From IMG/VR virus record IMGVR_UViG_3300046507_000526, positions 70,193 through 134,192 of that record: a stretch of DNA of 64,000 nt. One strand, 5' to 3'. Each line of letters opens with the position of its first letter. Position 1 is the first letter of the stretch. This document shows, piece by piece, positions 1 through 64,000 of this stretch. The translations under genes were made by a program, and so were the position numbers. Under the pieces are notes generated by a model. The model ran no database searches, was not told the DNA's origin, and saw nothing but the letters and a program-made list of their open reading frames with translations. The DNA comes from a virus (lineage: Duplodnaviria; Heunggongvirae; Uroviricota; Caudoviricetes).

Positions 1-1
1 G

Positions 2-2488
2 ATGCAAGTTCGTGGTCATAGCGAAGCTATCCTGAAACAGGAACATGTTGGCTGGTCTGATGGTGGTGTAGTAGCATATCTTGAAGCACTGGGTTTCGAT
101 GATGAAATCCTCGAAGCGTCGGGTCTTAAGAGTGGTAAGACGGGTCGTGATTTTCTTCCGTCCAGAGTGTTCATCTATCCTCATTATGTGAAAGGTCGTG
201 TCTCACACTTTACCTTCAAGGATCCTTTGAAGAAGCTTGCATATCAGCTTCCTAATAAGTATTCAATGAATGGTCATGAGTTCTGGGGTCAGGATACTGT
301 AAGTAAGAGCGACACGGTATATGTCGTAGAAGGTGAGAATGATCGCTTGAGCTTGCTGGATGTAGGCAAGGAAGCAGTTCTCGCAACCATCGGTCAGATT
401 TCTGGAAGCCAGCTCGATTGGCTGCGTGAAAACCTGTCCGATAAACACATCGTCACGTTCTTCGATAACGACAAGGCCGGTGGCAAGTACCGTGACAAAC
501 TTGAGAAGATTCGTAAATTCTTTAATAGCCTGACGCAAGTTGTGCCGGGAGCCGAAGACGATGACATTGATAAACTAATTCATGAAGGGGTGAATGTAGA
601 TGAACTCGTTACGGCGAGCAAAGGTACAACAAGAGAAGTCCCGGTATCAAATAACGAAGCAGCTGACACATATCTCGGACGCCTCGAAGCGGCGGCTGGT
701 GATGCTGGTGCTGGAGGGGACTCGGAAGTTTTTAGCGAAGCTGAAGATGCAGAAATCCTTCCTCCAGGTAAGGACCTTAGTCAAAATTCCGTTGTTCAAA
801 AGAAAAGTGCCTACTGGCGTGTAACGTTTAAAGACGGCGAACCGCAGTACAACAAGATCAGTGATTTTGTAATCGTTCTTAAGAACATCTACATCACTGA
901 AGATGGAGATAGACATCGTGAAGTCGTTATCATTCGGGAAGACGGACAGAAATCGAATCCCGTACTCATCGATTCAGAAACTAAGGTCAGCCTTAAGCCA
1001 TTTCGAACTTTACTCGCAAAAGCAGTCGATGCAGATTTTAAGGGTAACGAACGTGATATGTCAGGCGTATGGGACCTTGTATATGCTCAGTCCGCCGAAA
1101 CCCAGGTTCGTGTCACCCGCACAGTGGGAAGACATGAGGGAATGCGAGGGTGGATCTTCCGGAACAAGTTTATCTCCGATACAGGAGCTGTCATTGATCC
1201 AGACAAAGATGGCGTTTATTGGCTGGCCGGTAAAACAGTTGGAATTAGACCAGAGTCTCTCAACGTTGCCTCGAATCAGCCTAGTACAAATGGGGACAAC
1301 GCCGGGAAAGTCGATATCCCTTTCATTGACACAGCACTTAGTAGAGAAGATGTAGATGATCTGATGAAGGGTGTTGTAGAGAATCTTTCTAAGAATCTCA
1401 ATAATCCAGGTCAGGCTTTGAGTATTCTCGGTTGGATGTATTCCTGTATCTATTCGAACACGATCTTTTCCTTGAACAAGAGTTTCCCATTTCTATTCTT
1501 GTGGGGTACAAAGGGTAAGGGTAAAACGTCTATTGCGAAGTGGATTCAAGACTTCTACGATATGCGTGATTGCGGTTACACTTCTGTTTCGCAACTTAGG
1601 TCAGCTGTAGGTTGGGGGCGTAAGGTCGAATATTACTCGTCGCTCCCAGTGTTCATTGATGAGATTCGAGCTGACAAAGAGACAGGTGAGTATTTGAGCT
1701 TGTTCCGCAGTTATTTTGATAGAGCACCACGTACTATGGGGGTTAAAGATGGTTTTGGTGTCAAGACTCAGGAAGTTAGATCTTGCTTCATCTTCGTCGG
1801 TGAGGATCTATTTGACGACCCTGCGGCCCGTGAGCGCTGCATACCTGTGCGTATCCCGGTTAATAACCGTGAGTTGACTGATTCCTATCGCTGGCTGGAA
1901 GACCATCGTCATCTGTTTAGCGGCGCAGTCTATAATTGGATTATGGAATCTGCAGATGAAGATAAAGAGAAGTTGAAAGAGCAGATTCGTGAGCTGGATA
2001 AAGAACTTGTCCGTGAAGCAAAATGCTCCCAACGTACTTCAAAGAATTGGGCTGTAATTGGGGTATTCGCACAACGTCTTGCAGAACGTTACATGCCTGA
2101 CTTTGACTTTAAAAAGTACCTGTTTGAAGCATCGACTGAAGAAGCAAGTAGTCAGAAAGCGGATTCAACGGTCATGCAGTTTTTCGAGCACGTAGAAGCA
2201 ATGCAGGCTAATGAATTCTCCAAGGTTAATAATCAACATATTATGGCTGATGGTAATCTGGTTCACGTCTGGTTCCCAGCTGTGTATAAGGCAGTTGTCG
2301 ATGATAGTCGTGGCAAATTTCCATTCTCGAAAAATGCAGTCATTTCAGCTATTCGAGAAGAACCCTATTTTGTCAGTGATGATAGAAAGGTGAAAATGGG
2401 TATGAACGGTGCACGGAGAATCGTTTTAACCCTGGATATGGACAAGGCTCCGGATGTAATCAAGAACATTGGGAATTACAATGATTGA
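2..2488 (+). CDS. DNA primase-helicase (TOPRIM primase fused to D5/SF3-like P-loop NTPase); 5' end cut by window edge
   Basis: TOPRIM-like motifs VVEGENDRLS and FFDNDKAGG; downstream Walker A WGTKGKGKTS and Walker B VFIDEIR; zinc-binding N-terminus of primase presumably upstream of position 1. Confidence 0.8.
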   Translation: MQVRGHSEAILKQEHVGWSDGGVVAYLEALGFDDEILEASGLKSGKTGRDFLPSRVFIYPHYVKGRVSHFTFKDPLKKLAYQLPNKYSMNGHEFWGQDTVSKSDTVYVVEGENDRLSLLDVGKEAVLATIGQISGSQLDWLRENLSDKHIVTFFDNDKAGGKYRDKLEKIRKFFNSLTQVVPGAEDDDIDKLIHEGVNVDELVTASKGTTREVPVSNNEAADTYLGRLEAAAGDAGAGGDSEVFSEAEDAEILPPGKDLSQNSVVQKKSAYWRVTFKDGEPQYNKISDFVIVLKNIYITEDGDRHREVVIIREDGQKSNPVLIDSETKVSLKPFRTLLAKAVDADFKGNERDMSGVWDLVYAQSAETQVRVTRTVGRHEGMRGWIFRNKFISDTGAVIDPDKDGVYWLAGKTVGIRPESLNVASNQPSTNGDNAGKVDIPFIDTALSREDVDDLMKGVVENLSKNLNNPGQALSILGWMYSCIYSNTIFSLNKSFPFLFLWGTKGKGKTSIAKWIQDFYDMRDCGYTSVSQLRSAVGWGRKVEYYSSLPVFIDEIRADKETGEYLSLFRSYFDRAPRTMGVKDGFGVKTQEVRSCFIFVGEDLFDDPAARERCIPVRIPVNNRELTDSYRWLEDHRHLFSGAVYNWIMESADEDKEKLKEQIRELDKELVREAKCSQRTSKNWAVIGVFAQRLAERYMPDFDFKKYLFEASTEEASSQKADSTVMQFFEHVEAMQANEFSKVNNQHIMADGNLVHVWFPAVYKAVVDDSRGKFPFSKNAVISAIREEPYFVSDDRKVKMGMNGARRIVLTLDMDKAPDVIKNIGNYND

Positions 2489-2585
2489 CGCATTTGTATG
2501 TATCGGTATTATCTCTGTCGTGGCCGTCGGCTTTCTTATCGTGATTAAAGTTCTGGATTGGTTCGCAGATAGAAAAACGTTTTAA
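2481..2585 (+). CDS. small hydrophobic peptide (34 aa)
   Basis: ATG overlapping primase stop (ATGATTGA); hydrophobic stretch IGIISVVAVGFLIVI; not in ORF track (<60 aa). Confidence 0.25.
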   Translation: MIDAFVCIGIISVVAVGFLIVIKVLDWFADRKTF

Positions 2586-2601
2586 AAGTTATAAATAGTT
2601 G

Positions 2602-2636
2602 TTGACAGAAGACTTTGCTGATATTAAAGTAGAGTC
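2602..2636 (+). promoter_or_regulatory. sigma70-like promoter candidate (TTGACA-N17-TAAAGT)
   Basis: TTGACA at 2602 with 17-bp spacer to TAAAGT, upstream of ORF 2665. Confidence 0.3.
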
Positions 2637-2664
2637 TTCTAAACAACTTCTTGTCTAATAACAA

Positions 2665-2907
2665 ATGAACAAGACCTACAACGCGGAACGCCCGTTTCGC
2701 AAACCAAATCGCAGTTTTTACGGTCCAGGTAAATTCAAGTATGCTATTTACCCAGACTTTTGGAAGAATACCTGGGGTCAGAAACCGCTCCTAGGTTATG
2801 TTTGGGCGGATGATGAATTCTACGCCATCCGGGAAGCTTACTCGAAAAATCTGCTTACCTACAATTACACGTTTGGACCTAAAGCAGTAAAGATCCATTC
2901 GGCTTAA
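2665..2907 (+). CDS. hypothetical protein
   Basis: ATG ORF 80 aa, no recognisable motif. Confidence 0.45.
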   Translation: MNKTYNAERPFRKPNRSFYGPGKFKYAIYPDFWKNTWGQKPLLGYVWADDEFYAIREAYSKNLLTYNYTFGPKAVKIHSA

Positions 2908-2934
2908 CACTCTAGATATACAATTGGAAATTAA

Positions 2935-3210
2935 ATGACAACTAAAGCACAACTTATTAACTCTATCAGCGCAGACCTCGGTATCACCAAGAAGGCAGCA
3001 GCTGGTTTCCTCAACTCCTTTGCCAAGACGGTACAAACCGATCTCAGCGCAGGAGAAGCTCTGATTCCGGGTATCGGTAAACTGAAGACTCGTGATCGTG
3101 CAGCTCGTTCGGGCCGTAACCCTCGCACAGGTGAAGCTCTTCAGATCTCGGCTCGTAAGACTATTCGTCTTGCTGCTTCGAAGGGTCTCAAGGCGCTCGT
3201 TAACGCTTAA
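2935..3210 (+). CDS. HU/IHF-like histone-like DNA-binding protein
   Basis: 91 aa; C-terminal arm motif RNPRTGEALQISARKTIRLAASKGLK typical of HU/IHF beta-arm. Confidence 0.8.
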   Translation: MTTKAQLINSISADLGITKKAAAGFLNSFAKTVQTDLSAGEALIPGIGKLKTRDRAARSGRNPRTGEALQISARKTIRLAASKGLKALVNA

Positions 3211-3244
3211 AGAAAATACCAATTATTGGTATAAGAGTGTTGTA

Positions 3245-3270
3245 AGCCAGGCAATTGTCTGGCTTTTTTT
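3245..3270 (+). terminator. rho-independent terminator
   Basis: hairpin AGCCAGGCAATTGTCTGGCT followed by T7. Confidence 0.6.
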
Positions 3271-3282
3271 ATTGGTGTTTAA

Positions 3283-3642
3283 ATGCAAGATAAAGAATTA
3301 CTTTTGGTGTGGGCTCGTACAGAGCATAGCGAGTCGTTTACCGACAATGAAGGTACACCTTCGGGTGGGGCCGGTGGCAAAACAGAACTAAGAGGTGTCG
3401 CTTCGGATATGGTCTCTGCAATCGGATTGATATGGACAGACTATGCTCAGCTATTCGATGAAAGCGATCTGGACCAGAAAGACTTTCCCCTGGTGGAGAA
3501 ACAGAACGACGGAGAAGGGGATTATCTGGAAGTCGTAATAGAGCAAAATGTTTCAAATGAAGACGGCCAAGGTCACTATAAACAAACGATCCAGTGGTAC
3601 GTTGAAGAAATTACTTTAAATACTCTTATTGATGAAGATTGA
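3283..3642 (+). CDS. hypothetical acidic protein
   Basis: 119 aa ORF, D/E rich. Confidence 0.5.
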   Translation: MQDKELLLVWARTEHSESFTDNEGTPSGGAGGKTELRGVASDMVSAIGLIWTDYAQLFDESDLDQKDFPLVEKQNDGEGDYLEVVIEQNVSNEDGQGHYKQTIQWYVEEITLNTLIDED

Positions 3643-3645
3643 ACC

Positions 3646-4602
3646 ATGAAACTTAATCAGCCTTTCCGTCGTCCCTCTCTCAACTCTGAAGAACGTGTTG
3701 CTTTCAATACACCGGAGCCGGTTAAGGCTGAAGTTTCAGAACCGGTTATTCCTCCGCTCGTTTCAAATAAACCGGAAATGCCTTCTCTGGTAAAAACTGA
3801 GACTTCTGAACCGGCACTTCCTAAATTGGAACGAGTGCAAAAGAAACAAGTTGAACTATCGCCCCCACAATCCGCAGCGGAAGTTAAGGCTACGGCAGAA
3901 CCTGAAACTTCAGGCGGGGTGCCGAAACTTGTGAAAGAGGAAAAGCCTGCGGTAGCATGGCCTTTCTCAACAGATGAACAAAAGGATTTGCAAGAAGAGC
4001 TTCAGACAGAAATGGCTAAGCCTGCAGTTCCTGAACTTCAACAGCCCGTTGCTATTCCGAAGCTTGAAATCACTAAGGGCAATGGCGAGGTTAAGAAGGT
4101 CGACATCCCTGCACTCGATGCTTACAACAAGATGGAAGTCGTTCATCTGTTGATAGGGCGTTCTTCAGAGGACGAAGAAATCGTTTTGCTCCAATCTTTT
4201 TCGGAGAGATTCGTCAGAACAAAAAACAAGGATGAATTCAACCAGAGTGTCTATGCTCGTATCAGCGCTCACTACCAAGCGATGTTCTCTACTCATCAGT
4301 ACGATTTGTATGAGCGTCGAGCCCATCACAGTATACAAGTTCAAACTGTTACTCCTCAGCTCGCCAACAAGGGAGTCGAGTGGGTTGCGGCTTTGGCTGA
4401 TGATGGGCTACCTGCTGGAACCGATACTCAAGCATACGCAAACTCAGAAGGTATAAGCACGGAGGATGCGTTGACTGAAATCAGAGAATATGGTCTTTTC
4501 CGAAACCCCGCATCATTCATCTACACCTGGGCTTTGGTGAAAGTGAAAATCGGGCACGACTTCGGTTCATATCGACTCTCTGAGTTGATGCCGACTCTGT
4601 AA
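3646..4602 (+). CDS. hypothetical protein with Pro/Glu/Lys-rich N-terminal half
   Basis: 318 aa ORF; low-complexity PEP/PAL repeats then globular C-terminus. Confidence 0.5.
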   Translation: MKLNQPFRRPSLNSEERVAFNTPEPVKAEVSEPVIPPLVSNKPEMPSLVKTETSEPALPKLERVQKKQVELSPPQSAAEVKATAEPETSGGVPKLVKEEKPAVAWPFSTDEQKDLQEELQTEMAKPAVPELQQPVAIPKLEITKGNGEVKKVDIPALDAYNKMEVVHLLIGRSSEDEEIVLLQSFSERFVRTKNKDEFNQSVYARISAHYQAMFSTHQYDLYERRAHHSIQVQTVTPQLANKGVEWVAALADDGLPAGTDTQAYANSEGISTEDALTEIREYGLFRNPASFIYTWALVKVKIGHDFGSYRLSELMPTL

Positions 4603-4605
4603 CCA

Positions 4606-4636
4606 AGGAGGGGCCATTCGGCTCCTTCTTTTTTTA
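4606..4636 (+). terminator. rho-independent terminator
   Basis: GGGGCC-ATTC-GGCTCC hairpin followed by TTCTTTTTTT. Confidence 0.6.
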
Positions 4637-4779
4637 GCCGATCAGAGAGGCTGAAGAGACCTACCTTAGGTTGGGTATCAATTAGGCATAGCAGCCTGTC
4701 CTAGGCCTTGTACGCAAGCCTCAGATACATTCGTGTCCGATCTTTGTACTTCTTTTTCGGACATCAAATGAGATGTTTT

Positions 4780-5330
4780 AAAAACTGGACAGATGGCCAT
4801 TTCAAAATCTCCTTTAAAATCAACAACTTACGACAATGTGTCCAATTTGTCCAAAATCAAAAATAAAACTGGACAGCCGCAAACCCATACTGGGCTTGGC
4901 TTTCAGCGGATTTGTCCAATTGTCCTGGTTTTTTTTCAAACCATACCTCACTTTCTAATAGAGAAATAAAAAACAAAAAAAGAAAAACTTAGGGTTCACC
5001 CTAACAGTCACAGAATCCGGGGGTCTTATATATATATAATATTTGAACTTTTTAAAAAATATATTTATATATAAGAGAGGTATTTCTCTTTTTGCAAAAA
5101 GATGTGTGTTGCTATTTATAAGTGAGGTATGGTTTGAAAAAAAACCAGGACAATTGGACAAATCGTCTGAAAGCTAAGCTGGGCCTACGTTTGCGGCTGT
5201 CCAATTTCTAAATTTAAAAAGGACGTTTTTGGACACGTCTCATAAGCTCTTGATTTTAAAGAGAAATCTCAAAATAAAACTGGACACCATTTTTGGACAC
5301 ATTCAAAGTCATCATTCCTAGGGGTTTTTG
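4780..5330. repeat. iteron-rich palindromic element, copy 1 (TGGACA/TGTCCA iterons, about 95-bp inverted repeat arms 4869-4952 and 5121-5210, AT-rich core 4953-5120)
   Basis: about 10 TGGACA-type iterons; right arm is reverse complement of left arm (about 90 percent); core TATATATATAAT...TATATATAAG; copy 2 at 63741-63990. Confidence 0.6.
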
Positions 5331-5337
5331 GTATAAG
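5329..5337 (+). promoter_or_regulatory. TGGTATAAG promoter motif
   Basis: conserved extended -10-like box. Confidence 0.4.
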
Positions 5338-5434
5338 TAAAGTATGGAGAAGAACTGTTGATTTCGCCTTCAGCAATTCCTCTCAACCTTGAATAGGGTC
5401 TACGGTTTCGTAGGGCCTTGACAAGTTGGTCTTT

Positions 5435-5472
5435 TACCGGCAGCTGATCCCCAAGTCTTCAGCCGGTTTTTT
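5435..5472 (+). terminator. terminator/attenuator-like hairpin
   Basis: CCGGCAGCTG...CAGCCGG followed by T8, directly upstream of thg1-like start. Confidence 0.4.
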
Positions 5473-5484
5473 TTGGTAAATGAA

Positions 5485-6327
5485 ATGGACGACAACGTAC
5501 AATCTATTGAACAAATCCGTCACCTTGACTTTAACGCTCTCGGTGACCAGATGAAGATGTATGAGAAGAAGTACAACAGCGAATACCTGATGCCCGGTTT
5601 GCCGATTGTGATCAGATTCGATGGCAACGCTTTTCATACCTTTACGAAGCACATGCAAAAGCCTTACGACAAAGATCTTGCTCAGACTTTCCAGTGCACG
5701 GTCGATGATCTTATCAGGGAGTTGAATCCTGATCTTGCGTATCATCAAAGTGATGAGATCAGTCTGTTCTGGTTTAACCATGACACTACCAAGCAGTTGG
5801 CATTTGATGGCAAAGTACAGAAATGGCTCAGCGTATACGCAGCCAAATGTACAGCTATCTTTAATAGCTTCCTGCAAGGGTTCATGCCTGAAAGCTATTT
5901 GATGAGACCTGTGTTTGATGCCCGAGTTTTCCAGTTCCCACGCTGGGACTTTGCATACGACTATTTCGTGTGGCGTCAATGGGATGCTAGAAAGAATAGC
6001 GTAAGCATGGCTGCACATCACTACTTTACCAACTCAGAGCTTCACGGCGTGAATACTGCCGAGAAAATTGAGATGTTGCATAAGGTAGGCGTTAATTTTG
6101 CAGAGTATCCGGAATCTTTTAGACAAGGCACGTTCACCCGTAAGGTAAAACGTCTGATGCCTATTGATGACGAAACCTGGGCTCGTATCCCCGATAAGAA
6201 CAAACCTGAAAACAGATTTGTAGAACGTAGTTTCATCGGAGTAGTTAAAGGTGTACCTAAGCTTACTTCCCTGACAGTAAGCAACGGTAGTTTTCAAATC
6301 TTTCATTCTGACTATAGCGTTGCCTAA
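5485..6327 (+). CDS. Thg1-like protein (tRNA-His guanylyltransferase family 3'-5' nucleotidyltransferase)
   Basis: IVIRFDGNAFHTFTK and AYHQSDEISLFWF match Thg1 motifs vRiDGr.FhkF and gqSDEySFvf; FVWRQWDARKNS matches WRQ.D..NN; ORF track start 5473 is TTG, first ATG 5485. Confidence 0.8.
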   Translation: MDDNVQSIEQIRHLDFNALGDQMKMYEKKYNSEYLMPGLPIVIRFDGNAFHTFTKHMQKPYDKDLAQTFQCTVDDLIRELNPDLAYHQSDEISLFWFNHDTTKQLAFDGKVQKWLSVYAAKCTAIFNSFLQGFMPESYLMRPVFDARVFQFPRWDFAYDYFVWRQWDARKNSVSMAAHHYFTNSELHGVNTAEKIEMLHKVGVNFAEYPESFRQGTFTRKVKRLMPIDDETWARIPDKNKPENRFVERSFIGVVKGVPKLTSLTVSNGSFQIFHSDYSVA

Positions 6328-6344
6328 ATTAGTAGCAACAATTG

Positions 6345-6353
6345 CGGTATAAG
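6345..6353 (+). promoter_or_regulatory. CGGTATAAG promoter-like motif
   Basis: variant of TGGTATAAG box upstream of polymerase gene. Confidence 0.3.
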
Positions 6354-6424
6354 CGTACTACCAGGAAGATAGCCTGGTGGTACAATGTATTTTTAAGAGA
6401 GGTAACACAGTGGTAAAACTCGCC

Positions 6425-7666
6425 GACATGGCGCTAAACGACTTGTATGCAAAACCAAAGATTACAAGTACAGTAGAGGCGGTTATTCATGTTAAAGAAG
6501 ATTTCAGCAAAATCAGCCCGACGTATTGTGAACGGGTCTGTAAGCTGAAGTGCAAGAATTATGAATCTGTTTCTTTAGCCAAGAAAGAACTGGATATTCT
6601 GATTATTCAGGATCACGCTGCACCAGATGGTAAGTGGGATAAATACTCCGGTCAACAAGAGCAGCAAATGCAGGACATTATCTTCCATCTCTGTAAAGCA
6701 GCAGGGTTCGGAGATCTGAAGTATAAGCTGGTAGATTTATTGAAGTGCCCGCCAACGGAAGAGGACTTTCCTAAGGGTAAAGCGCCGACGGCAACGACGT
6801 TGATGAAATGTCGACCGTACTTGTGGCAGGAAATTGAATCGTGTAAACCTAAGATTATTATCAGCTTGGCCACTGCAGTGACTAAAGCGTTGGGTTACAA
6901 GAAACATAGTAATTCTGGGAACCGTGGTGAGTACGTGGATAATGTCGTAATCACGATCCATCCTAGGGCGTTGACAATGATTCGTCAGAACGCCTCAGGA
7001 GCATTTTGGGGTCAAGAGTTGTATGGGGTTATCCTTCGGGACTTCAAGAAGGCAGCAGCGATGGCCAGGGGTGAGTTGAATCCTCCGAAGCTGGAAGATG
7101 CGATCAAGTTTTACAAAGAGAATCGTATTCGAGTAGCAGAGTCGATTGAAGACGTAAAAGAGTACATGGGTATTCTTAATTCGTTACCAATATCTGCGAT
7201 TATTAGCGTAGATACTGAAACCGTAGGATTCGATGGGCTAGCCCCAGATGCAAAGCTATTGTGTATTCAATTTGGATATAGAGATCCGGTTGATAAAGTA
7301 GTTAAAGCATTGGTCGTTCCGTTGTGGCATAGAGAGAACACGTTCTATAGCGGTGATGAAGCTTGGACGTTGGTGAAACCGTTCTTAGAAGGTGAACAGC
7401 CGAAAGTTTTGCATAATGGCAAGTTCGATATACTGTATATATGGTTTACTACGAAGGTTAGAGTTAGAAATGTAGCGTTTGATACTCTTCTTCTTTTACA
7501 TAGTTTGGATTCAGGCGCACAAGGTACGTATTCGCTTAAAACTGCAGTTTGGGACATTGTTCCCTGGTCTGGGCTCGGAGGCTATGAAGATCTACTTCCC
7601 AAATTGACCAAAGCAAAAGATCTTGAAGAAGAAACAGAAGAAGAAGGTGAAGTAGATGGCGATTAA
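6425..7666 (+). CDS. DNA polymerase I-like, N-terminal polypeptide: UDG-like domain plus 3'-5' exonuclease Exo I and Exo II motifs
   Basis: IISVDTETVGFDG (Exo I) and KVLHNGKFDILYI (Exo II); N-terminal region with degenerate family-4 UDG-like layout (ITIHPRAL); ORF track begins at GTG 6377, first ATG 6425; acidic tail EEETEEEGEVDGD. Confidence 0.7.
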   Translation, partial: DMALNDLYAKPKITSTVEAVIHVKEDFSKISPTYCERVCKLKCKNYESVSLAKKELDILIIQDHAAPDGKWDKYSGQQEQQMQDIIFHLCKAAGFGDLKYKLVDLLKCPPTEEDFPKGKAPTATTLMKCRPYLWQEIESCKPKIIISLATAVTKALGYKKHSNSGNRGEYVDNVVITIHPRALTMIRQNASGAFWGQELYGVILRDFKKAAAMARGELNPPKLEDAIKFYKENRIRVAESIEDVKEYMGILNSLPISAIISVDTETVGFDGLAPDAKLLCIQFGYRDPVDKVVKALVVPLWHRENTFYSGDEAWTLVKPFLEGEQPKVLHNGKFDILYIWFTTKVRVRNVAFDTLLLLHSLDSGAQGTYSLKTAVWDIVPWSGLGGYEDLLPKLTKAKDLEEETEEEGEVDGD

Positions 7667-9362
7667 GCGTATAGCACCCAAGGCTAAGAAGCCAATTGCA
7701 GAAATGCTGGAAGAGAAGATTGTCGAAAAAGCAGTAGAAGCACCTGCAGAAAAGAAAGCGCGGAAGAAGAAAGAGCCAACCGTAGTTGAAGTGCCTGAAG
7801 AAAAGAAGATCTATCGTACATACGAAGATTATCCGTATGCTGACCTGATGACTTATGCTGGTATCGATAATATCGTAACGTCGGAAGTTCTAACAGCACT
7901 GTGGCCCGACTTGGTAAAGCCGCAAGAACTGTTGATGCCACAGAAGAACGGCCAGCCCAAGAAGATCAAGGCTCCTGGAATTATCAAGTCCGTTGTCGAG
8001 ACTGAAATGCTCTGTCATGAGTTCATTATCAATCTCGAAATTAACGGAATGCTTTATGACATAGCACGTAACCGTGCAATTTCGAAGCAGATGGTTGAGG
8101 AAGTAGCAGAGTTCGAAGAGAAGATCTTCAGCGCTATTGGGAAACGAATCAATCTTGATTCCGGTACAGAAGTAGGCAAGTACCTGTATGAAGAACTAGG
8201 GCTTGAGGCTCCATTCAAGACAAAGTCTGGTGACGATGCAACTGACGGTGCGGCACTTTTGACGCTGGCGGGTTTGAATCCGTTGGCTAACCAGTACACA
8301 GCTCCGGATCCAGCCAAGCAGTTTTTGGCGGATATGGCTAAGAGAAAGGATATTAATAGTGTCCATAACACCTTCATTAAAACGTATGTTGAAGACTTTG
8401 TTCGCTCGGATGGTCGCATTCATCCTAGCTACAACATGTTTGGTACTAGCAGCTTTCGGATCACTGGGGATAGCCCAAATCTTACACAGCTACCTAGGCC
8501 TAAGCACGGGTACAACGTACGTGAATGTTATACTGTGGCTGACGGGAATGTATTTATTGCATTTGACTTTAGCTCAGCGGAAGTAAAAATCCTCGGTGCA
8601 ATCTGCCGAGATAAGAACATGCTGAAGGCGATTTCTGAAGGTCTTGATTTTCACTCGTTCTCGGCAAGTGCAATGATGGGTGTGCCCTATGAAGAGTACA
8701 TTCATATTCTTGAAGACGATTCACATCCGCTGAAGAAAGAGTACAAGCGTATGCGACAAGTTGCAAAAGTTCTGACGTTCTCAATCCTTTATGGTTCGTC
8801 AGTAAACGGTATTGCAATGCAGTTGCAGTTAGAGAAGAGCGAAGCGGAACGTCTGGTTAATATGTACTTCAATGCGTATCCTGGTGTTAAGGACTATATT
8901 GATGAGTCGCATCAGATGGCACTGTTGAACCAGAAAGTATGGACACCTTTTGGTCAGTACAAGCACGAGTATGTTGCTCAGCCTGCGTTCAAGCGTACCG
9001 CAGCATATAACGCATCACTGCGCAATGCACAGAACGTTCGTATTCAAAGTGCAACGTCTACGCTGGGTCTGGTAACGTTTGCACATCTGGATCAGGCAAT
9101 TCAGAAGATTGACCCACGCTGCAAGAGTATCTGTACCGTGTATGACTCGGTGGAGTTCGAAGTGCCGCAGGAACGTGCAGCAGAAGTGATTGAAACAGCG
9201 TTCTATTACATGAACGAATGGCCTGTCCAACATTTCGATTGGCTTGATCTCCCGATTGGTGTTGAAGGTGAAATTGGATTTAACTGGGGTCAGGTGAAAG
9301 AAGTTAAGCCTGGCATTACGCAAGAAGCGGTAAATGAGATGTTAATGAAGATGAGAGCGTAA
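7656..9362 (+). CDS. DNA polymerase I-like, C-terminal polypeptide: Exo III motif plus family A polymerase domain
   Basis: YAGIDNIVT (Exo III, Y-x3-D); motif A FDFSSAEVKILG, motif B RMRQVAKVLTFSILYG, motif C TVYDSVEFEV; ATG overlaps upstream stop by 11 nt. Confidence 0.85.
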   Translation: MAIKRIAPKAKKPIAEMLEEKIVEKAVEAPAEKKARKKKEPTVVEVPEEKKIYRTYEDYPYADLMTYAGIDNIVTSEVLTALWPDLVKPQELLMPQKNGQPKKIKAPGIIKSVVETEMLCHEFIINLEINGMLYDIARNRAISKQMVEEVAEFEEKIFSAIGKRINLDSGTEVGKYLYEELGLEAPFKTKSGDDATDGAALLTLAGLNPLANQYTAPDPAKQFLADMAKRKDINSVHNTFIKTYVEDFVRSDGRIHPSYNMFGTSSFRITGDSPNLTQLPRPKHGYNVRECYTVADGNVFIAFDFSSAEVKILGAICRDKNMLKAISEGLDFHSFSASAMMGVPYEEYIHILEDDSHPLKKEYKRMRQVAKVLTFSILYGSSVNGIAMQLQLEKSEAERLVNMYFNAYPGVKDYIDESHQMALLNQKVWTPFGQYKHEYVAQPAFKRTAAYNASLRNAQNVRIQSATSTLGLVTFAHLDQAIQKIDPRCKSICTVYDSVEFEVPQERAAEVIETAFYYMNEWPVQHFDWLDLPIGVEGEIGFNWGQVKEVKPGITQEAVNEMLMKMRA

Positions 9363-9363
9363 A

Positions 9364-9816
9364 ATGGCTGAACAAGTAACTATCTATACAGACGGGGCTT
9401 GTTCAGGCAACCCTGGACCAGGCGGATTTGCATATTATGCAATCGATTCCCAAACTAATAAAATGATGGAGCAATGTTCTGGTGGCGAAAAAGCTACGAC
9501 TAATAATCGTATGGAATTAATGGCCGTCATTACAGCTTTGGAATCTTTTCTTCAAGGAAAACCGAACGAGATTCTGGTTGTAACAGATTCCAAATATGTG
9601 CTGCAAGGAATGACGGAATGGATCAAAGGTTGGAAAGCCAAAAATTGGATAGGTTCTAATAAGCAGCCTGTAAAGAATCGTGATTTATGGGAACGACTTG
9701 ATAAGGTTTGCGCACAACATCCTAATTTGAAATGGAAGTGGGTTAAAGGCCATTCCGGAGATGTGTACAACGAAATAGTTGATAAACTGGCGGTTGAAGC
9801 AATTCCAAAGGAGTAA
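9364..9816 (+). CDS. rnhA: ribonuclease H (RNase HI)
   Basis: TDGACSGNPGPGG, NNRMEL, VTDSKYV, VKGHSGDVYNEIVDKLA catalytic DEDD layout. Confidence 0.9.
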   Translation: MAEQVTIYTDGACSGNPGPGGFAYYAIDSQTNKMMEQCSGGEKATTNNRMELMAVITALESFLQGKPNEILVVTDSKYVLQGMTEWIKGWKAKNWIGSNKQPVKNRDLWERLDKVCAQHPNLKWKWVKGHSGDVYNEIVDKLAVEAIPKE

Positions 9817-9819
9817 GGC

Positions 9820-10563
9820 ATGATTGAGGTTGGCGTAACTATCACCGGTGCAGATGATCAGGTTGATCCTGATATTCTAGACGAGATCGGACATGAGTAC
9901 TCTGATGTTATCCAAGTAGAATGGGGTGTTCTGTTTTCTAAATCCCGAGAAGGCCAACCGCGTTATCCGACTGCTCAATGGCGAGAACAGTTTTATGGCG
10001 CAACGTTTAATCGCGGCAGCCTCTATTCTATTGCAGCACACTTGTGCGGTAAAAGCGTAGACGTTTTTCTTAGCTCATATGAACACTTCGAAAATGAAGT
10101 AACGATGGGCTTTAATGCAATTCAGTTCAACAAACTCACGGCTGAAAATAAGGAACAGATTTTCGACTTCGCTCATGAGCGCGGTGAAACCTGCGACATT
10201 ATCCTTCAGTACAACCAAAACACAGACGTACTTTTAAACGGGATGTTCGAAGATGAAGTTCCTAACGATATCAAAATCCTGCATGATGCTTCCGGTGGAC
10301 GCGGTACTTCTTATCTTGAGACTGGCGGTTGGCCAGACGCACCTGAACCGTTTGCGAGTAGGTTGGCAGTTGGCTACGCAGGCGGGATCGGACCAGAAAA
10401 CGTAGAGCAGACTTTGACTGAGCTTCTCCGGAAGTATAAAGGCAAAGATGGGTTCTTCTGGATTGACATGGAATCAGGAGTCCGGACTGAAGATCAGTTT
10501 GATATTGATAAAGTGATCGTTGTTCTTGAAAAAGCAAAGAAAATCGTAATGGAGAATAGATAA
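9820..10563 (+). CDS. TIM-barrel protein with phosphoribosylanthranilate isomerase (TrpF)-like phosphate-binding motifs
   Basis: GYAGGIGPENV resembles TrpF GGL.peNV; C-terminal IDMESGVRTEDQFDIDKV resembles TrpF D.nSgVE...G.KD; function unknown. Confidence 0.45.
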   Translation: MIEVGVTITGADDQVDPDILDEIGHEYSDVIQVEWGVLFSKSREGQPRYPTAQWREQFYGATFNRGSLYSIAAHLCGKSVDVFLSSYEHFENEVTMGFNAIQFNKLTAENKEQIFDFAHERGETCDIILQYNQNTDVLLNGMFEDEVPNDIKILHDASGGRGTSYLETGGWPDAPEPFASRLAVGYAGGIGPENVEQTLTELLRKYKGKDGFFWIDMESGVRTEDQFDIDKVIVVLEKAKKIVMENR

Positions 10564-10784
10564 TGGATTGGTATTTTTGCTTAGCGTTGATATTTTATGT
10601 AGTCTGGTGTGTCGGCGCACATGTTCTGCATCTTCGGAATAGATTAGATAAATTTGATGTAATCATGGCAAGCATACTTGGGGTTCCCTTCAGTGCGTTT
10701 TGGCCCATAGTAACAATAAGCTTTGTCATGTTTTGGGTAGTAAGATTTCTGGCAAAACTGGTTGTTAAATACACTAGAGGTTAG
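10563..10784 (+). CDS. small membrane protein
   Basis: 73 aa, two hydrophobic helices. Confidence 0.4.
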   Translation: MDWYFCLALIFYVVWCVGAHVLHLRNRLDKFDVIMASILGVPFSAFWPIVTISFVMFWVVRFLAKLVVKYTRG

Positions 10785-10786
10785 TA

Positions 10787-11791
10787 ATGGGCGGTAACGC
10801 ACTTAAACTTGAAACGGTTCGGCTTGAGAAGAAGTATTACGACCACGTAGCTGCTGGAACCGCCGAAGTACTTCAAACTGCATTTCCCAAAGCTAAAGTC
10901 GCAGTCATTCCGTCGTACGGAGAAAAGGAAAGTTTTGGAGATCTAGACGTTTTGATCTCTGGAATTTCTATGGATAAACTTCGGGAGTTCGTAACTCAGA
11001 AACTGAACTCTCCTGAATACTTCCAGAATGGCAATGTCCTTTCGTTTGGTTTAGAGATTACTGCCTTGCTTATGAAGAAGGCAATTTTCCAGATTGATTT
11101 CATTACGATACCAGAGGAAGACTTCGACTTTGCCTTGAACTACTTTGCCTATAACGATCTCGGAAACCTTATCGGTCAAACAGCTCATGGCATTGGATTG
11201 AAATTTGGGCATGATGGGCTCTGGTATAAATACATTATCGAAACACAGTTGGTTAAAGAAATCTGTATCACGAAAGACTTCGATACAGCTCTTCGTATTC
11301 TCGGATATAGTGTCTCCGATTACAAACGTGGTTTTCAAACTCTTGATGATATCTTTACATACGCTGTAAGTAGTGAGAATTTCAGCACATGGAATTATCA
11401 ACTTGAAAATCGGAATCACGTAGGTCGTATTCGAGATAAGAAACGAAAGACCTATATGGCATTTCTGGAGTGGATGGAGGACAAGGGCCTCCCTGGTGAA
11501 AGACAGGATAGAGATCTCGGTCTTGTATTGGCTGACTACAATGTCCCAGCAGTATCTTTCGAATTCATGATTACAACGCTGAATCACTTCAAAGTTGAAC
11601 GTGTCAAGAAGAAGTTTAGCGGAGAGAAAGTATCAGAGTGGACTGGACTTACCGGAAAAGAACTCGGTCAATTCATGAATGAATATCGAGGTCTTGATAG
11701 AGAACTGTTTATAAATCAAATGGATTTAACACCTACTGATAAAGTAGAAAAAGAAGTTAAAGAATTCTTTGAAAAATGGAGTAAGAAATGA
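10787..11791 (+). CDS. putative nucleotidyltransferase (Pol-beta superfamily-like G-x8-DLD motif)
   Basis: PSYGEKESFGDLDVLI fits hG[GS]...DhDh signature of Pol-beta NTases; no closer family assignable by eye. Confidence 0.4.
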   Translation: MGGNALKLETVRLEKKYYDHVAAGTAEVLQTAFPKAKVAVIPSYGEKESFGDLDVLISGISMDKLREFVTQKLNSPEYFQNGNVLSFGLEITALLMKKAIFQIDFITIPEEDFDFALNYFAYNDLGNLIGQTAHGIGLKFGHDGLWYKYIIETQLVKEICITKDFDTALRILGYSVSDYKRGFQTLDDIFTYAVSSENFSTWNYQLENRNHVGRIRDKKRKTYMAFLEWMEDKGLPGERQDRDLGLVLADYNVPAVSFEFMITTLNHFKVERVKKKFSGEKVSEWTGLTGKELGQFMNEYRGLDRELFINQMDLTPTDKVEKEVKEFFEKWSKK

Positions 11792-11979
11792 CGCTCACTG
11801 TTCACTTACAATGGTGGATGATCCCCGCTCTCATCACCATTCTTAGTTATTGCTGGGCTTTCTTTTGGCCTTTCAAAGACAACACTGGATTTATGGCTGG
11901 GCTTGTAAACCTGTTTGCACTTATTCCAGCTTCAGGGGTTTCTCTTATTGCATGGATTATTGCGGGATTTATGAAATGA
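11788..11979 (+). CDS. small membrane protein
   Basis: 63 aa, hydrophobic, start overlaps upstream stop. Confidence 0.4.
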   Translation: MTLTVHLQWWMIPALITILSYCWAFFWPFKDNTGFMAGLVNLFALIPASGVSLIAWIIAGFMK

Positions 11980-12209
11980 CTTGCGATCATATAATTCAAC
12001 TACCCGATAAATATGTTACCTGGACAGACGATTGGACCGGCGAAGAAATGAGCGAATGGGAATACAATCGTACAGAGAGTGCATTAACCGATATTGATAC
12101 TCATCGAATGAAGTGCTCTAAATGTGGCAAGATTGAATACTACTCTGGAGCAGCTCGTGCTTATTATACTGAAGGTAAACGTTCACCTGGAATTAGGGGA
12201 TTAGAATGA
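11976..12209 (+). CDS. small Cys-containing protein (possible zinc ribbon)
   Basis: internal ATG of ORF 11850; CDH...CSKCGK. Confidence 0.35.
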   Translation: MTCDHIIQLPDKYVTWTDDWTGEEMSEWEYNRTESALTDIDTHRMKCSKCGKIEYYSGAARAYYTEGKRSPGIRGLE

Positions 12210-12385
12210 CTGAAGCTCTCGAACATTGCCCTGAATGTGGCGAATCTAAAAAGTCTAATCTTGTCAACACGCCGGTATGGTTTGAATGTAAAACCTGTGG
12301 ATATTGCGAAGATGTCTTTAAAGGACCGGTAGCAACGTTTATTCGTATGCGTGATCCAGCAGGTCCACTTACTCAATACCTATAG
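12206..12385 (+). CDS. small zinc-ribbon protein (59 aa)
   Basis: CPECG...CKTCGYC; below ORF-track size cutoff. Confidence 0.3.
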   Translation: MTEALEHCPECGESKKSNLVNTPVWFECKTCGYCEDVFKGPVATFIRMRDPAGPLTQYL

Positions 12386-12390
12386 ATTTT

Positions 12391-12399
12391 TGGTATAAG
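12391..12399 (+). promoter_or_regulatory. TGGTATAAG promoter motif
   Basis: conserved box upstream of hen1. Confidence 0.4.
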
Positions 12400-12471
12400 A
12401 AAAGCATTAGGGGCAAGATACGTCTTGTCATTATATTGTTACTTTTAGCTCACTAACCACAAGGTGGAATA

Positions 12472-13773
12472 ATGGCCGTACTTACGATAGGTTCTTCGAA
12501 CCCTAAATTTTCCTGGATCATTTCCAAAAACCCTGCAACTATCCGGGAGAAAGGTGAGCCGTACAAAAAAGAGATCCGTCAAGGCAATGCATATGGCTGG
12601 TTTCTCACCAATGACCAGTCTTTTCGTCTCTGGTTTCGGGATAATCCTTTGACGTGTTCGTTTGCAGAAGGAATCAATGCGGAATTCGAGTATCTTGACC
12701 GCACTCGTTACGCTTCTCCTTACTTGCCGATTTCGTTGATCACGAACTGTCTGGCAACTGCATTCAAACAATCCCAAGAGGAAGATGAAGAAAAACCGTG
12801 GTCTGCATTTCTCACGACGACGGTAGAAATTCGAAGTGCTAGCATGCTTCGTCATCTCACAGAACACTTTAACGGGGCATTTGGATTTGACAAAGGGTAT
12901 AGCTTCACTGCTCAGAAATTAGCGGGCAACGCCTACGACGTCCATATTCAAGGCCCGAGCGTTCACAAGATGCTCAACGCTGCAATGGTTATTTTCCTGA
13001 TGTTCTGTGTTTCGACAAAAGGCATCTACATCAACCTCAAGGGGGATATCGTTGAGAAATACATTGCTGCAATTAACCGCATCAATGCTCCTTATTTTAT
13101 CCGGTATCTCTTTAAACGGAACGTGTTCTCAAATCGTGACACATTTCTTAAGAACAAATCGCTGCTTGATACGAACGAGATTTCGCTCTGGCACGGTGAC
13201 ACCCTTGCTCAGCGTAAAGAAGCTATCTTCCCCCACCTGGAAGGCGGAGCAATGCTTGTTGACATTGGGTGCGGTGAACTCAATTACACGCTCCCGCTCA
13301 GTTCGAAATATGAACAGGTCCTTGCGTTTGAAGCGGATGACGAACTCCGTGAAAACATGCTCGGAAAACTCAAAGGCCGAGAAGTCGAAAACGTTGTTCT
13401 CCGAGATGCTGCAACTCCCGAATCGATTGATGAGTGTTCCTCGCTCCTTAGCGGAGCAGACGTGCTCATCACAGAAGTTCTGGAGCACATTCCTCTTAAA
13501 GATGCAAGAGAGCTTGTTAATTCCGTTCTGAAAACTGAATTTAACAAGTTGGTTATCACGGTTCCGAACAAGGCTTTCAACGTGAACTATCTGATGGGAG
13601 AAGATGAGTTCCGTCACGATGATCACAAGTGGGAAATGACTCACGACGAATTTGAAGATTGGATTCTTCGTTCGAAATTCCCTGAATGGACTGAAGTTGA
13701 AATTAGAGGTATTGGCGATTCTGTCAACGGCACATTCACTTCCACGATGGTTGTTTTCTCCAAGAACAAATAA
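12472..13773 (+). CDS. hen1: Hen1-like RNA 3'-terminal 2'-O-methyltransferase (bacterial Hen1 architecture)
   Basis: C-terminal class I SAM MTase motifs MLVDIGCGELNY, VLAFEADDEL, DVLITEVLEHIP; about 430 aa with N-terminal non-MTase domain as in bacterial Hen1; directly upstream of pnkp. Confidence 0.7.
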   Translation: MAVLTIGSSNPKFSWIISKNPATIREKGEPYKKEIRQGNAYGWFLTNDQSFRLWFRDNPLTCSFAEGINAEFEYLDRTRYASPYLPISLITNCLATAFKQSQEEDEEKPWSAFLTTTVEIRSASMLRHLTEHFNGAFGFDKGYSFTAQKLAGNAYDVHIQGPSVHKMLNAAMVIFLMFCVSTKGIYINLKGDIVEKYIAAINRINAPYFIRYLFKRNVFSNRDTFLKNKSLLDTNEISLWHGDTLAQRKEAIFPHLEGGAMLVDIGCGELNYTLPLSSKYEQVLAFEADDELRENMLGKLKGREVENVVLRDAATPESIDECSSLLSGADVLITEVLEHIPLKDARELVNSVLKTEFNKLVITVPNKAFNVNYLMGEDEFRHDDHKWEMTHDEFEDWILRSKFPEWTEVEIRGIGDSVNGTFTSTMVVFSKNK

Positions 13774-13782
13774 GGACTTACC

Positions 13783-16203
13783 ATGAAAATTCAAACCAAG
13801 CTTCACACCGTGTTTATCCTGGTTGGCCCTTCTATGTGCGGCAAGTCGACGTTTTCCCTTGAGTTGCAGCACGCTCTAGGAGAACAGATGCGTAAAGCTG
13901 GACTGGGCGGTTCGTGTTCGATTCCCGTCATCAGTTCCGATGCGGAGCGAGAAAGTCTTTACGGCTACAAGAATCTCCATCGTTACGCACCTTTGATGAT
14001 GGAAGCCTCAGCTTCGGCCTTCGAAGTCCTTATGGCCAGGTACAAGGCAGCGATCTCGTTCCCGATCAATAGCGAATTCGTGATCATCGACACGACTGGC
14101 ATGAACGATACGTTCCGCAAGCAAATTCGTGAACTGGCCGAGGAAAAGGAATATCGTACTGAGTTGGTTACTTTCGAGTACTCCAACTATCAGTATTGGT
14201 CGGAATCCAATGCAGAAGAAAAGGTCATCGTCGAGTCGAGTGCCAAGCGATTCAAGCAGAGCGTCCTCCCGAATCTGGGGCGTAAAGATCACGACGGCTG
14301 TATCCGTGTGCGTGAACGTGACAAGAATTTCTGGCGTGACCTCGAAGTTGAGATTGAAGATCTGCAAAAGTACGCAGCTACTCAGTTGTATCTCAATAAG
14401 GACATGCAGATCAATATCATCGGAGATGTGCACGAACATGTCGAAGCGCTGGAAGAACTTCTTGTCAAACTCCCTGCTGGGAGCATCAACGTTATGGTGG
14501 GAGATTACATTGATAAGGGCAATGACACAGCAAATGCCATTGCTGCAGCTCGTAGGTTCCACGCTTCTGGTGGTATTATTGTTCACGGCAATCACGAGTC
14601 GTATGCTGTGAAACGTATCAAGGGAGAAATTAAGAACCCTGATCTGGAAATGGAAGCAAAGTACATGACTTCACTCAATGTACTGCTGAAAGATCCTGCG
14701 CTTGCAGCTGAGCTTGTAGATCTCTTCGACCTTTGTTCTGTACCTTTCCTCAAAATTCACGGTCATAACGTTCGTACCCTTTACGTTACCCATGCTCCTT
14801 GCGAGCAGAAATATCTGGGTAAGATGAGCCCTGCAGCACTTAAGGCTCAACGTAACCTGTACGGGGATCGTAAAGAAGACTACCGGAAGGCATATGACTT
14901 TATCTTTAAAGAAGCAGTTGGCAATTTCCCTTTGCATGTGTTTGGTCATGTTGCCCATAATGCTTCAAAGCTCGAATATCGGAACAAGATTTTTATCGAT
15001 ACCGGTGCTGTGTATGGCAATGCTCTTTCTGCTTTGTGCTATAAGGGAAACCGCTATTGGATCGAGTCTGTTAAGGCGACTGAAAAAGTAACGGTACATA
15101 AGGAACTTCAAAACTTCCTTACGCAACCTATTGCAGCTCCGGAAAAGCCCTTCAGCATCTACGACTATAAGTTGTCGCCTGATGATATGAAGTTCTTGAA
15201 GCGTACAATCGCAAACCGCGTTCAGTACATTTCCGGAACTATGGCACCAGCTCCGTCGACCAGCACTGAGATTGAAAGTCTGAAGGCTGGACTGGACTAT
15301 TTCCGTAACAAAGGCACGACGAAGGTAATTCTGGAACCGAAGTACATGGGTTCACGTTGCCAGATGTATCTGTTCCGTGGCCAACGCGAGAAATGCTTCC
15401 TGGTTTCCCGCAATGGTTTCAAGATTCGAATGAATGAAAAGCTTGACGCAATGCTTGACGCCGAGCTTGCGAAGTATGAAGCTTTGAGTCTTGATTTCTG
15501 GAATGAGTCAATGATTCTAGACGGCGAGCTTCTTCCTTGGACTACTCTCGGCGCTTCCTTGGTCGAAGAGCAATTCAAGGCGTATGAAGAGCTTGTACGT
15601 TACGAACTGGAAACTCTTGCAGGGGATGCGGAATTTGTGAAGCTTAACTTCAAGCAAAAGCCTGATTTATTAGCACGTCTGGCCGATCTGGCAACGTTCA
15701 AGAAAACCCTTGCAATCTACGGAGCAGAAGCCGATCCTTTCTATAAACCTTTTGCAATTCTGAAAATTGATAGCGAGGCCATGGGGAATAAATTTGAGGT
15801 TGCAGATTCGTTCGATACTCTCAACGAAGACGAATGTCGTGTCCTGCGTTTGGATAACGAATTCACTGACCAAACAGCGCAAGAATTCTTCGAAGCGTTG
15901 ACCGTAGATCGTAAAATGGAAGGCGTCGTCATTAAGCCTCTCGATGGTCCGGAAGATGTAGCACCGTACATGAAGGTTCGGAATGAGAATTATCTGACAC
16001 TTGTGTATGGCTACGACTATAAGAACCGTTACGAAGCTCTTTGCCGCCAGAAGAAGGTTGGTGGTAAACTACGTGTCTCCATTAAGGAGCATGATCTCGC
16101 AATGGCAATGCTTAATGTAGACAACGGCCCTGCCATGACTGAATTGATTGTGAAAATGATCTCACAACTCAATGAAGAAAAGGCTTTGGATCCTCGTCTG
16201 TAA
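13783..16203 (+). CDS. pnkp: bacterial-type polynucleotide kinase-phosphatase with C-terminal ligase-like adenylyltransferase domain (Pnkp)
   Basis: P-loop kinase VGPSMCGKST; calcineurin-like phosphoesterase GDVHEH...GDYIDKG...GNHES; C-terminal nucleotidyltransferase motif EPKYMGSRCQ; three-domain order matches bacterial Pnkp. Confidence 0.85.
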   Translation: MKIQTKLHTVFILVGPSMCGKSTFSLELQHALGEQMRKAGLGGSCSIPVISSDAERESLYGYKNLHRYAPLMMEASASAFEVLMARYKAAISFPINSEFVIIDTTGMNDTFRKQIRELAEEKEYRTELVTFEYSNYQYWSESNAEEKVIVESSAKRFKQSVLPNLGRKDHDGCIRVRERDKNFWRDLEVEIEDLQKYAATQLYLNKDMQINIIGDVHEHVEALEELLVKLPAGSINVMVGDYIDKGNDTANAIAAARRFHASGGIIVHGNHESYAVKRIKGEIKNPDLEMEAKYMTSLNVLLKDPALAAELVDLFDLCSVPFLKIHGHNVRTLYVTHAPCEQKYLGKMSPAALKAQRNLYGDRKEDYRKAYDFIFKEAVGNFPLHVFGHVAHNASKLEYRNKIFIDTGAVYGNALSALCYKGNRYWIESVKATEKVTVHKELQNFLTQPIAAPEKPFSIYDYKLSPDDMKFLKRTIANRVQYISGTMAPAPSTSTEIESLKAGLDYFRNKGTTKVILEPKYMGSRCQMYLFRGQREKCFLVSRNGFKIRMNEKLDAMLDAELAKYEALSLDFWNESMILDGELLPWTTLGASLVEEQFKAYEELVRYELETLAGDAEFVKLNFKQKPDLLARLADLATFKKTLAIYGAEADPFYKPFAILKIDSEAMGNKFEVADSFDTLNEDECRVLRLDNEFTDQTAQEFFEALTVDRKMEGVVIKPLDGPEDVAPYMKVRNENYLTLVYGYDYKNRYEALCRQKKVGGKLRVSIKEHDLAMAMLNVDNGPAMTELIVKMISQLNEEKALDPRL

Positions 16204-16223
16204 TTAAACAAATCTGTATTTCG

Positions 16224-16232
16224 TGGTATAAG
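16224..16232 (+). promoter_or_regulatory. TGGTATAAG promoter motif
   Basis: conserved box at start of structured 16.2-16.57 kb leader. Confidence 0.4.
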
Positions 16233-16570
16233 TAAGTTGGAATAACGTATGCATCACTTGCATTTTTTGTTAGTGTAAGGGGGGAGTAACTCTCTCCGTA
16301 TACGCTCTGGCTCCGATCTGTGAAAACAGATCTACGCCAGGGAAACGGGCTCCGCCCACGAGGTTATTCCAGTAACCAAATCGCCTGAAATCTAGGCGAG
16401 CTTCGCAAGTATCTATTCGCTTTAGCTTTACAAAGCCGAAGGCCAGCGAGTTACTTTCTGGTGATAAACTTCGGGATCACAATAGTACGGCTGCGCCGTC
16501 CTCGACCCGAGATACCCTGACGGGTGCGTGTTGCGAAGCACTTAACGTAACAACAAGGAGAAATAGGTTT

Positions 16571-16924
16571 GTGACTACCCAACGTAATGTGGAAGAGATT
16601 CGTCAGCATGAGACGAAACTCATTGAAGAACTAACAGCGGCTAACGCTGCTGGCGAAGCAATCGTGTATCCGATTGCAATTCGTACAAAGTATTGCGCAT
16701 GTAGTAGCTATGCGGAAACAGACTGTCGGTTCCATTCTCGAACAGAACCGGGTTGGGAAGTTTGCCCTGAAATTTCGGAAGCATCTCAGATCGGAAATCT
16801 CAAAAACGGTCGATGGCTTTACGTAACGACCGGTGAACCTCTAAACCAGGATGATCCAACTGAAGCTCAAGACAAGGCACTCGAAGAGCGTCTGTCAAAA
16901 GAGCTGATTAGCGCAGTCCAGTAA
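16571..16924 (+). CDS. hypothetical protein (GTG start)
   Basis: 117 aa; AGGAG 8 nt upstream of GTG. Confidence 0.45.
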   Translation: MTTQRNVEEIRQHETKLIEELTAANAAGEAIVYPIAIRTKYCACSSYAETDCRFHSRTEPGWEVCPEISEASQIGNLKNGRWLYVTTGEPLNQDDPTEAQDKALEERLSKELISAVQ

Positions 16925-16931
16925 CGAAAAG

Positions 16932-16958
16932 AGGGTGCCTAGCGCACCTTCTTTTTTT
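16932..16958 (+). terminator. rho-independent terminator
   Basis: GGTGCCTAGCGCACC hairpin plus T-run. Confidence 0.6.
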
Positions 16959-17107
16959 AGTCGAATAAAGAAACCTATACAGTACAATAGCTTCGAAAGA
17001 AGTTAAAAATTTCCTACGATATCATTGCTAACGGACTCTGAGAAACCGTTATACTAAGAATTCCCTCCAAGAATTCTGGCCAGGCATTCGGTCTGACCTA
17101 TAAGCAA

Positions 17108-17116
17108 TGGTATAAT
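17108..17116 (+). promoter_or_regulatory. TGGTATAAT promoter motif
   Basis: variant of conserved box just upstream of nrdA. Confidence 0.35.
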
Positions 17117-17117
17117 A

Positions 17118-19415
17118 ATGAACATACAAACAGAAAATATTGAAGCAAAGCATATGAAGTACGTAACAAAAAATGATGGCCGTAAAGAAGCGCAAGATCT
17201 GGACAAGCTGCATAAATTCGTAGCATTCGCCTGTGAAGATATTGAAGGAGTATCCCCTTCCGAACTGGAAATGGAGATCGCTCAACATTTGTACGATGGT
17301 ATCCCCACTAAGGAAATTAACGAGCAAGTAGTATCTGCATGTAAAAGCCTTATGACCGCGAGTAAATTTCACTATGACAAAGTGGGTGGCCGTGCAATTT
17401 CATACATTGTGCGTAAAGAAGCTTACGGCACTTTTAAAGCTCCGCATCTGCTTGATATCGTAACTCGCAATGTAGCAATCGGCAGATACGATCCGGCAAT
17501 TCCGGAGATGTATACTAATGAAGAATGGAATCAAATCAACGCAATGATTGATCACAACCGTGACGAGTTGTTCCGTCTCGCTGGTGCAGATCAGATGCGT
17601 ACGAAGTACCTTAGTAAGAATCGTGTAACCAAACAGATTTACGAAAGTTTTCAGATTCCGTTTATCCTTGTTCCTGCGGTCCTGTTTCGTAATGAGAAGA
17701 ATCGTTTGGAAGAAATCAAGAAGGCATACGATAATTTGAGTTTGTTTGATATCAGCGAACCAAGTCCGATTATGTCTGGTGTCCGTACCATCATGAAGCA
17801 ATTTTCGTCATGCGTTCTCGTGGACGTTGATGATGATCTGGATAGTATCGGTGCATCAAACCATGCAGTACAACGCTATGTAGCGAACAAAGCCGGTATG
17901 GGTATCAACATGGGCCGCAACCGTGGAATTGGAACTCCGATTCGTGGCGGCGAAGCGATTCATACAGGTGTTATTGGATTTATCAAACAGATCACTGCAA
18001 CTACCAAGAGCTGCTCACAAGGCGGTATGCGTGATGGTGCCTTGAACATCAACTTCCCGTTCTGGCATTATGAAACTCCTGAAGTTATCCTACTGAAGGA
18101 CTCTACACTTCCAGTGGAGCAAACGAATCGTCAGTCAGACTACACGATTCAGATGAACAGGTTTCTGTATAAGCGTGTCACTAGCAACAAGGAACTTTCG
18201 TTGTTTAGTCCGTACGACACTCCTGGGCTGTATGAAGCGTTCTTCAGCAACCAGTCGGAATTTGAGCGTCTGTATGAGAAGTATGAAGCTGATCCCAGTA
18301 TCCGTCGTCGTACGGTTTCGGCTCAAAAATTGTTTAACGATATGATTACCCAACGCAGTAATACGGGCCGTATTTATATCATGAACGTAGATCACGTGAA
18401 CGATAAATCTTCGTTCAAGGTACCGATCTACATGACGAACCTTTGCGTTGAAATTACGCTTCCGACTACACCCCTGCGAGATATTAAAGCAGGGTTCCCT
18501 TCGGAAATCAGTATCTGTACTCTAGGTGCTATTAACTGGGGCAAGATTAATAAACCTTCTGATTTTGAAGGTCCGTGCCGTACAGCCGTCCGTCTTGCAG
18601 ATGCAGTACTCGACTACCAGGACTATCCGGTAGAGGCTGCCAGGGTGTCTACGTTAGCTCGTAGGCCCATTGGCATTGGTATCATCGGTCTGGCTCACTT
18701 CCTTGCGAAGAAGGGTCTTCCGTATGGTCGTATGTCTCTTAACGTTATTGAGGAATACGCAGAGGCATGGTCGTACTATCTGATCAAGGCTTCAGTTGAA
18801 CTGGCGAAGGAAAAAGGTCCTTGTCCGCTGTGGAAAGAGACGAAATATTCGGACGGATGGGTTCCTCACGATACCCGTACTGCAGCACTTGATAAGCTGA
18901 TTCCTCACAAGGAACGTCTCGATTGGGATAGTCTGCGTGCAGATCTTAAGCAGTATGGTATTCGTAATAGTACCGTCATGGCAGGCATGCCGAGCGAAAC
19001 TAGCTCGCAACTGTCCAATGAAACTAATGGATTTGAACCGGCAATGGGTCCGGTGGTTGTTAAGACATCGAAGGATGTATCGACTCCGATTGCAGTGCCG
19101 GAAATCGATGATCTGTTTTACGCATACGACTGGTTGTGGGAACAACAGAGCCCGCGTGGGTATCTGGAAGTAACGGCAGTGATCCAGAAACATATGGATC
19201 AAGCTATGTCTATTAACACTTCGTATAATCCGAAATTCTTTACGGATGGTAAACTTGATACGGAAACTCTTGCTAAAGACCTTATCTATGGCTATAGTCT
19301 GGGTCATAAAAACTACTACTATCAAAATACTAAGAAACCTGGAGAAGCGGATATTCTCGGCTTCCTGGAAGACGCGGTAGATGATGGGTGTGCAGGCGGT
19401 GCTTGCAATATTTGA
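17118..19415 (+). CDS. nrdA: ribonucleotide reductase class Ia large subunit
   Basis: N-terminal ATP-cone; active-site NLCVEITLP; C-terminal GCAGGACNI redox tail like E. coli NrdA. Confidence 0.9.
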   Translation: MNIQTENIEAKHMKYVTKNDGRKEAQDLDKLHKFVAFACEDIEGVSPSELEMEIAQHLYDGIPTKEINEQVVSACKSLMTASKFHYDKVGGRAISYIVRKEAYGTFKAPHLLDIVTRNVAIGRYDPAIPEMYTNEEWNQINAMIDHNRDELFRLAGADQMRTKYLSKNRVTKQIYESFQIPFILVPAVLFRNEKNRLEEIKKAYDNLSLFDISEPSPIMSGVRTIMKQFSSCVLVDVDDDLDSIGASNHAVQRYVANKAGMGINMGRNRGIGTPIRGGEAIHTGVIGFIKQITATTKSCSQGGMRDGALNINFPFWHYETPEVILLKDSTLPVEQTNRQSDYTIQMNRFLYKRVTSNKELSLFSPYDTPGLYEAFFSNQSEFERLYEKYEADPSIRRRTVSAQKLFNDMITQRSNTGRIYIMNVDHVNDKSSFKVPIYMTNLCVEITLPTTPLRDIKAGFPSEISICTLGAINWGKINKPSDFEGPCRTAVRLADAVLDYQDYPVEAARVSTLARRPIGIGIIGLAHFLAKKGLPYGRMSLNVIEEYAEAWSYYLIKASVELAKEKGPCPLWKETKYSDGWVPHDTRTAALDKLIPHKERLDWDSLRADLKQYGIRNSTVMAGMPSETSSQLSNETNGFEPAMGPVVVKTSKDVSTPIAVPEIDDLFYAYDWLWEQQSPRGYLEVTAVIQKHMDQAMSINTSYNPKFFTDGKLDTETLAKDLIYGYSLGHKNYYYQNTKKPGEADILGFLEDAVDDGCAGGACNI

Positions 19416-19423
19416 GGTGAAAG

Positions 19424-19642
19424 ATGTACAATCTAGTTATAGTTAGGCATTTTGATAAGAATGAGCCTGACATGTATGACAAGGTCACTGTCGAGATGGA
19501 TGGTGAAACTCTCCATGAATTCGGAGACTATTATCACGACAAAGGCTATGAAAAAGCGTCTGCTTACACACTAGCGTTCTTTGATCTCTTCGGTACTGAT
19601 GAAGTAACAGTCAGAGACGAAGATAGAGGATCCGAAGAATAA
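19424..19642 (+). CDS. hypothetical protein
   Basis: 72 aa ORF between nrdA and nrdB. Confidence 0.4.
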   Translation: MYNLVIVRHFDKNEPDMYDKVTVEMDGETLHEFGDYYHDKGYEKASAYTLAFFDLFGTDEVTVRDEDRGSEE

Positions 19643-19647
19643 AACAC

Positions 19648-19669
19648 AGCCGGGGAAACCCGGCTTTTT
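19648..19669 (+). terminator. rho-independent terminator
   Basis: GCCGGGGAAACCCGGC hairpin plus T-run. Confidence 0.55.
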
Positions 19670-19673
19670 AATC

Positions 19674-19859
19674 ATGAAAAAGAAAGTAGCAGTTCTCCAG
19701 TATCTCGATTCAGAAGACCACCCTGAATACTACGAGATCGTTATGGACGGTAACGTTTTAAAAAAGTACGACGATCTTAGAAGGGTCCCTGGCTTTATTG
19801 ATGCGCTTAAAGTTATCTACGGCGAAGATAACCTAGAATGTGAATTGGAATACGATTAA
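19674..19859 (+). CDS. hypothetical protein
   Basis: 61 aa ORF. Confidence 0.4.
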   Translation: MKKKVAVLQYLDSEDHPEYYEIVMDGNVLKKYDDLRRVPGFIDALKVIYGEDNLECELEYD

Positions 19860-20965
19860 TGAGCAATCCGGAATTACACATTTTTAACCCTCGTAGTAAA
19901 TCACCATTGGACGTTAAGCTGTTCCTTGACGAATCAGGGACAGTTGATATCTCTCGCTCTGACCTTGTAAAGTACAAGATCTTTGAGAAACAGGCAGACG
20001 CGATGATGGCTGCGCGATGGGAACATACCGAGATTAATCTTACTCGGGACAAGATTGATTTTTATGATGTGTTGAATGAGAACGAACAGTTCATCTTCAC
20101 ATCAAATCTTAAACGTCAGATGATGCTGGATACGGTCCAGAGTCTGGGACTTGCTGAAGCTTTGCTTCCGCTCGCATCTGATCCAATGATTAAACGTTGT
20201 ATTAACGTTATTACATTCTTTGAAGAATTGCACAACATCACGTATGAGCACATTCTCAAGAACGTGTATAATGATCCTGCAGAAGTTAATGATAGTATCC
20301 GTGATATCGAGCTTATTGTAGAGTGTGGCAAAAGCATCAGTAAGTACTATGATGATCTTTTGATGGAAACTGCGAAATATCGGTTGAATATGACCACGCT
20401 TCATGAGCTGAAGAAGAAACTCTGGCTTGCCTTACATTCTATCAATGCACTGGAGGGTATCCGATTCTTCATTTCATTTGCATGTAGTTTTTCGTTTGGC
20501 CAGACTGGCCGGATGATTGGTAACTCCAGTCTAATCAAGCTTATTGCTAACGATGAATTGATGCATGTGGCATGGACTACCGCTCTAATTCGGATGCTTC
20601 CAACCGATGATGAAGAGTTTGCAGTCATTGCCCGTGAATGTGCGGAAGAAGCGCTTCATATCTTCATGGAAGTAGTTGATGATGAAAAGCGTTGGTCGAA
20701 GTACCTGTTCAAGGATGGTTCGCTTATCGGCTTGAACCAGCAGATGCTTGATCTGGAAATCGACTTTGATGCTGCCAAGAAGTGTCATGCAATCGGTCTA
20801 GTTTATCCGAACGACGCTCCTAAGAATCGTCCACTTCCGTGGATGAGCAAGTGGCTCAACGAAGGGGATATGCAACCTGCTCCGCAAGAGACAGAGAAAA
20901 CTTCGTATGTTAAGGGTATTGTGAATACCATGAATGAGAGTTCGTTCGATGACATCGACTTCTGA
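19859..20965 (+). CDS. nrdB: ribonucleotide reductase class Ia small subunit
   Basis: di-iron ligand motifs FFEELHNITY and FACSFSFGQTG...IANDELMHV. Confidence 0.9.
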   Translation: MSNPELHIFNPRSKSPLDVKLFLDESGTVDISRSDLVKYKIFEKQADAMMAARWEHTEINLTRDKIDFYDVLNENEQFIFTSNLKRQMMLDTVQSLGLAEALLPLASDPMIKRCINVITFFEELHNITYEHILKNVYNDPAEVNDSIRDIELIVECGKSISKYYDDLLMETAKYRLNMTTLHELKKKLWLALHSINALEGIRFFISFACSFSFGQTGRMIGNSSLIKLIANDELMHVAWTTALIRMLPTDDEEFAVIARECAEEALHIFMEVVDDEKRWSKYLFKDGSLIGLNQQMLDLEIDFDAAKKCHAIGLVYPNDAPKNRPLPWMSKWLNEGDMQPAPQETEKTSYVKGIVNTMNESSFDDIDF

Positions 20966-21197
20966 CACAGTTAAACAACTAGAAAGCCCTAATCTCAAAA
21001 CCCTGGAGTCAGTAGTCAGGGTTTTTGTAGAAGGTGTCTGGAAAGGAACAATGCCCGCTGAGGCTCTTAATAACCTGCAACAAGGTATTGCTGTTGCGGC
21101 TATTGAAGCCTTTTACGGAGAGAATTTTACAATGACGCTTGCAAATAAAGCGTTGGAAAGATTTAAGGAATTAGTAAATGACGATAGCGATGAATGA
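20934..21197 (+). CDS. hypothetical protein
   Basis: 87 aa ORF. Confidence 0.4.
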   Translation: MRVRSMTSTSDTVKQLESPNLKTLESVVRVFVEGVWKGTMPAEALNNLQQGIAVAAIEAFYGENFTMTLANKALERFKELVNDDSDE

Positions 21198-21459
21198 TGG
21201 GGAAAAGGACGTAGGTGTTCCTAATCAATTGGAAAATCCCGATTGGGCACAAGTACAAGACCTGGCTTTCCAGGCAGCAGCGTTTACGATGCAAGGTGAT
21301 ATGACTAAGGCAAACGATGTATATCAAAGCCTTGCAATTGAAGTGATGCATACACTGTATGGTCCTAATGCAGTCTTGAATTTCATCAAGTTTGCGATGG
21401 ATCAGGAAGCTCGTAAGGCTGGGATTATCGAACTGGATCCTTACCGGTTTAGAGTATGA
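21178..21459 (+). CDS. hypothetical protein
   Basis: 93 aa ORF. Confidence 0.4.
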   Translation: MTIAMNDGEKDVGVPNQLENPDWAQVQDLAFQAAAFTMQGDMTKANDVYQSLAIEVMHTLYGPNAVLNFIKFAMDQEARKAGIIELDPYRFRV

Positions 21460-21989
21460 CGTACGAGTATGGAATCGGGATTGATCCTGGATGGAAGAAT
21501 CTGGGACTTGCAGTTGTATGTAGAGAAGTTGGTAAAGAAGACATTCAACTTGTCCATTCAAGCACATTGAACCCTGCTGAGCTAGGCGGTATTTTACCGA
21601 CTCTAAAGAAGATCTGTGAACTTGTTGAGCCATTACTTGTCGGTGCAGATAGAGTATGCACAGGCATTGAACGATATGTAGCCTATGGCGATACAGTTAC
21701 GCACGAATCAGAAAACATCTTGATGATGATCGGGGCTTTGGTAGTAGGAATGAACTACTTCAATAAGGCTACCGACGGAACTAAAATGGTCCGGGCTATT
21801 GAGTGGAAGACAGGTTTAGTTAAAGCGTTGTTCAAGTGGAAAAAATTCAATAACCCAAGCACTAAGCTCGATAAGAAGTTTAGCGTTGCCGCCGCAGAAT
21901 CTATTCTAGAAGGAGTTAAAGTTGAAACTAATCACGAAAGCGATGCAATTTGTATCGCAGCTCTTCCGTTCATCCCAGGTTTCAAATAA
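21456..21989 (+). CDS. RuvC-like Holliday junction resolvase
   Basis: N-terminal GIGIDPGWKNLGLAVV resembles RuvC GIDPGsr.tGygv; C-terminal ESDAICIAA resembles RuvC DAADALAIA. Confidence 0.75.
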   Translation: MTYEYGIGIDPGWKNLGLAVVCREVGKEDIQLVHSSTLNPAELGGILPTLKKICELVEPLLVGADRVCTGIERYVAYGDTVTHESENILMMIGALVVGMNYFNKATDGTKMVRAIEWKTGLVKALFKWKKFNNPSTKLDKKFSVAAAESILEGVKVETNHESDAICIAALPFIPGFK

Positions 21990-22011
21990 GGACACTGAAG
22001 CGCTTTGGGCT

Positions 22012-22323
22012 ATGCACCAGGTCCTTGTTGATCACGAAATGGATCGATTCAATCGACCTCTAGAGCAGATTATCAATGAGGGAAGTCACGGAGAAGTTGA
22101 AAACAAGACGCCTGTTAAGTCTCAAACAGATCTTGACTACGAACTGATGGTTACAAAGTTCAATCCTAAAAGTGATATCATTGTTATGAGTCCGGAAAGA
22201 CTAGCAGGAATCATGGAAGCTCATCCGGTTTATCCTATTCCTGAAGGCGTAAGCATTAATGAGTTTCTGAGACACATCATTGTCTTCGACGGCGTTATGA
22301 ATATCGGCATCATAAAATCTTGA
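22012..22323 (+). CDS. hypothetical protein
   Basis: first ATG after ruvC stop within ORF 21922..22323. Confidence 0.35.
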   Translation: MHQVLVDHEMDRFNRPLEQIINEGSHGEVENKTPVKSQTDLDYELMVTKFNPKSDIIVMSPERLAGIMEAHPVYPIPEGVSINEFLRHIIVFDGVMNIGIIKS

Positions 22324-22328
22324 TTATT

Positions 22329-22337
22329 TGGTATAAG
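22329..22337 (+). promoter_or_regulatory. TGGTATAAG promoter motif
   Basis: conserved box upstream of tRNA-Leu. Confidence 0.4.
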
Positions 22338-22378
22338 AAAATTAGGAGAAACAATTTCTCCTCCTCTTAGCCTTTGAA

Positions 22379-22463
22379 GGCCCCGTGGTGAAATAGGCAG
22401 ACACAGCAGACTTAAAATCTGCCGCCGTTAGGCGTACCGGTTCAAGTCCGGTCGGGGCTACCA
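22379..22463 (+). tRNA. tRNA-Leu(UAA), type II, CCA encoded
   Basis: acceptor GGCCCCG/CGGGGCT, anticodon loop CTTAAAA, long variable arm, T-loop TTCAAGT. Confidence 0.8.
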
Positions 22464-22489
22464 CTAAACATAATTCTTTTAGGCTTGTC

Positions 22490-22855
22490 ATGGCACTTAG
22501 CAAACAACAAGTATTCGACAAGGTTGCACTGCATCTGTTGAAACAGAACAAGAGAAGTGAAGAAAGCGCAAATGGAGCCTGTCTATATCGAGGCCCTAAC
22601 GGAACAATGTGTGCAGTCGGATGCTTAATTCCAGATGAGCTTTACGATTCTACTGCCGAAGAGACTGCTGCGCATTACGTAATCACTGGAGATGACCGGC
22701 TTAAAGCACTATTTGAGCCTGATGTTATCAGGGACTTCTTTTTGGACAAGCTACAAATGATTCATGATGTAGACCCTATTGAAGGGTGGTACTTCAGCCT
22801 TATTGACTTTGCAGGACAGAGGGGCTTGAATACGGATGTCCTTACAAAGTCATGA
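22490..22855 (+). CDS. hypothetical protein
   Basis: 121 aa ORF. Confidence 0.45.
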   Translation: MALSKQQVFDKVALHLLKQNKRSEESANGACLYRGPNGTMCAVGCLIPDELYDSTAEETAAHYVITGDDRLKALFEPDVIRDFFLDKLQMIHDVDPIEGWYFSLIDFAGQRGLNTDVLTKS

Positions 22856-23000
22856 GACTGTTCAGCGACGATGAGGAATTGAATCCTCCGGATCCAGATT
22901 ATGACCCAATGGCAGGCATTCGCTTTTTTAGAGATGAGATGCCTGCACCTAATTTGCCGTATAAAGACGACGGCGATCCTAATTTTTTTGGACGTGAAAA

Positions 23001-23261
23001 ATGAAAGTTGTTTTTGCCCCTGGTGCTCTTGACGGAGTTCCTGAAGAAGACCGTGAAGAACTCATGAATGAGATTCTCAAGGCAGTTGAGAGCGGTGCTA
23101 TTTTTACTGATTCCGAACCTGTCGATTTCGACAAACTTGCGGAAGAAGACCCTGAAGCTTACGATGCCGTCGTAAGCAACATTGAACGTGAAGTGGTTGA
23201 AGGCGAAGGCCAAACGTTTGAAGTTGATGTCAAATCGTCGGCTGGACAAACGGTGCACTAA
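23001..23261 (+). CDS. hypothetical acidic protein
   Basis: 86 aa ORF. Confidence 0.4.
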   Translation: MKVVFAPGALDGVPEEDREELMNEILKAVESGAIFTDSEPVDFDKLAEEDPEAYDAVVSNIEREVVEGEGQTFEVDVKSSAGQTVH

Positions 23262-23659
23262 TGAAGGTAGCTCCGTCAAACAAACGGGGCGGCAAGAAGG
23301 GAAAATGGGCCTGCTTTAATTGCAGGCTTTGTTTTAAGGAAACTACCGTTTGCCCTTCTTGCAAAGCAGAGATGTACGACGTAGGTCCTAGGTTTAGAGC
23401 CCCGCCTAGAAGAGATGTAAAAGAATGGGCTATCATGAAAGTCTGGTGGATTGATACCCGAGTTGTTAGAGGTAGAAACGGAATTTGGCTAGGACATGGC
23501 CCTAAGCAGAACACGTTGCGAGAACAGAAACAACAATTAGCTAAAGATAGAGAATATTCCCACAGCCATAAGATTCCAAGTAAAAGAAGATGGGAATACA
23601 AAGACCCACTTTATAAACGTTTGAACCAGGAACGTTTCCCATATGTGACATTTAAATAG
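23261..23659 (+). CDS. hypothetical zinc-finger protein
   Basis: CFNCRLC...CPSCK motif; basic. Confidence 0.45.
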   Translation: MKVAPSNKRGGKKGKWACFNCRLCFKETTVCPSCKAEMYDVGPRFRAPPRRDVKEWAIMKVWWIDTRVVRGRNGIWLGHGPKQNTLREQKQQLAKDREYSHSHKIPSKRRWEYKDPLYKRLNQERFPYVTFK

Positions 23660-23671
23660 CGCGGGGTTAAA

Positions 23672-23932
23672 ATGACAGATACTATGAAATACATTATTAT
23701 CGAAGATCACTTCGCCGTAGTATTCCCAGCAGCTGTTTATCACAGCGACGCAGCTAGCATGATCGGTCAAGGGATCGGCTCCAATCATGTCACCGGCGCT
23801 GGATACATCGGCGCTGATGAGCAAGGAAAACTCTACGTGTATGGCCGTTCTGAGGGCTTTAATATGGACGCCAAGCCTGAAGATCTGGAGATCGTGATGG
23901 GAGCGTTGCATAGGCCTTGTAAGCCAATGTGA
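23672..23932 (+). CDS. hypothetical protein
   Basis: 86 aa ORF. Confidence 0.4.
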   Translation: MTDTMKYIIIEDHFAVVFPAAVYHSDAASMIGQGIGSNHVTGAGYIGADEQGKLYVYGRSEGFNMDAKPEDLEIVMGALHRPCKPM

Positions 23933-23940
23933 AATAATTG

Positions 23941-23975
23941 TTGACACATATACGTTTCCGTATTAAAATCATTTT
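23941..23975 (+). promoter_or_regulatory. sigma70-like promoter (TTGACA-N17-TAAAAT) ahead of tRNA cluster
   Basis: TTGACACATATACGTTTCCGTATTAAAAT. Confidence 0.45.
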
Positions 23976-23993
23976 TACCTGTCGGTGCTTTGT

Positions 23994-24067
23994 TCCGGAA
24001 TAGCTCAGTTGGTAGAAGCGCTTTACTGTTAATAAAGAGGTCCTTGGTTCGAGCCCAAGTTTCGGAG
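23994..24067 (+). tRNA. tRNA-Asn(GUU)
   Basis: acceptor TCCGGAA/TTTCGGA, anticodon loop CTGTTAA, T-arm CTTGGTTCGAGCCCAAG. Confidence 0.75.
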
Positions 24068-24100
24068 CACAGCATCGATAGGTTTAAGGAAAATTCTGGA

Positions 24101-24174
24101 GGGGATGTAGCTCCAATTGGTAGAGCAACTGCTTTGCAAGCAGAGGGTTATCGGTTCAAATCCGATCTTCTCCA
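24101..24174 (+). tRNA. tRNA-Ala(UGC)
   Basis: 74 nt; acceptor GGGGATG/CTTCTCC with G3:U70 wobble; anticodon loop TTTGCAA; T-arm ATCGGTTCAAATCCGAT. Confidence 0.75.
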
Positions 24175-24187
24175 GAATTTTCTTTAT

Positions 24188-24274
24188 GGGACTGTGGTGA
24201 AATTGGCTATACACGTCAGCCTTAGAAGCTGATGCCCTTGAGGCGTGTGGGTTCGACTCCCACCAGTCCTACCA
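24188..24274 (+). tRNA. tRNA-Leu(UAG), type II, CCA encoded
   Basis: acceptor GGGACTG/CAGTCCT, anticodon loop CTTAGAA, long variable arm. Confidence 0.8.
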
Positions 24275-24282
24275 CTATCTGT

Positions 24283-24358
24283 TGCGGTGTAGTTCAGTTG
24301 GTAGAACAACGGATTTTGATTCCGTGTGTCACAGGTTCGAGTCCTGTCGCCGTTGCCA
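24283..24358 (+). tRNA. tRNA-Gln(UUG), CCA encoded
   Basis: D-arm GTTCAGTTGGTAGAAC, anticodon stem ACGGA/TCCGT, loop TTTTGAT; U1-U72 mismatch. Confidence 0.7.
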
Positions 24359-24369
24359 GTGTACTTTAC

Positions 24370-24460
24370 GGAAGATTGGCAGAGTCCGGCTTATTGCACT
24401 AGTCTTGAAAACTAGCAGCCTCTTGACGGGGGTTCATCCGTTCAAATCGGATATCTTCCT
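24370..24460 (+). tRNA. tRNA-Ser(UGA), type II
   Basis: acceptor GGAAGAT/ATCTTCC, anticodon stem CTAGT/ACTAG, loop CTTGAAA, long variable arm; flanked by 8-bp leader/trailer pairing GTACTTTA/TAAAGTAC. Confidence 0.8.
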
Positions 24461-24470
24461 AAAGTACATT

Positions 24471-24545
24471 GTCACATTCGACTATCGATTAGGTCAACAC
24501 CCTTTCACGGTGTAGAGATGGGTTTGATTCCCATATGTGACTCCA
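24471..24545 (+). tRNA. tRNA-Glu(UUC), CCA encoded
   Basis: acceptor GTCACAT/ATGTGAC, anticodon stem ACACC/GGTGT, loop CTTTCAC. Confidence 0.8.
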
Positions 24546-24554
24546 TTAACAAAT

Positions 24555-24644
24555 AGTAGCTTGGGGGAGCGGTTTAACCCAGCATCCTGCTAAGATGCCA
24601 ACTCCGCAAGGGGTTCTCAGGTTCAAATCCTGAAGCTACTGCCA
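24555..24644 (+). tRNA. tRNA-Ser(GCU), type II, CCA encoded
   Basis: acceptor AGTAGCT/AGCTACT, anticodon stem GCATC/GATGC, loop CTGCTAA, long variable arm. Confidence 0.75.
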
Positions 24645-24659
24645 CATGAAGGATCCAAC

Positions 24660-24968
24660 GTGTCCAAATACGTTACTCGTACGTTTCCCAAGAAAGTGCT
24701 TCAAGATTTGCTACGGGAAGATATTGAGGATTTTGAAAATCTACCAATCGAAATTGTAGAAGATGAAGTCTATGACAATGGTCGATGGACAGTTCATCAT
24801 AGATTGATTTTTAGTCATGGAAATAAACACTATCAAGTTGACTACCAACGAGGCTCAACTGAGTACCAGGATGAACGTCCGTTTGAATACGATAGTAATG
24901 ATATTGTCTGTATTCTAGTAGAGAAGAAAGAAGTAACAGTGACCAGGTTTATGCCGGTCAACGAATAA
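24660..24968 (+). CDS. hypothetical protein
   Basis: 102 aa ORF inside tRNA region. Confidence 0.45.
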   Translation: MSKYVTRTFPKKVLQDLLREDIEDFENLPIEIVEDEVYDNGRWTVHHRLIFSHGNKHYQVDYQRGSTEYQDERPFEYDSNDIVCILVEKKEVTVTRFMPVNE

Positions 24969-24972
24969 CCAT

Positions 24973-25057
24973 GGGGTTGCGGCAAAGTTGGAGAGTTGCG
25001 GCTGACTGTAAATCAGTTCCTTCGGGTGAGTAGATTCGAATTCTACCAACCTCACCA
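24973..25057 (+). tRNA. tRNA-Tyr(GUA), type II, CCA encoded
   Basis: acceptor GGGGTTG/CAACCTC, anticodon stem GCTGA/TCAGT, loop CTGTAAA, long variable arm. Confidence 0.75.
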
Positions 25058-25071
25058 AACAGAGAAGAATT

Positions 25072-25257
25072 ATGTCTTCTAAAACAACGCAGTACAAGGA
25101 CATGGTCCTATCTACCAACACAGATCTTTTCAAAGCAGTTCAGGACGGTGAAACTGAAAAAGCTGCTCAGATGTACAAAGATCTGAATGACGCCTTCTAT
25201 AAGGCTAACCCTGGGTGGAAGCCCTATCCTTCGAAGGTGAAGCATGACGGATCGTAA
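25072..25257 (+). CDS. hypothetical protein
   Basis: 61 aa ORF. Confidence 0.35.
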   Translation: MSSKTTQYKDMVLSTNTDLFKAVQDGETEKAAQMYKDLNDAFYKANPGWKPYPSKVKHDGS

Positions 25258-25633
25258 GATAGCAGTATTGTTCTCTAATGAGCACTACGACAGATACGAC
25301 AATTATCGTGAAATTATAGAAGCAATAACGGAGTGGACAGTTGTTTCTGAAGAAGAGTTTAAACTGTTAACCCAGTACAGTTACGAAAAAGGATTTCATA
25401 TACTTGAAGTTCCTTTGAATCAAACTGAGTTCATTCGAAATACAGTGACGACTCTTCTTGAAGAAGCCAAGGCTAAAAAAGAAGCGGAAGAAAAACGTAA
25501 GGCTAAACAAAAGGCCGAACGAGAAGCTAACCGCGCCAAACAAGCCGAGAGAGATCGTGCTAATAAGCTTAAGCAACTTGAGAAGTTACAGAAGGAACTA
25601 GGCTTAGCCCCGGAGAGCGACAATGTCACATAA
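25244..25633 (+). CDS. hypothetical protein with Lys/Glu-rich coiled-coil tail
   Basis: 129 aa ORF. Confidence 0.45.
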   Translation: MTDRKIAVLFSNEHYDRYDNYREIIEAITEWTVVSEEEFKLLTQYSYEKGFHILEVPLNQTEFIRNTVTTLLEEAKAKKEAEEKRKAKQKAEREANRAKQAERDRANKLKQLEKLQKELGLAPESDNVT

Positions 25634-26054
25634 ACAAGTAATCGTAATGCGCAAAGATCTCGGAATGCGCAAAGGGAAAATGATTGCTCAAGGTGCGCAT
25701 GCAAGTCTTGCGGCGATTTTGAATGCCTTTTCTGAAGAAGTGAGTACGTACCCGGAAGGGTATTTCCAAAATACGGGACCTTTTCAAAGAATAGAATACA
25801 CATTTACGGATCTTAAAGGTGGCGTTATTCCCTGGCTCACAGGCAACTTCAAAAAAGTGTGTGTATATGTAAATTCGGAAGAAGAACTGCTCGCACTCTA
25901 TGAAAAAGCAAAAGCTTCTGGTATCATTACTTCATTGATTACCGATTCAGGATTGACCGAGTTTAACGGAGTTCCGACCAATACCTGCATCGCGGTTGGT
26001 CCGGATTTTGAAGATAAGATAAATGAAGTGACCGGTGGGTTGCCACTTCTATAG
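25623..26054 (+). CDS. pth2: peptidyl-tRNA hydrolase, Pth2 family
   Basis: VIVMRKDLGMRKGKMIAQGAHAS and ITDSGLTEFNGVPTNTCIAVGPD closely follow Pth2 (PTRH2) motifs. Confidence 0.85.
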   Translation: MSHKQVIVMRKDLGMRKGKMIAQGAHASLAAILNAFSEEVSTYPEGYFQNTGPFQRIEYTFTDLKGGVIPWLTGNFKKVCVYVNSEEELLALYEKAKASGIITSLITDSGLTEFNGVPTNTCIAVGPDFEDKINEVTGGLPLL

Positions 26055-26066
26055 AGGAAATGTATA

Positions 26067-26339
26067 ATGAGTTTTGTTCAAACAGTTGAAGACGAAGTTA
26101 AAAGCATCGTTGCAAAGATTGAAGGTTTTTTCCACAGCAAGACTGCTGAAGAGATCAAGGCGGAGCTAGAAGCAGAAGTCAAGAAGATTCAAGACGCTGC
26201 TGAAGCAAAGATTGAGGCACTACGTGCCAAGATCCAGCCGAAGATTGAAGCTAAGCTTGCCGAAGTTAAGGCCGATGTTGCAGCCGCAGTTTCGACAGCA
26301 GTTGCAGATGGCGTAAAGAGCGCAATCGAAAAGGCTTAA
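26067..26339 (+). CDS. hypothetical coiled-coil protein
   Basis: 90 aa, heptad-like AEAK repeats. Confidence 0.45.
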   Translation: MSFVQTVEDEVKSIVAKIEGFFHSKTAEEIKAELEAEVKKIQDAAEAKIEALRAKIQPKIEAKLAEVKADVAAAVSTAVADGVKSAIEKA

Positions 26340-26348
26340 AGTTTCAAT

Positions 26349-26423
26349 GTCGGGGTGGCCGAGCGATTTAGGCAGAGAGCTGCAACCTCTCCCAGGTGGG
26401 TTTGATTCCTTCCCTCGACTCCA
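26349..26423 (+). tRNA. tRNA-Cys(GCA), CCA encoded
   Basis: acceptor GTCGGGG/CCTCGAC, anticodon stem GAGAG/CTCTC, loop CTGCAAC; T-loop TTTGATT with one T-stem mismatch. Confidence 0.6.
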
Positions 26424-26466
26424 AATAACAGGTCAGCTGCTACCTGAAACAGAAAGCAGCCAAATG

Positions 26467-26541
26467 GGTCTAATCATATAACGGTTATTATGCTGGACTG
26501 TCTATCCGGACACTGGGGTTCAACTCCCCATTAGATCGCCA
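26467..26541 (+). tRNA. tRNA-Asp(GUC), CCA encoded (CCA overlaps next start codon)
   Basis: acceptor GGTCTAA/TTAGATC, anticodon stem CTGGA/TCCGG, loop CTGTCTA, T-arm TGGGGTTCAACTCCCCA. Confidence 0.7.
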
Positions 26542-26810
26542 TGAAACATAAACCGTATTTAGCGTGGATTGTGATGAGTAAAATCACAGATATTGTAAAA
26601 GCCGGAAAACCGGTAAAGTTTGTCAAGTATCAGAAGAATGAACTTTGGTATGTAACGGATTGCGGTTTCGAATTCCCCGTACCAATCTCGGACACAGGCG
26701 ATGCAGCATTTTTACCTGAAGATAAGCCGATGTTGTTTATGCGCTGGATGAATGCGCATATGAAGACGATTGAAAAAGCAAAGCAAGAACAAGAAGTAAG
26801 CATTGATTAA
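26541..26810 (+). CDS. hypothetical protein
   Basis: 89 aa ORF. Confidence 0.4.
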   Translation: MKHKPYLAWIVMSKITDIVKAGKPVKFVKYQKNELWYVTDCGFEFPVPISDTGDAAFLPEDKPMLFMRWMNAHMKTIEKAKQEQEVSID

Positions 26811-26912
26811 AAGAACCTCCTCCGTTAGGTTGCGCAGTGCCCCATACGGATCGCATTCCCTCGGGATGGGAAATTCGTCGACAGCCAGCGAATTAAAACA
26901 ATTGGCCCAAAT

Positions 26913-26990
26913 GCCCGTATAGCTCAGTTGGTAGTAGCACTCGCCTTGTAAGCGAGAGGTCACTGGTTCGAATCCTAGTTACGGGCACCA
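26913..26990 (+). tRNA. tRNA-Thr(UGU), CCA encoded
   Basis: acceptor GCCCGTA/TACGGGC, anticodon stem CTCGC/GCGAG, loop CTTGTAA; T-arm parse slightly irregular. Confidence 0.65.
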
Positions 26991-26996
26991 GTATTT

Positions 26997-27073
26997 CCCC
27001 CAGGTAGCTCAGTTGGTAGAGCGGCATGTTGAAGCCTTGCGCGTCGGAGGTTCGAGTCCTTCTCTGGGGACCA
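26997..27073 (+). tRNA. tRNA-Phe(GAA), CCA encoded
   Basis: acceptor CCCCAGG/TCTGGGG, loop TTGAAGC, T-arm GGAGGTTCGAGTCCTTC. Confidence 0.65.
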
Positions 27074-27120
27074 ATAACAAATAACGACCAAATCGGGGAT
27101 TTCTTTTAAGGATCCAAGTA

Positions 27121-28053
27121 ATGTTTTATGGTGTAAATGGTCATTATGATTATAATCAATCGATTGCTCAGCAAGTAGCTGACGTAAAAATGATGGGTTT
27201 CACGAGTTATCGTGCTACCTATGAAGGTAACGACGCAAGTCTTACTTATCTTAAAAATATCGCTACAGCATTGAAAGGCACGGGTATTACGCTAGTCTGC
27301 TGTATCGATTTAAGCATGTGCGATTCTACGGGTGCATTGTTTACCAGCGAAGCTTTGGCGTATCAAACTGGTTTCAATGAAGGACTACTCGTAGCTCAGG
27401 CGTTGGTTCCGCTTGGTGTTACTATTTTCGAATGCGGTAATGAGCTTGATTCCAAGAACAATATTCGAACTTACGTCGGCGAACAAGGCGGCGTTGCAGT
27501 TGATTTTCAGAACTCAGTATTCCCTGCGCTACGTGGGGTAATGAATGGTTGTATGACGGCTGTTCGTCTGGTTGGCGGCTCTAAGGTAAAATGCGCATCG
27601 AATGGCTTTACGGCAGCATCGATTGCGGTAGCAGATATGCTTTGGGATGGTACTCAACCTGATGGCACTTCTGGCCATATGCCGGTGCGTTGGGATATTA
27701 CCTCCTGGCACAACTATGAAGATTACGGTAATCCCTTTGATGGCACCATGTCGATGGATTATCAGAAACCAAACATTAACCTTTGTGATCACCTGAAGGC
27801 AAAATTTGGTAAACCAATTCTATTCACTGAGTGGAATTCCAAAGCGAGTAACACCGATGCTGAGCGTTCAGCGTGGGCAACCCAGTTTATGACAGGTGCT
27901 CGCAATGCAAAGGATGTTTTTGGCATAATGGGTATTATGGTTTATCAACTCTATTGCGGTGATCCATGGGGCGTGGTAAACTTTGACCTTACAATTAAAC
28001 AATCGTTTGGACAAACAGTTAAGAACTTTATCGCTGCAAATCCTGTAGCGTAA
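27121..28053 (+). CDS. putative glycoside hydrolase (clan GH-A-like TIM barrel)
   Basis: candidate catalytic pair FECGNELD (acid/base NE) and FTEWNSK (nucleophile TE) with spacing typical of GH5-like enzymes; no signal peptide. Confidence 0.45.
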   Translation: MFYGVNGHYDYNQSIAQQVADVKMMGFTSYRATYEGNDASLTYLKNIATALKGTGITLVCCIDLSMCDSTGALFTSEALAYQTGFNEGLLVAQALVPLGVTIFECGNELDSKNNIRTYVGEQGGVAVDFQNSVFPALRGVMNGCMTAVRLVGGSKVKCASNGFTAASIAVADMLWDGTQPDGTSGHMPVRWDITSWHNYEDYGNPFDGTMSMDYQKPNINLCDHLKAKFGKPILFTEWNSKASNTDAERSAWATQFMTGARNAKDVFGIMGIMVYQLYCGDPWGVVNFDLTIKQSFGQTVKNFIAANPVA

Positions 28054-28060
28054 AGTCTGG

Positions 28061-28137
28061 TGCGGGGTAGAGCAGTCCGGTAGCTCAGCAGGCTCATAAC
28101 CTGAAGGTCACGGGTTCAAATCCCGTCCCCGCTACCA
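28061..28137 (+). tRNA. tRNA-Met(CAU), CCA encoded
   Basis: D-arm GAGCAGTCCGGTAGCTC, anticodon loop CTCATAA, T-arm ACGGGTTCAAATCCCGT; U1-U72 mismatch. Confidence 0.65.
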
Positions 28138-28154
28138 AATAAACTTAAAAAGAT

Positions 28155-28331
28155 ATGACAGAAATAACATTTGTTAGAATGACGTACGATCTTGTGCCTA
28201 CTGAATTTGGAAGTGCATATATTCAGATAGGAGAAGCGAATCGATATTACCCAAATAATCCACTTGCAGCTTGGGCCGCTATGAGAATGCTAGCACAAAC
28301 TCTAGGCGTAGAAGTTGAATTTGTAGAATAA
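28155..28331 (+). CDS. hypothetical small protein (58 aa)
   Basis: ATG ORF below track cutoff between tRNA genes. Confidence 0.3.
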   Translation: MTEITFVRMTYDLVPTEFGSAYIQIGEANRYYPNNPLAAWAAMRMLAQTLGVEVEFVE

Positions 28332-28332
28332 C

Positions 28333-28408
28333 GGGACCTTAGCTCAGTTGGTAGAGCGCTTCTCTTACACAGAAGATGTCGGCGGTTCAAACCCGTCAGG
28401 TCCTACCA
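28333..28408 (+). tRNA. tRNA-Val(UAC), CCA encoded
   Basis: acceptor GGGACCT/AGGTCCT, D-arm GCTCAGTTGGTAGAGC, anticodon stem CTTCT/AGAAG, loop CTTACAC. Confidence 0.8.
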
Positions 28409-28409
28409 T

Positions 28410-28498
28410 CGAAACGAAGTACTTAAAGTGACTATGGGTTGGTTAGCCTGATATTTTTCAGGTGTACTTTATAGGTTCAACTCCTATCGTTTCGACCA
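28410..28498 (+). ncRNA. atypical tRNA-like element (89 nt) with CCA
   Basis: acceptor CGAAACG/CGTTTCG plus 6 further bp AAGTAC/GTACTT, canonical T-arm ATAGGTTCAACTCCTAT, ACCA 3' end; internal 45 nt does not fold as standard D/anticodon arms. Confidence 0.4.
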
Positions 28499-28516
28499 AA
28501 CAACAACGAGGTAAGC

Positions 28517-28720
28517 ATGGCAGATAGTAAAGAAATCATCCGCGTATTTCGTAGTTACAATAAAGAGAAAGGTTGGCCGATGGCTCATGAGGCCGCTGAC
28601 CTTATCGAGAAGTTAGAGAAAGAAAACGCAGACTTGAAGGTTGGATTTGAACTTGTCTGCAAACAACTAGGCGAAGCTAATCGTAAGCATCTTGCACATC
28701 TAGTTGGGCAATTGAAATAG
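28517..28720 (+). CDS. hypothetical protein
   Basis: 67 aa ORF. Confidence 0.4.
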   Translation: MADSKEIIRVFRSYNKEKGWPMAHEAADLIEKLEKENADLKVGFELVCKQLGEANRKHLAHLVGQLK

Positions 28721-28726
28721 ATTTAC

Positions 28727-28801
28727 CCCTGTGTAGCACAGCGGTAGTGCAACGTCTTGATAAGGCGTAGGTCAGTGGTTCGAATCCACTCGCAGGGACC
28801 A
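28727..28801 (+). tRNA. tRNA-Ile(GAU), CCA encoded
   Basis: acceptor CCCTGTG/CGCAGGG, anticodon stem ACGTC/GGCGT, loop TTGATAA, T-arm CAGTGGTTCGAATCCACT. Confidence 0.75.
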
Positions 28802-28937
28802 AACAAAGCAAAATGAACCACCTAGAAGAAGAAGCTGCCTGGTGTAGAGCACAGCTCAAAGAAACGGTCGGAGACAGGAAGTACAAATGTAGTTGCTGGA
28901 TTTTGCATACAGATGAATGTGAAAGAAGGAACAAAGA

Positions 28938-29201
28938 ATGTTTAATCGATCAGAACGTAGACACCACATCGAACGGTTAAAAGAAGCACGCAAAGGTTAC
29001 TGGGGGTATGGCAATCCTCGGGCTAGAGGTTCAGATAATATGGACGCTAGACAGTTAGGCCAAGTTACTCAACACCCGCAAATGTGTTCCTGCGCTGCGT
29101 GTGGAAATCCTCGCAGACACAAGTGGTTTAAAGGCGAGTGTTTGACTCTTCAGGAACGTTCACAATTAGAAGCTCTGAAAACTTACGAGTTTGAAGAGTA
29201 A
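28938..29201 (+). CDS. hypothetical protein
   Basis: 87 aa ORF with CSCAACGNPRRH. Confidence 0.4.
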   Translation: MFNRSERRHHIERLKEARKGYWGYGNPRARGSDNMDARQLGQVTQHPQMCSCAACGNPRRHKWFKGECLTLQERSQLEALKTYEFEE

Positions 29202-29209
29202 ACATCAAC

Positions 29210-29287
29210 CTCTCGTTCGCCTAGCCTGGTATGGCACCTGATTTGGGATCAGGCATAACGCAGGTTCAAATCCTGCACGAGAGACCA
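29210..29287 (+). tRNA. tRNA-Pro(UGG), CCA encoded
   Basis: acceptor CTCTCGT/ACGAGAG, anticodon stem CCTGA/TCAGG, loop TTTGGGA. Confidence 0.75.
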
Positions 29288-29295
29288 TTTTATAA

Positions 29296-29694
29296 ATGTC
29301 CGCACTGAGAAAATGTAAAAAATGCGGCGAGCAATACCCAGAAGAACAGTACCCATTAGCAGGACGTAAAATTAAGCTTAGTTTTAGTGGAACGCCTTAT
29401 AGGAGACATATTTGTTCAAAGTGTTACTACTCGTCAAAAAATGAAGCCAGATTAGCAAAGCTTCAATTATGGAATGAATACAAAAAGACTCTTAGATGTA
29501 ATCGGTGTGGACTTGCTGATCACAGAGTATTAGACTTCCATCATAAAGATCCGTCCCAAAAAGAATTCAATCTAAGTATTATGGCAGGTCGTAATCCTAA
29601 TTTTCAAACTCTATTAGACGAAGTGTCAAAGTGTGAAGTGCTTTGTTCAAATTGTCATCGTATTCATCACTACGAAGAAAGGTTCAATAAGTGA
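29296..29694 (+). CDS. HNH homing endonuclease
   Basis: CGLADHRVLDFHHKD...LCSNCHRIHH HNH motif; inserted within tRNA region. Confidence 0.8.
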   Translation: MSALRKCKKCGEQYPEEQYPLAGRKIKLSFSGTPYRRHICSKCYYSSKNEARLAKLQLWNEYKKTLRCNRCGLADHRVLDFHHKDPSQKEFNLSIMAGRNPNFQTLLDEVSKCEVLCSNCHRIHHYEERFNK

Positions 29695-29957
29695 CAACTG
29701 TAGCAGATATCAAGCGTGTTCTTGAGCGGGTATGTAGCGATTACGTAGCCGACACAGTTGGATTCATCGATGGCCTCAATGCCAGGAACACCATGACTCT
29801 TGAAGGTTTTGACCTCGATAGTCTGGATCTTCTGGAAATGGCAATGTCTATTGAAGATGAATTCGATGTAGATTTAGATGACTACAAACTGCAGAAGATT
29901 TCGAATGAAACTCTTCTCCAGGATCTTCCTGAACTTCTCTATAAAGCTATCTTTTAA
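29691..29957 (+). CDS. acyl carrier protein-like small acidic protein (GTG start)
   Basis: LDSLDLLEMAMSIEDEFDVDL resembles ACP DSLD...EEEF phosphopantetheine-attachment helix. Confidence 0.45.
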   Translation: MTTVADIKRVLERVCSDYVADTVGFIDGLNARNTMTLEGFDLDSLDLLEMAMSIEDEFDVDLDDYKLQKISNETLLQDLPELLYKAIF

Positions 29958-29966
29958 TGTTTAACG

Positions 29967-30398
29967 ATGCTTACTTTCACAACTGGCATATATGTAACTC
30001 AATGGAGACCATACATGTCACGCACTTACCGCCGTCAGAAAGGGTACATTCCGAACTACGTTAAGGAAGCTGCGCTTCCGATAGAGCCGCACAAATGCAT
30101 TGGCTACGATACGGAATGCTTCCGTTTCAGCCGATTCAAATTCTATCGCTGCATGGACTACCGAGACGGGCAATGGTTTGATTACAACGCCGTGTCTTTG
30201 GCCCAGCATAACGCCCGTTGGTTCGGAGATCACGGCTACGCCTGGCGTCGTACTTACGGCAAGGACACGACAAAGTTCACCCGTAACCACACGCAAGTGA
30301 AGTACCGAGCCGAAGCCCGTATGGAACTTAAGCGTTTCGAGAAGAACCCTGACTACGAAGTACAAATTCCCCGCAAGAATCTCTTGCCGTGGGACTAA
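29967..30398 (+). CDS. hypothetical basic protein
   Basis: 143 aa ORF. Confidence 0.45.
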   Translation: MLTFTTGIYVTQWRPYMSRTYRRQKGYIPNYVKEAALPIEPHKCIGYDTECFRFSRFKFYRCMDYRDGQWFDYNAVSLAQHNARWFGDHGYAWRRTYGKDTTKFTRNHTQVKYRAEARMELKRFEKNPDYEVQIPRKNLLPWD

Positions 30399-30404
30399 AC
30401 AAAC

Positions 30405-30428
30405 GCCCAGCTTCGGCTGGGTTTTTTT
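30405..30428 (+). terminator. rho-independent terminator
   Basis: CCCAGCTTCGGCTGGG hairpin plus T8. Confidence 0.65.
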
Positions 30429-30441
30429 ATTTGGAAGAAAC

Positions 30442-30615
30442 ATGGAAGTAATTGTAAAACTAACTGCTGATGAAATCAAAACGGCAGTTACCCGGTATAT
30501 CGCAACTCTAAGTATGAACCTGGATGTTAAAGAAGTAACATTTGACTCTCAAGGTAATGCAGTGGCCAAATGTGAAAAAGCTAAAGCTCCCAGTTTCAGC
30601 TATCAGGATCGTTAA
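30442..30615 (+). CDS. hypothetical small protein (57 aa)
   Basis: ATG ORF below cutoff. Confidence 0.3.
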   Translation: MEVIVKLTADEIKTAVTRYIATLSMNLDVKEVTFDSQGNAVAKCEKAKAPSFSYQDR

Positions 30616-30629
30616 TTCGATACGTAACT

Positions 30630-30638
30630 TGGTATAAG
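30630..30638 (+). promoter_or_regulatory. TGGTATAAG promoter motif
   Basis: conserved box. Confidence 0.4.
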
Positions 30639-30840
30639 AGTATTGGTAATAGCAATATTTTTATAGGAGTCTAGTATGTTTGCTCATCCGTATCTTTGGA
30701 TTACAGGTATTACAGTAGCTCTGATTGTATGGGCAAAGGTGGGTCCATGAGTTGGCCAGAAGCTTTCGTAGCCGCAGTCGTTGCAATTTGTCTGGCGTAT
30801 GTATTGACACACTGATTGTATACTTTTAAACTATCCGTAT

Positions 30841-30916
30841 GGGAACATAGCTCAATTGGCAGAGTAGCGGTCTTCAAAACCGTTGGTTTCGGGTTCGAGT
30901 CCCGATGTTCTCACCA
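30841..30916 (+). tRNA. tRNA with anticodon UCA (UGA reader; opal-suppressor / tRNA-Trp-like), CCA encoded
   Basis: canonical 76-nt cloverleaf: acceptor GGGAACA/TGTTCTC, D-arm GCTCAATTGGCAGAGT, anticodon stem GCGGT/ACCGT, loop CTTCAAA, T-arm TCGGGTTCGAGTCCCGA; resembles tRNA-Trp with C34 to U. Confidence 0.75.
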
Positions 30917-31040
30917 TTAACTAAGGAGTTACAAATGAAAAAGCAAAAACTATACGAGTTGTGAGTCATTGAGCCTCCGTAAGACATTCCTTACTTAAAA
31001 GAACCGTTGTATCTATATTTTTTACTTAAGGAAATTAATC

Positions 31041-31352
31041 ATGTCTTACATTTATTCAATCATTCGCAAAGATATCCCCCTCGCAGATCAAATTGTTCAG
31101 ACTGCGCATTCAGCTTTCCATGCTGGAAACGAAACCAAAGATTTGGATGGCAACGTGCCCTCCTTGATCTTGTTGGAAATTACCGACAAAGAATCTCTTC
31201 TGGCTTTGTCAAAGAAACTGTTTGACGCCCATATCCTGTATCACATGTTTTATGAGCCCGACGATGATTTTGGGTATACCTCGCTAACGACTCAGCCTCT
31301 AAACGAGGACCAACGCAAGCTCTTTAGCAATCTCCGTCTGTGGAGGCCGTAA
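31041..31352 (+). CDS. divergent Pth2-like paralog (putative peptidyl-tRNA hydrolase fold)
   Basis: IIRKDIPLADQIVQTAHSA and LILLEITDKESLLALSKK parallel the Pth2 motifs of ORF 25623. Confidence 0.45.
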   Translation: MSYIYSIIRKDIPLADQIVQTAHSAFHAGNETKDLDGNVPSLILLEITDKESLLALSKKLFDAHILYHMFYEPDDDFGYTSLTTQPLNEDQRKLFSNLRLWRP

Positions 31353-31582
31353 TGAGCGACAAGATCCTGATTTTTTATAATAAGGCGCATAATGCTGATT
31401 CCTCGATACCGCCGTGGGTCTGTCAATCTAAAGGTCAGACGCACAATGTCAATCACGTTACAATCGGAAGTGGTATTGGCTTCTCAACCAAGGAGAGACC
31501 CGACCACGCTAGTACCAAAGCGTGTCTCGTTGTCAAAGGTACGCTAACGATCAAAGACGGCGAAGCCAATATTACCCCGTAG
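31340..31582 (+). CDS. hypothetical protein
   Basis: 80 aa ORF. Confidence 0.4.
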   Translation: MEAVMSDKILIFYNKAHNADSSIPPWVCQSKGQTHNVNHVTIGSGIGFSTKERPDHASTKACLVVKGTLTIKDGEANITP

Positions 31583-31585
31583 TCT

Positions 31586-31594
31586 TGGTATAAG
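31586..31594 (+). promoter_or_regulatory. TGGTATAAG promoter motif
   Basis: conserved box. Confidence 0.4.
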
Positions 31595-31620
31595 AGAATT
31601 GTGAAAGAACATTTCTTTTA

Positions 31621-31688
31621 TAAACAATAGCTCAATCGGTAGAGCACACATCCATGTGAAGCTGGGGGTTCGAGTCCCCCTTGTTTTA
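31621..31688 (+). ncRNA. short tRNA-like gene (68 nt) with truncated anticodon arm; possible tRNA pseudogene or minimal tRNA
   Basis: acceptor TAAACAA/TTGTTTT (U1-U72 mismatch), D-arm GCTCAATCGGTAGAGC, T-arm GGGGGTTCGAGTCCCCC, but only 12 nt (CACATCCATGTG) where the 17-nt anticodon arm should be. Confidence 0.35.
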
Positions 31689-31691
31689 GTT

Positions 31692-31768
31692 GGGCCATTA
31701 GCTCAGTTGGTAAGAGCAGCGAACTCATAATTCGTTGGTCGCTGGTTCAAGTCCAGCATGGCCCACCA
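31692..31768 (+). tRNA. tRNA-Met or Ile2 (CAU), CCA encoded
   Basis: acceptor GGGCCAT/ATGGCCC, anticodon stem GCGAA/TTCGT, loop CTCATAA. Confidence 0.75.
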
Positions 31769-31780
31769 GCATTCCTCAAG

Positions 31781-31810
31781 CCCCTCTGAAGTTTAGAGGG
31801 GTTTTCTTTT
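31781..31810 (+). terminator. rho-independent terminator
   Basis: CCCCTCTGAAGTTTAGAGGGG hairpin plus T-run. Confidence 0.65.
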
Positions 31811-31853
31811 GCAGCACTTTTTGTAGCCCCTAAGCCTAATAGGCATAATCGAT

Positions 31854-33905
31854 ATGGAAACGAAGGAAATCAACGTGAGCGAAATTCAAGAAACCATCGC
31901 GGAATCGAATGCAGGCGCAGCTGTTTCGGCAGCTCCCGCAGTCACCCCGGCTACAGAACAGGTGGATCAGGCTGCTCTTATCGGTCAATCGATCAAGGCA
32001 GCTCTGGAAGGTCTCGGATTCAAGAAGCCTGAAGATCCCATCGTAGCAGCAGCAAAGGAAGAACTGCAGGAAGAACTGGCAATCGAGCATCGCCCTTCCG
32101 CAGACATCACCAAAACCCGTGCAGGGCAGATCAAAGTTTATATCCCCTTCGACATCCGTCAGGATATGAACGGAATCGGCCACATCATCGGTAGTGGTTA
32201 CCTTCGTCAGGACGTTAACGAGTTCAAGTATCTTTTGAACCCGGCGCAATTCGAAATCGGTAAGACCCTGGTCTCCGTCAAAGGCCTGGATGTGTTCCAC
32301 TCCAAAGCCAAGATTCAGGACTATCTCGAAGAACTCGAATGCTACCACGACGATGAAGAGTTCATCGGCCGTATCCGCAAAGAGATGACGAAAGTCCTGG
32401 AAGAAGTCAATGCTTTCTATGCGGCAACGCTTGGGAACATCGATAATCTTTCGCTGACCGACGAGTTTTCCTACGATGAACTCGTAGTTCTGCTCTCGCA
32501 AGCAGGGGTAAAGCTCGCCATCGAAGACGCTTACGCAACGATCTGTCTCAGCACGGTGACTGCAACTCAACGAGTCAGCATGATGGGCGGCCCGTACATC
32601 GAAGCAATCGGCACGATGCATGCCCGCAATGGCCAGGAAATTCAACAGTTCAAGCACACGTACTACTTCGGTGGATACGAAGGTAAGAAGTCGTTGAAGG
32701 AACTGGGCATCCAGCCGGTCATGAACAACCCGGAACTGAAGGCTAAGTTCCTGGAACGTGGCAAGCGCGCAGTTGAAGTTACCGCTTCGTCGTCGTATAT
32801 GTCCTACAAGGGTGACGTTATCCGTAAGGGCTGGTTCAGCGATTCGGCATTCCGTTCGACGGGTCGTGTGATGGTTGACTTCCAGGCTATGCGCGTCATG
32901 GATACGAACTACCGCAAGTATTTCGGCGGTACGCAGGATCGTGAATCGTACGGCTATACGCCGAAGTCGGAAACCGTGACTATCAGCGAAGACGTCTATC
33001 TGACGTTCTCTCCGTATGTCTACGGCTTTTCGTTCACTTCCAAGGTCTGGGGTGAAATGCTGGTCGACAACATCAGCCCGATTGTCTTCCGTGAAGATGC
33101 GTATGGCAAGCTGGTGATGGAAGAAAGTCAGAAGGAAATGATCGTGTCTCTGGTTGAAACCCAGCTGCAAGGTCGCAAGGTCGACATCATCGATGGCAAG
33201 GGTGGTGGTACGATTTTCCTGCTGGCAGGCGAACCGGGTACCGGCAAGACGCTCACTGCAGAAGTTACGGCAGAGCATCTGAAGCGTCCGTTGTACATGG
33301 TTGGCGTCGGTGAACTCGGTACGAGCGCATCGGAGCTGGAAGAAAATCTCCGTCAGGTTCTGGACATTGCCTCGACGTGGAATGCAGTGCTGCTGCTGGA
33401 TGAATGCGACATCTTCATGGAAGCCCGTACGGATAGCAATATCCAGCGGAATGCCATGGTCGGTGTTTTCCTTCGTCTGCTGGAATATTACCAAGGTGTT
33501 CTGTTCCTGACGTCGAATCGTGCTAACAACATCGACAAGGCGTTCTACTCCCGTATCAGCATGGCGATTAACTTCCCTGCGCTGACTACGGCAGACCGTG
33601 TTCAAATCTGGGAAAACAACCTCAGTATGAATTCGGTGAACCTCACGGACACTGAAATTCTTTACCTTGCTGAAAACTACGAGATCAATGGTCGTCAGAT
33701 CAAGACGGCTACTCGTAACGCTTCGGCACTGGCACTGAAGGGTAAGCGTTCGGTGAACATCCAGGACTTCCAGTTGATTCTCAACAAGGGTCTTGAGTTC
33801 CAGAAGGCAGTGTTCTCGCGTGGCGCTACTAACGACATGTCGTTGCTCGGCATGCACAAAGACGCACACGTTGTGGCTGACGTCGAATTCAAAGACGTTA
33901 AGTAA
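31854..33905 (+). CDS. AAA+ ATPase (classic clade) with large N-terminal domain
   Basis: Walker A GEPGTGKT, Walker B LLLDECD, SRH TSNRANNIDKAFYSR; GC-richer codon usage. Confidence 0.75.
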   Translation: METKEINVSEIQETIAESNAGAAVSAAPAVTPATEQVDQAALIGQSIKAALEGLGFKKPEDPIVAAAKEELQEELAIEHRPSADITKTRAGQIKVYIPFDIRQDMNGIGHIIGSGYLRQDVNEFKYLLNPAQFEIGKTLVSVKGLDVFHSKAKIQDYLEELECYHDDEEFIGRIRKEMTKVLEEVNAFYAATLGNIDNLSLTDEFSYDELVVLLSQAGVKLAIEDAYATICLSTVTATQRVSMMGGPYIEAIGTMHARNGQEIQQFKHTYYFGGYEGKKSLKELGIQPVMNNPELKAKFLERGKRAVEVTASSSYMSYKGDVIRKGWFSDSAFRSTGRVMVDFQAMRVMDTNYRKYFGGTQDRESYGYTPKSETVTISEDVYLTFSPYVYGFSFTSKVWGEMLVDNISPIVFREDAYGKLVMEESQKEMIVSLVETQLQGRKVDIIDGKGGGTIFLLAGEPGTGKTLTAEVTAEHLKRPLYMVGVGELGTSASELEENLRQVLDIASTWNAVLLLDECDIFMEARTDSNIQRNAMVGVFLRLLEYYQGVLFLTSNRANNIDKAFYSRISMAINFPALTTADRVQIWENNLSMNSVNLTDTEILYLAENYEINGRQIKTATRNASALALKGKRSVNIQDFQLILNKGLEFQKAVFSRGATNDMSLLGMHKDAHVVADVEFKDVK

Positions 33906-33956
33906 TTTGTGATGAAGGCCGGGAGAAATCCCGGCTTTCCCTTTAAGGAGAAAGAA

Positions 33957-34331
33957 ATGAGTACACTTAAAAAGCTTAAAAACCTTCGTCGCCAGATTAA
34001 GATGATTCCTAAAAAGAACATCGATCTCGATGCTTATGTGACCAGAGAAGCTACGAAGAAAAGCTTCCGAGACGCCATCATGTGCCCTGCTGGTTGGGCG
34101 GCTACAAATACCTGGAACGGAAAAGGTCTCTCCCTAACAAGCGAGGGCGAAGGCAGTTTCGAAATTTACAAGGGAGATTTGTATGGTTTCGAAGCTCTAG
34201 CCGAACAGTTCGGACTGGAGTATACTGACGCTCAATCCCTGTTTGGTCGTCGCAAGGAGTCAGACTGGGCCGGGAGAAGTGACAAGAAAGTCTTTCTCGA
34301 ACGTCTTGACAATATTATTGCTAAATACTAA
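33957..34331 (+). CDS. hypothetical protein
   Basis: internal ATG with AAGGAG RBS in ORF 33909. Confidence 0.45.
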   Translation: MSTLKKLKNLRRQIKMIPKKNIDLDAYVTREATKKSFRDAIMCPAGWAATNTWNGKGLSLTSEGEGSFEIYKGDLYGFEALAEQFGLEYTDAQSLFGRRKESDWAGRSDKKVFLERLDNIIAKY

Positions 34332-34335
34332 GGCA

Positions 34336-34539
34336 ATGTTTAAAAAAATCACAGCAGTTGCATACGGGATTCTCGCAACGCTTTACCTGCTCTTTCTGCT
34401 GTTACCCGTAACACAGCAGTTGGTCAATAACGGCGGAGACTTGATCTATTTCGTGCCTCTGCTGTGGTTGACCATTCCGCTAATCGCTTTTGGCGGTTGG
34501 TACTTCTTTCTCAAACCCAAGAAACAAAAAACACAATGA
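34336..34539 (+). CDS. small membrane protein
   Basis: two hydrophobic helices. Confidence 0.4.
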   Translation: MFKKITAVAYGILATLYLLFLLLPVTQQLVNNGGDLIYFVPLLWLTIPLIAFGGWYFFLKPKKQKTQ

Positions 34540-35378
34540 AGAAACTTCTTCTTATCGCACTGGTGTTCATGCTTGGTGCATGTACTCGTGTTGGTGCAGG
34601 CTTCGTAGGTGTTCAGGTTGACAACTACGGCAGCGACCGTGGCGTCCAGAACAAGGTCCTGGGTCCTGGCTCGTACTTCACGGGCTGGAATACTACCGTG
34701 TACGAGTATCCTACGTTCACGGAAAACTATGTGTACAGCAAGGCTCCGGAAGAAGGCCATCCGGCTGACGAGTCGATCACGTTCCAGGCAAAGGGCGGTG
34801 TTGCGATCAACGCTGACTTCGGTATTGCGTATCACATCAATCCGGATAACGCTCCGCTCGTGTTCCAGAAATATCACAAAGACCTGAATGGTATTACCGA
34901 CGGGCCTTTGCGTAATCTGATCCGGGATAGTCTGAACGAAGTCGCTGGTGGAATGTCTTTCGAAGACATCAGCAACAACATTCCAGAATTCATGACGAAA
35001 GTCAATCAAGAACTTTCGAAACGTGCAGCTCCGAATGGTTTGTCAGTGGAACTTCTTTCTAACGTCGGCGCGTTCCGCTGGCCTGAAGCGATCCAAGCTT
35101 CCATCAATGCACAGCAGCAAGCAAAGATGGATGCGATTACTTCGCAGAATCAATTGCAGAAAACGCAAGCTGACGCTGCAAAGCGTATCGCCAACTCGGA
35201 TGCAGATCTGAAGATTGCGACGAATGAAGCACAAGCTACGGCTATTCGTGGTCAGGCTCTGGCGAAGAATCCGGAAGTTCTTCAGCAAATGTGGATCGAG
35301 AAGTGGAATGGTCAACTGCCGGTGTATCAACTCGGCGGTGGGTCTTCGACACAGATTCAGCTCCCCGCTATTAAGTAA
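34536..35378 (+). CDS. SPFH (band-7/prohibitin-like) domain lipoprotein
   Basis: lipoprotein signal LIALVFMLGAC; SPFH-like core. Confidence 0.6.
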   Translation: MKKLLLIALVFMLGACTRVGAGFVGVQVDNYGSDRGVQNKVLGPGSYFTGWNTTVYEYPTFTENYVYSKAPEEGHPADESITFQAKGGVAINADFGIAYHINPDNAPLVFQKYHKDLNGITDGPLRNLIRDSLNEVAGGMSFEDISNNIPEFMTKVNQELSKRAAPNGLSVELLSNVGAFRWPEAIQASINAQQQAKMDAITSQNQLQKTQADAAKRIANSDADLKIATNEAQATAIRGQALAKNPEVLQQMWIEKWNGQLPVYQLGGGSSTQIQLPAIK

Positions 35379-35387
35379 GAGACTGTG

Positions 35388-35558
35388 ATGTTAGACTTTC
35401 TGATCTTCGCAGCTGGAAGCTTTGCAAAAGGGTCAATTGAGCACTATGAGAAGCTCACCCCTGAAGAACGTGAGGCTCTTAAAAAAGAGCTGAAGGAACT
35501 TAAGGAAAGTGCTGTGGAGAAAGGGAAGTCTTTAATCGACAAGTTCAAGGAGAAGTGA
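35388..35558 (+). CDS. hypothetical small protein (56 aa)
   Basis: ATG ORF below cutoff. Confidence 0.3.
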   Translation: MLDFLIFAAGSFAKGSIEHYEKLTPEEREALKKELKELKESAVEKGKSLIDKFKEK

Positions 35559-35559
35559 A

Positions 35560-35832
35560 ATGCATAAACTCATCGGTGGCATGATTGTTGGCGCAGCAAG
35601 CGCAGCTCTTCTTGCTGTAATAAGCGGGCTAGCAGTACTCGCAGGATTTCTTGCGTCGTTACTCATCGGCACGGTGGCATACTTTCTGTGGCACTGGGCA
35701 GCTCCGTTATACTTCGATTTTCTCCCAGTGAAGTATCTCGTGATTCCGTGGTTTCATGTCGTTCTTCTGACGTGGCTGTTCATGATCCTCGGAACCGTTT
35801 TGTTTCGGGATACAACAAGCTCGAAGTCCTGA
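35560..35832 (+). CDS. membrane protein
   Basis: 90 aa, three hydrophobic segments. Confidence 0.45.
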   Translation: MHKLIGGMIVGAASAALLAVISGLAVLAGFLASLLIGTVAYFLWHWAAPLYFDFLPVKYLVIPWFHVVLLTWLFMILGTVLFRDTTSSKS

Positions 35833-35853
35833 TTCAAATTTCCGCATGTGACT

Positions 35854-35862
35854 TGGTATAAG
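35854..35862 (+). promoter_or_regulatory. TGGTATAAG promoter motif
   Basis: conserved box. Confidence 0.4.
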
Positions 35863-36173
35863 AATATTACGGAACATACATAGTATTTTTATTATGTTTC
35901 GTAACCAACTTGTCAGGCATAACATGTTCCTTCCAAAATGCATTCGTGACCTTTTCAGGATCGACACAAACCCGGTTCTGTCAATAGACGAATCCAGTAT
36001 CCCTCAAGGTTGCAAGAAAGACCGCAGCAGAGTGATTCTGGATAACCAGACGGCATCCCCGGTCCTGGTCCACTACCGCAAGCGATATAAGGTAGTGGTA
36101 CAGCAAAAGTAGTACCTGTTTTTTCCCTCGTCAAAACTCGTTGAAGTTGTAATACTAAATGGAGAGTATCAAA

Positions 36174-36566
36174 ATGGCTGAAAACCGCCAAGCAAAGACC
36201 AACGCTCAAGGCAAAAAGTCCTTCGGCAACAAGGCGAATAGCAACGACAAAGAAATCGTTGTGAAAGACGGTCACAAGACCATTGTCACCAAGGGCGAAA
36301 AAGTGACGGTGTTCTGGAAAGGCATGGAAGTCACGGATTCGACGCACAGCCGTCCCCGTGTCGGAAAGACTTTGAAGGATCGTCTGGCCAATGCCCAACG
36401 CCGCAATGCCGATAACAAGGCTAGCCGCGCTCAGTGGCAGGGTGACAACCGCGCTTCGATCTCGAATTTCCCGTTCAATTCGTGCAACGGCAAGCGCAAC
36501 CGCACTGTTGTTACCGGCAAGGGTAACGAACGTGTGACGATCAGCTACAAGGCTAGCGGCAAGTAA
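36174..36566 (+). CDS. hypothetical basic (Lys/Arg/Asn-rich) protein
   Basis: GGAGAG RBS; followed by hairpin GCCAGGCAAAAGCCTGGC. Confidence 0.5.
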   Translation: MAENRQAKTNAQGKKSFGNKANSNDKEIVVKDGHKTIVTKGEKVTVFWKGMEVTDSTHSRPRVGKTLKDRLANAQRRNADNKASRAQWQGDNRASISNFPFNSCNGKRNRTVVTGKGNERVTISYKASGK

Positions 36567-36619
36567 CGTAGGGCCAGGCAAAAGCCTGGCTTCATAAATA
36601 AACCATACTGGAGTTGTAA

Positions 36620-36832
36620 ATGAAGAAAGTTTGGATCATTCGTGGCACGAACGGTGAACATCACCACGAGCAAAAGCAGGAACTGAAAAAAGTCCGTGAC
36701 CAACTGAACAAGGAAGCGGGTTTCGATCTGAACAAGGCAATCGCTGAGAACGGTGGAAACATCGGCAAAGCAACTGCTCTGATGCCCTTCAAAATCAAGA
36801 AGGGTCCAGATCATCCCCGTAGCGCTGTTTAA
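36620..36832 (+). CDS. hypothetical protein
   Basis: 70 aa ORF. Confidence 0.45.
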   Translation: MKKVWIIRGTNGEHHHEQKQELKKVRDQLNKEAGFDLNKAIAENGGNIGKATALMPFKIKKGPDHPRSAV

Positions 36833-36920
36833 GCGTCTGAAGTAAAACACTGCACTGGAACTAGCATTAGCTGGTTTCGGTGCATCTACCTTCTAATCCT
36901 TATTTTTTGTATGAGGCGGT

Positions 36921-37136
36921 ATGAATCAATGCGACGGATGTAGAGCCAAGATCCCTCTTAAGAAGACAGCCTTCGGAGGAGAACTTCACAAAGGTGACGA
37001 CTACAACAGCACATTCGGCTGTGATGCGTATCGTTACACAGAAGCTTTTAACGAGGAGTTTGAAAATGGATTTGAGCGAAGCACTGAAATTTGCAGAAGA
37101 ATGCAAGAAGAACGGAAACATCAGCACATCGGCTAA
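36921..37136 (+). CDS. hypothetical Cys-containing protein
   Basis: 71 aa; overlaps next ORF by 70 nt so end uncertain. Confidence 0.3.
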   Translation: MNQCDGCRAKIPLKKTAFGGELHKGDDYNSTFGCDAYRYTEAFNEEFENGFERSTEICRRMQEERKHQHIG

Positions 37137-37353
37137 GGCGGTTATCGCTCTAGCAGAAGCTTATGGAAAAGAGCGTGAACGATTTGCAAATCTCGACCGT
37201 TGGTTGAGCGCAAAGCCAGGTTGGTATGTGCATGACTATGCTGACGGCTGGATCTTTCACGATAACGAAAGCGATGCACGAATACTTGCCGCCGATATGG
37301 GTGGCGCAGCAATTAGAGAGGTAAAGGATGGAGTCTGTAGGCTCGTTGGGTGA
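37066..37353 (+). CDS. hypothetical protein
   Basis: GAGGAG RBS before internal ATG of ORF 36994. Confidence 0.4.
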   Translation: MDLSEALKFAEECKKNGNISTSAKAVIALAEAYGKERERFANLDRWLSAKPGWYVHDYADGWIFHDNESDARILAADMGGAAIREVKDGVCRLVG

Positions 37354-37699
37354 AGCTAACGGAGTTATTCTTCGATACGCTTTGCTTAAGACTGTGAACC
37401 GCCTGACTTTCGATATTATCGAACAGGCGGAATTCACACGGTATAGAGGTGAGGACGATGGTCCTTACTTCAAGTTTGTCGCATCAAATGGCTATGAGGT
37501 GTATTCCCGTAGCCGTATGGACATTCAGACGGAACGTCTTTGGCTTCTGGGAGCTAAAGAGCAGGACCGCTCTGGAAGCATGGTATTTTCCTCGAATGAT
37601 AAAAGAGATAAAGCTTATTCTGAATTCAAGACTGCCTTGAACGAATGGGCAGAAACGAATTTTGGAGTTGCACAAGATGTCAATGACGCTCGATCCTAA
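37328..37699 (+). CDS. hypothetical protein
   Basis: 123 aa ORF. Confidence 0.45.
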
Positions 37700-38339
37700 A
37701 GATATCCGCCTGGACTCGTTTGGTCATCAGCATGGTGGTCAAAGAGTAGGTATGGATACAGGTGTTAGGGCTACCCACCTACCTAGTGGGATTTCAACTG
37801 AATGTAACGATGACCGCAGCCAGCATCGTAATAAAGAAAAAGCCTTAAAAGAATTGGCTGAGTTGGTTAATGTTTGGAGCGAAAGTCTAGTTCGGAAGGC
37901 TACTCTTTTTGAAGTTTTGGATTACGGTTGGGCCTGCGGGTTTGATATTAAGCAAACTCTAGATGATTGTAAAGATGCCGGATACGAGGTACCAGAGGGA
38001 TTTGTAAAACGATATTGGACTGGCTGGGACCAGCAAGCCGAAAAAGACCTGCAACACAGCGATGATGTAGCAGTCGACAAGTTCGCAGCGATGATGAAAG
38101 TGAAGCTTGCCAAGTCTCGTGAGAAGGGTCGTGGTGGCTGGGACGATCCGGAACAATGCAGCGTTGAATTCTTGGCCAAGCTTCTAGTCGAGCATGTGGC
38201 TAAAGGGGATCCCGTGGACGTTGCAAATCTAGCTATGATGTTGACACTGAGAGAAGCTACCTCTGAATCGCTTAAAAACGCATTTGCCGATGAAGCTATG
38301 AAGATGATGGAGCGAGAAGGCTGGTCTTCAGGTGGCTAA
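37677..38339 (+). CDS. GGQ-motif peptidyl-tRNA hydrolase domain protein (ArfB/ICT1/RF-1 domain-like) with extra C-terminal domain
   Basis: [45 protein letters not shown] matches release-factor GGQ catalytic domain; no codon-recognition domains. Confidence 0.75.
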
Positions 38340-38355
38340 TTTAAAGGTTCATTTT

Positions 38356-38364
38356 TGGTATAAG
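38356..38364 (+). promoter_or_regulatory. TGGTATAAG promoter motif
   Basis: conserved box before paralog array. Confidence 0.4.
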
Positions 38365-38522
38365 AGAGTTGTATAAGAAGTAGCTTTTAATTCTGCATCT
38401 CTTTTTTGGCTGGTCAAAATGCGTCGTCGTAATACCCTCAAACTCGCAGGCTACGTAATGTCTATCGTAGTTGGACTTTCCTGCGTTCTACTAACAGCAA
38501 AGCTTGGAATAACGAGATAAAT

Positions 38523-38933
38523 ATGAATCCTGAGATCAAAGCCAAATGGGTAGCCGCTCTTCGTAGTGAAGAATACAAGCAAGGTAAGAAGGTTCTGAAT
38601 AACGGGGTTGGAAATTTCTGCTGCCTCGGCGTTCTTTGTGATTTATACGCAAAGGAAAATTCCGTGCAGTGGACGGATGTTTTAGGAGGCCACGAAGAAG
38701 AGACGCTTCAGGAATTTCTAGGAAACATAGCTGTACTTCCTGATGAGGTACAGAACTGGGCAGGTCTTTCAGGAAAAAACCCGTACGTTAAACATAATCG
38801 GAATCTGAATGAAGTGAACCAAGAGATCTATAAATTTGGACCTCTTGAGAAAGAGGAGAACCTGGTCACTCTTAACGACAGTGGGAAGTTCACCTTTAAC
38901 GATATTGCAGATCTTATCGAGGCACAATTATGA
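38523..38933 (+). CDS. paralog 1 of 4 (KWVAALRS...CCLGVLC family, unknown function)
   Basis: shares N-terminal motif and C-terminal F.F..IAD.IE with next three ORFs. Confidence 0.55.
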   Translation: MNPEIKAKWVAALRSEEYKQGKKVLNNGVGNFCCLGVLCDLYAKENSVQWTDVLGGHEEETLQEFLGNIAVLPDEVQNWAGLSGKNPYVKHNRNLNEVNQEIYKFGPLEKEENLVTLNDSGKFTFNDIADLIEAQL

Positions 38934-39349
38934 ACACCGAAATCAAAGCCAAATGGGTAGCTGCTCTTCGTAGTGGCAAGTATCGTCAGGCAAAGCACGT
39001 TCTCAAAGGTGACGACGGAATGTGTTGCCTGGGTGTGCTCTGTGACTTGTACATTCAGGAAACTGAGGGCAAGGAATGGAAGGAAAGACCTATTGACAAT
39101 ATAGATCCTACGACCTTCCAAAAGTATAAGGCTATCGGTACTTTCGGAGGAAGCGATGTAGTTCCTCCTGTGGAAGTGGTGAAATGGGCGAATCTTCCTA
39201 AAGAAAATCCCTACACGGGTATCACAACGTGGGGATCGGTTCTTTTTACGGCAAATCAAGATTTCGAGCAAAGCTATAGCCTCGCTGATCTCAATGATAA
39301 TGGTCTGACTTTCTCTCAGATCGCCGACGTTATTGAGTTTGTACTGTGA
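38930..39349 (+). CDS. paralog 2 of 4
   Basis: MNTEIKAKWVAALRSGKYRQ...CCLGVLCDLY; ATGA overlap. Confidence 0.55.
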   Translation: MNTEIKAKWVAALRSGKYRQAKHVLKGDDGMCCLGVLCDLYIQETEGKEWKERPIDNIDPTTFQKYKAIGTFGGSDVVPPVEVVKWANLPKENPYTGITTWGSVLFTANQDFEQSYSLADLNDNGLTFSQIADVIEFVL

Positions 39350-39702
39350 ATCCAGAAGTTAAAACCAAGTGGCTCGCTGCTCTTCGAAGCGGTGAGTTTG
39401 AGCAGGGTGCAGTGAGGCTCAAAACAGAAGTAAGGGACGGGACATCGAAGTTTTGTTGTCTAGGTGTTCTGTGTGAATTGCATGACAAAGAACATGGTTG
39501 CGAACAATCGTACGAAAGCATTTCAGGAGAATTGCCAGATCACGTAAGAGACTGGGCAGGACTTTCCGAAAACAATCCGTATATGAATCAACCTGTTTCG
39601 TTTGCTTATCCGAAAGAATGGAGAACCCATATTTCTGTTCTTAACGACATCAAGCAATTTTCTTTCAACCAACTAGCTGATCTTATTGAAGCACAACTGT
39701 AA
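39346..39702 (+). CDS. paralog 3 of 4
   Basis: MNPEVKTKWLAALRSGEFEQ...CCLGVLCELH. Confidence 0.55.
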   Translation: MNPEVKTKWLAALRSGEFEQGAVRLKTEVRDGTSKFCCLGVLCELHDKEHGCEQSYESISGELPDHVRDWAGLSENNPYMNQPVSFAYPKEWRTHISVLNDIKQFSFNQLADLIEAQL

Positions 39703-40070
39703 TGAAAAAGCGAATCAAAAACAAGTGGATCAAAGCGCTGCGTAGCGGTGATTATAAACAAACTGAGGGTGCTTTGCGGGCAGGCGATGCATTCTGCTGC
39801 CTCGGAGTTCTTTGTAATATCCATGCTCAGGAACATCCTGAAATTGCTGCGAAGGAAAAGAGTCCTCGATATTACATGGGCGCTCATGGATTGCTTCCCC
39901 CGGCAGTAGTTGAATGGGCGGGGCTTACAAATGTAGCCACCGAAGAGAATGGAGATCCTACGGACATCAAAGTAACCTACCGCGACAAAGAAACTACTCT
40001 CTCAAATCTTAATGACTCTGAGGAACTCAGTTTCAAGAAGATTGCAAAAGTTATTGAGCGCTGTTTGTAG
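39702..40070 (+). CDS. paralog 4 of 4
   Basis: MKKRIKNKWIKALRSGDYKQ...CCLGVLCNIH. Confidence 0.55.
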   Translation: MKKRIKNKWIKALRSGDYKQTEGALRAGDAFCCLGVLCNIHAQEHPEIAAKEKSPRYYMGAHGLLPPAVVEWAGLTNVATEENGDPTDIKVTYRDKETTLSNLNDSEELSFKKIAKVIERCL

Positions 40071-40098
40071 TCTGCGATTCAATTCTGTATATGCAGAT

Positions 40099-40107
40099 TG
40101 GTATAAG
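40099..40107 (+). promoter_or_regulatory. TGGTATAAG promoter motif
   Basis: conserved box. Confidence 0.4.
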
Positions 40108-40172
40108 CTAAATAGGAAGCAGTGTAATTTTATACAGTTTCCTTTTTTCAGCCTTTTTAAAAAAACAAAGAA

Positions 40173-40448
40173 ATGAAGAACTCGATTCTTGCCGTTGCAG
40201 CTATCGTCATCGCTACCACTCAGGCAGCATTCGGTGTTACTGTTTCGGCTCATGCCGTAGCCTCCGCTCATCCGGTTGCAGTCTCGCATTCTTCGAACAC
40301 TGCTCCGGTCCACGTTGTTGCAGTTCACGAGTCTGAAGCGCCTACGACGGCAGTACACGTCGTAAAACCGGCCCCGGTTGTAATGCCTATCGGTCACGTG
40401 TCTGCGGCAAGCCCTTCAAGCAGCGCTTCTGCTGTGAAGGGAAAGTAG
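40173..40448 (+). CDS. secreted His/Val/Ala-rich repeat protein
   Basis: signal peptide; repeats AHAVASAHPVAVSH, HVVAVHE, AVHVVKP. Confidence 0.5.
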   Translation: MKNSILAVAAIVIATTQAAFGVTVSAHAVASAHPVAVSHSSNTAPVHVVAVHESEAPTTAVHVVKPAPVVMPIGHVSAASPSSSASAVKGK

Positions 40449-40952
40449 TACTTCGTACCTTGCTGTACGCTTTGCGAGAAGGCGTGTTGTAACGATGACT
40501 GTCCCAGTGATCACGCGACGGTGTGAAAATCACCATAGACCCTCGTGGCCTTACTAACTGCAGCAATGCAGAGAAAGTCGCGTCGAGTAGTCCGAAGTTA
40601 AACGTTTGGATGTGGACAAAGATGTACAGTAGCCTACTCTGATACGAAGGCAATCTGTTCTATTGGCGACAGTAGAAGTCAATCCAGATAGGCTGTCACA
40701 GTCCGAGGAAAAGTGTGACTAGGTGTTTGGACCACCGAAACTAGACCGCGGAACCCCCGTAGTCCAGTACGGGTTTCCTCTTGAAGGGCTACTGTAGACC
40801 TTCCATTCTGGATGACGGAATGAAATGTGAGTACTTGATCGAAAGGTCGAGAGACAGGTGAATTAACACTGGCGAAGCATTTTAGAGGAATTCAACGCTT
40901 AAGCTTTGCGTGCTTGAGCAGAACTTAAACGTTGTGAATAAAGGAGAGAGAA

Positions 40953-41696
40953 ATGCAGACTTGTGGCGAATGCGCAAAGAACGTAGGCGGAACTTGCAAG
41001 GACACAAACACGAACGGGCTGAAACTGAATATGCCCGTAGATGACGATGATGGATCTTGTACTCCTGGTTTTGGTGGCTGGGAGGGATTCAAACCACGTG
41101 CAGTCGTCGAGGTCAAATCCGTCGGTAAACTCCTGAAAGAAAAGCTTTACGGTGAAACTTCACATCACCCGTATAGAGTTGTAGCAGAAGCATTTGAATC
41201 TGAAACCCTTCATAACAAGGAAACCGGCATCATGAGCAACGCAATCATTCGTTTGGCGGATTCGCAACTGAACAAGCAGATCGAAGACTTCGGCGGTCTG
41301 AGCCTCGACATCAAGGATGCCCTGGCTGACCTGCAAGCCCAGGAACGCAAGGAATCGGCTCAGGCTGCGGCGAAGGAAATCGTCGAAGTCCTGAAGCTGG
41401 CGAATTCCCAAATCGAGTATCAGGTCGGCTTCATCCGCGAGGCTCGTCGCCAGGAAGAGGCCGCGAAGAAAAAGATCGAAGCGGTCAATCGCGCCAAGGC
41501 TTACGGCCTCGAAACGAACAACTTCGTTCCGCTTGGCGTCGTCGTCGGCACGGTCTACCCGCATCAAGTCCACAACAAGGACCTGATCGAAGTGCCGAAG
41601 GACTGGGCTCCGAAGCCCAAACTTGATCTGCAAGCGAGCATTGCTAGCGGCCTCGCAGCTGATCGCCAGGGGTTGGAATTGGAAGGCAAGCTGTAA
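40953..41696 (+). CDS. hypothetical protein (Cys-rich N-terminus, coiled-coil middle)
   Basis: 247 aa, GC-rich codon usage. Confidence 0.5.
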   Translation: MQTCGECAKNVGGTCKDTNTNGLKLNMPVDDDDGSCTPGFGGWEGFKPRAVVEVKSVGKLLKEKLYGETSHHPYRVVAEAFESETLHNKETGIMSNAIIRLADSQLNKQIEDFGGLSLDIKDALADLQAQERKESAQAAAKEIVEVLKLANSQIEYQVGFIREARRQEEAAKKKIEAVNRAKAYGLETNNFVPLGVVVGTVYPHQVHNKDLIEVPKDWAPKPKLDLQASIASGLAADRQGLELEGKL

Positions 41697-42072
41697 AGTC
41701 AGCTAGGTAGTACCCTGTGTGACTCAGGGTCGGAGGGGGCGCTCTCACACGTCTCTTCCGCTACGCTTAATGACTTGTCTTACTGGTGCGAGTTACGTGT
41801 CCCGAAAGGGTTCTACTAGAAAGCCAGTATTTAAACTACTATTTGGATTAATTAACGGTGCTAGCTACCGGAACAAAGTAACTCTCGTCTATAACTAATT
41901 CGGCAAGAGTGAAAGCTTCAAATGAGAACTCATTGCAGACGGCTTGACCGCACGTAGTGAGAGCAAGGTTTCCTGGAGCAGTAAATGCACAGGAGCCTTG
42001 CAATGTAGTACCCGTTCTTCTTTTCCCGTTTCAAAAAACAACTCAACCAACCTGTTTCAAGGAAGCAAGAAA

Positions 42073-42840
42073 ATGCAAAACCTGTTCAACGCTAAGGGCC
42101 TGAATAAGCTGATTCGTAAGGTCGAAACGCTCGTGTGGGATCTGTCCAGTGGCAAGCTGGGCATTCAATCGCTCGACGGCATCATCACGCTGGAAACGGC
42201 TGGCGAAGGCTCGGCGCAAACCTTCAACGTGTCTCTCAACCCGTTCGACGCTTTCGCTCATCGCATTCCGGCCTACGCTGTGAACACGCCGAATGCAGAC
42301 ATCGAACTCGGCGACATCATCGTCGGTGCAAACGAAATCCTCGGCTGGGTTGTGAAGAAGAACCAGGCTTCGCTGGAGATCCTGAAGAAGGACGGTCAGA
42401 TCACGCGCTATTCGCCGGTGAAGACGCAAATCTTCGGCACGAACGGCTACATGGTCGTGAAGAATCTGTTCAATCTCCTCGGCACCGACGGCGCATCGAA
42501 CATGCAAAGCCAGCTTCTGCCGCTCATGATGATGGGCAGCGATTCGGGCATCGACATGGAATCGATTCTGCCGATGATGCTCATGCAGAGCCAGACTGGC
42601 CAAGGCGGCACGGGCATGAACCTGCAAGGCATCCTTCCGCTTCTGATGATGAAGGGCGGCATGGGTGGCGGCAAGAAGGACATGCTGATGATGCTGGCAA
42701 TGACCGGTGGCCTCGGTGGCGGTCAAGCCCAAGGCGGTCTGGGTGGCCTGCTTCCGCTGCTCATGATGGGCGGTCTCGACGACGAGCCTGAGGTCAAGCA
42801 ACAGCAGCCGCTGGTTCCGTCGCTGCGTCAAACGCGTTAA
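42073..42840 (+). CDS. hypothetical protein with Met/Gly/Leu-rich repetitive C-terminus
   Basis: AAGGAAG RBS then ATG; repeats LLPLMMMG, ILPMMLMQ, ILPLLMMKGGMGGG. Confidence 0.5.
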   Translation: MQNLFNAKGLNKLIRKVETLVWDLSSGKLGIQSLDGIITLETAGEGSAQTFNVSLNPFDAFAHRIPAYAVNTPNADIELGDIIVGANEILGWVVKKNQASLEILKKDGQITRYSPVKTQIFGTNGYMVVKNLFNLLGTDGASNMQSQLLPLMMMGSDSGIDMESILPMMLMQSQTGQGGTGMNLQGILPLLMMKGGMGGGKKDMLMMLAMTGGLGGGQAQGGLGGLLPLLMMGGLDDEPEVKQQQPLVPSLRQTR

Positions 42841-43015
42841 GCAACAAAACGACTGGGCTCACGAGGCCTAGTCTGTTTTGGAAAGGTCTTGAAGGCCTTT
42901 TCAAAGCAGTGTATAATTGCTTCTCTTTGGGGTTAAAGCTTTAAGGTGAAGCAACGGACTTTTAATCCGTAGAATAGGGGTCAGTACCCTGTAGCCCTAC
43001 CAATAATTTCTAATA

Positions 43016-43228
43016 GTGAGGTCCACCTTGGACGAAATCGTCGATAGCAATTCTTACTACCCGATTGAAATCCGGATGCACTCTGGCGAGATCAAAGTTT
43101 GTGCTACTCCTGAAGACGTTCCTTCCGGAGAAGCTTTCCGAGTTCTTCGTACGAAAGTGGAAACCTCCATCATTATCAACACCGGCATTGCTCACGTCTG
43201 GCCTTCCAGCATAGTCAGTGCCCCTTAA
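43016..43228 (+). CDS. hypothetical protein
   Basis: 70 aa ORF. Confidence 0.3.
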   Translation: MRSTLDEIVDSNSYYPIEIRMHSGEIKVCATPEDVPSGEAFRVLRTKVETSIIINTGIAHVWPSSIVSAP

Positions 43229-43240
43229 GGAAAAGAAGAA

Positions 43241-43639
43241 ATGATGACAAGTCGTGAACGTTCGGTTACGGTTGATCGTATTAAGCTGATCGAACAGCTG
43301 AAGCTCAATCTGGCTACACACAAAGCTGACTACGCTGAAGCAGTAGTCGGGTACAAGATTAAACTTGTGGCTGATCTGGAGGATAAGCTTTCAGCTGTCA
43401 AAATGCTTTCTGAAGAAAGGGTTCTTGACATTAAAGCAGTTCCCTTCAATCCTCCTCATAGCTACGAGAAGGAATACCTCGACGCTATCGAAATGCTTGA
43501 ATGGTCCACCGATGCGTCCATCACTCTCGACCAGGCTACGTTCAAGCAATACGTCCAGGACGAATGGAACTGGAAACAGTCGTTCGACGTGATGAACACA
43601 ACGTACAAGAGCTTCGCCGTGGGTGCTTCGTTGGGCTAA
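43241..43639 (+). CDS. hypothetical protein
   Basis: 132 aa ORF with AAGGAAAAGAAGAA RBS region. Confidence 0.45.
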   Translation: MMTSRERSVTVDRIKLIEQLKLNLATHKADYAEAVVGYKIKLVADLEDKLSAVKMLSEERVLDIKAVPFNPPHSYEKEYLDAIEMLEWSTDASITLDQATFKQYVQDEWNWKQSFDVMNTTYKSFAVGASLG

Positions 43640-43739
43640 CAAGTTTACAGAGCGGCTAAGCACAAGGTGTGTCGCCAGCCTTCCAAGCTGTGCAGAGTGG
43701 AATTCGATTTTCCCTAGCCGCTCCAACAGAATCTTTAAG

Positions 43740-43811
43740 AGGACCATAGGATAAAGGATAATCTCGCGGTCTTCTAAACCGCTCATCTGGGTTCAATTCC
43801 CGGTGGTCCTA
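43740..43811 (+). tRNA. tRNA-Arg(UCU)
   Basis: acceptor AGGACCA/TGGTCCT perfect 7 bp, anticodon stem GCGGT/ACCGC, loop CTTCTAA, T-arm CTGGGTTCAATTCCCGG. Confidence 0.7.
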
Positions 43812-43850
43812 CTAAAGTTTCTCCCTGGAGAATTAAATTGGAAACCAATC

Positions 43851-44009
43851 ATGAAACTCAGAGCAATCTTCCTGTTTGTGGTAACAATGATGACGATGGC
43901 AAGCTGCGCAATGGAGCCAGCCCACGTCCCGAATTACGCAAGGGCTTCAAACTCGCATGGTCTCTCAACGAAAACGAACCCGACCCCCTCGTCACGAATC
44001 CTTGAATGA
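43851..44009 (+). CDS. possible small lipoprotein
   Basis: LFVVTMMTMASC lipobox-like; alternative overlapping frame exists. Confidence 0.3.
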   Translation: MKLRAIFLFVVTMMTMASCAMEPAHVPNYARASNSHGLSTKTNPTPSSRILE

Positions 44010-44115
44010 AGTTCTTCTCGCCAAAGCCAAAGGCGGCGGTGAGCATAGGAATCGCAAGGATAAACGCACAACCAGAAAACAACTCGAAAAAGAGTTGCAG
44101 AAGGAGTTGGAGTAA

Positions 44116-44514
44116 ATGTGCAATCACGAATTACGTTCGTACGAGGAACTCAACGTAAAAAGAATCGTCTGTGTACAATGCGGGTGGGATACTTCTAGAG
44201 GAAAGTCTCTCAGGGCCTATACGTTGTTGAGTCATCATGAACGAATAAGACTTGGAATGAAAACTGAAATGAACAAGCAAGTTAAAGAGCTTAAGTTTGC
44301 TGATATCGGCTTTGCAGGCAAAGAAGAAACGCCTGTTCAGAAAGCGAATCGCCTCGGTGTTCCTTTGATCCCCAAGAAGGATCGTATCCCCTTCCAGGAA
44401 CCCAACCCCGTAATTGCAGTGTGTGGTCAATGCGGTCATGAGGTTCGCAGTATGGACCATCGTTCTTGTCCGCAAGGTGAATGTCCTTTCGGAAGTAACG
44501 TCACGCTGAACTGA
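44116..44514 (+). CDS. hypothetical zinc-ribbon protein
   Basis: CVQCGW...CGQCGHE...CPQGECP. Confidence 0.45.
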   Translation: MCNHELRSYEELNVKRIVCVQCGWDTSRGKSLRAYTLLSHHERIRLGMKTEMNKQVKELKFADIGFAGKEETPVQKANRLGVPLIPKKDRIPFQEPNPVIAVCGQCGHEVRSMDHRSCPQGECPFGSNVTLN

Positions 44515-44555
44515 TTTTTGTTGTAGGCAGTTGTTGTACATGGTCCTCCCCTTTT

Positions 44556-44583
44556 GGAGCTAGATGCCTAGCTCCTTTTTTTT
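44556..44583 (+). terminator. rho-independent terminator
   Basis: GGAGCTAGATGCCTAGCTCC plus T9. Confidence 0.7.
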
Positions 44584-44602
44584 GATTCTACAAGTTCTTA
44601 TT

Positions 44603-44611
44603 TGGTATAAG
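44603..44611 (+). promoter_or_regulatory. TGGTATAAG promoter motif
   Basis: conserved box. Confidence 0.4.
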
Positions 44612-44686
44612 AATAATGGAAATAAGTTGGACAATATACCTATAATAGAGGCGACTCTCAATCCACTTACAAGTAAAGAGGTAGCT

Positions 44687-44914
44687 ATGAGCATCAACTG
44701 TACACTAAAGCAGCAAACCGCTCTGGATGCAAAATTCAATGCGGTACGGATGAGTCGCAGTCTTCGGAATAAGAAGTCTAAAGCAGAAGGCGGACACGGT
44801 CAGTATAAAGCGTACTGCTGCAAAGAGTGCGGAGCGTGGCACGTTACCGAACATCCCGTGGTACAATCTCAACCCAAGCATCATCACGATGTCTTAATAC
44901 CAGCTATAACATAA
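44687..44914 (+). CDS. hypothetical protein
   Basis: internal ATG with AAAGAGG RBS in ORF 44564; CCKECGAWH. Confidence 0.4.
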   Translation: MSINCTLKQQTALDAKFNAVRMSRSLRNKKSKAEGGHGQYKAYCCKECGAWHVTEHPVVQSQPKHHHDVLIPAIT

Positions 44915-46309
44915 ATGAAAATCATCATCCAATCTCTAGCGAATGCGGAAGACAATGCAATGCTTCAAGCACTGTACTCCCGCAGCGCTGAATCTGTCAC
45001 GACCCATCTTGAAAGAGTTGAGAAAGCTGGGTCTGGCAAATTTATGGCCCAGTATTATCTGGGATATGGCCATGCGTCAATTGGCGATTGTGGAAGCGAC
45101 ACCGTCTTTATCGAAGGTGTTTCTATGCTTGCCGCAAAGGCCATCGAGGATAACCCTCTCTTTGTCGGTCAGGAATGCAGCTCCAGATATATCGACTTTA
45201 GCACGCAGGAATTTTATGTGCCCTGTGCTAAAGTGGAGATCATGGAGGAAATCCATCAACTGTACAACAAATTCCGGGCGTTCTACACTGCAAGCCTAGA
45301 GCCTTTGAAGGCTGCACTCCGTGAAAGATTTCCTAAGAAAGAAGATGACAAAGATACGGTTTACGAAAAAGCTATTGCTGCTAGGGCTTTTGATATCCTT
45401 CGTGGCTTTCTCCCTGCAGGTGCTACTACCAATGTGGCTTGGTCATTCCGACTTAGCAACGCTGATGAGCATCTCCGGTGGATGATGCATCACCCGTTGG
45501 AAGAGGTAAAACGAATCGGGGCATTGGTATATGAAATGCTTCATAAGAAATACCCTAATTCATTTCATAAAGACTACGCCGATGTTGTCCATGCGATGAA
45601 AGAACTGGACGATGGCGACGGGTTGCTTCTGGAAATAGAAGGTGACGCTACCTTCACGTATCTTTCTCAGATGGAGCATTTCTATACAGAGTTTAAAGAC
45701 TCTGGAAAGTTCAGTAAAATCGCCAGCGCCGAAGACGTATACACAGAAGTTGAATTCGACGAAGATTTGTCTATTCACCTCAAGTATTTCCAAGGGTATA
45801 AGGCTCGTCAGCGTAAAACTCGGCTTCCGAAGCATTCGCTTGTTCGCATTCAGAGCGTATATGTGTCTACGATGATTGACTTCGGCTCGTTCCGGGATAT
45901 TCAAAGGCACCGTAATGGATACTGCAACATGCCCATGTTGACATGTGACTACGGTATCCACCCGTGGTACTACGAAAATCTCACGGAAGAATTGCGGAAA
46001 GACGCATACATACTTCTGAATGAAATCGAGAAGGTGTATACTGAACTTCGCAAGACTGAAGAAGTTGTTCAGCTTCAGTACATTCTTCCTATGGGTTTCA
46101 TCGTACCAACGATGCTCAAGTATGATGTAGGTCAAGCTGTGTACGTGGCTGAGCTTCGTTCCGGAAAGACTGTCCATGCTACTCTACGTCCTGTTGCACA
46201 GAAACTTGCTGCTTCTCTTGAGGAACTCGGTATTCCGGTTTTTTATGACAAAGAGGAAAGTGACTGGACTGTGAAGCGCGGCGAGCAGGATATCGTTTCG
46301 AAGAGTTAA
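44915..46309 (+). CDS. possible tandem-domain ThyX-like (flavin-dependent thymidylate synthase fold) protein
   Basis: QECSSRYIDFSTQEFYVP resembles ThyX NELSGRYSKLSYEFYIP; second half has FRDIQRHRNGY (RHR) and ELRSGKTVHATLRPVAQ resembling ThyX LR.d.hAQwEI; assignment tentative. Confidence 0.4.
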   Translation: MKIIIQSLANAEDNAMLQALYSRSAESVTTHLERVEKAGSGKFMAQYYLGYGHASIGDCGSDTVFIEGVSMLAAKAIEDNPLFVGQECSSRYIDFSTQEFYVPCAKVEIMEEIHQLYNKFRAFYTASLEPLKAALRERFPKKEDDKDTVYEKAIAARAFDILRGFLPAGATTNVAWSFRLSNADEHLRWMMHHPLEEVKRIGALVYEMLHKKYPNSFHKDYADVVHAMKELDDGDGLLLEIEGDATFTYLSQMEHFYTEFKDSGKFSKIASAEDVYTEVEFDEDLSIHLKYFQGYKARQRKTRLPKHSLVRIQSVYVSTMIDFGSFRDIQRHRNGYCNMPMLTCDYGIHPWYYENLTEELRKDAYILLNEIEKVYTELRKTEEVVQLQYILPMGFIVPTMLKYDVGQAVYVAELRSGKTVHATLRPVAQKLAASLEELGIPVFYDKEESDWTVKRGEQDIVSKS

Positions 46310-46325
46310 ACAAACGTAGCAATTG

Positions 46326-46334
46326 TGGTATAAG
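46326..46334 (+). promoter_or_regulatory. TGGTATAAG promoter motif
   Basis: conserved box. Confidence 0.4.
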
Positions 46335-46390
46335 CAAGGTGTCGAGGGATAATATCTCGGCACCTTTTTTCTTTAGTCAGGAGATTTAAA

Positions 46391-46873
46391 ATGCAAGAAC
46401 TTGAAAACGGCCGCTTTACCATTATCCCTATCGAACTTCTCAGCCTTATTGTTGAAAAGACAGAAAATGGTTTGAAGCACATCGGAGCACCTGAAGATAT
46501 CTCGGTAGAAGATACGCTGAACGAAGTCCGGATTGCCATTAATTTTCAGATTCAGGATCAACGATCCAAAAGTGAAACTGTGAATCGCCTCTGGAAACGC
46601 TTTCAGGCTACGAAAGAATTCATGGATCCTCGTGAACTTCAGATGAATGAAGCTATGTGGGCTGGTTTCGACCATAAGAAGTACGAAGGCGATAAGACCA
46701 GAATTATTTCCGGACTTGAGAAGAGCATGTTCGAACTTACTGAAGTAATGCTGGATAACAATGTTCCTATCCATGCGCTTGATAGTATTGACGGCGAAGA
46801 CCCCGTAGAGATTCGTACGACTAGTCTTGAGGAAATCAAGAATATGTTTGACGGATTTGGCAAGAAAGAGTAA
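46391..46873 (+). CDS. hypothetical protein
   Basis: 160 aa with CAGGAG RBS. Confidence 0.5.
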   Translation: MQELENGRFTIIPIELLSLIVEKTENGLKHIGAPEDISVEDTLNEVRIAINFQIQDQRSKSETVNRLWKRFQATKEFMDPRELQMNEAMWAGFDHKKYEGDKTRIISGLEKSMFELTEVMLDNNVPIHALDSIDGEDPVEIRTTSLEEIKNMFDGFGKKE

Positions 46874-46884
46874 TATAGGTTTGT

Positions 46885-46915
46885 GCGGTAACAAAGAGTT
46901 GCCGCTTTCTTTTAC
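46885..46915 (+). terminator. rho-independent terminator
   Basis: GCGGTAACAAAGAGTTGCCGC plus T-run. Confidence 0.55.
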
Positions 46916-46931
46916 ATTCGAGAGGCTCGAA

Positions 46932-48014
46932 ATGTCACTAAAAACTGAAATATCCAAGTTGTACAAAGACGTTCCGTCGGAACGCGCAGAACCAGAATAT
47001 GAACTCGCAGTCGTGATTGGTAGATTTGAACCTCCGCACGTAGGCCATGGCATTCTTTTCAACAAAGCGTCCATGGTAGCAAAGAAGGTTCTTATCCTGA
47101 TCGGATCTTCCTATTCTCCACGTACGATAAAGAATCCATTTACGTTTGAAGAACGGGCTCAGATGATTTCTGAATCTCTACCTTCGGAGAACATCATTTG
47201 TATGCCTTTGGTGGATAACCTTTATTCGGATGACGATTGGGTTAACTCCGTCCAACGTAGCATTGCAGAATGTGTTCCTGCAGGTTCGAAGGTAGCCATC
47301 GTTGGCAACAAGAAAGACGAAAGTTCTTACTATCTCGATCTCTTTCCGCAATACAACTACGTAGCAGTGGATGAAGTGAAGCTCGGTTTCGATGCTACGA
47401 CTGTTCGTGAAGTTCTTTTTGAAAAGCCTGGTCTTGTAGATCTGCTTAAGAGCGTAGTGCCTGCTAATGTATTCGAATTCTTCAAAGAGTTCATGAAGAC
47501 GAGTGAGTATGTACGACTTCAGAAAGAGTGCTTCATGATCCGGAAATACAAAGAGGCGTGGTCAGTAGCTCCGTATGCACCTACGTTCGTAACAGTAGAT
47601 GCTGTTGTAAAGAAATCCGGACACATCTACCTAGTCAAACGTAAACATGCTCCGGGTCAAGGGCTTTGGGCACTCCCAGGGGGATTCGTAGAACCAAATG
47701 AAAGACTTAAAACTGCAGCGTTTCGTGAACTCATGGAAGAGACCAACATTGACCTTCCTCCTGGTCTGTTGCTTGGTTCTATGGGCGAAGGCGTTGTGTT
47801 TGATCATCCTGGGCGTAGCCTTCGTGGGCGCACTTTTTCGCATGCTTTCCTTTTTGACCTCGATAAGGCAGACAAGAAACCAGGCTTGCCGAAAGTGAAG
47901 GCAGCAGATGATGCATCGGACTGCAAGCCTTTCACGTATGATGAAATTCTGAGCATGCCCGAGCAGATTTTCGAAGATCACTTGTCCATCATCCGTAAGC
48001 TGGTGGGTATTTAA
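46932..48014 (+). CDS. natV: bifunctional NMN adenylyltransferase / Nudix hydrolase (NadM-Nudix, NatV-like)
   Basis: VIGRFEPPHVGH nucleotidyltransferase (H/T)xGH motif; C-terminal Nudix box LPGGFVEPNERLKTAAFRELMEETNI. Confidence 0.8.
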   Translation: MSLKTEISKLYKDVPSERAEPEYELAVVIGRFEPPHVGHGILFNKASMVAKKVLILIGSSYSPRTIKNPFTFEERAQMISESLPSENIICMPLVDNLYSDDDWVNSVQRSIAECVPAGSKVAIVGNKKDESSYYLDLFPQYNYVAVDEVKLGFDATTVREVLFEKPGLVDLLKSVVPANVFEFFKEFMKTSEYVRLQKECFMIRKYKEAWSVAPYAPTFVTVDAVVKKSGHIYLVKRKHAPGQGLWALPGGFVEPNERLKTAAFRELMEETNIDLPPGLLLGSMGEGVVFDHPGRSLRGRTFSHAFLFDLDKADKKPGLPKVKAADDASDCKPFTYDEILSMPEQIFEDHLSIIRKLVGI

Positions 48015-48568
48015 TGGGTTCAAAACCTTCTATTGGCGGTGGACAGGTTTTTAACTATCTGACTGTAGAAGGTTATGATAAGAAAACTAAAAGATATGTT
48101 TGCAATTGTATATGCGGCAATAAGACATTGGTAAGTAGTTTTAGTCTAAAGTCTGGAAAGTCTAAATCATGCGGTTGCGCAAGGGCTGAACTTGTATCTA
48201 AGTTGGTATATAAACCAAATTTTGAAGCTGCAAAAAACAAAGTTGTAGATCAATATAAGAGAGATGCGGTTAGACGAAACATAGAATTTTGCTTAACCAA
48301 GTCTGAAGTGGTTGAACTTATATCTAGGCCGTGTAAGTACTGCGGAACTGAAAATTCAAATAAAGTACTACCTCCTAAACCATATAAGATAGTTTCAAAT
48401 GAGCCTTTCAAATATAACGGAATAGATAGGGTGGATAATAATCTGGGGTATATACCGGATAACTGTGTGCCATGCTGTCGTATTTGCAATAGAGCTAAGA
48501 ATAATCTATCTGAAAAAGAATGGCTTGATTGGATAGATAAATTGTGTAAATTTAACTCAAAGTCTTAA
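48014..48568 (+). CDS. HNH endonuclease (homing endonuclease inserted between natV and nadV)
   Basis: GIDRVDNNLGYIPDNCVPCCRICNRAKNN HNH-like; AT-rich codon usage; TAATG overlap with natV stop. Confidence 0.65.
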   Translation: MGSKPSIGGGQVFNYLTVEGYDKKTKRYVCNCICGNKTLVSSFSLKSGKSKSCGCARAELVSKLVYKPNFEAAKNKVVDQYKRDAVRRNIEFCLTKSEVVELISRPCKYCGTENSNKVLPPKPYKIVSNEPFKYNGIDRVDNNLGYIPDNCVPCCRICNRAKNNLSEKEWLDWIDKLCKFNSKS

Positions 48569-48609
48569 GAATAGACCTTAAGCATTTTAATTAACGAGGC
48601 GTTAATATC

Positions 48610-50001
48610 ATGAAAGCAAATAAAATCCTTATCGGGGATAGTTACAAATATTCTCATGCCCCTCAGTACCCCCTAGGTACAGTAGGCATGCAGTCGTACG
48701 TAGAAGCTCGGAAAAACAACAGTGGATTCCCGATTGATAAAGTTTCATTTTTCGGACTGCAGGCTTTTATTAAAGAATATTTGCTAGACCCAATCACTCG
48801 GGATGACCTCAAAGAAGCGGAAGAAGTAACAAGGGCACAGGGAATTCCTTTTAATAAACAGGGATTTCAAGATATCATCGAAAAACATGATGGATATTAC
48901 CCTGCCGTTATCAGTGCGGTACCTGAAGGTAGTCAAGTAGAAATCGGGAACGTGCTGCTCACTGCGGAGTCTACTGATAGCTTGCTTCCTTGGGTAGAAA
49001 GCTTTCTAGAAACCCCTTTGCTTCAAGCAGCTTGGTATGGAACTACCGTTGCTACGATTTCACGTCATTGTAAAGAAGTGATTTTTGAGTTTCTAAAAGA
49101 AACCAGTGATGTGCCTATCAACGAGATTCCCTGGAAATTAGCCGATTTTGGATACCGTGGAAATAGTTCTCAAGAAAGTGCGGCTATTGCAGGGGCGGCG
49201 CATTTGACTAACTTTCTCGGGACCGACACTATCAATGCAATGCTGTTTGCTCGCAGGTACTACGGCGCTTCGCTTGAGCATTTAGGGTATAGCGTCCCTG
49301 CCAGCGAACACTCCACTACTACTAGTTGGGGCAAAGATGGGGAACGTGATTTTTACAGTCACGCCATTAAAACTTATGCAGGGAAATACCCGATTGTCAG
49401 TCTAGTAGCGGACTCATATGATATCGATAACTCTATTCAGAATATTTTTGGTAAAGACCTGAAAGAACAGATCGTAAACTGCGGATCTACCGTAGTTATT
49501 CGATTGGACAGCGGAGAACCTGTGGAAGGAGTTACCAAGGCACTTGGATATCTTGACGCAGCATTCGGATCAGTTCCAAATAGTAGGGGGTTTAAAGTCC
49601 TCAAAAACGTACGTGTACTTCAAGGAGACGGCGTAAATCCTACCTCTATTAAGAGAATTCTTACGGCTATGAAGTTGCAAGGCTTTAGCGCGGAAAATAT
49701 CGTGTTCGGTATGGGGGGTGGGTTACATTCCGCGTGGGATAGAGACACTTTTAGTTTTGCAATGAAGTGTTCCGCTATCAACGTAGAGGGTCAGTGGAGA
49801 GATGTGTATAAAGACCCTAAAGCTGGCGGTAAGACAAGTAAGCGGGGCAGACTTGCGCTTATTGAAGACGATGGTAAACTGGTGACCATCCGAGAAGATG
49901 CTTTGATGGGTCGAACTAGTCTTCTGGAACCTGTGTACGCCAATGGCGTTCTTATCCGTGACCAGTCGTTTAACGATGTTCGCAGGCTGGCTGCTATCTA
50001 A
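48610..50001 (+). CDS. nadV: nicotinamide phosphoribosyltransferase (Nampt/NadV)
   Basis: LIGDSYKYSH and ADFGYRGNSSQESAAIAGAAH match Nampt motifs. Confidence 0.85.
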   Translation: MKANKILIGDSYKYSHAPQYPLGTVGMQSYVEARKNNSGFPIDKVSFFGLQAFIKEYLLDPITRDDLKEAEEVTRAQGIPFNKQGFQDIIEKHDGYYPAVISAVPEGSQVEIGNVLLTAESTDSLLPWVESFLETPLLQAAWYGTTVATISRHCKEVIFEFLKETSDVPINEIPWKLADFGYRGNSSQESAAIAGAAHLTNFLGTDTINAMLFARRYYGASLEHLGYSVPASEHSTTTSWGKDGERDFYSHAIKTYAGKYPIVSLVADSYDIDNSIQNIFGKDLKEQIVNCGSTVVIRLDSGEPVEGVTKALGYLDAAFGSVPNSRGFKVLKNVRVLQGDGVNPTSIKRILTAMKLQGFSAENIVFGMGGGLHSAWDRDTFSFAMKCSAINVEGQWRDVYKDPKAGGKTSKRGRLALIEDDGKLVTIREDALMGRTSLLEPVYANGVLIRDQSFNDVRRLAAI

Positions 50002-50030
50002 GGGGAGATCAACCATGAAGTAACTCTACT

Positions 50031-50267
50031 ATGGAGGCTTTATGGCTTTTGACAACCACTATCCGAATCGCAAAGACAACCGTCGTAATTACAAGTACAG
50101 CTACGCCAAAAGCGTTTGCCGTTCATGCCGTAACCACGGTGGTTGCAACTATTGTGTCTCGAATAGACGAATTCACTGGCTACGTGAACTATTACGTACC
50201 CAGGTGGACCTTGACGAAGTTTGAACAACGGGGCTTTATGCCCCGTTTTAATTGGAGAAGAGAATGA
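50031..50267 (+). CDS. hypothetical protein
   Basis: two overlapping small ORFs; frame uncertain. Confidence 0.25.
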   Translation: MEALWLLTTTIRIAKTTVVITSTATPKAFAVHAVTTVVATIVSRIDEFTGYVNYYVPRWTLTKFEQRGFMPRFNWRRE

Positions 50268-50737
50268 CACATACCATGATTGAACTTTACTGGATTACAC
50301 GTCTGATTTACATGCATGACGTGTTCGGTAACCTGTTTGCCTTCGCTTGCTTCATAACGGCTTTTAGTACGGTTGTCTTTGTAGTAGCTGAACTGAATAA
50401 TGAAAAACATTTCATAATCAGAGCCTTTTGGGGGATTTTCCTTTTTCTTTGGATCTTCTCAGGCCTCGTTAACGTCTTCACTCCAACCAAGGAAGAAGCA
50501 GCGTTCATCGTAGCTGGCGGAGCAGTTGTAGCTGCTGCTCAAAGTGACGCTGGACAACGTATTGCTAGTAAGTCTGTGGCAGTACTGGAAGGTAGCCTTG
50601 ATACGATTCTCGGTAAGGAAGCTGTGGCTAAGGCTCAGCTCGATGTAGAGAAACGCGTTGTGGATGCGGTTAAGAATCAAATGGGGATTAAAGATGAAAG
50701 CAAAGGATCTGAAAAAGCTTCTGGAAACGGTAAGTGA
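50252..50737 (+). CDS. membrane protein
   Basis: 161 aa, three TM segments. Confidence 0.45.
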   Translation: MEKRMTHTMIELYWITRLIYMHDVFGNLFAFACFITAFSTVVFVVAELNNEKHFIIRAFWGIFLFLWIFSGLVNVFTPTKEEAAFIVAGGAVVAAAQSDAGQRIASKSVAVLEGSLDTILGKEAVAKAQLDVEKRVVDAVKNQMGIKDESKGSEKASGNGK

Positions 50738-50888
50738 TGACGTAGAGGTGGTTATTCGAGCAAGTGATCATAATTACCGAACCTGTTCCGTGGATATTGA
50801 ATCCGCAGAAGACTATGGTCATGGTGAATTCGGAGAGCTTGCAGATCCTAAACATCCAGATGTAAAAGATGTATTGGTGTTCTGGTAG
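50694..50888 (+). CDS. hypothetical protein
   Basis: internal ATG of ORF 50658. Confidence 0.4.
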   Translation: MKAKDLKKLLETVSDDVEVVIRASDHNYRTCSVDIESAEDYGHGEFGELADPKHPDVKDVLVFW

Positions 50889-50894
50889 AAGAGA

Positions 50895-50920
50895 GGCCGG
50901 GTTACGACTCGGCTTTTTTT
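50895..50920 (+). terminator. rho-independent terminator
   Basis: GGCCGGGTTACGACTCGGC plus T8. Confidence 0.6.
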
Positions 50921-50938
50921 ACTTTTCCTAAGCCTTTT

Positions 50939-50947
50939 TGGTATAAG
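50939..50947 (+). promoter_or_regulatory. TGGTATAAG promoter motif
   Basis: conserved box. Confidence 0.4.
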
Positions 50948-50998
50948 AAATTTGTAGTAGGAATAATTATACATTTTATAACCAAGGAAAAACGTACC

Positions 50999-51361
50999 AT
51001 GCAGACCACTTTTTTGATCGCTGTTATTTTCATGGCGGTCTCTCTTGCTGTAGCATCGGGATGCTCGATAATGTTTCAACGAAACACGGTGTTCATCTGG
51101 AAAGAAGAAATTGCAGATGAGCTTGTTCGCAGCTTCAACGTTGACTATCTTGAAGCATTCCGTATGGTAGACTCCATGTTCCCATTCAGGTCTGTGATGT
51201 ACCGGACAGAAGACATGGATCAACCGAATGCAATCGCTCTTAAATTGTTCTGGCATCGTGCCGATAATTCCGGCTGGATGCCGCATCACTTCAACAGTCA
51301 CCAGCTTCCGGAGGTTCTGTATAACCATCGCAGCTGGGGTGGAATCATAGTCGAGGCCTAA
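50999..51361 (+). CDS. putative lipoprotein
   Basis: signal/lipobox AVSLAVASGC. Confidence 0.45.
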   Translation: MQTTFLIAVIFMAVSLAVASGCSIMFQRNTVFIWKEEIADELVRSFNVDYLEAFRMVDSMFPFRSVMYRTEDMDQPNAIALKLFWHRADNSGWMPHHFNSHQLPEVLYNHRSWGGIIVEA

Positions 51362-51399
51362 CAAGAGGGGCGTAATGCCCCAGCTTCAGGAAAACAACA

Positions 51400-51750
51400 A
51401 TGCTTACTTTGATCTTTCTCTTAATCACGAAGCATTTTTTCGTGGACTTCCTTCTGCAGTCTAACTGGATGGCTTTCAACAAGCATAACTTCAAGCATCC
51501 AGGCGGGTACGTCCATGCAGGAATGCACGGAGCGGTTACGACTTTAATCCTCTGGGGTAGACCCGAATTCTGGGTCATGGGATTATTCGAAACTGCAGTG
51601 CATTACCTCATTGACAATGGGAAAATGAATCTCTCAAGAGCTTTGGAATTAACCCCAAAGACTAAGGGATTCTGGTATGCTCTTGGGTTCGATCAGTGGC
51701 TGCATTATTGTACGTACCTGCTGATTCTGTATTATTACTTCGGAACATAG
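51400..51750 (+). CDS. membrane protein
   Basis: 116 aa, multiple TM helices. Confidence 0.45.
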   Translation: MLTLIFLLITKHFFVDFLLQSNWMAFNKHNFKHPGGYVHAGMHGAVTTLILWGRPEFWVMGLFETAVHYLIDNGKMNLSRALELTPKTKGFWYALGFDQWLHYCTYLLILYYYFGT

Positions 51751-51751
51751 T

Positions 51752-51934
51752 ATGGCCGGTAACAAGAGTAAACTTCCTGAGGTAAGACCTCTTCAGTATG
51801 CGCTTCCTTGTCCTCTCTGTAAATCCGAACAAGTCCAGGTCTGCATGGACGCAAACAATCCTCTCAAGGACTTTGCCAAGTGCAGACTTTGTCATTGCCA
51901 GGCTCCTCTGAAGATCTGGAATCAACCGCGCTAA
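51752..51934 (+). CDS. small zinc-ribbon protein
   Basis: CPLCKS...CRLCHC. Confidence 0.35.
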   Translation: MAGNKSKLPEVRPLQYALPCPLCKSEQVQVCMDANNPLKDFAKCRLCHCQAPLKIWNQPR

Positions 51935-51978
51935 TTGCGCATGGAAGCTTCACGCTTCCTTTTTACATTTTCGAAATA

Positions 51979-52176
51979 ATGCTAACTAAAATCTCTGCCA
52001 CTCTTAAAGGCTTCTTCGACATCCCAGCCGTTTTGTATATCTGGGTTATCCTCCTGAGCATGGGTCTTCTTAATGCTCTTCAAAGCCATCAATATTACTG
52101 GGCTGCGTTCACGGCTTTATGTCTATTCATGGAATACATTGATTTCATTATCACCAATAAAGGTCGTGCAGTATGA
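51979..52176 (+). CDS. small membrane protein
   Basis: internal ATG of ORF 51880. Confidence 0.4.
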   Translation: MLTKISATLKGFFDIPAVLYIWVILLSMGLLNALQSHQYYWAAFTALCLFMEYIDFIITNKGRAV

Positions 52177-52778
52177 ATCGTAAAGTCATTCTTCTAATTG
52201 ATATGGACGGTGTTATTGCTGGCTGGTATCCCGGCCTTGTGAATCTGTACAAGGAAAAGTATCCAGACCGTTCGACGGTTCCTGCGGAAGAAGTAACACA
52301 GTTCTTCGTGGAAGGCTTCTATCCTGAAGAACATCGTGAAGACGTGCTCCGCATTGCACGCACCCGAGGCTTTTACACAAGTCTTCCTGTAATTGATGGT
52401 GCAAAGGAAGCCTTGAAAGACATTGAAGAAAACTGCCTGGACTTTATCGAGCCGTTTATCTGCACAGCGCCTGAAATGGAATTCGATGACCTCATGTGTC
52501 ATTCCGAGAAGGTGCAATGGCTCAACGATCATTTCGGCGAGTTCTGGGCTACTCGGGCGATTATCACCAAAGATAAGACTTTGGTTATGGGCGATTACCT
52601 TATCGACGATAAGCCAAAAGTCAAGGGAGTTAGACTGCCTGACTGGCAGCATATCCATTACGCTCAGCCCTACAATAATTCCACATTGATCGCTGATTAC
52701 CGGTTCACATGGGATCAGTGGAATGATCTAAAAATGGATCTCTACAAAGATTCCAATGCAAGGAAATTCCTCGTATGA
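52173..52778 (+). CDS. HAD-family 5'(3')-deoxyribonucleotidase-like phosphatase
   Basis: LIDMDGVIA DxDGV nucleophile motif; size and layout of 5'-nucleotidase family. Confidence 0.6.
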   Translation: MNRKVILLIDMDGVIAGWYPGLVNLYKEKYPDRSTVPAEEVTQFFVEGFYPEEHREDVLRIARTRGFYTSLPVIDGAKEALKDIEENCLDFIEPFICTAPEMEFDDLMCHSEKVQWLNDHFGEFWATRAIITKDKTLVMGDYLIDDKPKVKGVRLPDWQHIHYAQPYNNSTLIADYRFTWDQWNDLKMDLYKDSNARKFLV

Positions 52779-52933
52779 AAACTGCTAACTACGGTTTTCT
52801 GGCATTCCTGTTGATTAACGTTGCCATGGCTGCATTTTCATATGCTAAGGGTCTCGACGCCATTTATACATTCGTAGATGTATTCCTAGCTTTGATATGT
52901 CTGCTTGGAACCATTGCCGAGTTTAAGGAGTAA
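52775..52933 (+). CDS. small membrane protein (52 aa)
   Basis: ATG overlapping upstream stop. Confidence 0.3.
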   Translation: MKTANYGFLAFLLINVAMAAFSYAKGLDAIYTFVDVFLALICLLGTIAEFKE

Positions 52934-52949
52934 TTTACGATACTCTTTT

Positions 52950-52958
52950 TGGTATAAG
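52950..52958 (+). promoter_or_regulatory. TGGTATAAG promoter motif
   Basis: conserved box. Confidence 0.4.
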
Positions 52959-53119
52959 AGTATTAGTAGGACAATACTTTAGCCAAGGAGAGGTTGTGAA
53001 GGAAAAGCAAAGACTTTCTTTAATTGAAAAGCTTGCAGTTGCAGCTGTCTGGATCGGTATTGCATGCAATGTGTATACGATCTATGCTGTAAGCAGCCTT
53101 CCCTAACCGAGGAGAGATA

Positions 53120-53386
53120 GTGAAAGAACAACTAGATGTAGTCTTCAGAAGGGATGGCTTGCCTGCAGCTCTTGACTACGCAAAGCAGACGTTAGAAATA
53201 TACCGGAAATGTGCAAGACCTCAACGGGATGGTAGAAAGCATTTTGCACATGCTGTTCCGTTCCGCCCGCATTTTGTCAGGTCCATTATTCATCTTCGCG
53301 GTTTACTGAAACAGGAAAAGTTCTTGAGAGAGAATGAAGCCTTGATCATGACTGCACTTTTACACACCGAAGGAACCTTGCCGTGA
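53120..53386 (+). CDS. hypothetical protein
   Basis: 88 aa ORF. Confidence 0.4.
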   Translation: MKEQLDVVFRRDGLPAALDYAKQTLEIYRKCARPQRDGRKHFAHAVPFRPHFVRSIIHLRGLLKQEKFLRENEALIMTALLHTEGTLP

Positions 53387-54153
53387 ACGACATCGATTTG
53401 AAACGTAAGAAGTTTGCAGGGATTGTAAAAATCGCAATCGGAGCATTGGCAATTGCGGTCTTGGCTCCTGCTATCATGCTTTTGGTTAAGGGCATTATCG
53501 GCATTGCGATAGCCGGTACCGTGGGTCTGCTAATCGTCAATGGCGCTCCGGTGATTTCCATGAAACTGGCTAACTGGAAGGTCAAGGCGATTGTCTCCGA
53601 AGCCAAGACTAACCCGATTGAAACAATGGTCAACATTGCCAATGATCGGGCTGACAAGCTTAAGGAAGCGCTCCAGCGAATCGGAGACCTCTCTGCAAGC
53701 GTCAAAAACTTCGCAGATAAGGTTGTTGGGTTCAAGAAGCAGTGGCCCAACGATGCTGCGATGTTCGATCAGGCAGTGGCTAATGCCAACAAGGTATTGG
53801 AAAAGTGGAAAGGTGACTACAAGGTTGCGAAGCAAGCCTTGGAAGCTTATCTGCTTGAAATCGAGAAGTGCCGTGCTGTAAATGAGATGGCCGTAGAAAT
53901 GGCCGCTCTGAACAAAATGGCGCAGATGGATTCCGACAAGCTGATGGAAGAGTTGAAGTCCAAGACTGCTATCGACGAAGTAAGCCGTCGCATGAACAGT
54001 GCAATGGCTCAGCTTGAAACGTCGCTTCTGGAAGAGGTTAATTTCTCGGTAGCTCCTGGAAAGACGGAAGAAAAGCCCTTGGGACTGCAATATGTTGACG
54101 GCGACGTTCCGGAAATGAGAACCCTTTCTGTTAAACAACAGGTTAAAGTATGA
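53383..54153 (+). CDS. membrane-anchored coiled-coil protein
   Basis: two N-terminal TM helices then coiled-coil. Confidence 0.5.
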   Translation: MNDIDLKRKKFAGIVKIAIGALAIAVLAPAIMLLVKGIIGIAIAGTVGLLIVNGAPVISMKLANWKVKAIVSEAKTNPIETMVNIANDRADKLKEALQRIGDLSASVKNFADKVVGFKKQWPNDAAMFDQAVANANKVLEKWKGDYKVAKQALEAYLLEIEKCRAVNEMAVEMAALNKMAQMDSDKLMEELKSKTAIDEVSRRMNSAMAQLETSLLEEVNFSVAPGKTEEKPLGLQYVDGDVPEMRTLSVKQQVKV

Positions 54154-54875
54154 GCAAAGATTGGAGCGGAATCAATGATCGAAACGTTGCCCGCCAGCCT
54201 GTCGCTATCGACAAGCAATGCACATGCAAAGGTGTGTTCGGGCACAGTCGCCAATGCGCGATGTTCGATGAGTCGATGATGAGTATCGCCGCCCCGCTCG
54301 CCAATGAAGCAAGCAAGCCTATGCCATCGGTCGAGCAGGACGAGCGCGGAGAGTTGTTGCCGTGTCCCTTCTGTGGCGATAAAGCTGAATACAAGTACAA
54401 CGCCTTCCATGGGAATAATTCCTTGGCGGTGTGTAGGGGTTGCGGAGCCCAGGCTTTCTGGAGTAAATGGCAAGCCCGCGCCGCATCAACTTCCGCCAAT
54501 GTGGCGCAGGGGTCGAAGTTGTCGGTGTGGTACGGTTCGATGCCAGAGAGCAACGGCAAGACCAACTGGACCGCAATTCTGCATCGTGGCGATGTAACGA
54601 GCGGCATCACCATTGACATGAGCGAATACCCGGATCGTGTTCGCTACGAAGCTGACCGCATGCGCTGGATGATTGGAGAGCTTGACAAGGAACCGTTCAT
54701 TCTTGATTACGACGCCGACAAGCACAGCGGCTACGTTGCCAATGCAGGACCTAACGAAGGCTACGAGAACTGGTTTCACGATGCCATCTCTACTGGGAAG
54801 GTGTCGGCTGGACATGATGACCAGTTTAAGCTGTGTTGGGCTGCTGCGCTTGATTACGCCAAATCATTGAGGTGA
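54150..54875 (+). CDS. hypothetical protein with Lar-like zinc ribbon
   Basis: CPFCGDKAEY...CRGCGAQ. Confidence 0.45.
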   Translation: MSKDWSGINDRNVARQPVAIDKQCTCKGVFGHSRQCAMFDESMMSIAAPLANEASKPMPSVEQDERGELLPCPFCGDKAEYKYNAFHGNNSLAVCRGCGAQAFWSKWQARAASTSANVAQGSKLSVWYGSMPESNGKTNWTAILHRGDVTSGITIDMSEYPDRVRYEADRMRWMIGELDKEPFILDYDADKHSGYVANAGPNEGYENWFHDAISTGKVSAGHDDQFKLCWAAALDYAKSLR

Positions 54876-54878
54876 AAC

Positions 54879-55073
54879 ATGGTAAAAGTAGTTGGTCAGG
54901 ATACATCCGTCGTTAAGCGGGCAACCTGCAGACAATGCGGAGCTGTCAACGAATACCTGCCTAATGAAGTACGGGAGCTGTATCGGGGCAAAGACATAAG
55001 CGGTTGTAGAGAGGGCCAGGATGGCTTCAACTGCGGCCAGTGCGGAAACCAGGTCATAACCAGGAGTTGGTAA
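54879..55073 (+). CDS. small zinc-ribbon protein
   Basis: CRQCGA...CGQCGN. Confidence 0.4.
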   Translation: MVKVVGQDTSVVKRATCRQCGAVNEYLPNEVRELYRGKDISGCREGQDGFNCGQCGNQVITRSW

Positions 55074-55075
55074 GC

Positions 55076-55354
55076 ATGAGCACGAAAGAGGTTATCTGCA
55101 AACATTGTAACGTTAAGCTTGTGTTGGGCAGATTGATGCCAAGTCGCACCAATACCTGGCTTAATGAAAATCCCGGCCCTCTTTCCCAGTACTGTTGGGC
55201 TGACCCTGTACTCGGCTCCCAACTCCATGAACCCGTCGAACCGGATCTGAATGCCGAGATCACAAAAATCTGGGAGAAGTACGATCACACGACGTTCAAT
55301 CAACAATCCGTGGCAATCGCTTTCGCAAAGGAAGTGAGGGCTATCAAAGTTTGA
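55076..55354 (+). CDS. hypothetical protein
   Basis: AGGAG RBS; CKHCN. Confidence 0.45.
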   Translation: MSTKEVICKHCNVKLVLGRLMPSRTNTWLNENPGPLSQYCWADPVLGSQLHEPVEPDLNAEITKIWEKYDHTTFNQQSVAIAFAKEVRAIKV

Positions 55355-55492
55355 GGTAAACGTGTACACAAAAGAATACGATTTGCAAAACGATTGGTGG
55401 GAGATCCTCGATCCGGATGGTAATTTCATTGTTCCGGTAAAGATTGAATCTCAAGCGGACGCTTTGTTGTCTCATCTCAACCGAGGTTAAAA

Positions 55493-55672
55493 ATGCTGTA
55501 TAGAATCATTGGCAGCGTCTTGGTGGTCGTCGTCTGTGTGGGTGGCTATCTCGCCTTTGGCAGAGACTCTGCATCCGCTCAGACAGGCTCTGACGCAGTC
55601 CAAACCCAATCCGCAGCTCCTGCTGCAGCCCCGTCGGATGATCTTCCGCAAATCAACATCAACAACAAGTAA
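55493..55672 (+). CDS. small membrane protein (59 aa)
   Basis: hydrophobic N-terminus. Confidence 0.3.
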   Translation: MLYRIIGSVLVVVVCVGGYLAFGRDSASAQTGSDAVQTQSAAPAAAPSDDLPQININNK

Positions 55673-55681
55673 GGATCAGAA

Positions 55682-56599
55682 ATGAAAAGCAAGGTTACAA
55701 ACTTCCTGGGCATGTTTGCAGTGTTTTTCGCACTGTGCACGTTCTTCTCCCACGCGCAAGCCCAAACCCTCATCGTTGCCACTGGTGGCGTGAAGGGTTC
55801 GACGTACTCAGCAGTCTTTCAGGAGTTGAACAAGTACTGCGGTCAGAATGGTGAAATCACCGAAATGCATTCCGGAGGCTCGAATGACAACATCGACAAA
55901 CTCGTCGGCAACCAGGTCAACGCCGCCCTCGTCCAAACCGATGTCGTCTTCTTCCGTTCAGCCACCGAAGATCTCAGCAAGATCAAAACTGTGTTCGCCC
56001 TCTTCCCCGAACAAGTCCACTTCGTGGCTCGTGCGGAAGGTCAACAGGAAGGCGGCGTCCTCGGATTCGGCGGAAAGACAATCCACTTCAACACTATTGC
56101 TGACCTCGCAGGCCGAAATGTTGGTGCGGCTGGTGGATCTGTCCTCACATCGAAGGTTGTTTCCAAGTACGCAAAGCTGAACTACAACACTGTCGAATTC
56201 AAGACCAACGACGAAGCTCTGGCTGCGTTGCAGGACAAGAAGGTCGATGCGGTTGTCATTGTCGGCGGTCAACCGATGGCTGCGATTTCGGCGCTGTCGG
56301 CTGCATACAAGCTTCTGTCCGTGGGACCTGCCCAGATGACGGCCTTGAGTGGCGTGTATCAGCCTAGCCGTGCGAACTACCGTAACGTCAACGCGGCTGG
56401 TGTCCAGACGATTTCGACTCAGGCTATCCTGATTTCGCGTGAGTATCACTCGCCGAAGTTTGTGAATGCCTTATCGCAGTATCGTGCATGTTTCTACAAG
56501 AACCTGCAGGACATTCAGGACACGACGGGTACGCATCCGGCATTCCAGGAAATCGATCCGAACAATCACGGAAAGTGGGCCTGGATGGATCTGAAATGA
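55682..56599 (+). CDS. secreted TAXI-family-like solute-binding protein
   Basis: signal peptide; LIVATGGVKGSTYSAVFQEL resembles TAXI TRAP-SBP TGGTGGvYY motif; GC-rich codons. Confidence 0.45.
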   Translation: MKSKVTNFLGMFAVFFALCTFFSHAQAQTLIVATGGVKGSTYSAVFQELNKYCGQNGEITEMHSGGSNDNIDKLVGNQVNAALVQTDVVFFRSATEDLSKIKTVFALFPEQVHFVARAEGQQEGGVLGFGGKTIHFNTIADLAGRNVGAAGGSVLTSKVVSKYAKLNYNTVEFKTNDEALAALQDKKVDAVVIVGGQPMAAISALSAAYKLLSVGPAQMTALSGVYQPSRANYRNVNAAGVQTISTQAILISREYHSPKFVNALSQYRACFYKNLQDIQDTTGTHPAFQEIDPNNHGKWAWMDLK

Positions 56600-56796
56600 G
56601 CCTTACAAGTATTATGCTGCACATTTACGCCGCTGGTGTCTTGCTTCTCGGAGGTATCAATATCGGCTCATTCCTGATGACGGATGATGGGTATAGTTCC
56701 GCTGTCTTTCGGGAAATTGTGCAGGCTATCATAATTACCGTTCTCTGGCCTGTTACGTTCCCAGTAGTGCTTGTGCTCTGGGCGCTAGGGCTGTGA
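56596..56796 (+). CDS. small membrane protein
   Basis: ATGA overlap with upstream stop. Confidence 0.4.
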   Translation: MSLTSIMLHIYAAGVLLLGGINIGSFLMTDDGYSSAVFREIVQAIIITVLWPVTFPVVLVLWALGL

Positions 56797-56801
56797 CCGC
56801 A

Positions 56802-56828
56802 GGGGTGCTTTTACAGGCCCCTTTTTTC
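56802..56828 (+). terminator. rho-independent terminator
   Basis: GGGGTGCTTTTACAGGCCCC plus T-run. Confidence 0.55.
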
Positions 56829-56833
56829 TTTAG

Positions 56834-57025
56834 ATGGAACAAATCAAAAACAATATGAACAAACTTCAAAAACAGAATTTGAACGAGGCAATTGCTAAAA
56901 CTTTGTCTCAAGTCCGGAATGATTGGACCAAAATGGGGGGCGTGACCAAGACCTTGAAAAAAGCAGCGCATAAAGCTAGAATGAAGGCCTTTGAACAAAA
57001 TGCATTTAACAAGGATAAGAAATGA
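56834..57025 (+). CDS. hypothetical protein
   Basis: 63 aa ORF. Confidence 0.4.
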   Translation: MEQIKNNMNKLQKQNLNEAIAKTLSQVRNDWTKMGGVTKTLKKAAHKARMKAFEQNAFNKDKK

Positions 57026-57312
57026 GTGACGATAATTTTGAAAAGGTAGAACCGGTCCTTCCGGAAGACATGAAGATGTCATACGAAGATCCCAATGAGT
57101 ACTTCATTTATCGGCCAGATACCGATGTTGTGAAACTCAGCATGGGTATCCATGGTTCGGGCGTTCCCTTTGAAGTAGTGGAATTCGAAGGTACACGATT
57201 CTACGAAATCCAGAATGAACTCTGGCAAAGGGCAGATGTTGGTGTCGATGCGCTTGGCGTATACGTAGTATTTTATCGAATGAAGAAAGAGTTCAAAGGC
57301 TACGGAGTTTAA
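57022..57312 (+). CDS. hypothetical protein
   Basis: 96 aa ORF. Confidence 0.4.
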   Translation: MSDDNFEKVEPVLPEDMKMSYEDPNEYFIYRPDTDVVKLSMGIHGSGVPFEVVEFEGTRFYEIQNELWQRADVGVDALGVYVVFYRMKKEFKGYGV

Positions 57313-57313
57313 A

Positions 57314-57535
57314 GTGCATATTTTGTACTACATCATCGGTGCAGTGGTATCCTACTTTATCATCGTAGGTGTGGTGGCCAAATTCGTAGGTATTGACCCC
57401 AGAGACGCTGATGAATTCATGCCTGCGCTTTTGATACCGATGCTTCTTTCATGCGTATGGCCTATTGTATTGCCTCTTACCTTGTCAGGGTTCGGAGGCT
57501 ACGCAATTATCAAACACTTCAATAAGAAAAGGTAA
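57314..57535 (+). CDS. small membrane protein
   Basis: 73 aa, two TM helices. Confidence 0.4.
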   Translation: MHILYYIIGAVVSYFIIVGVVAKFVGIDPRDADEFMPALLIPMLLSCVWPIVLPLTLSGFGGYAIIKHFNKKR

Positions 57536-57537
57536 AC

Positions 57538-57966
57538 ATGACAACTCTGTATCAACATCTTAATGAACTGAAGACCGACGCTTTGAAACGCGGGGACTCT
57601 TTTACATTCACCAAGCTTGGTACTATCCTTGGTGAAGCCAAACAGGTTGCCACGAAGAAAGAAAATCGTGATCCTACCGATGAAGAAGTCATATCGATCA
57701 TCAAGAAAGGTCTCGAAGGCATTGCTGAAATGCTTAAGCATGAGAAGGAATATGACAAAGCCCACGTTTTGATTGTGGAACGTGATCTGCTTACCAAGTT
57801 CATGCCTACGCAGTTGTCTGAGCTTGAAATCAAGACTTTGATCGAGAATGCCGCTTTGGATAATCTCGGTAAGATCATGGGTCTGTTCAAGAAGAACTTC
57901 CAGGGAAAATATGATGGAAACGTTGTCCGAAATCTTGCCGAACAATTTTTGGCAAAGAGTGCTTGA
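57538..57966 (+). CDS. YqeY/GatB-domain protein
   Basis: PTDEEVISIIKK, DLLTKFMPTQLSELEIKTLIE, LGKIMGLFKKNFQGKYDG follow the YqeY pattern. Confidence 0.7.
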   Translation: MTTLYQHLNELKTDALKRGDSFTFTKLGTILGEAKQVATKKENRDPTDEEVISIIKKGLEGIAEMLKHEKEYDKAHVLIVERDLLTKFMPTQLSELEIKTLIENAALDNLGKIMGLFKKNFQGKYDGNVVRNLAEQFLAKSA

Positions 57967-58031
57967 CCAAGAAAAACAACGCTGCCCCGAGTGCGGATGT
58001 ATCGGGGCTCATTTCTGTGTAGGGAGGCAAA

Positions 58032-58763
58032 TTGACGAACGAGATTTCTACGAAGACTCTCAGGAAAGAAGCACCGGAGCTTGATACAGAGAAAGTGCGT
58101 TTGATTTTCCTGGATATCGATGGAGTCGTAATCTCTGCTAAGACCGCGCTTCTTGCAGGTGGATGGGGTAGACTTTTTGTAGACTATTCCATGTACGACG
58201 GAGGATGGTTCAATTCTTCCGAGAAGAAAGTGCTCTGCCCGCCGTATGTGCGCAACCTGGAGTCGGTTGATAAGCATGCAGTTGGGCTTATCAATCAACT
58301 TTGTAAGGTGACAAATGCACACATTGTTCTTTCATCAACGTGGAGGCTTGGAATAGATGTCTACCAGATTCGGCAAGTTCTCGAAGCGATGGGAATCGAC
58401 CCATACCGTGTCATTGGTAAAACGCACAGCGGTGGATCTAATCGCGGGGAGGAGATATTCCATTTCTTACAGGGAATTGGCGAGAAGCGGTCGCATCAGG
58501 ATCCAGACTTTTTTGTATCTCAAGGGCGTCTCCTCGAATCACTTAGCAAAGTTGTGCTCGAAGTCGAAAGTTATACCATTATCGACGATGTGCAAGCGTT
58601 CTTACCAGATCAACAGGCGCATTTTGTACAGACAGATGAAACCGAAGGATTTGGCCTTACAGATTGTCTACTAGCAGGGTATATTCTTACGGGCAAGGAC
58701 TTCGGTATCCCTCAGCTTCAGAGCGGAGAGGACTATGAGGGCAAACTGATTCTATCGACATGA
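58032..58763 (+). CDS. HAD-like phosphatase (DxDGV)
   Basis: LIFLDIDGVVISAKT motif. Confidence 0.5.
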   Translation: MTNEISTKTLRKEAPELDTEKVRLIFLDIDGVVISAKTALLAGGWGRLFVDYSMYDGGWFNSSEKKVLCPPYVRNLESVDKHAVGLINQLCKVTNAHIVLSSTWRLGIDVYQIRQVLEAMGIDPYRVIGKTHSGGSNRGEEIFHFLQGIGEKRSHQDPDFFVSQGRLLESLSKVVLEVESYTIIDDVQAFLPDQQAHFVQTDETEGFGLTDCLLAGYILTGKDFGIPQLQSGEDYEGKLILST

Positions 58764-58945
58764 AAGAACCTGTTCTTTGGCAATACTACGAGGATAGAGC
58801 GCCTGCTCCATGTTGGAAAACTATACCTGAGCATACGGTTGAAGGGTATAACCAGAGAGGTTACAAAACCAGGAGTCTAGGTGTTCTGGAAGAATTTGAC
58901 CCAGTCAAGATCTCTATGCCTTGGCCATTCCCTGTCGGTGTTTAA
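58760..58945 (+). CDS. hypothetical protein
   Basis: 61 aa ORF. Confidence 0.35.
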   Translation: MKEPVLWQYYEDRAPAPCWKTIPEHTVEGYNQRGYKTRSLGVLEEFDPVKISMPWPFPVGV

Positions 58946-58966
58946 TTTCAATAATTTTCTGTTTGT

Positions 58967-58975
58967 TGGTATAAG
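58967..58975 (+). promoter_or_regulatory. TGGTATAAG promoter motif
   Basis: conserved box. Confidence 0.4.
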
Positions 58976-58981
58976 CAAATT

Positions 58982-59317
58982 GTGAGGGAAGTCATAGCCG
59001 CGTTGACTTTCCTCATTTCTATTATTAGCGGCTTTTGTTTAGGTTCTACAAAGATGTCTACGATTTCTCTTCAAGCAGCAGCACGTACTTTTGTTCGTAA
59101 CACTACGAATCTCCGTAAGGAAAGCGATATCTCCATCGCTGATATGGCAGCAGCAACCAAGCTGTCGATTTCGACTCTCAAGCGTATTGAAAAATATGCA
59201 CGACTCGGCGCACTCGCGGGCAATTATCGTCCGACTCTGGCTACCGTCGTTAAGATTGCAAACGTTGCACAAGTAACGCCTGATGAACTTCTGCAACTTG
59301 AGTTGGAAGTTGCTTAA
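58982..59317 (+). CDS. helix-turn-helix (XRE-like) DNA-binding protein
   Basis: MAAATKLSISTLKRIEKY and ATVVKIANVAQVTPDEL HTH pattern; immediately upstream of ncRNA array. Confidence 0.5.
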   Translation: MREVIAALTFLISIISGFCLGSTKMSTISLQAAARTFVRNTTNLRKESDISIADMAAATKLSISTLKRIEKYARLGALAGNYRPTLATVVKIANVAQVTPDELLQLELEVA

Positions 59318-60085
59318 GCTTCGCTAAAGCAGTACAATTAAGGCGTAGGTTACGCTGCGCCTTTCTGTTAATCTCGGTACAACAGAGGCGATCATGATGA
59401 ACGAAGTTATTAGCGTTGCAGAGTATGAAGAAGGGTTTGCCCTCATCGAAGATACGCAGGGCAAGTATATGGTTACAAGAGACAGTCCCGAGATCACTGA
59501 AATCCAGTTTCCTCGGTGTTTTTTGACAGACCGTGATCGCCAGGCCCTTTTAACGTAAAGAACAATATGCACCGGAAGTAAGGTCCGTTTCTCCTGCCCC
59601 GAATGAGCAACCTGGGTTAACCTTACAGAATTGCTTCCATGACTTAGTATTTTAGTAATGGCAACATTGCTAGAGGAATTGTAACAATCCTCTAACGTTG
59701 TCTCGGCTGCGCCGAGATGAGGTGATGAGATGTCGTCGACCGAGACGCCGACGTCCTTGAGCTGGGATCCGTATAGGTACCATCCCAGTAGCTCGTGAAC
59801 CGAGCATGAGTCCGTCATGGACAACCAGAGTTTACCGCTCTGGTAGCAGAAGTTTGAAGTGCTCAAGCTGACCTTGTTAACCTTTACCCTTAAAGGTAGA
59901 GCGAAACTAAAGGACAGAGGGTATCTGTAACAGTACTCTACGCTTCCTTCGCACACCGCGAAAAGCAAAACCATTACCCAGCTGGGGCTGGGTAAAACTG
60001 ATTCTGCTCTTGGCCAGAACCTGGTTTATAGTTAGTTAACTTTAGATGCTAACCAGGCGTATTCTTAGCAGAATGTGTTCAAACA

Positions 60086-60175
60086 TTGAGAGCCGACGTG
60101 ATTGGGTTATCTCCAAAAATTACTCCACTCCAAATTTTGCTTTCAACAATTTCTGTATTAATGGTATAATAGTTT
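60086..60175 (+). ncRNA. Y-RNA-like repeat unit 0 (GAGCCG 60090, GGTTATCT 60105)
   Basis: conserved 5' box GAGCCG-N9-GGTTATCT. Confidence 0.4.
60162..60170 (+). promoter_or_regulatory. TGGTATAAT promoter motif about 10 nt upstream of unit 1 GAGCCG box
   Basis: places a likely transcription start at the conserved box. Confidence 0.4.
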
Positions 60176-60295
60176 TAGTGAGCCGTCTTATCTGGGTTAT
60201 CTCAATTGGTGAACTCTACCCCAGGTTACTCTTTAGTTCACTCTCCGCTTTAATCCTGAAGTGTCTTAGTGCCACAAGACATTTTGGAATTAAAG
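60176..60295 (+). ncRNA. Y-RNA-like repeat unit 1
   Basis: GAGCCG 60180, GGTTATCTCAATTGGTGAACTC 60195; recalled from memory, vertebrate hY1 reads GGUCCGA...GUGAGUUAUCUCAAUUGAUUGUUCAC. Confidence 0.45.
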
Positions 60296-60296
60296 T

Positions 60297-60371
60297 TCAC
60301 GGACCGCTCGAATCTCGGTTATCTATTGCTAAGAAACCTCCGAGTTTCATTTATTTGTCCGTTCCAGTTTT
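60297..60371 (+). ncRNA. Y-RNA-like repeat unit 2
   Basis: GGACCG 60301, GGTTATCT 60317. Confidence 0.4.
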
Positions 60372-60519
60372 AGTTGAACCGTAGAAATAGGTTATCAAGC
60401 CCAAATCGCCATTCACAGGTTCGAATCCTGTAACCCGTCGGTAGTTAGACGTCGGGTTTAGCCAAGCTGGCAAGGCAGCGATTCCGAAGTCTATTTCGAT
60501 CCTTTGTTCAACACCCAGT
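60372..60519 (+). ncRNA. Y-RNA-like repeat unit 3 with tRNA-like module
   Basis: GAACCG 60376, GGTTATCA 60390; T-arm ACAGGTTCGAATCCTGT (60415-60431), acceptor-like hairpin AACCCG.../...CGGGTT (60432-60458), TA, D-arm GCCAAGCTGGCAAGGC (60461-60476). Confidence 0.5.
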
Positions 60520-60682
60520 TTCATCGAGCCGATAGCTAAGGGTTATCTACTATGGAAGTTAAACGACGGTTACTCTGCATTACTCCGAAAGGAGAGAGTT
60601 TCAAGAGGGTTAACAAACTAGCTGTACCTCTGGTCTTAGGTTGAAGACTATCTCCCTTGCACTCCTTGCTCGTTTCAAGTTT
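60520..60682 (+). ncRNA. Y-RNA-like repeat unit 4
   Basis: GAGCCG 60524, GGTTATCT 60540. Confidence 0.4.
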
Positions 60683-60841
60683 CGCTGAGCCGTTAGTATT
60701 GCGTTACCTTCCTGTTAAGAACGAGTTTCAGGTTCGAACCCTGACGGCAGGGCTAAGAGTATATAGTGCTTTTAGTCCTGCTGTAGTTAAATCGGTATAA
60801 CACGCAAATTTCGCAGTACACCTTTTGTTCAGCATTAAATT
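60683..60841 (+). ncRNA. Y-RNA-like repeat unit 5 with tRNA-like module
   Basis: GAGCCG 60687; T-arm TCAGGTTCGAACCCTGA (60728-60744), 3' acceptor strand CGGCAGG (60745-60751) pairs 7/7 with CCTGCTG (60777-60783) across a 25-nt loop, then TA and D-arm GTTAAATCGGTATAAC. Confidence 0.5.
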
Positions 60842-60911
60842 TGTGAGCCGTTCAGGTTTGGATTATCCTTTTAAGATTTCCTCCAGATCAATTCTTTTGC
60901 TCACTTCATCT
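60842..60911 (+). ncRNA. Y-RNA-like repeat unit 6
   Basis: GAGCCG 60845, GGATTATC variant. Confidence 0.35.
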
Positions 60912-61141
60912 TTACGGACCGTTAGTATTAGGTTATCTACTTATGGGAAGTCGGGGTCGGGGGTTCGAATCCCTCCAGTGGCAATGCTACTGTAGCTCAG
61001 TGGTAGAGCACGAAAAATCTCCTAGTACGCCTTTTGTCCGTTTCAATTTTTTCACCTAGACGGTCATCTTGGAAAATGGGTCGCAACCTAATCTGAGAGA
61101 TTCGAGACAAACCCTATAGAAGGGCGGTGAAAGTTCAAAAT
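60912..61141 (+). ncRNA. Y-RNA-like repeat unit 7 with tRNA-like module
   Basis: GGACCG 60916, GGTTATCT 60931; T-arm GGGGGTTCGAATCCCTC (60959-60975), CAGTGGC (60976-60982) pairs 7/7 with GCTACTG (60986-60992) across AAT loop, then TA and D-arm GCTCAGTGGTAGAGC (60995-61009). Confidence 0.5.
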
Positions 61142-61300
61142 ATAGAGCCGCTAGAATTAGGTTACCGCTCCATTACTGCGGACGCCAGAAGGTCTGGATT
61201 ATCATTGGTTCGATTCCAATCGTCTATCCCTAGTTCATCTTTTGCTCTATTCCTAGATTACCTTTCGTATACTCAAGTTGCATGTTGAGAACATAGAGCA
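61142..61300 (+). ncRNA. Y-RNA-like repeat unit 8 (3' boundary uncertain)
   Basis: GAGCCG 61146, GGTTACCG variant; T-arm ATTGGTTCGATTCCAAT (61204-61220). Confidence 0.35.
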
Positions 61301-61641
61301 ACTCTATGGTTATTTCTCCACGGGATCCGCTCCACTACGGGTTACGGGCTTTGCCCTTCACCCTACGTTGCGCTACTCCCGAGGTCTTCTTTCGAGATCC
61401 CAGAAGGACCTCGATGAGGAAAGGTAGCTTTATCCATGACTTACGTATTATTGTTCTTCGAACATAGTGTAGAGTAACTCTACAGTTTATGCTTCGACTC
61501 TTCGTCCTACGGACTATCGAGTCGAGGAGCTGGGATGTTCTTCCCAGGTACCCTGGTGAAGAGCTGCAGGGCTCCAGCACCTCCAACCCAGCATGAGGTA
61601 AGTCGTTTTCAAATCCTGCCACCAAGCAGGGATTGCGTTTA

Positions 61642-61677
61642 AAGGTCTGTTAACTTCGGTTTCAGACCTTTCTTTTT
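61642..61677 (+). terminator. rho-independent terminator closing the ncRNA array
   Basis: AAGGTCTG...CAGACCTT hairpin plus TCTTTTTT, 22 nt before rsr start. Confidence 0.65.
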
Positions 61678-61699
61678 TAGTCCTTTAAGGAGCCGTAAC

Positions 61700-64000: not shown

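Follow-up and report, generated by a model that had tools for sequence, protein, structure and literature searches.

What are the repeated, irregularly spaced elements that precede the gene for Ro60 (rsr) in this phage, and what could a virus want with so many of them? Ro60 is a conserved RNA quality-control protein, known also as a human autoantigen, and Y RNAs are its regulators; one to four of them per bacterial or phage locus have been described, and Rfam models only the tRNA-like YrlA type. The window analysed here is a stretch of 64,000 nt from a large, uncultivated Caudoviricetes phage (IMG/VR record IMGVR_UViG_3300046507_000526), and positions below are those of the window. Judged from sequence comparison and predicted folds, 60086-61250 quite likely holds nine paralogous Y RNA genes in tandem, working for the Ro60 (Rsr) that the phage itself encodes. 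New here would be the presence of nine such RNAs in one phage, built on a common predicted Ro60-binding scaffold and carrying four types of insert.

The array and its surroundings

The gene at the downstream end encodes a full-length Ro60 orthologue, whose PDB matches include 2nvo, the Rsr of Deinococcus radiodurans (E=8e-109), 9nen (1e-104) and 1yvp, Ro60 of Xenopus (6e-99); its KYKQRDGWSHRDVMRLAH is conserved with respect to KYKQRNGWSHKDLLRLSH of the Xenopus protein. Elsewhere the phage carries Hen1-Pnkp, a HAD_SAK_2 protein and ~21 tRNAs, with a large tRNA cluster in the window.

All nine Y-RNA-like units (u0-u8; Table 1) lie on the (+) strand, like rsr, 450-1600 nt upstream of it, with start-to-start distances between neighbours of 71-228 nt. 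The first-pass annotation had correctly counted nine units at irregular spacings of 70-230 nt, but had stretched them over 2.1 kb (59560-61690), when in fact they occupy 1.17 kb; 59560-60085 and 61251-61690 contain another conserved structured RNA and no Y units. The array is thus not directly upstream of the Ro60/Rsr gene at 61700, as had been thought: the gene is confirmed, but ~450 nt of this other RNA and a terminator-like hairpin intervene. The other RNA is a module present in three copies, running from a P1 helix through GUAU, hairpins including one with a G-YAA-C loop, GC-rich helices and AYGAG to the 3' strand of P1. Nor is the region devoid of open reading frames, since one of 216 aa on the (-) strand (59324-59974; no Pfam match) and one of 112 aa on the (+) strand (60046-60384) exist; both overlie conserved RNA helices, and the lengths of the indels that distinguish the relatives are not divisible by 3.

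The hallmark of the units is a box that we defined as RNCCG, 7-15 nt, DTTAYC. Its nine (+) strand matches all fall within the 1.17-kb array, with none in the remaining ~63 kb of that strand and four scattered matches on the (-) strand of the window. CCG is invariant across all nine units, the variants being TTGAACCG, GCGTTACC, GGATTATCC and GGTTACCG, and the second half reads GTTATC in u0, u1, u2, u3, u4 and u7, ATTATCC in u6 and GTTACC in u5 and u8. The box proposed before, (G)GAGCCG or GGACCG followed by 9-10 nt, is therefore real but looser than described, with spacers of 8-11 nt. The T-run said to precede it is likewise present, but belongs to the 3' tail of the previous unit and to the spacer between units; these inter-unit spacers are short (9-12 nt), U-rich and conserved (TYCARNTTT).

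A -10 box had been noted about 10 nt before unit 1, and TGGTATAAT does occur at 60162-60170, 7 nt before u1, in a promoter-like site that is the sole (+) strand match in 59200-61800, is conserved in L001, L003, L005 and L007, and has its predicted transcription start at the first base of u1; u0 lies upstream of this only recognisable promoter. At the other end, the rsr ribosome-binding site (AAGGAG, 61687-61692) directly follows the terminator-like hairpin, and since this hairpin separates the array from rsr, their co-expression is not assured.

Could the units, instead of being free-standing small RNAs, be repeated Rsr-binding sites in an rsr mRNA with a long and structured leader, where titration of Rsr would set terminator read-through or translation and so provide autoregulation? 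Such an arrangement would explain why they immediately precede rsr and share its strand, why 2.6 kb contain a single promoter-like site, and why a conserved terminator-like hairpin stands between the array and the ribosome-binding site, as in attenuators. We nevertheless consider it unlikely, because the conserved U-rich spacers and the closure of each unit by pairing of its own ends fit excision, because some bacterial loci (L169, L141, L154) have units downstream of rsr, and because those precedents that have been characterised are stable RNAs produced by processing (PMC4201824), among them YrlA and YrlB of Mycobacterium smegmatis, which are cut out of one precursor (PMC4201824).

Table 1. 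Features at the rsr locus (window positions; R1 and R2, covariance models described in the text; z, fold score against shuffled sequence; MFE in kcal/mol).
Feature	Position	Strand	Properties
Second RNA module, copy 1	59636-59821	+	Upstream of Y RNA array
u0, short Y-RNA-like unit	60086-60146	+	Stem 1 TTGAGAGC/GCTTTCAA; box GAGCCG-N-GGGTTATC; upstream of promoter; R1 24.5 bits, E=5e-5, outside training set
Sigma-70-type promoter-like site	60143-60170	+	TCAACA, 16 nt, extended -10 TGGTATAAT
u1, short Y-RNA-like unit	60177-60243	+	Loop starts GUUAUCUCAAUUG, a 13-mer common to Y1 RNA; MFE -17.2, z=-2.0; R1 49.2 bits
Hairpin between u1 and u2, long, near-perfect	60247-60296	+	-19.1 kcal/mol; flanks conserved in relatives
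u2, short unit	60299-60362	+	ACGGAC/GTCCGT; CTCGG/CCGAG; z=-2.3; R1 63.7 bits
u3, tRNA-like (YrlA-type) unit	60373-60512	+	T arm 60415-60431; closed acceptor hairpin 60432-60458; D arm 60459-60477
u4, with conserved multi-hairpin insert	60525-60672	+	No T or D arm; R2 28.3 bits
u5, tRNA-like unit	60684-60833	+	T arm 60728-60744; 19-bp acceptor-like hairpin 60745-60783; D arm 60784-60802; MFE -54.5, z=-5.3
u6, short unit	60843-60904	+	GTGAGC/GCTCAC; TTTGGA/TCCAGA; z=-2.6; R1 70.8 bits
u7, YrlA-type unit	60914-61041	+	T arm 60959-60975; 7-bp closed acceptor hairpin 60976-60992; D arm 60993-61010
100-nt hairpin element between u7 and u8	61042-61141	+	TTTTCACC/GGTGAAAG; no CCG box; absent from L007
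u8, two small hairpins and T arm only	61142-61250	+	T arm 61204-61220; z=-2.2; R1 17.8 bits, R2 31.3 bits
Second RNA module, copy 2	61258-61427	+	Between array and rsr
Second RNA module, copy 3	61436-61606	+	Between array and rsr
Intrinsic-terminator-like hairpin and T-run	61641-61678	+	Conserved in L001, L003, L005, L007
rsr, full-length Ro60 orthologue	61700-63322	+	540 aa; Pfam TROVE and vWA_Ro60

A common scaffold and its inserts

The suggestion that the 5' box region pairs with a 3' segment is borne out by minimum free energy folds of all nine units, each of which leads from paired 5' and 3' ends through an internal loop to a second helix. The scaffold common to all consists of a terminal helix of 5-8 bp ending in C, then C-G, the second helix, and (G)UUAYC opening the loop, UUAYC beginning directly after the last pair of stem 2. 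Two units, u0 (z=-0.7) and u4 (z=-0.1), fold no better than shuffled sequence. Among 23 short units from eight loci, comprising paralogues and relatives, stem 1 is 100% paired, with double changes at 4/6 pairs; over both helices 94.9% of the cells are paired, as opposed to 80.3% after shuffling and 32-51% when the partners are slid, and 49 cells hold double changes (18.2 expected), a number reached in 0/500 shuffles. Both helices thus covary, and the G-U pairs, together with array box matches on the (+) strand only, place the function in the (+) strand RNA. Covariance model R1 recovers u7 (34.7 bits), u0 and u8, none of which was in its training set, and matches nothing else on the (+) strand outside it; R2, for which orthologues of u7 were used, detects u5 (77.7 bits, E=6e-16) and u3 (39.3 bits, E=5e-7). 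Units with inserts are conserved as well: consensus folding (alifold) of u4 in five orthologues gives 33 pairs, 12 of them with compensatory changes, that of u7 shows a covarying T arm and a conserved D arm, and u8 is 90% identical to positions 3243-3353 of L007.

Four kinds of insert occupy the loop, namely none at all, a tRNA-like T/acceptor/D module, a T arm alone, and a multi-hairpin module. T arms had been announced for at least four units, and they are found in u3 and u7 (GGTTCGAATCC), u5 (GGTTCGAACCC) and u8 (GGTTCGATTCC). After the T arm, u3, u5 and u7 continue with a closed hairpin resembling an acceptor stem, TA and a D arm; this architecture is as first described, its dimensions are not, the loops measuring 3-9 nt instead of 3-25 nt and the stems 7-19 bp rather than a uniform 7. 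The YrlA-type order of arms is restricted to these three units, u8 having the T arm alone and u0, u1, u2, u4 and u6 neither. In the tRNA-like modules the order of the arms is permuted, and the shared helix takes the place of the absent anticodon arm.

This permutation bears on a further reading, in which the region is a functionless graveyard of degenerate or rearranged tRNA genes, as the perfect T-arm and D-arm sequences, a weak Rfam tRNA match in u3 (60364-60439, 17 bits) and the large tRNA cluster elsewhere in the window might suggest. Yet ARAGORN calls neither a tRNA nor a pseudogene in 59.5-61.7 kb, four units contain no tRNA element, the tRNA-like modules run T, closed acceptor, D with the anticodon arm missing, and the units are conserved, with compensatory changes, in bacteria and in phages with no more than 42-45% Rsr identity. 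Covariation and permuted arm order already contradict this reading, which we regard as hardly tenable.

How close, then, are the units to YrlA? The kinship proposed earlier finds support: Rfam YrlA (RF02553) matches u7 at 60930-61043 with 44.9 bits (E=3.5e-8), below the gathering score of 69, and no other unit, R2 providing the bridge from u7 to u5 and u3. The YrlA copies nearest Ro in cultured Gordonia phages score in the same range (42-47 bits). In 254 bacteria and 22 phages, YrlA is encoded on the rsr strand no more than 4 kb from rsr (PMC4201824), and the phage units share with YrlA/YrlB (RF02553; Chen et al. 2014, PMC4201824) this position a few kb from rsr on its strand, a 5' motif for Ro60 binding that belongs to the G-N-CGAA / GGUCCGA type, the T arm, closed acceptor stem-loop and D arm (u3, u5, u7) or the T arm only, like M. 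smegmatis YrlB (u8), and the apparent derivation of several RNAs from one precursor. The strict published motif, GNCGAAN0-1G, occurs in 0/9 window units, which read RRNCCG followed by AC, TC, CT, TA, AT or TT, but most bacterial loci have it (GCCGAAG, GCCGAATG), as do homologous units of L011-L013, L040 and L093. There are further differences. Whereas one to four genes have been described at YrlA/YrlB loci, there are nine here; both strands of the Ro-binding helix are kept, when in Salmonella and M. smegmatis the 5' strand alone can be recognised (PMC4201824); a second helix and UUAYC stand where the Rfam YrlA consensus has CUA; and u0, u1, u2 and u6 are bare stem-loops of ~62 nt that no Rfam family detects.

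Resemblance to animal Y RNAs

The box derived from the phage units also matches human Y1 and Y4, with a 9-nt spacer that is the modal one in phage and bacterial units. The Y1 string quoted in the first-pass annotation, GUUAUCUCAAUUGAUUGUUCAC, is indeed printed in PMC6060611, and the 13-mer that opens the u1 loop is common to Y1. UUAUC at the 5' end of the loop, after the upper stem, corresponds to the published definition of the motif (PMC4450293, PMC4726728). The likeness to vertebrate Y RNAs and nematode stem-bulge RNAs (RF00019; PMC4726728, PMC4450293) extends to the ~7 bp terminal helix, a C, putatively bulged in the phage units, with G(A), and the upper helix with UUAUC opening the loop on its 5' side. 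In all units an unpaired C and a G on the 5' strand face a U-rich 3' strand, in boxes that read GAGCCG or GGACCG and not GGUCCGA; the C would then bulge out and the G would pair with U, much as animal Y RNAs do where Ro60 binds. The likeness of the 5' ends to those of vertebrate Y RNAs, noticed earlier, is real as regards motif, spacing and architecture; it escapes both Rfam Y_RNA (RF00019), which has no match at E<=10 on 59300-61750 or 60080-60370, and nhmmer with a profile of the phage units, which does not report human Y4.

Are these RNAs, perhaps, related by descent? The published view is that bacterial Y RNAs are 'not homologous with' those of vertebrates (PMC4726728). That the short phage units and their bacterial counterparts are genuinely homologous to the Y RNAs of animals and the stem-bulge RNAs of nematodes is a possibility that we put forward tentatively and rate as somewhat doubtful; what suggests it is that the whole module is common, i.e. 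the terminal helix, the putatively bulged C with G(A), the 9-nt spacer including the upper-stem strand, and UUAUC. Alternatively, a highly conserved RNA-binding surface of Ro60 could have forced convergence. Animal Y RNAs come from single Pol III genes and end in an oligo-U tail bound by La, in contrast to the bacterial-type promoter and polycistronic layout seen here, and they are without the tRNA-like inserts that some phage units carry. If homology were true, UUAUC and the upper stem would be ancient features of the Ro60 RNP that predate eukaryotes, and not a eukaryote-specific DNA-replication motif, contradicting the view in PMC4726728. Does the match in motif, spacing and UUAUC mean that this signature is one for Ro60 rather than for DNA replication?

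Multiplicity and a possible mode of action

An array of so many units was first thought to be unusual; it is a large example, but not peculiar to this phage. Arrays of the same units precede Rsr in relatives with 42-79% Rsr identity, related phage contigs carrying 4-11 units each, and units occur in other viral contigs as well. At 80 bacterial rsr loci, with up to 7-8 units, the box has 242 occurrences on the strand of rsr against 27 on the opposite one. The presence of the same arrays in related phages and many bacteria implies that unit multiplicity beside rsr is widespread, yet we came across little description of it, and since short units are common beside bacterial rsr and unannotated, Y RNA multiplicity has probably been much under-counted.

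These counts also speak to whether the tRNA-like units might act independently of Rsr, as decoys or competitors directed at defence nucleases or at host enzymes that target tRNA, with the box serving processing or stability rather than Ro60 binding. The T, acceptor and D mimicry is convincing in three units, and the phage invests heavily in tRNA functions (~21 tRNAs and Hen1-Pnkp), but modules without an anticodon arm cannot mimic the target of an anticodon nuclease, four to five units keep the box without any tRNA-like part, and in phages and many bacterial phyla the box accompanies rsr and lies on its strand, all of which makes this very unlikely.

If the units are Y RNA genes serving Rsr, how might they work? 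We propose that u1-u8 are transcribed as a single precursor from the conserved TGGTATAAT promoter, that transcription would stop at the hairpin before rsr, and that host RNases would cut the precursor at the U-rich 9-12-nt spacers, the hairpin between u1 and u2 being possibly a further processing site. The mature RNAs would bind the outer surface of Rsr via the shared helix, while each insert might gate the cavity of Rsr or tether the protein to a partner of its own, for instance PNPase or another exoribonuclease, or an enzyme that handles tRNA. The array makes the idea of one protein with many adaptor RNAs directly testable: which partner goes with which insert? Together with Hen1-Pnkp, HAD_SAK_2 and the ~21 tRNAs, it may provide the infected cell with a kit for RNA repair and quality control, and this company does point to phage-borne RNA repair and surveillance.

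The tethering step is modelled on Yrn1 in the Deinococcus Ro60/Y RNA/PNPase complex (RYPER), where Rsr is tethered to an exoribonuclease. Compared by description, D. radiodurans Yrn1 and Yrn2 with RNAs a, b and d resemble the phage units in that several small RNAs cluster upstream of rsr, T-arm-like elements occur, and the Ro-binding helix, like that of metazoan Y RNAs, retains both its strands; the Deinococcus locus has four RNAs as against nine in the phage, and the tRNA-like part of Yrn1 is arranged unlike that of YrlA (PMC4201824). A phage precedent is found in Thermus phage phiLo, whose Ro60, likewise with Y-like RNAs just upstream, has been shown to bind two of these (Yrl) RNAs and the host PNPase (PMC12135203). 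Unlike the nine units here, phiLo has only Yrl1 and Yrl2, and its Ro60 is very distant from the window Rsr (E=7e-10, where the proteins of animals and Deinococcus give 1e-99 to 1e-109).

The Y RNA-like units upstream of rsr

Upstream of the Ro60/Rsr gene (rsr) lies an array of units that share a covarying two-helix scaffold, in part carry tRNA-like modules, are accompanied by conserved promoter-like and terminator-like signals, and are associated with rsr in phages and bacteria. A first-pass annotation had read this stretch as a set of Y RNA genes; the observation and its main interpretation hold, in that 60086-61250 would, judging by sequence, be an array of Y RNA genes serving the phage Ro60, YrlA-type tRNA mimics included. 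A regular expression built on the box of that annotation (RNCCG, 7-15 nt, DTTAYC) and scanned over the 64-kb window matched nine times on the + strand (60086, 60176, 60297, 60372, 60522, 60683, 60841, 60912 and 61141), with no further + strand match beyond the array, and four times, scattered, on the - strand. For every one of the nine boxes, a complement to the 5-8 nt ending at the first C of CCG was found 50-140 nt downstream. This 3' partner of the terminal helix (stem 1) ends just ahead of the next unit and is preceded by TT in eight of nine units, mostly as TTT or TTTT (u1 has TTTA), and the unit boundaries (u0-u8; see table) are set by its position.

All nine units fold (RNAfold) on a common plan of stem 1, an asymmetric internal loop, a second helix (stem 2) and a variable part; the pairing of the box-side 5' strand with a 3' segment, which the first-pass annotation had envisaged, is present in each, and both helices covary. 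Folding is better than that of shuffles in seven of nine units (z -1.6 to -5.3), u0 and u4 folding no better than their shuffled versions, and the bare stem-loops (u0, u1, u2 and u6) measure 61-67 nt. Both stems were also predicted by RNAalifold from a MAFFT alignment of 23 short units from eight loci, in which every stem 1 cell is paired (100%) and four of the six stem 1 pairs show compensatory double changes. Over the two stems 94.9% of cells are paired; shuffling the columns gives 80.3%, and sliding the partners by 1-3 columns gives 32-51%. The 49 double-change cells (18.2 expected) were matched by none of 500 shuffles. More than a dozen stem cells are G-U, which, together with the strand bias of the box, argues for constraint on a + strand transcript. 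R1, a covariance model of the short units, recovered its training units u1, u2 and u6 from the window and, in addition, three on which it was not trained, namely u7 (34.7 bits), u0 (24.5 bits) and u8 (17.8 bits), with no other match on the + strand of the window. With filters off, R1 did more poorly than at default on units with large inserts; because of this weakness, u3, u4 and u5 are established by the regular expression and pairing, by folding, and by R2, a second covariance model built from an alignment of nine u7-type orthologues and paralogues.

How might such an array be expressed? The sole + strand sigma-70-like site in 59200-61800 (TCAACA, 16 nt, TGGTATAAT) lies at 60143-60170 and is kept in four related loci (L001, L003, L005 and L007); its predicted start is the first base of u1, and u0 lies upstream of the site. 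A conserved hairpin followed by a T-run (61641-61678) stands directly ahead of the rsr ribosome-binding site. The spacers between units, mostly 9-12 nt, resemble one another (TCCAGTTTTA, ACCCAGTTTCAT, TTTCAAGTTTC, ATTAAATTT, TTCATCTTT), as is expected of processing sites in a polycistronic precursor, and in M. smegmatis one precursor is cut to give both YrlA and YrlB (PMC4201824). The array RNA is probably made as a precursor and processed into units, the unit RNAs would bind Rsr, and the different inserts may recruit different partners. Between u1 and u2 lies a near-perfect 50-nt hairpin (60247-60296), its flanks conserved in relatives, a candidate RNase III-type processing site or pause signal.

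Features of the window and example regions of bacterial units (locus coordinates for L169, L186 and L216)
Feature	Coordinates	Strand	Description
Hen1	12472-13773		Hen1_N domain, 4.8e-50; adjoins Pnkp
Pnkp	13783-16203		kinase, phosphatase and ligase domains
Second module copy	16236-16373	+	directly after Pnkp, behind its own TGGTATAAG
HAD_SAK_2 protein	58032-58763
Second module copy	59636-59821	+	descriptor search
u0	60086-60146	+	bare stem-loop
u1	60177-60243	+	bare stem-loop
u2	60299-60362	+	bare stem-loop
u3	60373-60512	+	T arm, closed acceptor-like hairpin, D arm
u4	60525-60672	+	multi-hairpin insert
u5	60684-60833	+	T arm, closed acceptor-like hairpin, D arm
u6	60843-60904	+	bare stem-loop
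u7	60914-61041	+	T arm, closed acceptor-like hairpin, D arm; Rfam YrlA match
Hairpin element, 100 nt	61042-61141		between u7 and u8; closing stem TTTTCACC/GGTGAAAG; no CCG box
u8	61142-61250	+	two small hairpins and T arm only
Second module copy	61258-61427	+	descriptor search
Second module copy	61436-61606	+	descriptor search
L169	2296-5483		bacterial unit region
L186	1882-2933		bacterial unit region
L216	1730-2565		bacterial unit region

tRNA-like inserts and likeness to animal Y RNAs

The tRNA-like modules claimed for u3, u5 and u7 were found in each of them: the T arm (GGTTCGAAYCC) leads into a closed acceptor-like hairpin, whose helix has 7 bp in u7, 9 bp with one mismatch in u3 and 19 bp in u5, and TA and a D arm come next; at least four units had been credited with a T arm, and it is indeed present in these three and in u8. 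The same permuted, anticodon-less tRNA mimicry defines YrlA (PMC4201824). Could the array instead be a graveyard of tRNA genes? ARAGORN called no tRNA in the array region and 20 elsewhere in the window, at 22-44 kb. The comparison with Rfam bore out the Y RNA assignment in part: the YrlA model (RF02553) matches u7 at 44.9 bits (E=3.5e-8), under its gathering score of 69, the Y_RNA model has no match among the units at E<=10, no family matches anywhere in the region at gathering thresholds, and the short units alone gave zero matches in E-value mode at E<=10. Among cultured phages, comparable YrlA scores were obtained directly upstream of the Ro gene of Gordonia phage Cashline (42.2 bits) and ~1.3 kb downstream of Ro in Gordonia phage Sixama (46.8 bits); in Streptomyces phage Beuffert a partial match (34 bits) lies ~2.3 kb upstream of Ro, inside the phage's tRNA cluster.

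In the u7-type alignment (nine orthologues and paralogues), three of the five T-arm pairs covary and the D arm is conserved. R2 detected the untrained units u5 (77.7 bits, E=6e-16), u3 (39.3 bits, E=5e-7), u8 (31.3 bits) and u4 (28.3 bits) in the window. Its matches at 31630, 24247 and 26962 were rejected because they fall where tandem tRNA genes adjoin, a known kind of false positive with YrlA-type models, of which Chen et al. warn (PMC4201824). In possessing the T arm only, u8 is like M. smegmatis YrlB, and the multi-hairpin insert of u4 is kept in five loci, with compensatory changes in 12 of its 33 pairs. The 100-nt hairpin element between u7 and u8, present in the window only and not in L007 (a related locus), has copies of the usual spacer on both flanks and may be a decayed or a novel unit.

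The likeness to the 5' region of vertebrate Y RNAs, noted in the first-pass annotation, is borne out by the box, the 9-nt spacer and UUAUC. The published 5' ends of human Y1 (GGCUGGUCCGAAGGUAGUGAGUUAUCUC) and Y4 (GGCUGGUCCGAUGGUAGUGGGUUAUC) appear in several papers, and the full RNY4 sequence in PMC5648034; the phage-unit expression matches both, each with a 9-nt spacer, which is also the modal spacer of bacterial (171/242) and phage (36/70) units, and u1 shares GUUAUCUCAAUUG with Y1. In animal Y RNAs the Ro60 site is formed by a helix of 7 bp from which one C bulges (PMC4726728). Nematode stem-bulge RNAs and vertebrate Y RNAs share a highly conserved UUAUC where the loop begins on its 5' side (PMC4450293, PMC4726728), and UUAYC of the phage units begins directly after the final stem 2 pair. 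Y4 is laid out as CCG-AU-GGUAGUGGG-UUAUC ... CCCACUGCU-AAAUUU-GACUGG, with GGUAGUGGG, CCCACUGCU and GACUGG as strands, and u7 as CCG-UUA-GUAUUAGG-UUAUC ... CCUAGUAC-GCCUUUU-GUCCGU, with GUAUUAGG, CCUAGUAC and GUCCGU as strands. Some bacterial boxes come nearer still to animal Y RNAs, that of L148 (GGGCCGAAGGTTGAGGGTTATC) agreeing with Y1 at 18/22 positions. An nhmmer profile of the 23 short units, searched against human Y4 and 2000 shuffles, did not report Y4; it is therefore motif, spacing and structure that carry the animal resemblance, and not similarity by profile. Chen et al. pointed to the likeness of GNCGAA to GGUCCGA and to the retention of both helix strands in Deinococcus RNAs, and did not mention UUAUC (PMC4201824). 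The likeness may reflect homology or, alternatively, convergence towards the conserved surface of Ro60.

Arrays in relatives, bacteria and other viruses

With the Rsr protein as query, six IMG/VR contigs (76-78% identity, 30-181 kb) and ten metagenome contigs (41-79% identity) were retrieved, and the same unit arrays lie upstream of rsr in retrieved contigs. By regular expression, L001-L004 and L006 have eight boxes each, L005 and L007 seven each, L010 ~10, L013 11, L011 six and L012 at least four. Array composition turns over among these relatives; u2-like and u3-like units stand in swapped order in L001, and u5, present in L003 and L005, is missing from L001. In L014, a distant metagenomic relative, a HEARO RNA (Rfam RF02033, 114.6 bits) lies at 1058-1288, ~2.5 kb upstream of the Rsr gene.

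Search patterns from close relatives gave no bacterial relative, whereas a broader alignment did. At 80 bacterial rsr loci (41-46% identity, one genome per species) from Gemmatimonadota, Myxococcota, Chloroflexota, Armatimonadota, Cyanobacteria, Planctomycetota, Proteobacteria and others, the box was counted 242 times on the strand of rsr versus 27 times on the opposite one; for 143 boxes there is a stem 1 partner that pairs over >=6 bp and has pyrimidines ahead of it. Complete units number 3-8 in 21 of the 80 loci, for example eight in an Anaerolineae genome (L169) and seven in a Capsulimonadaceae genome (L186), and in some loci lie on both sides of rsr. In many phyla bacterial rsr has 2-8 units beside it that carry the box GGGCCG(A/G)AG-N-GGGTTAYC and a pairing 3' strand; these units seem to be unannotated.

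A pattern scan of IMG/VR gave mostly single, probably chance matches, and use was restricted to loci with R1 confirmation or an adjoining Rsr gene; other contigs, some of 230-480 kb, have 2-6 boxes, with an Rsr gene confirmed beside them in five. In three cultured actinophages the Ro loci gave no match to R1; the short-unit type is absent from them.

An array of this size had been thought unusual for a phage, a view that did not survive: similar arrays are common beside bacterial rsr and in related contigs, which lowers the claim of uniqueness to this phage and gives the finding wider relevance. The nine-unit array stands at the top of a widespread, apparently unannotated distribution and is no unique oddity. 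Described rsr-adjacent small RNAs number one to four per locus (two in Salmonella, two in M. smegmatis, four in Deinococcus and two in phiLo; PMC4201824, PMC12135203), YrlA candidates amount to 355 in 276 genomes (PMC4201824), and no description of larger Y RNA arrays per rsr locus was found in the literature searched. New here are the array size, the sharing of one scaffold by four classes of insert, the short units invisible to Rfam, and the animal-type signature of helix, spacer and UUAUC.

A second RNA module and the genomic setting

The 'ORF-free' stretch first assigned to the array as a whole (59560-61690) is filled by Y units at 60086-61250; its remainder (59560-60085 and 61251-61690) holds a second RNA module in their place. 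These flanks consist in relatives of conserved blocks with variable helices in between, which show compensatory changes and indels that are not multiples of three. The module, of 140-190 nt, comprises a closing helix P1, GUAU, a small hairpin, a hairpin with a G-YAA-C loop (TAGAGYAACTCTA), GC-rich helices, AYGAG and the P1 3' strand. A descriptor search found four + strand copies in the window versus 0.13 in shuffled sequence, and there is probably a degenerate fifth at ~59851-60083. The sequence of P1 varies in nearly every copy or orthologue yet stays paired, all six predicted pairs covarying. By inspection the module fits none of the hammerhead, kink-turn and loop-E motifs, nor does it match Rfam. 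The module is absent from the bacterial rsr loci and the other viral loci and is therefore specific to this phage clade (the window, L001-L007 and L010).

The phage Rsr (540 aa; TROVE and vWA_Ro60 domains) matches in the PDB D. radiodurans Rsr (8e-109), human Ro60 (1e-104), Xenopus Ro60 (6e-99) and, at 7e-10 only, the Thermus phage phiLo protein. Its segment KYKQRDGWSHRDVMRLAH aligns with Xenopus residues 170-187, which we take, from the Wolin laboratory mutants K170A/R174A and H187S, to hold residues needed for binding of Y RNA and misfolded RNA. The window also encodes a family A DNA polymerase, ribonucleotide reductase, primase and NAD-salvage enzymes. The top polymerase matches are 180-187-kb Salmonella and Vibrio phages (44-48% identity) and megablast of 59300-63400 against GenBank phages gave zero matches; the element is therefore a large phage of an uncultivated lineage.

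Hen1 and Pnkp (12472-16203) form the bacterial Pnkp-Hen1 RNA repair pair, found together with Rsr, the HAD_SAK_2 protein and about 21 tRNAs; in combination these would make up an RNA repair and quality-control kit carried by the phage. Two tRNAs are seen by Rfam without an ARAGORN call (31621-31688, 52.4 bits; 42929-42999, 45.6 bits). Another tRNA, of 76 nt at 30841-30916, is labelled 'SeC' by ARAGORN (anticodon TCA); its ordinary cloverleaf and its score of 68 bits under the general tRNA model suggest a suppressor tRNA that reads UGA, and not tRNA-Sec, in which case stop-codon recoding in the phage could follow.
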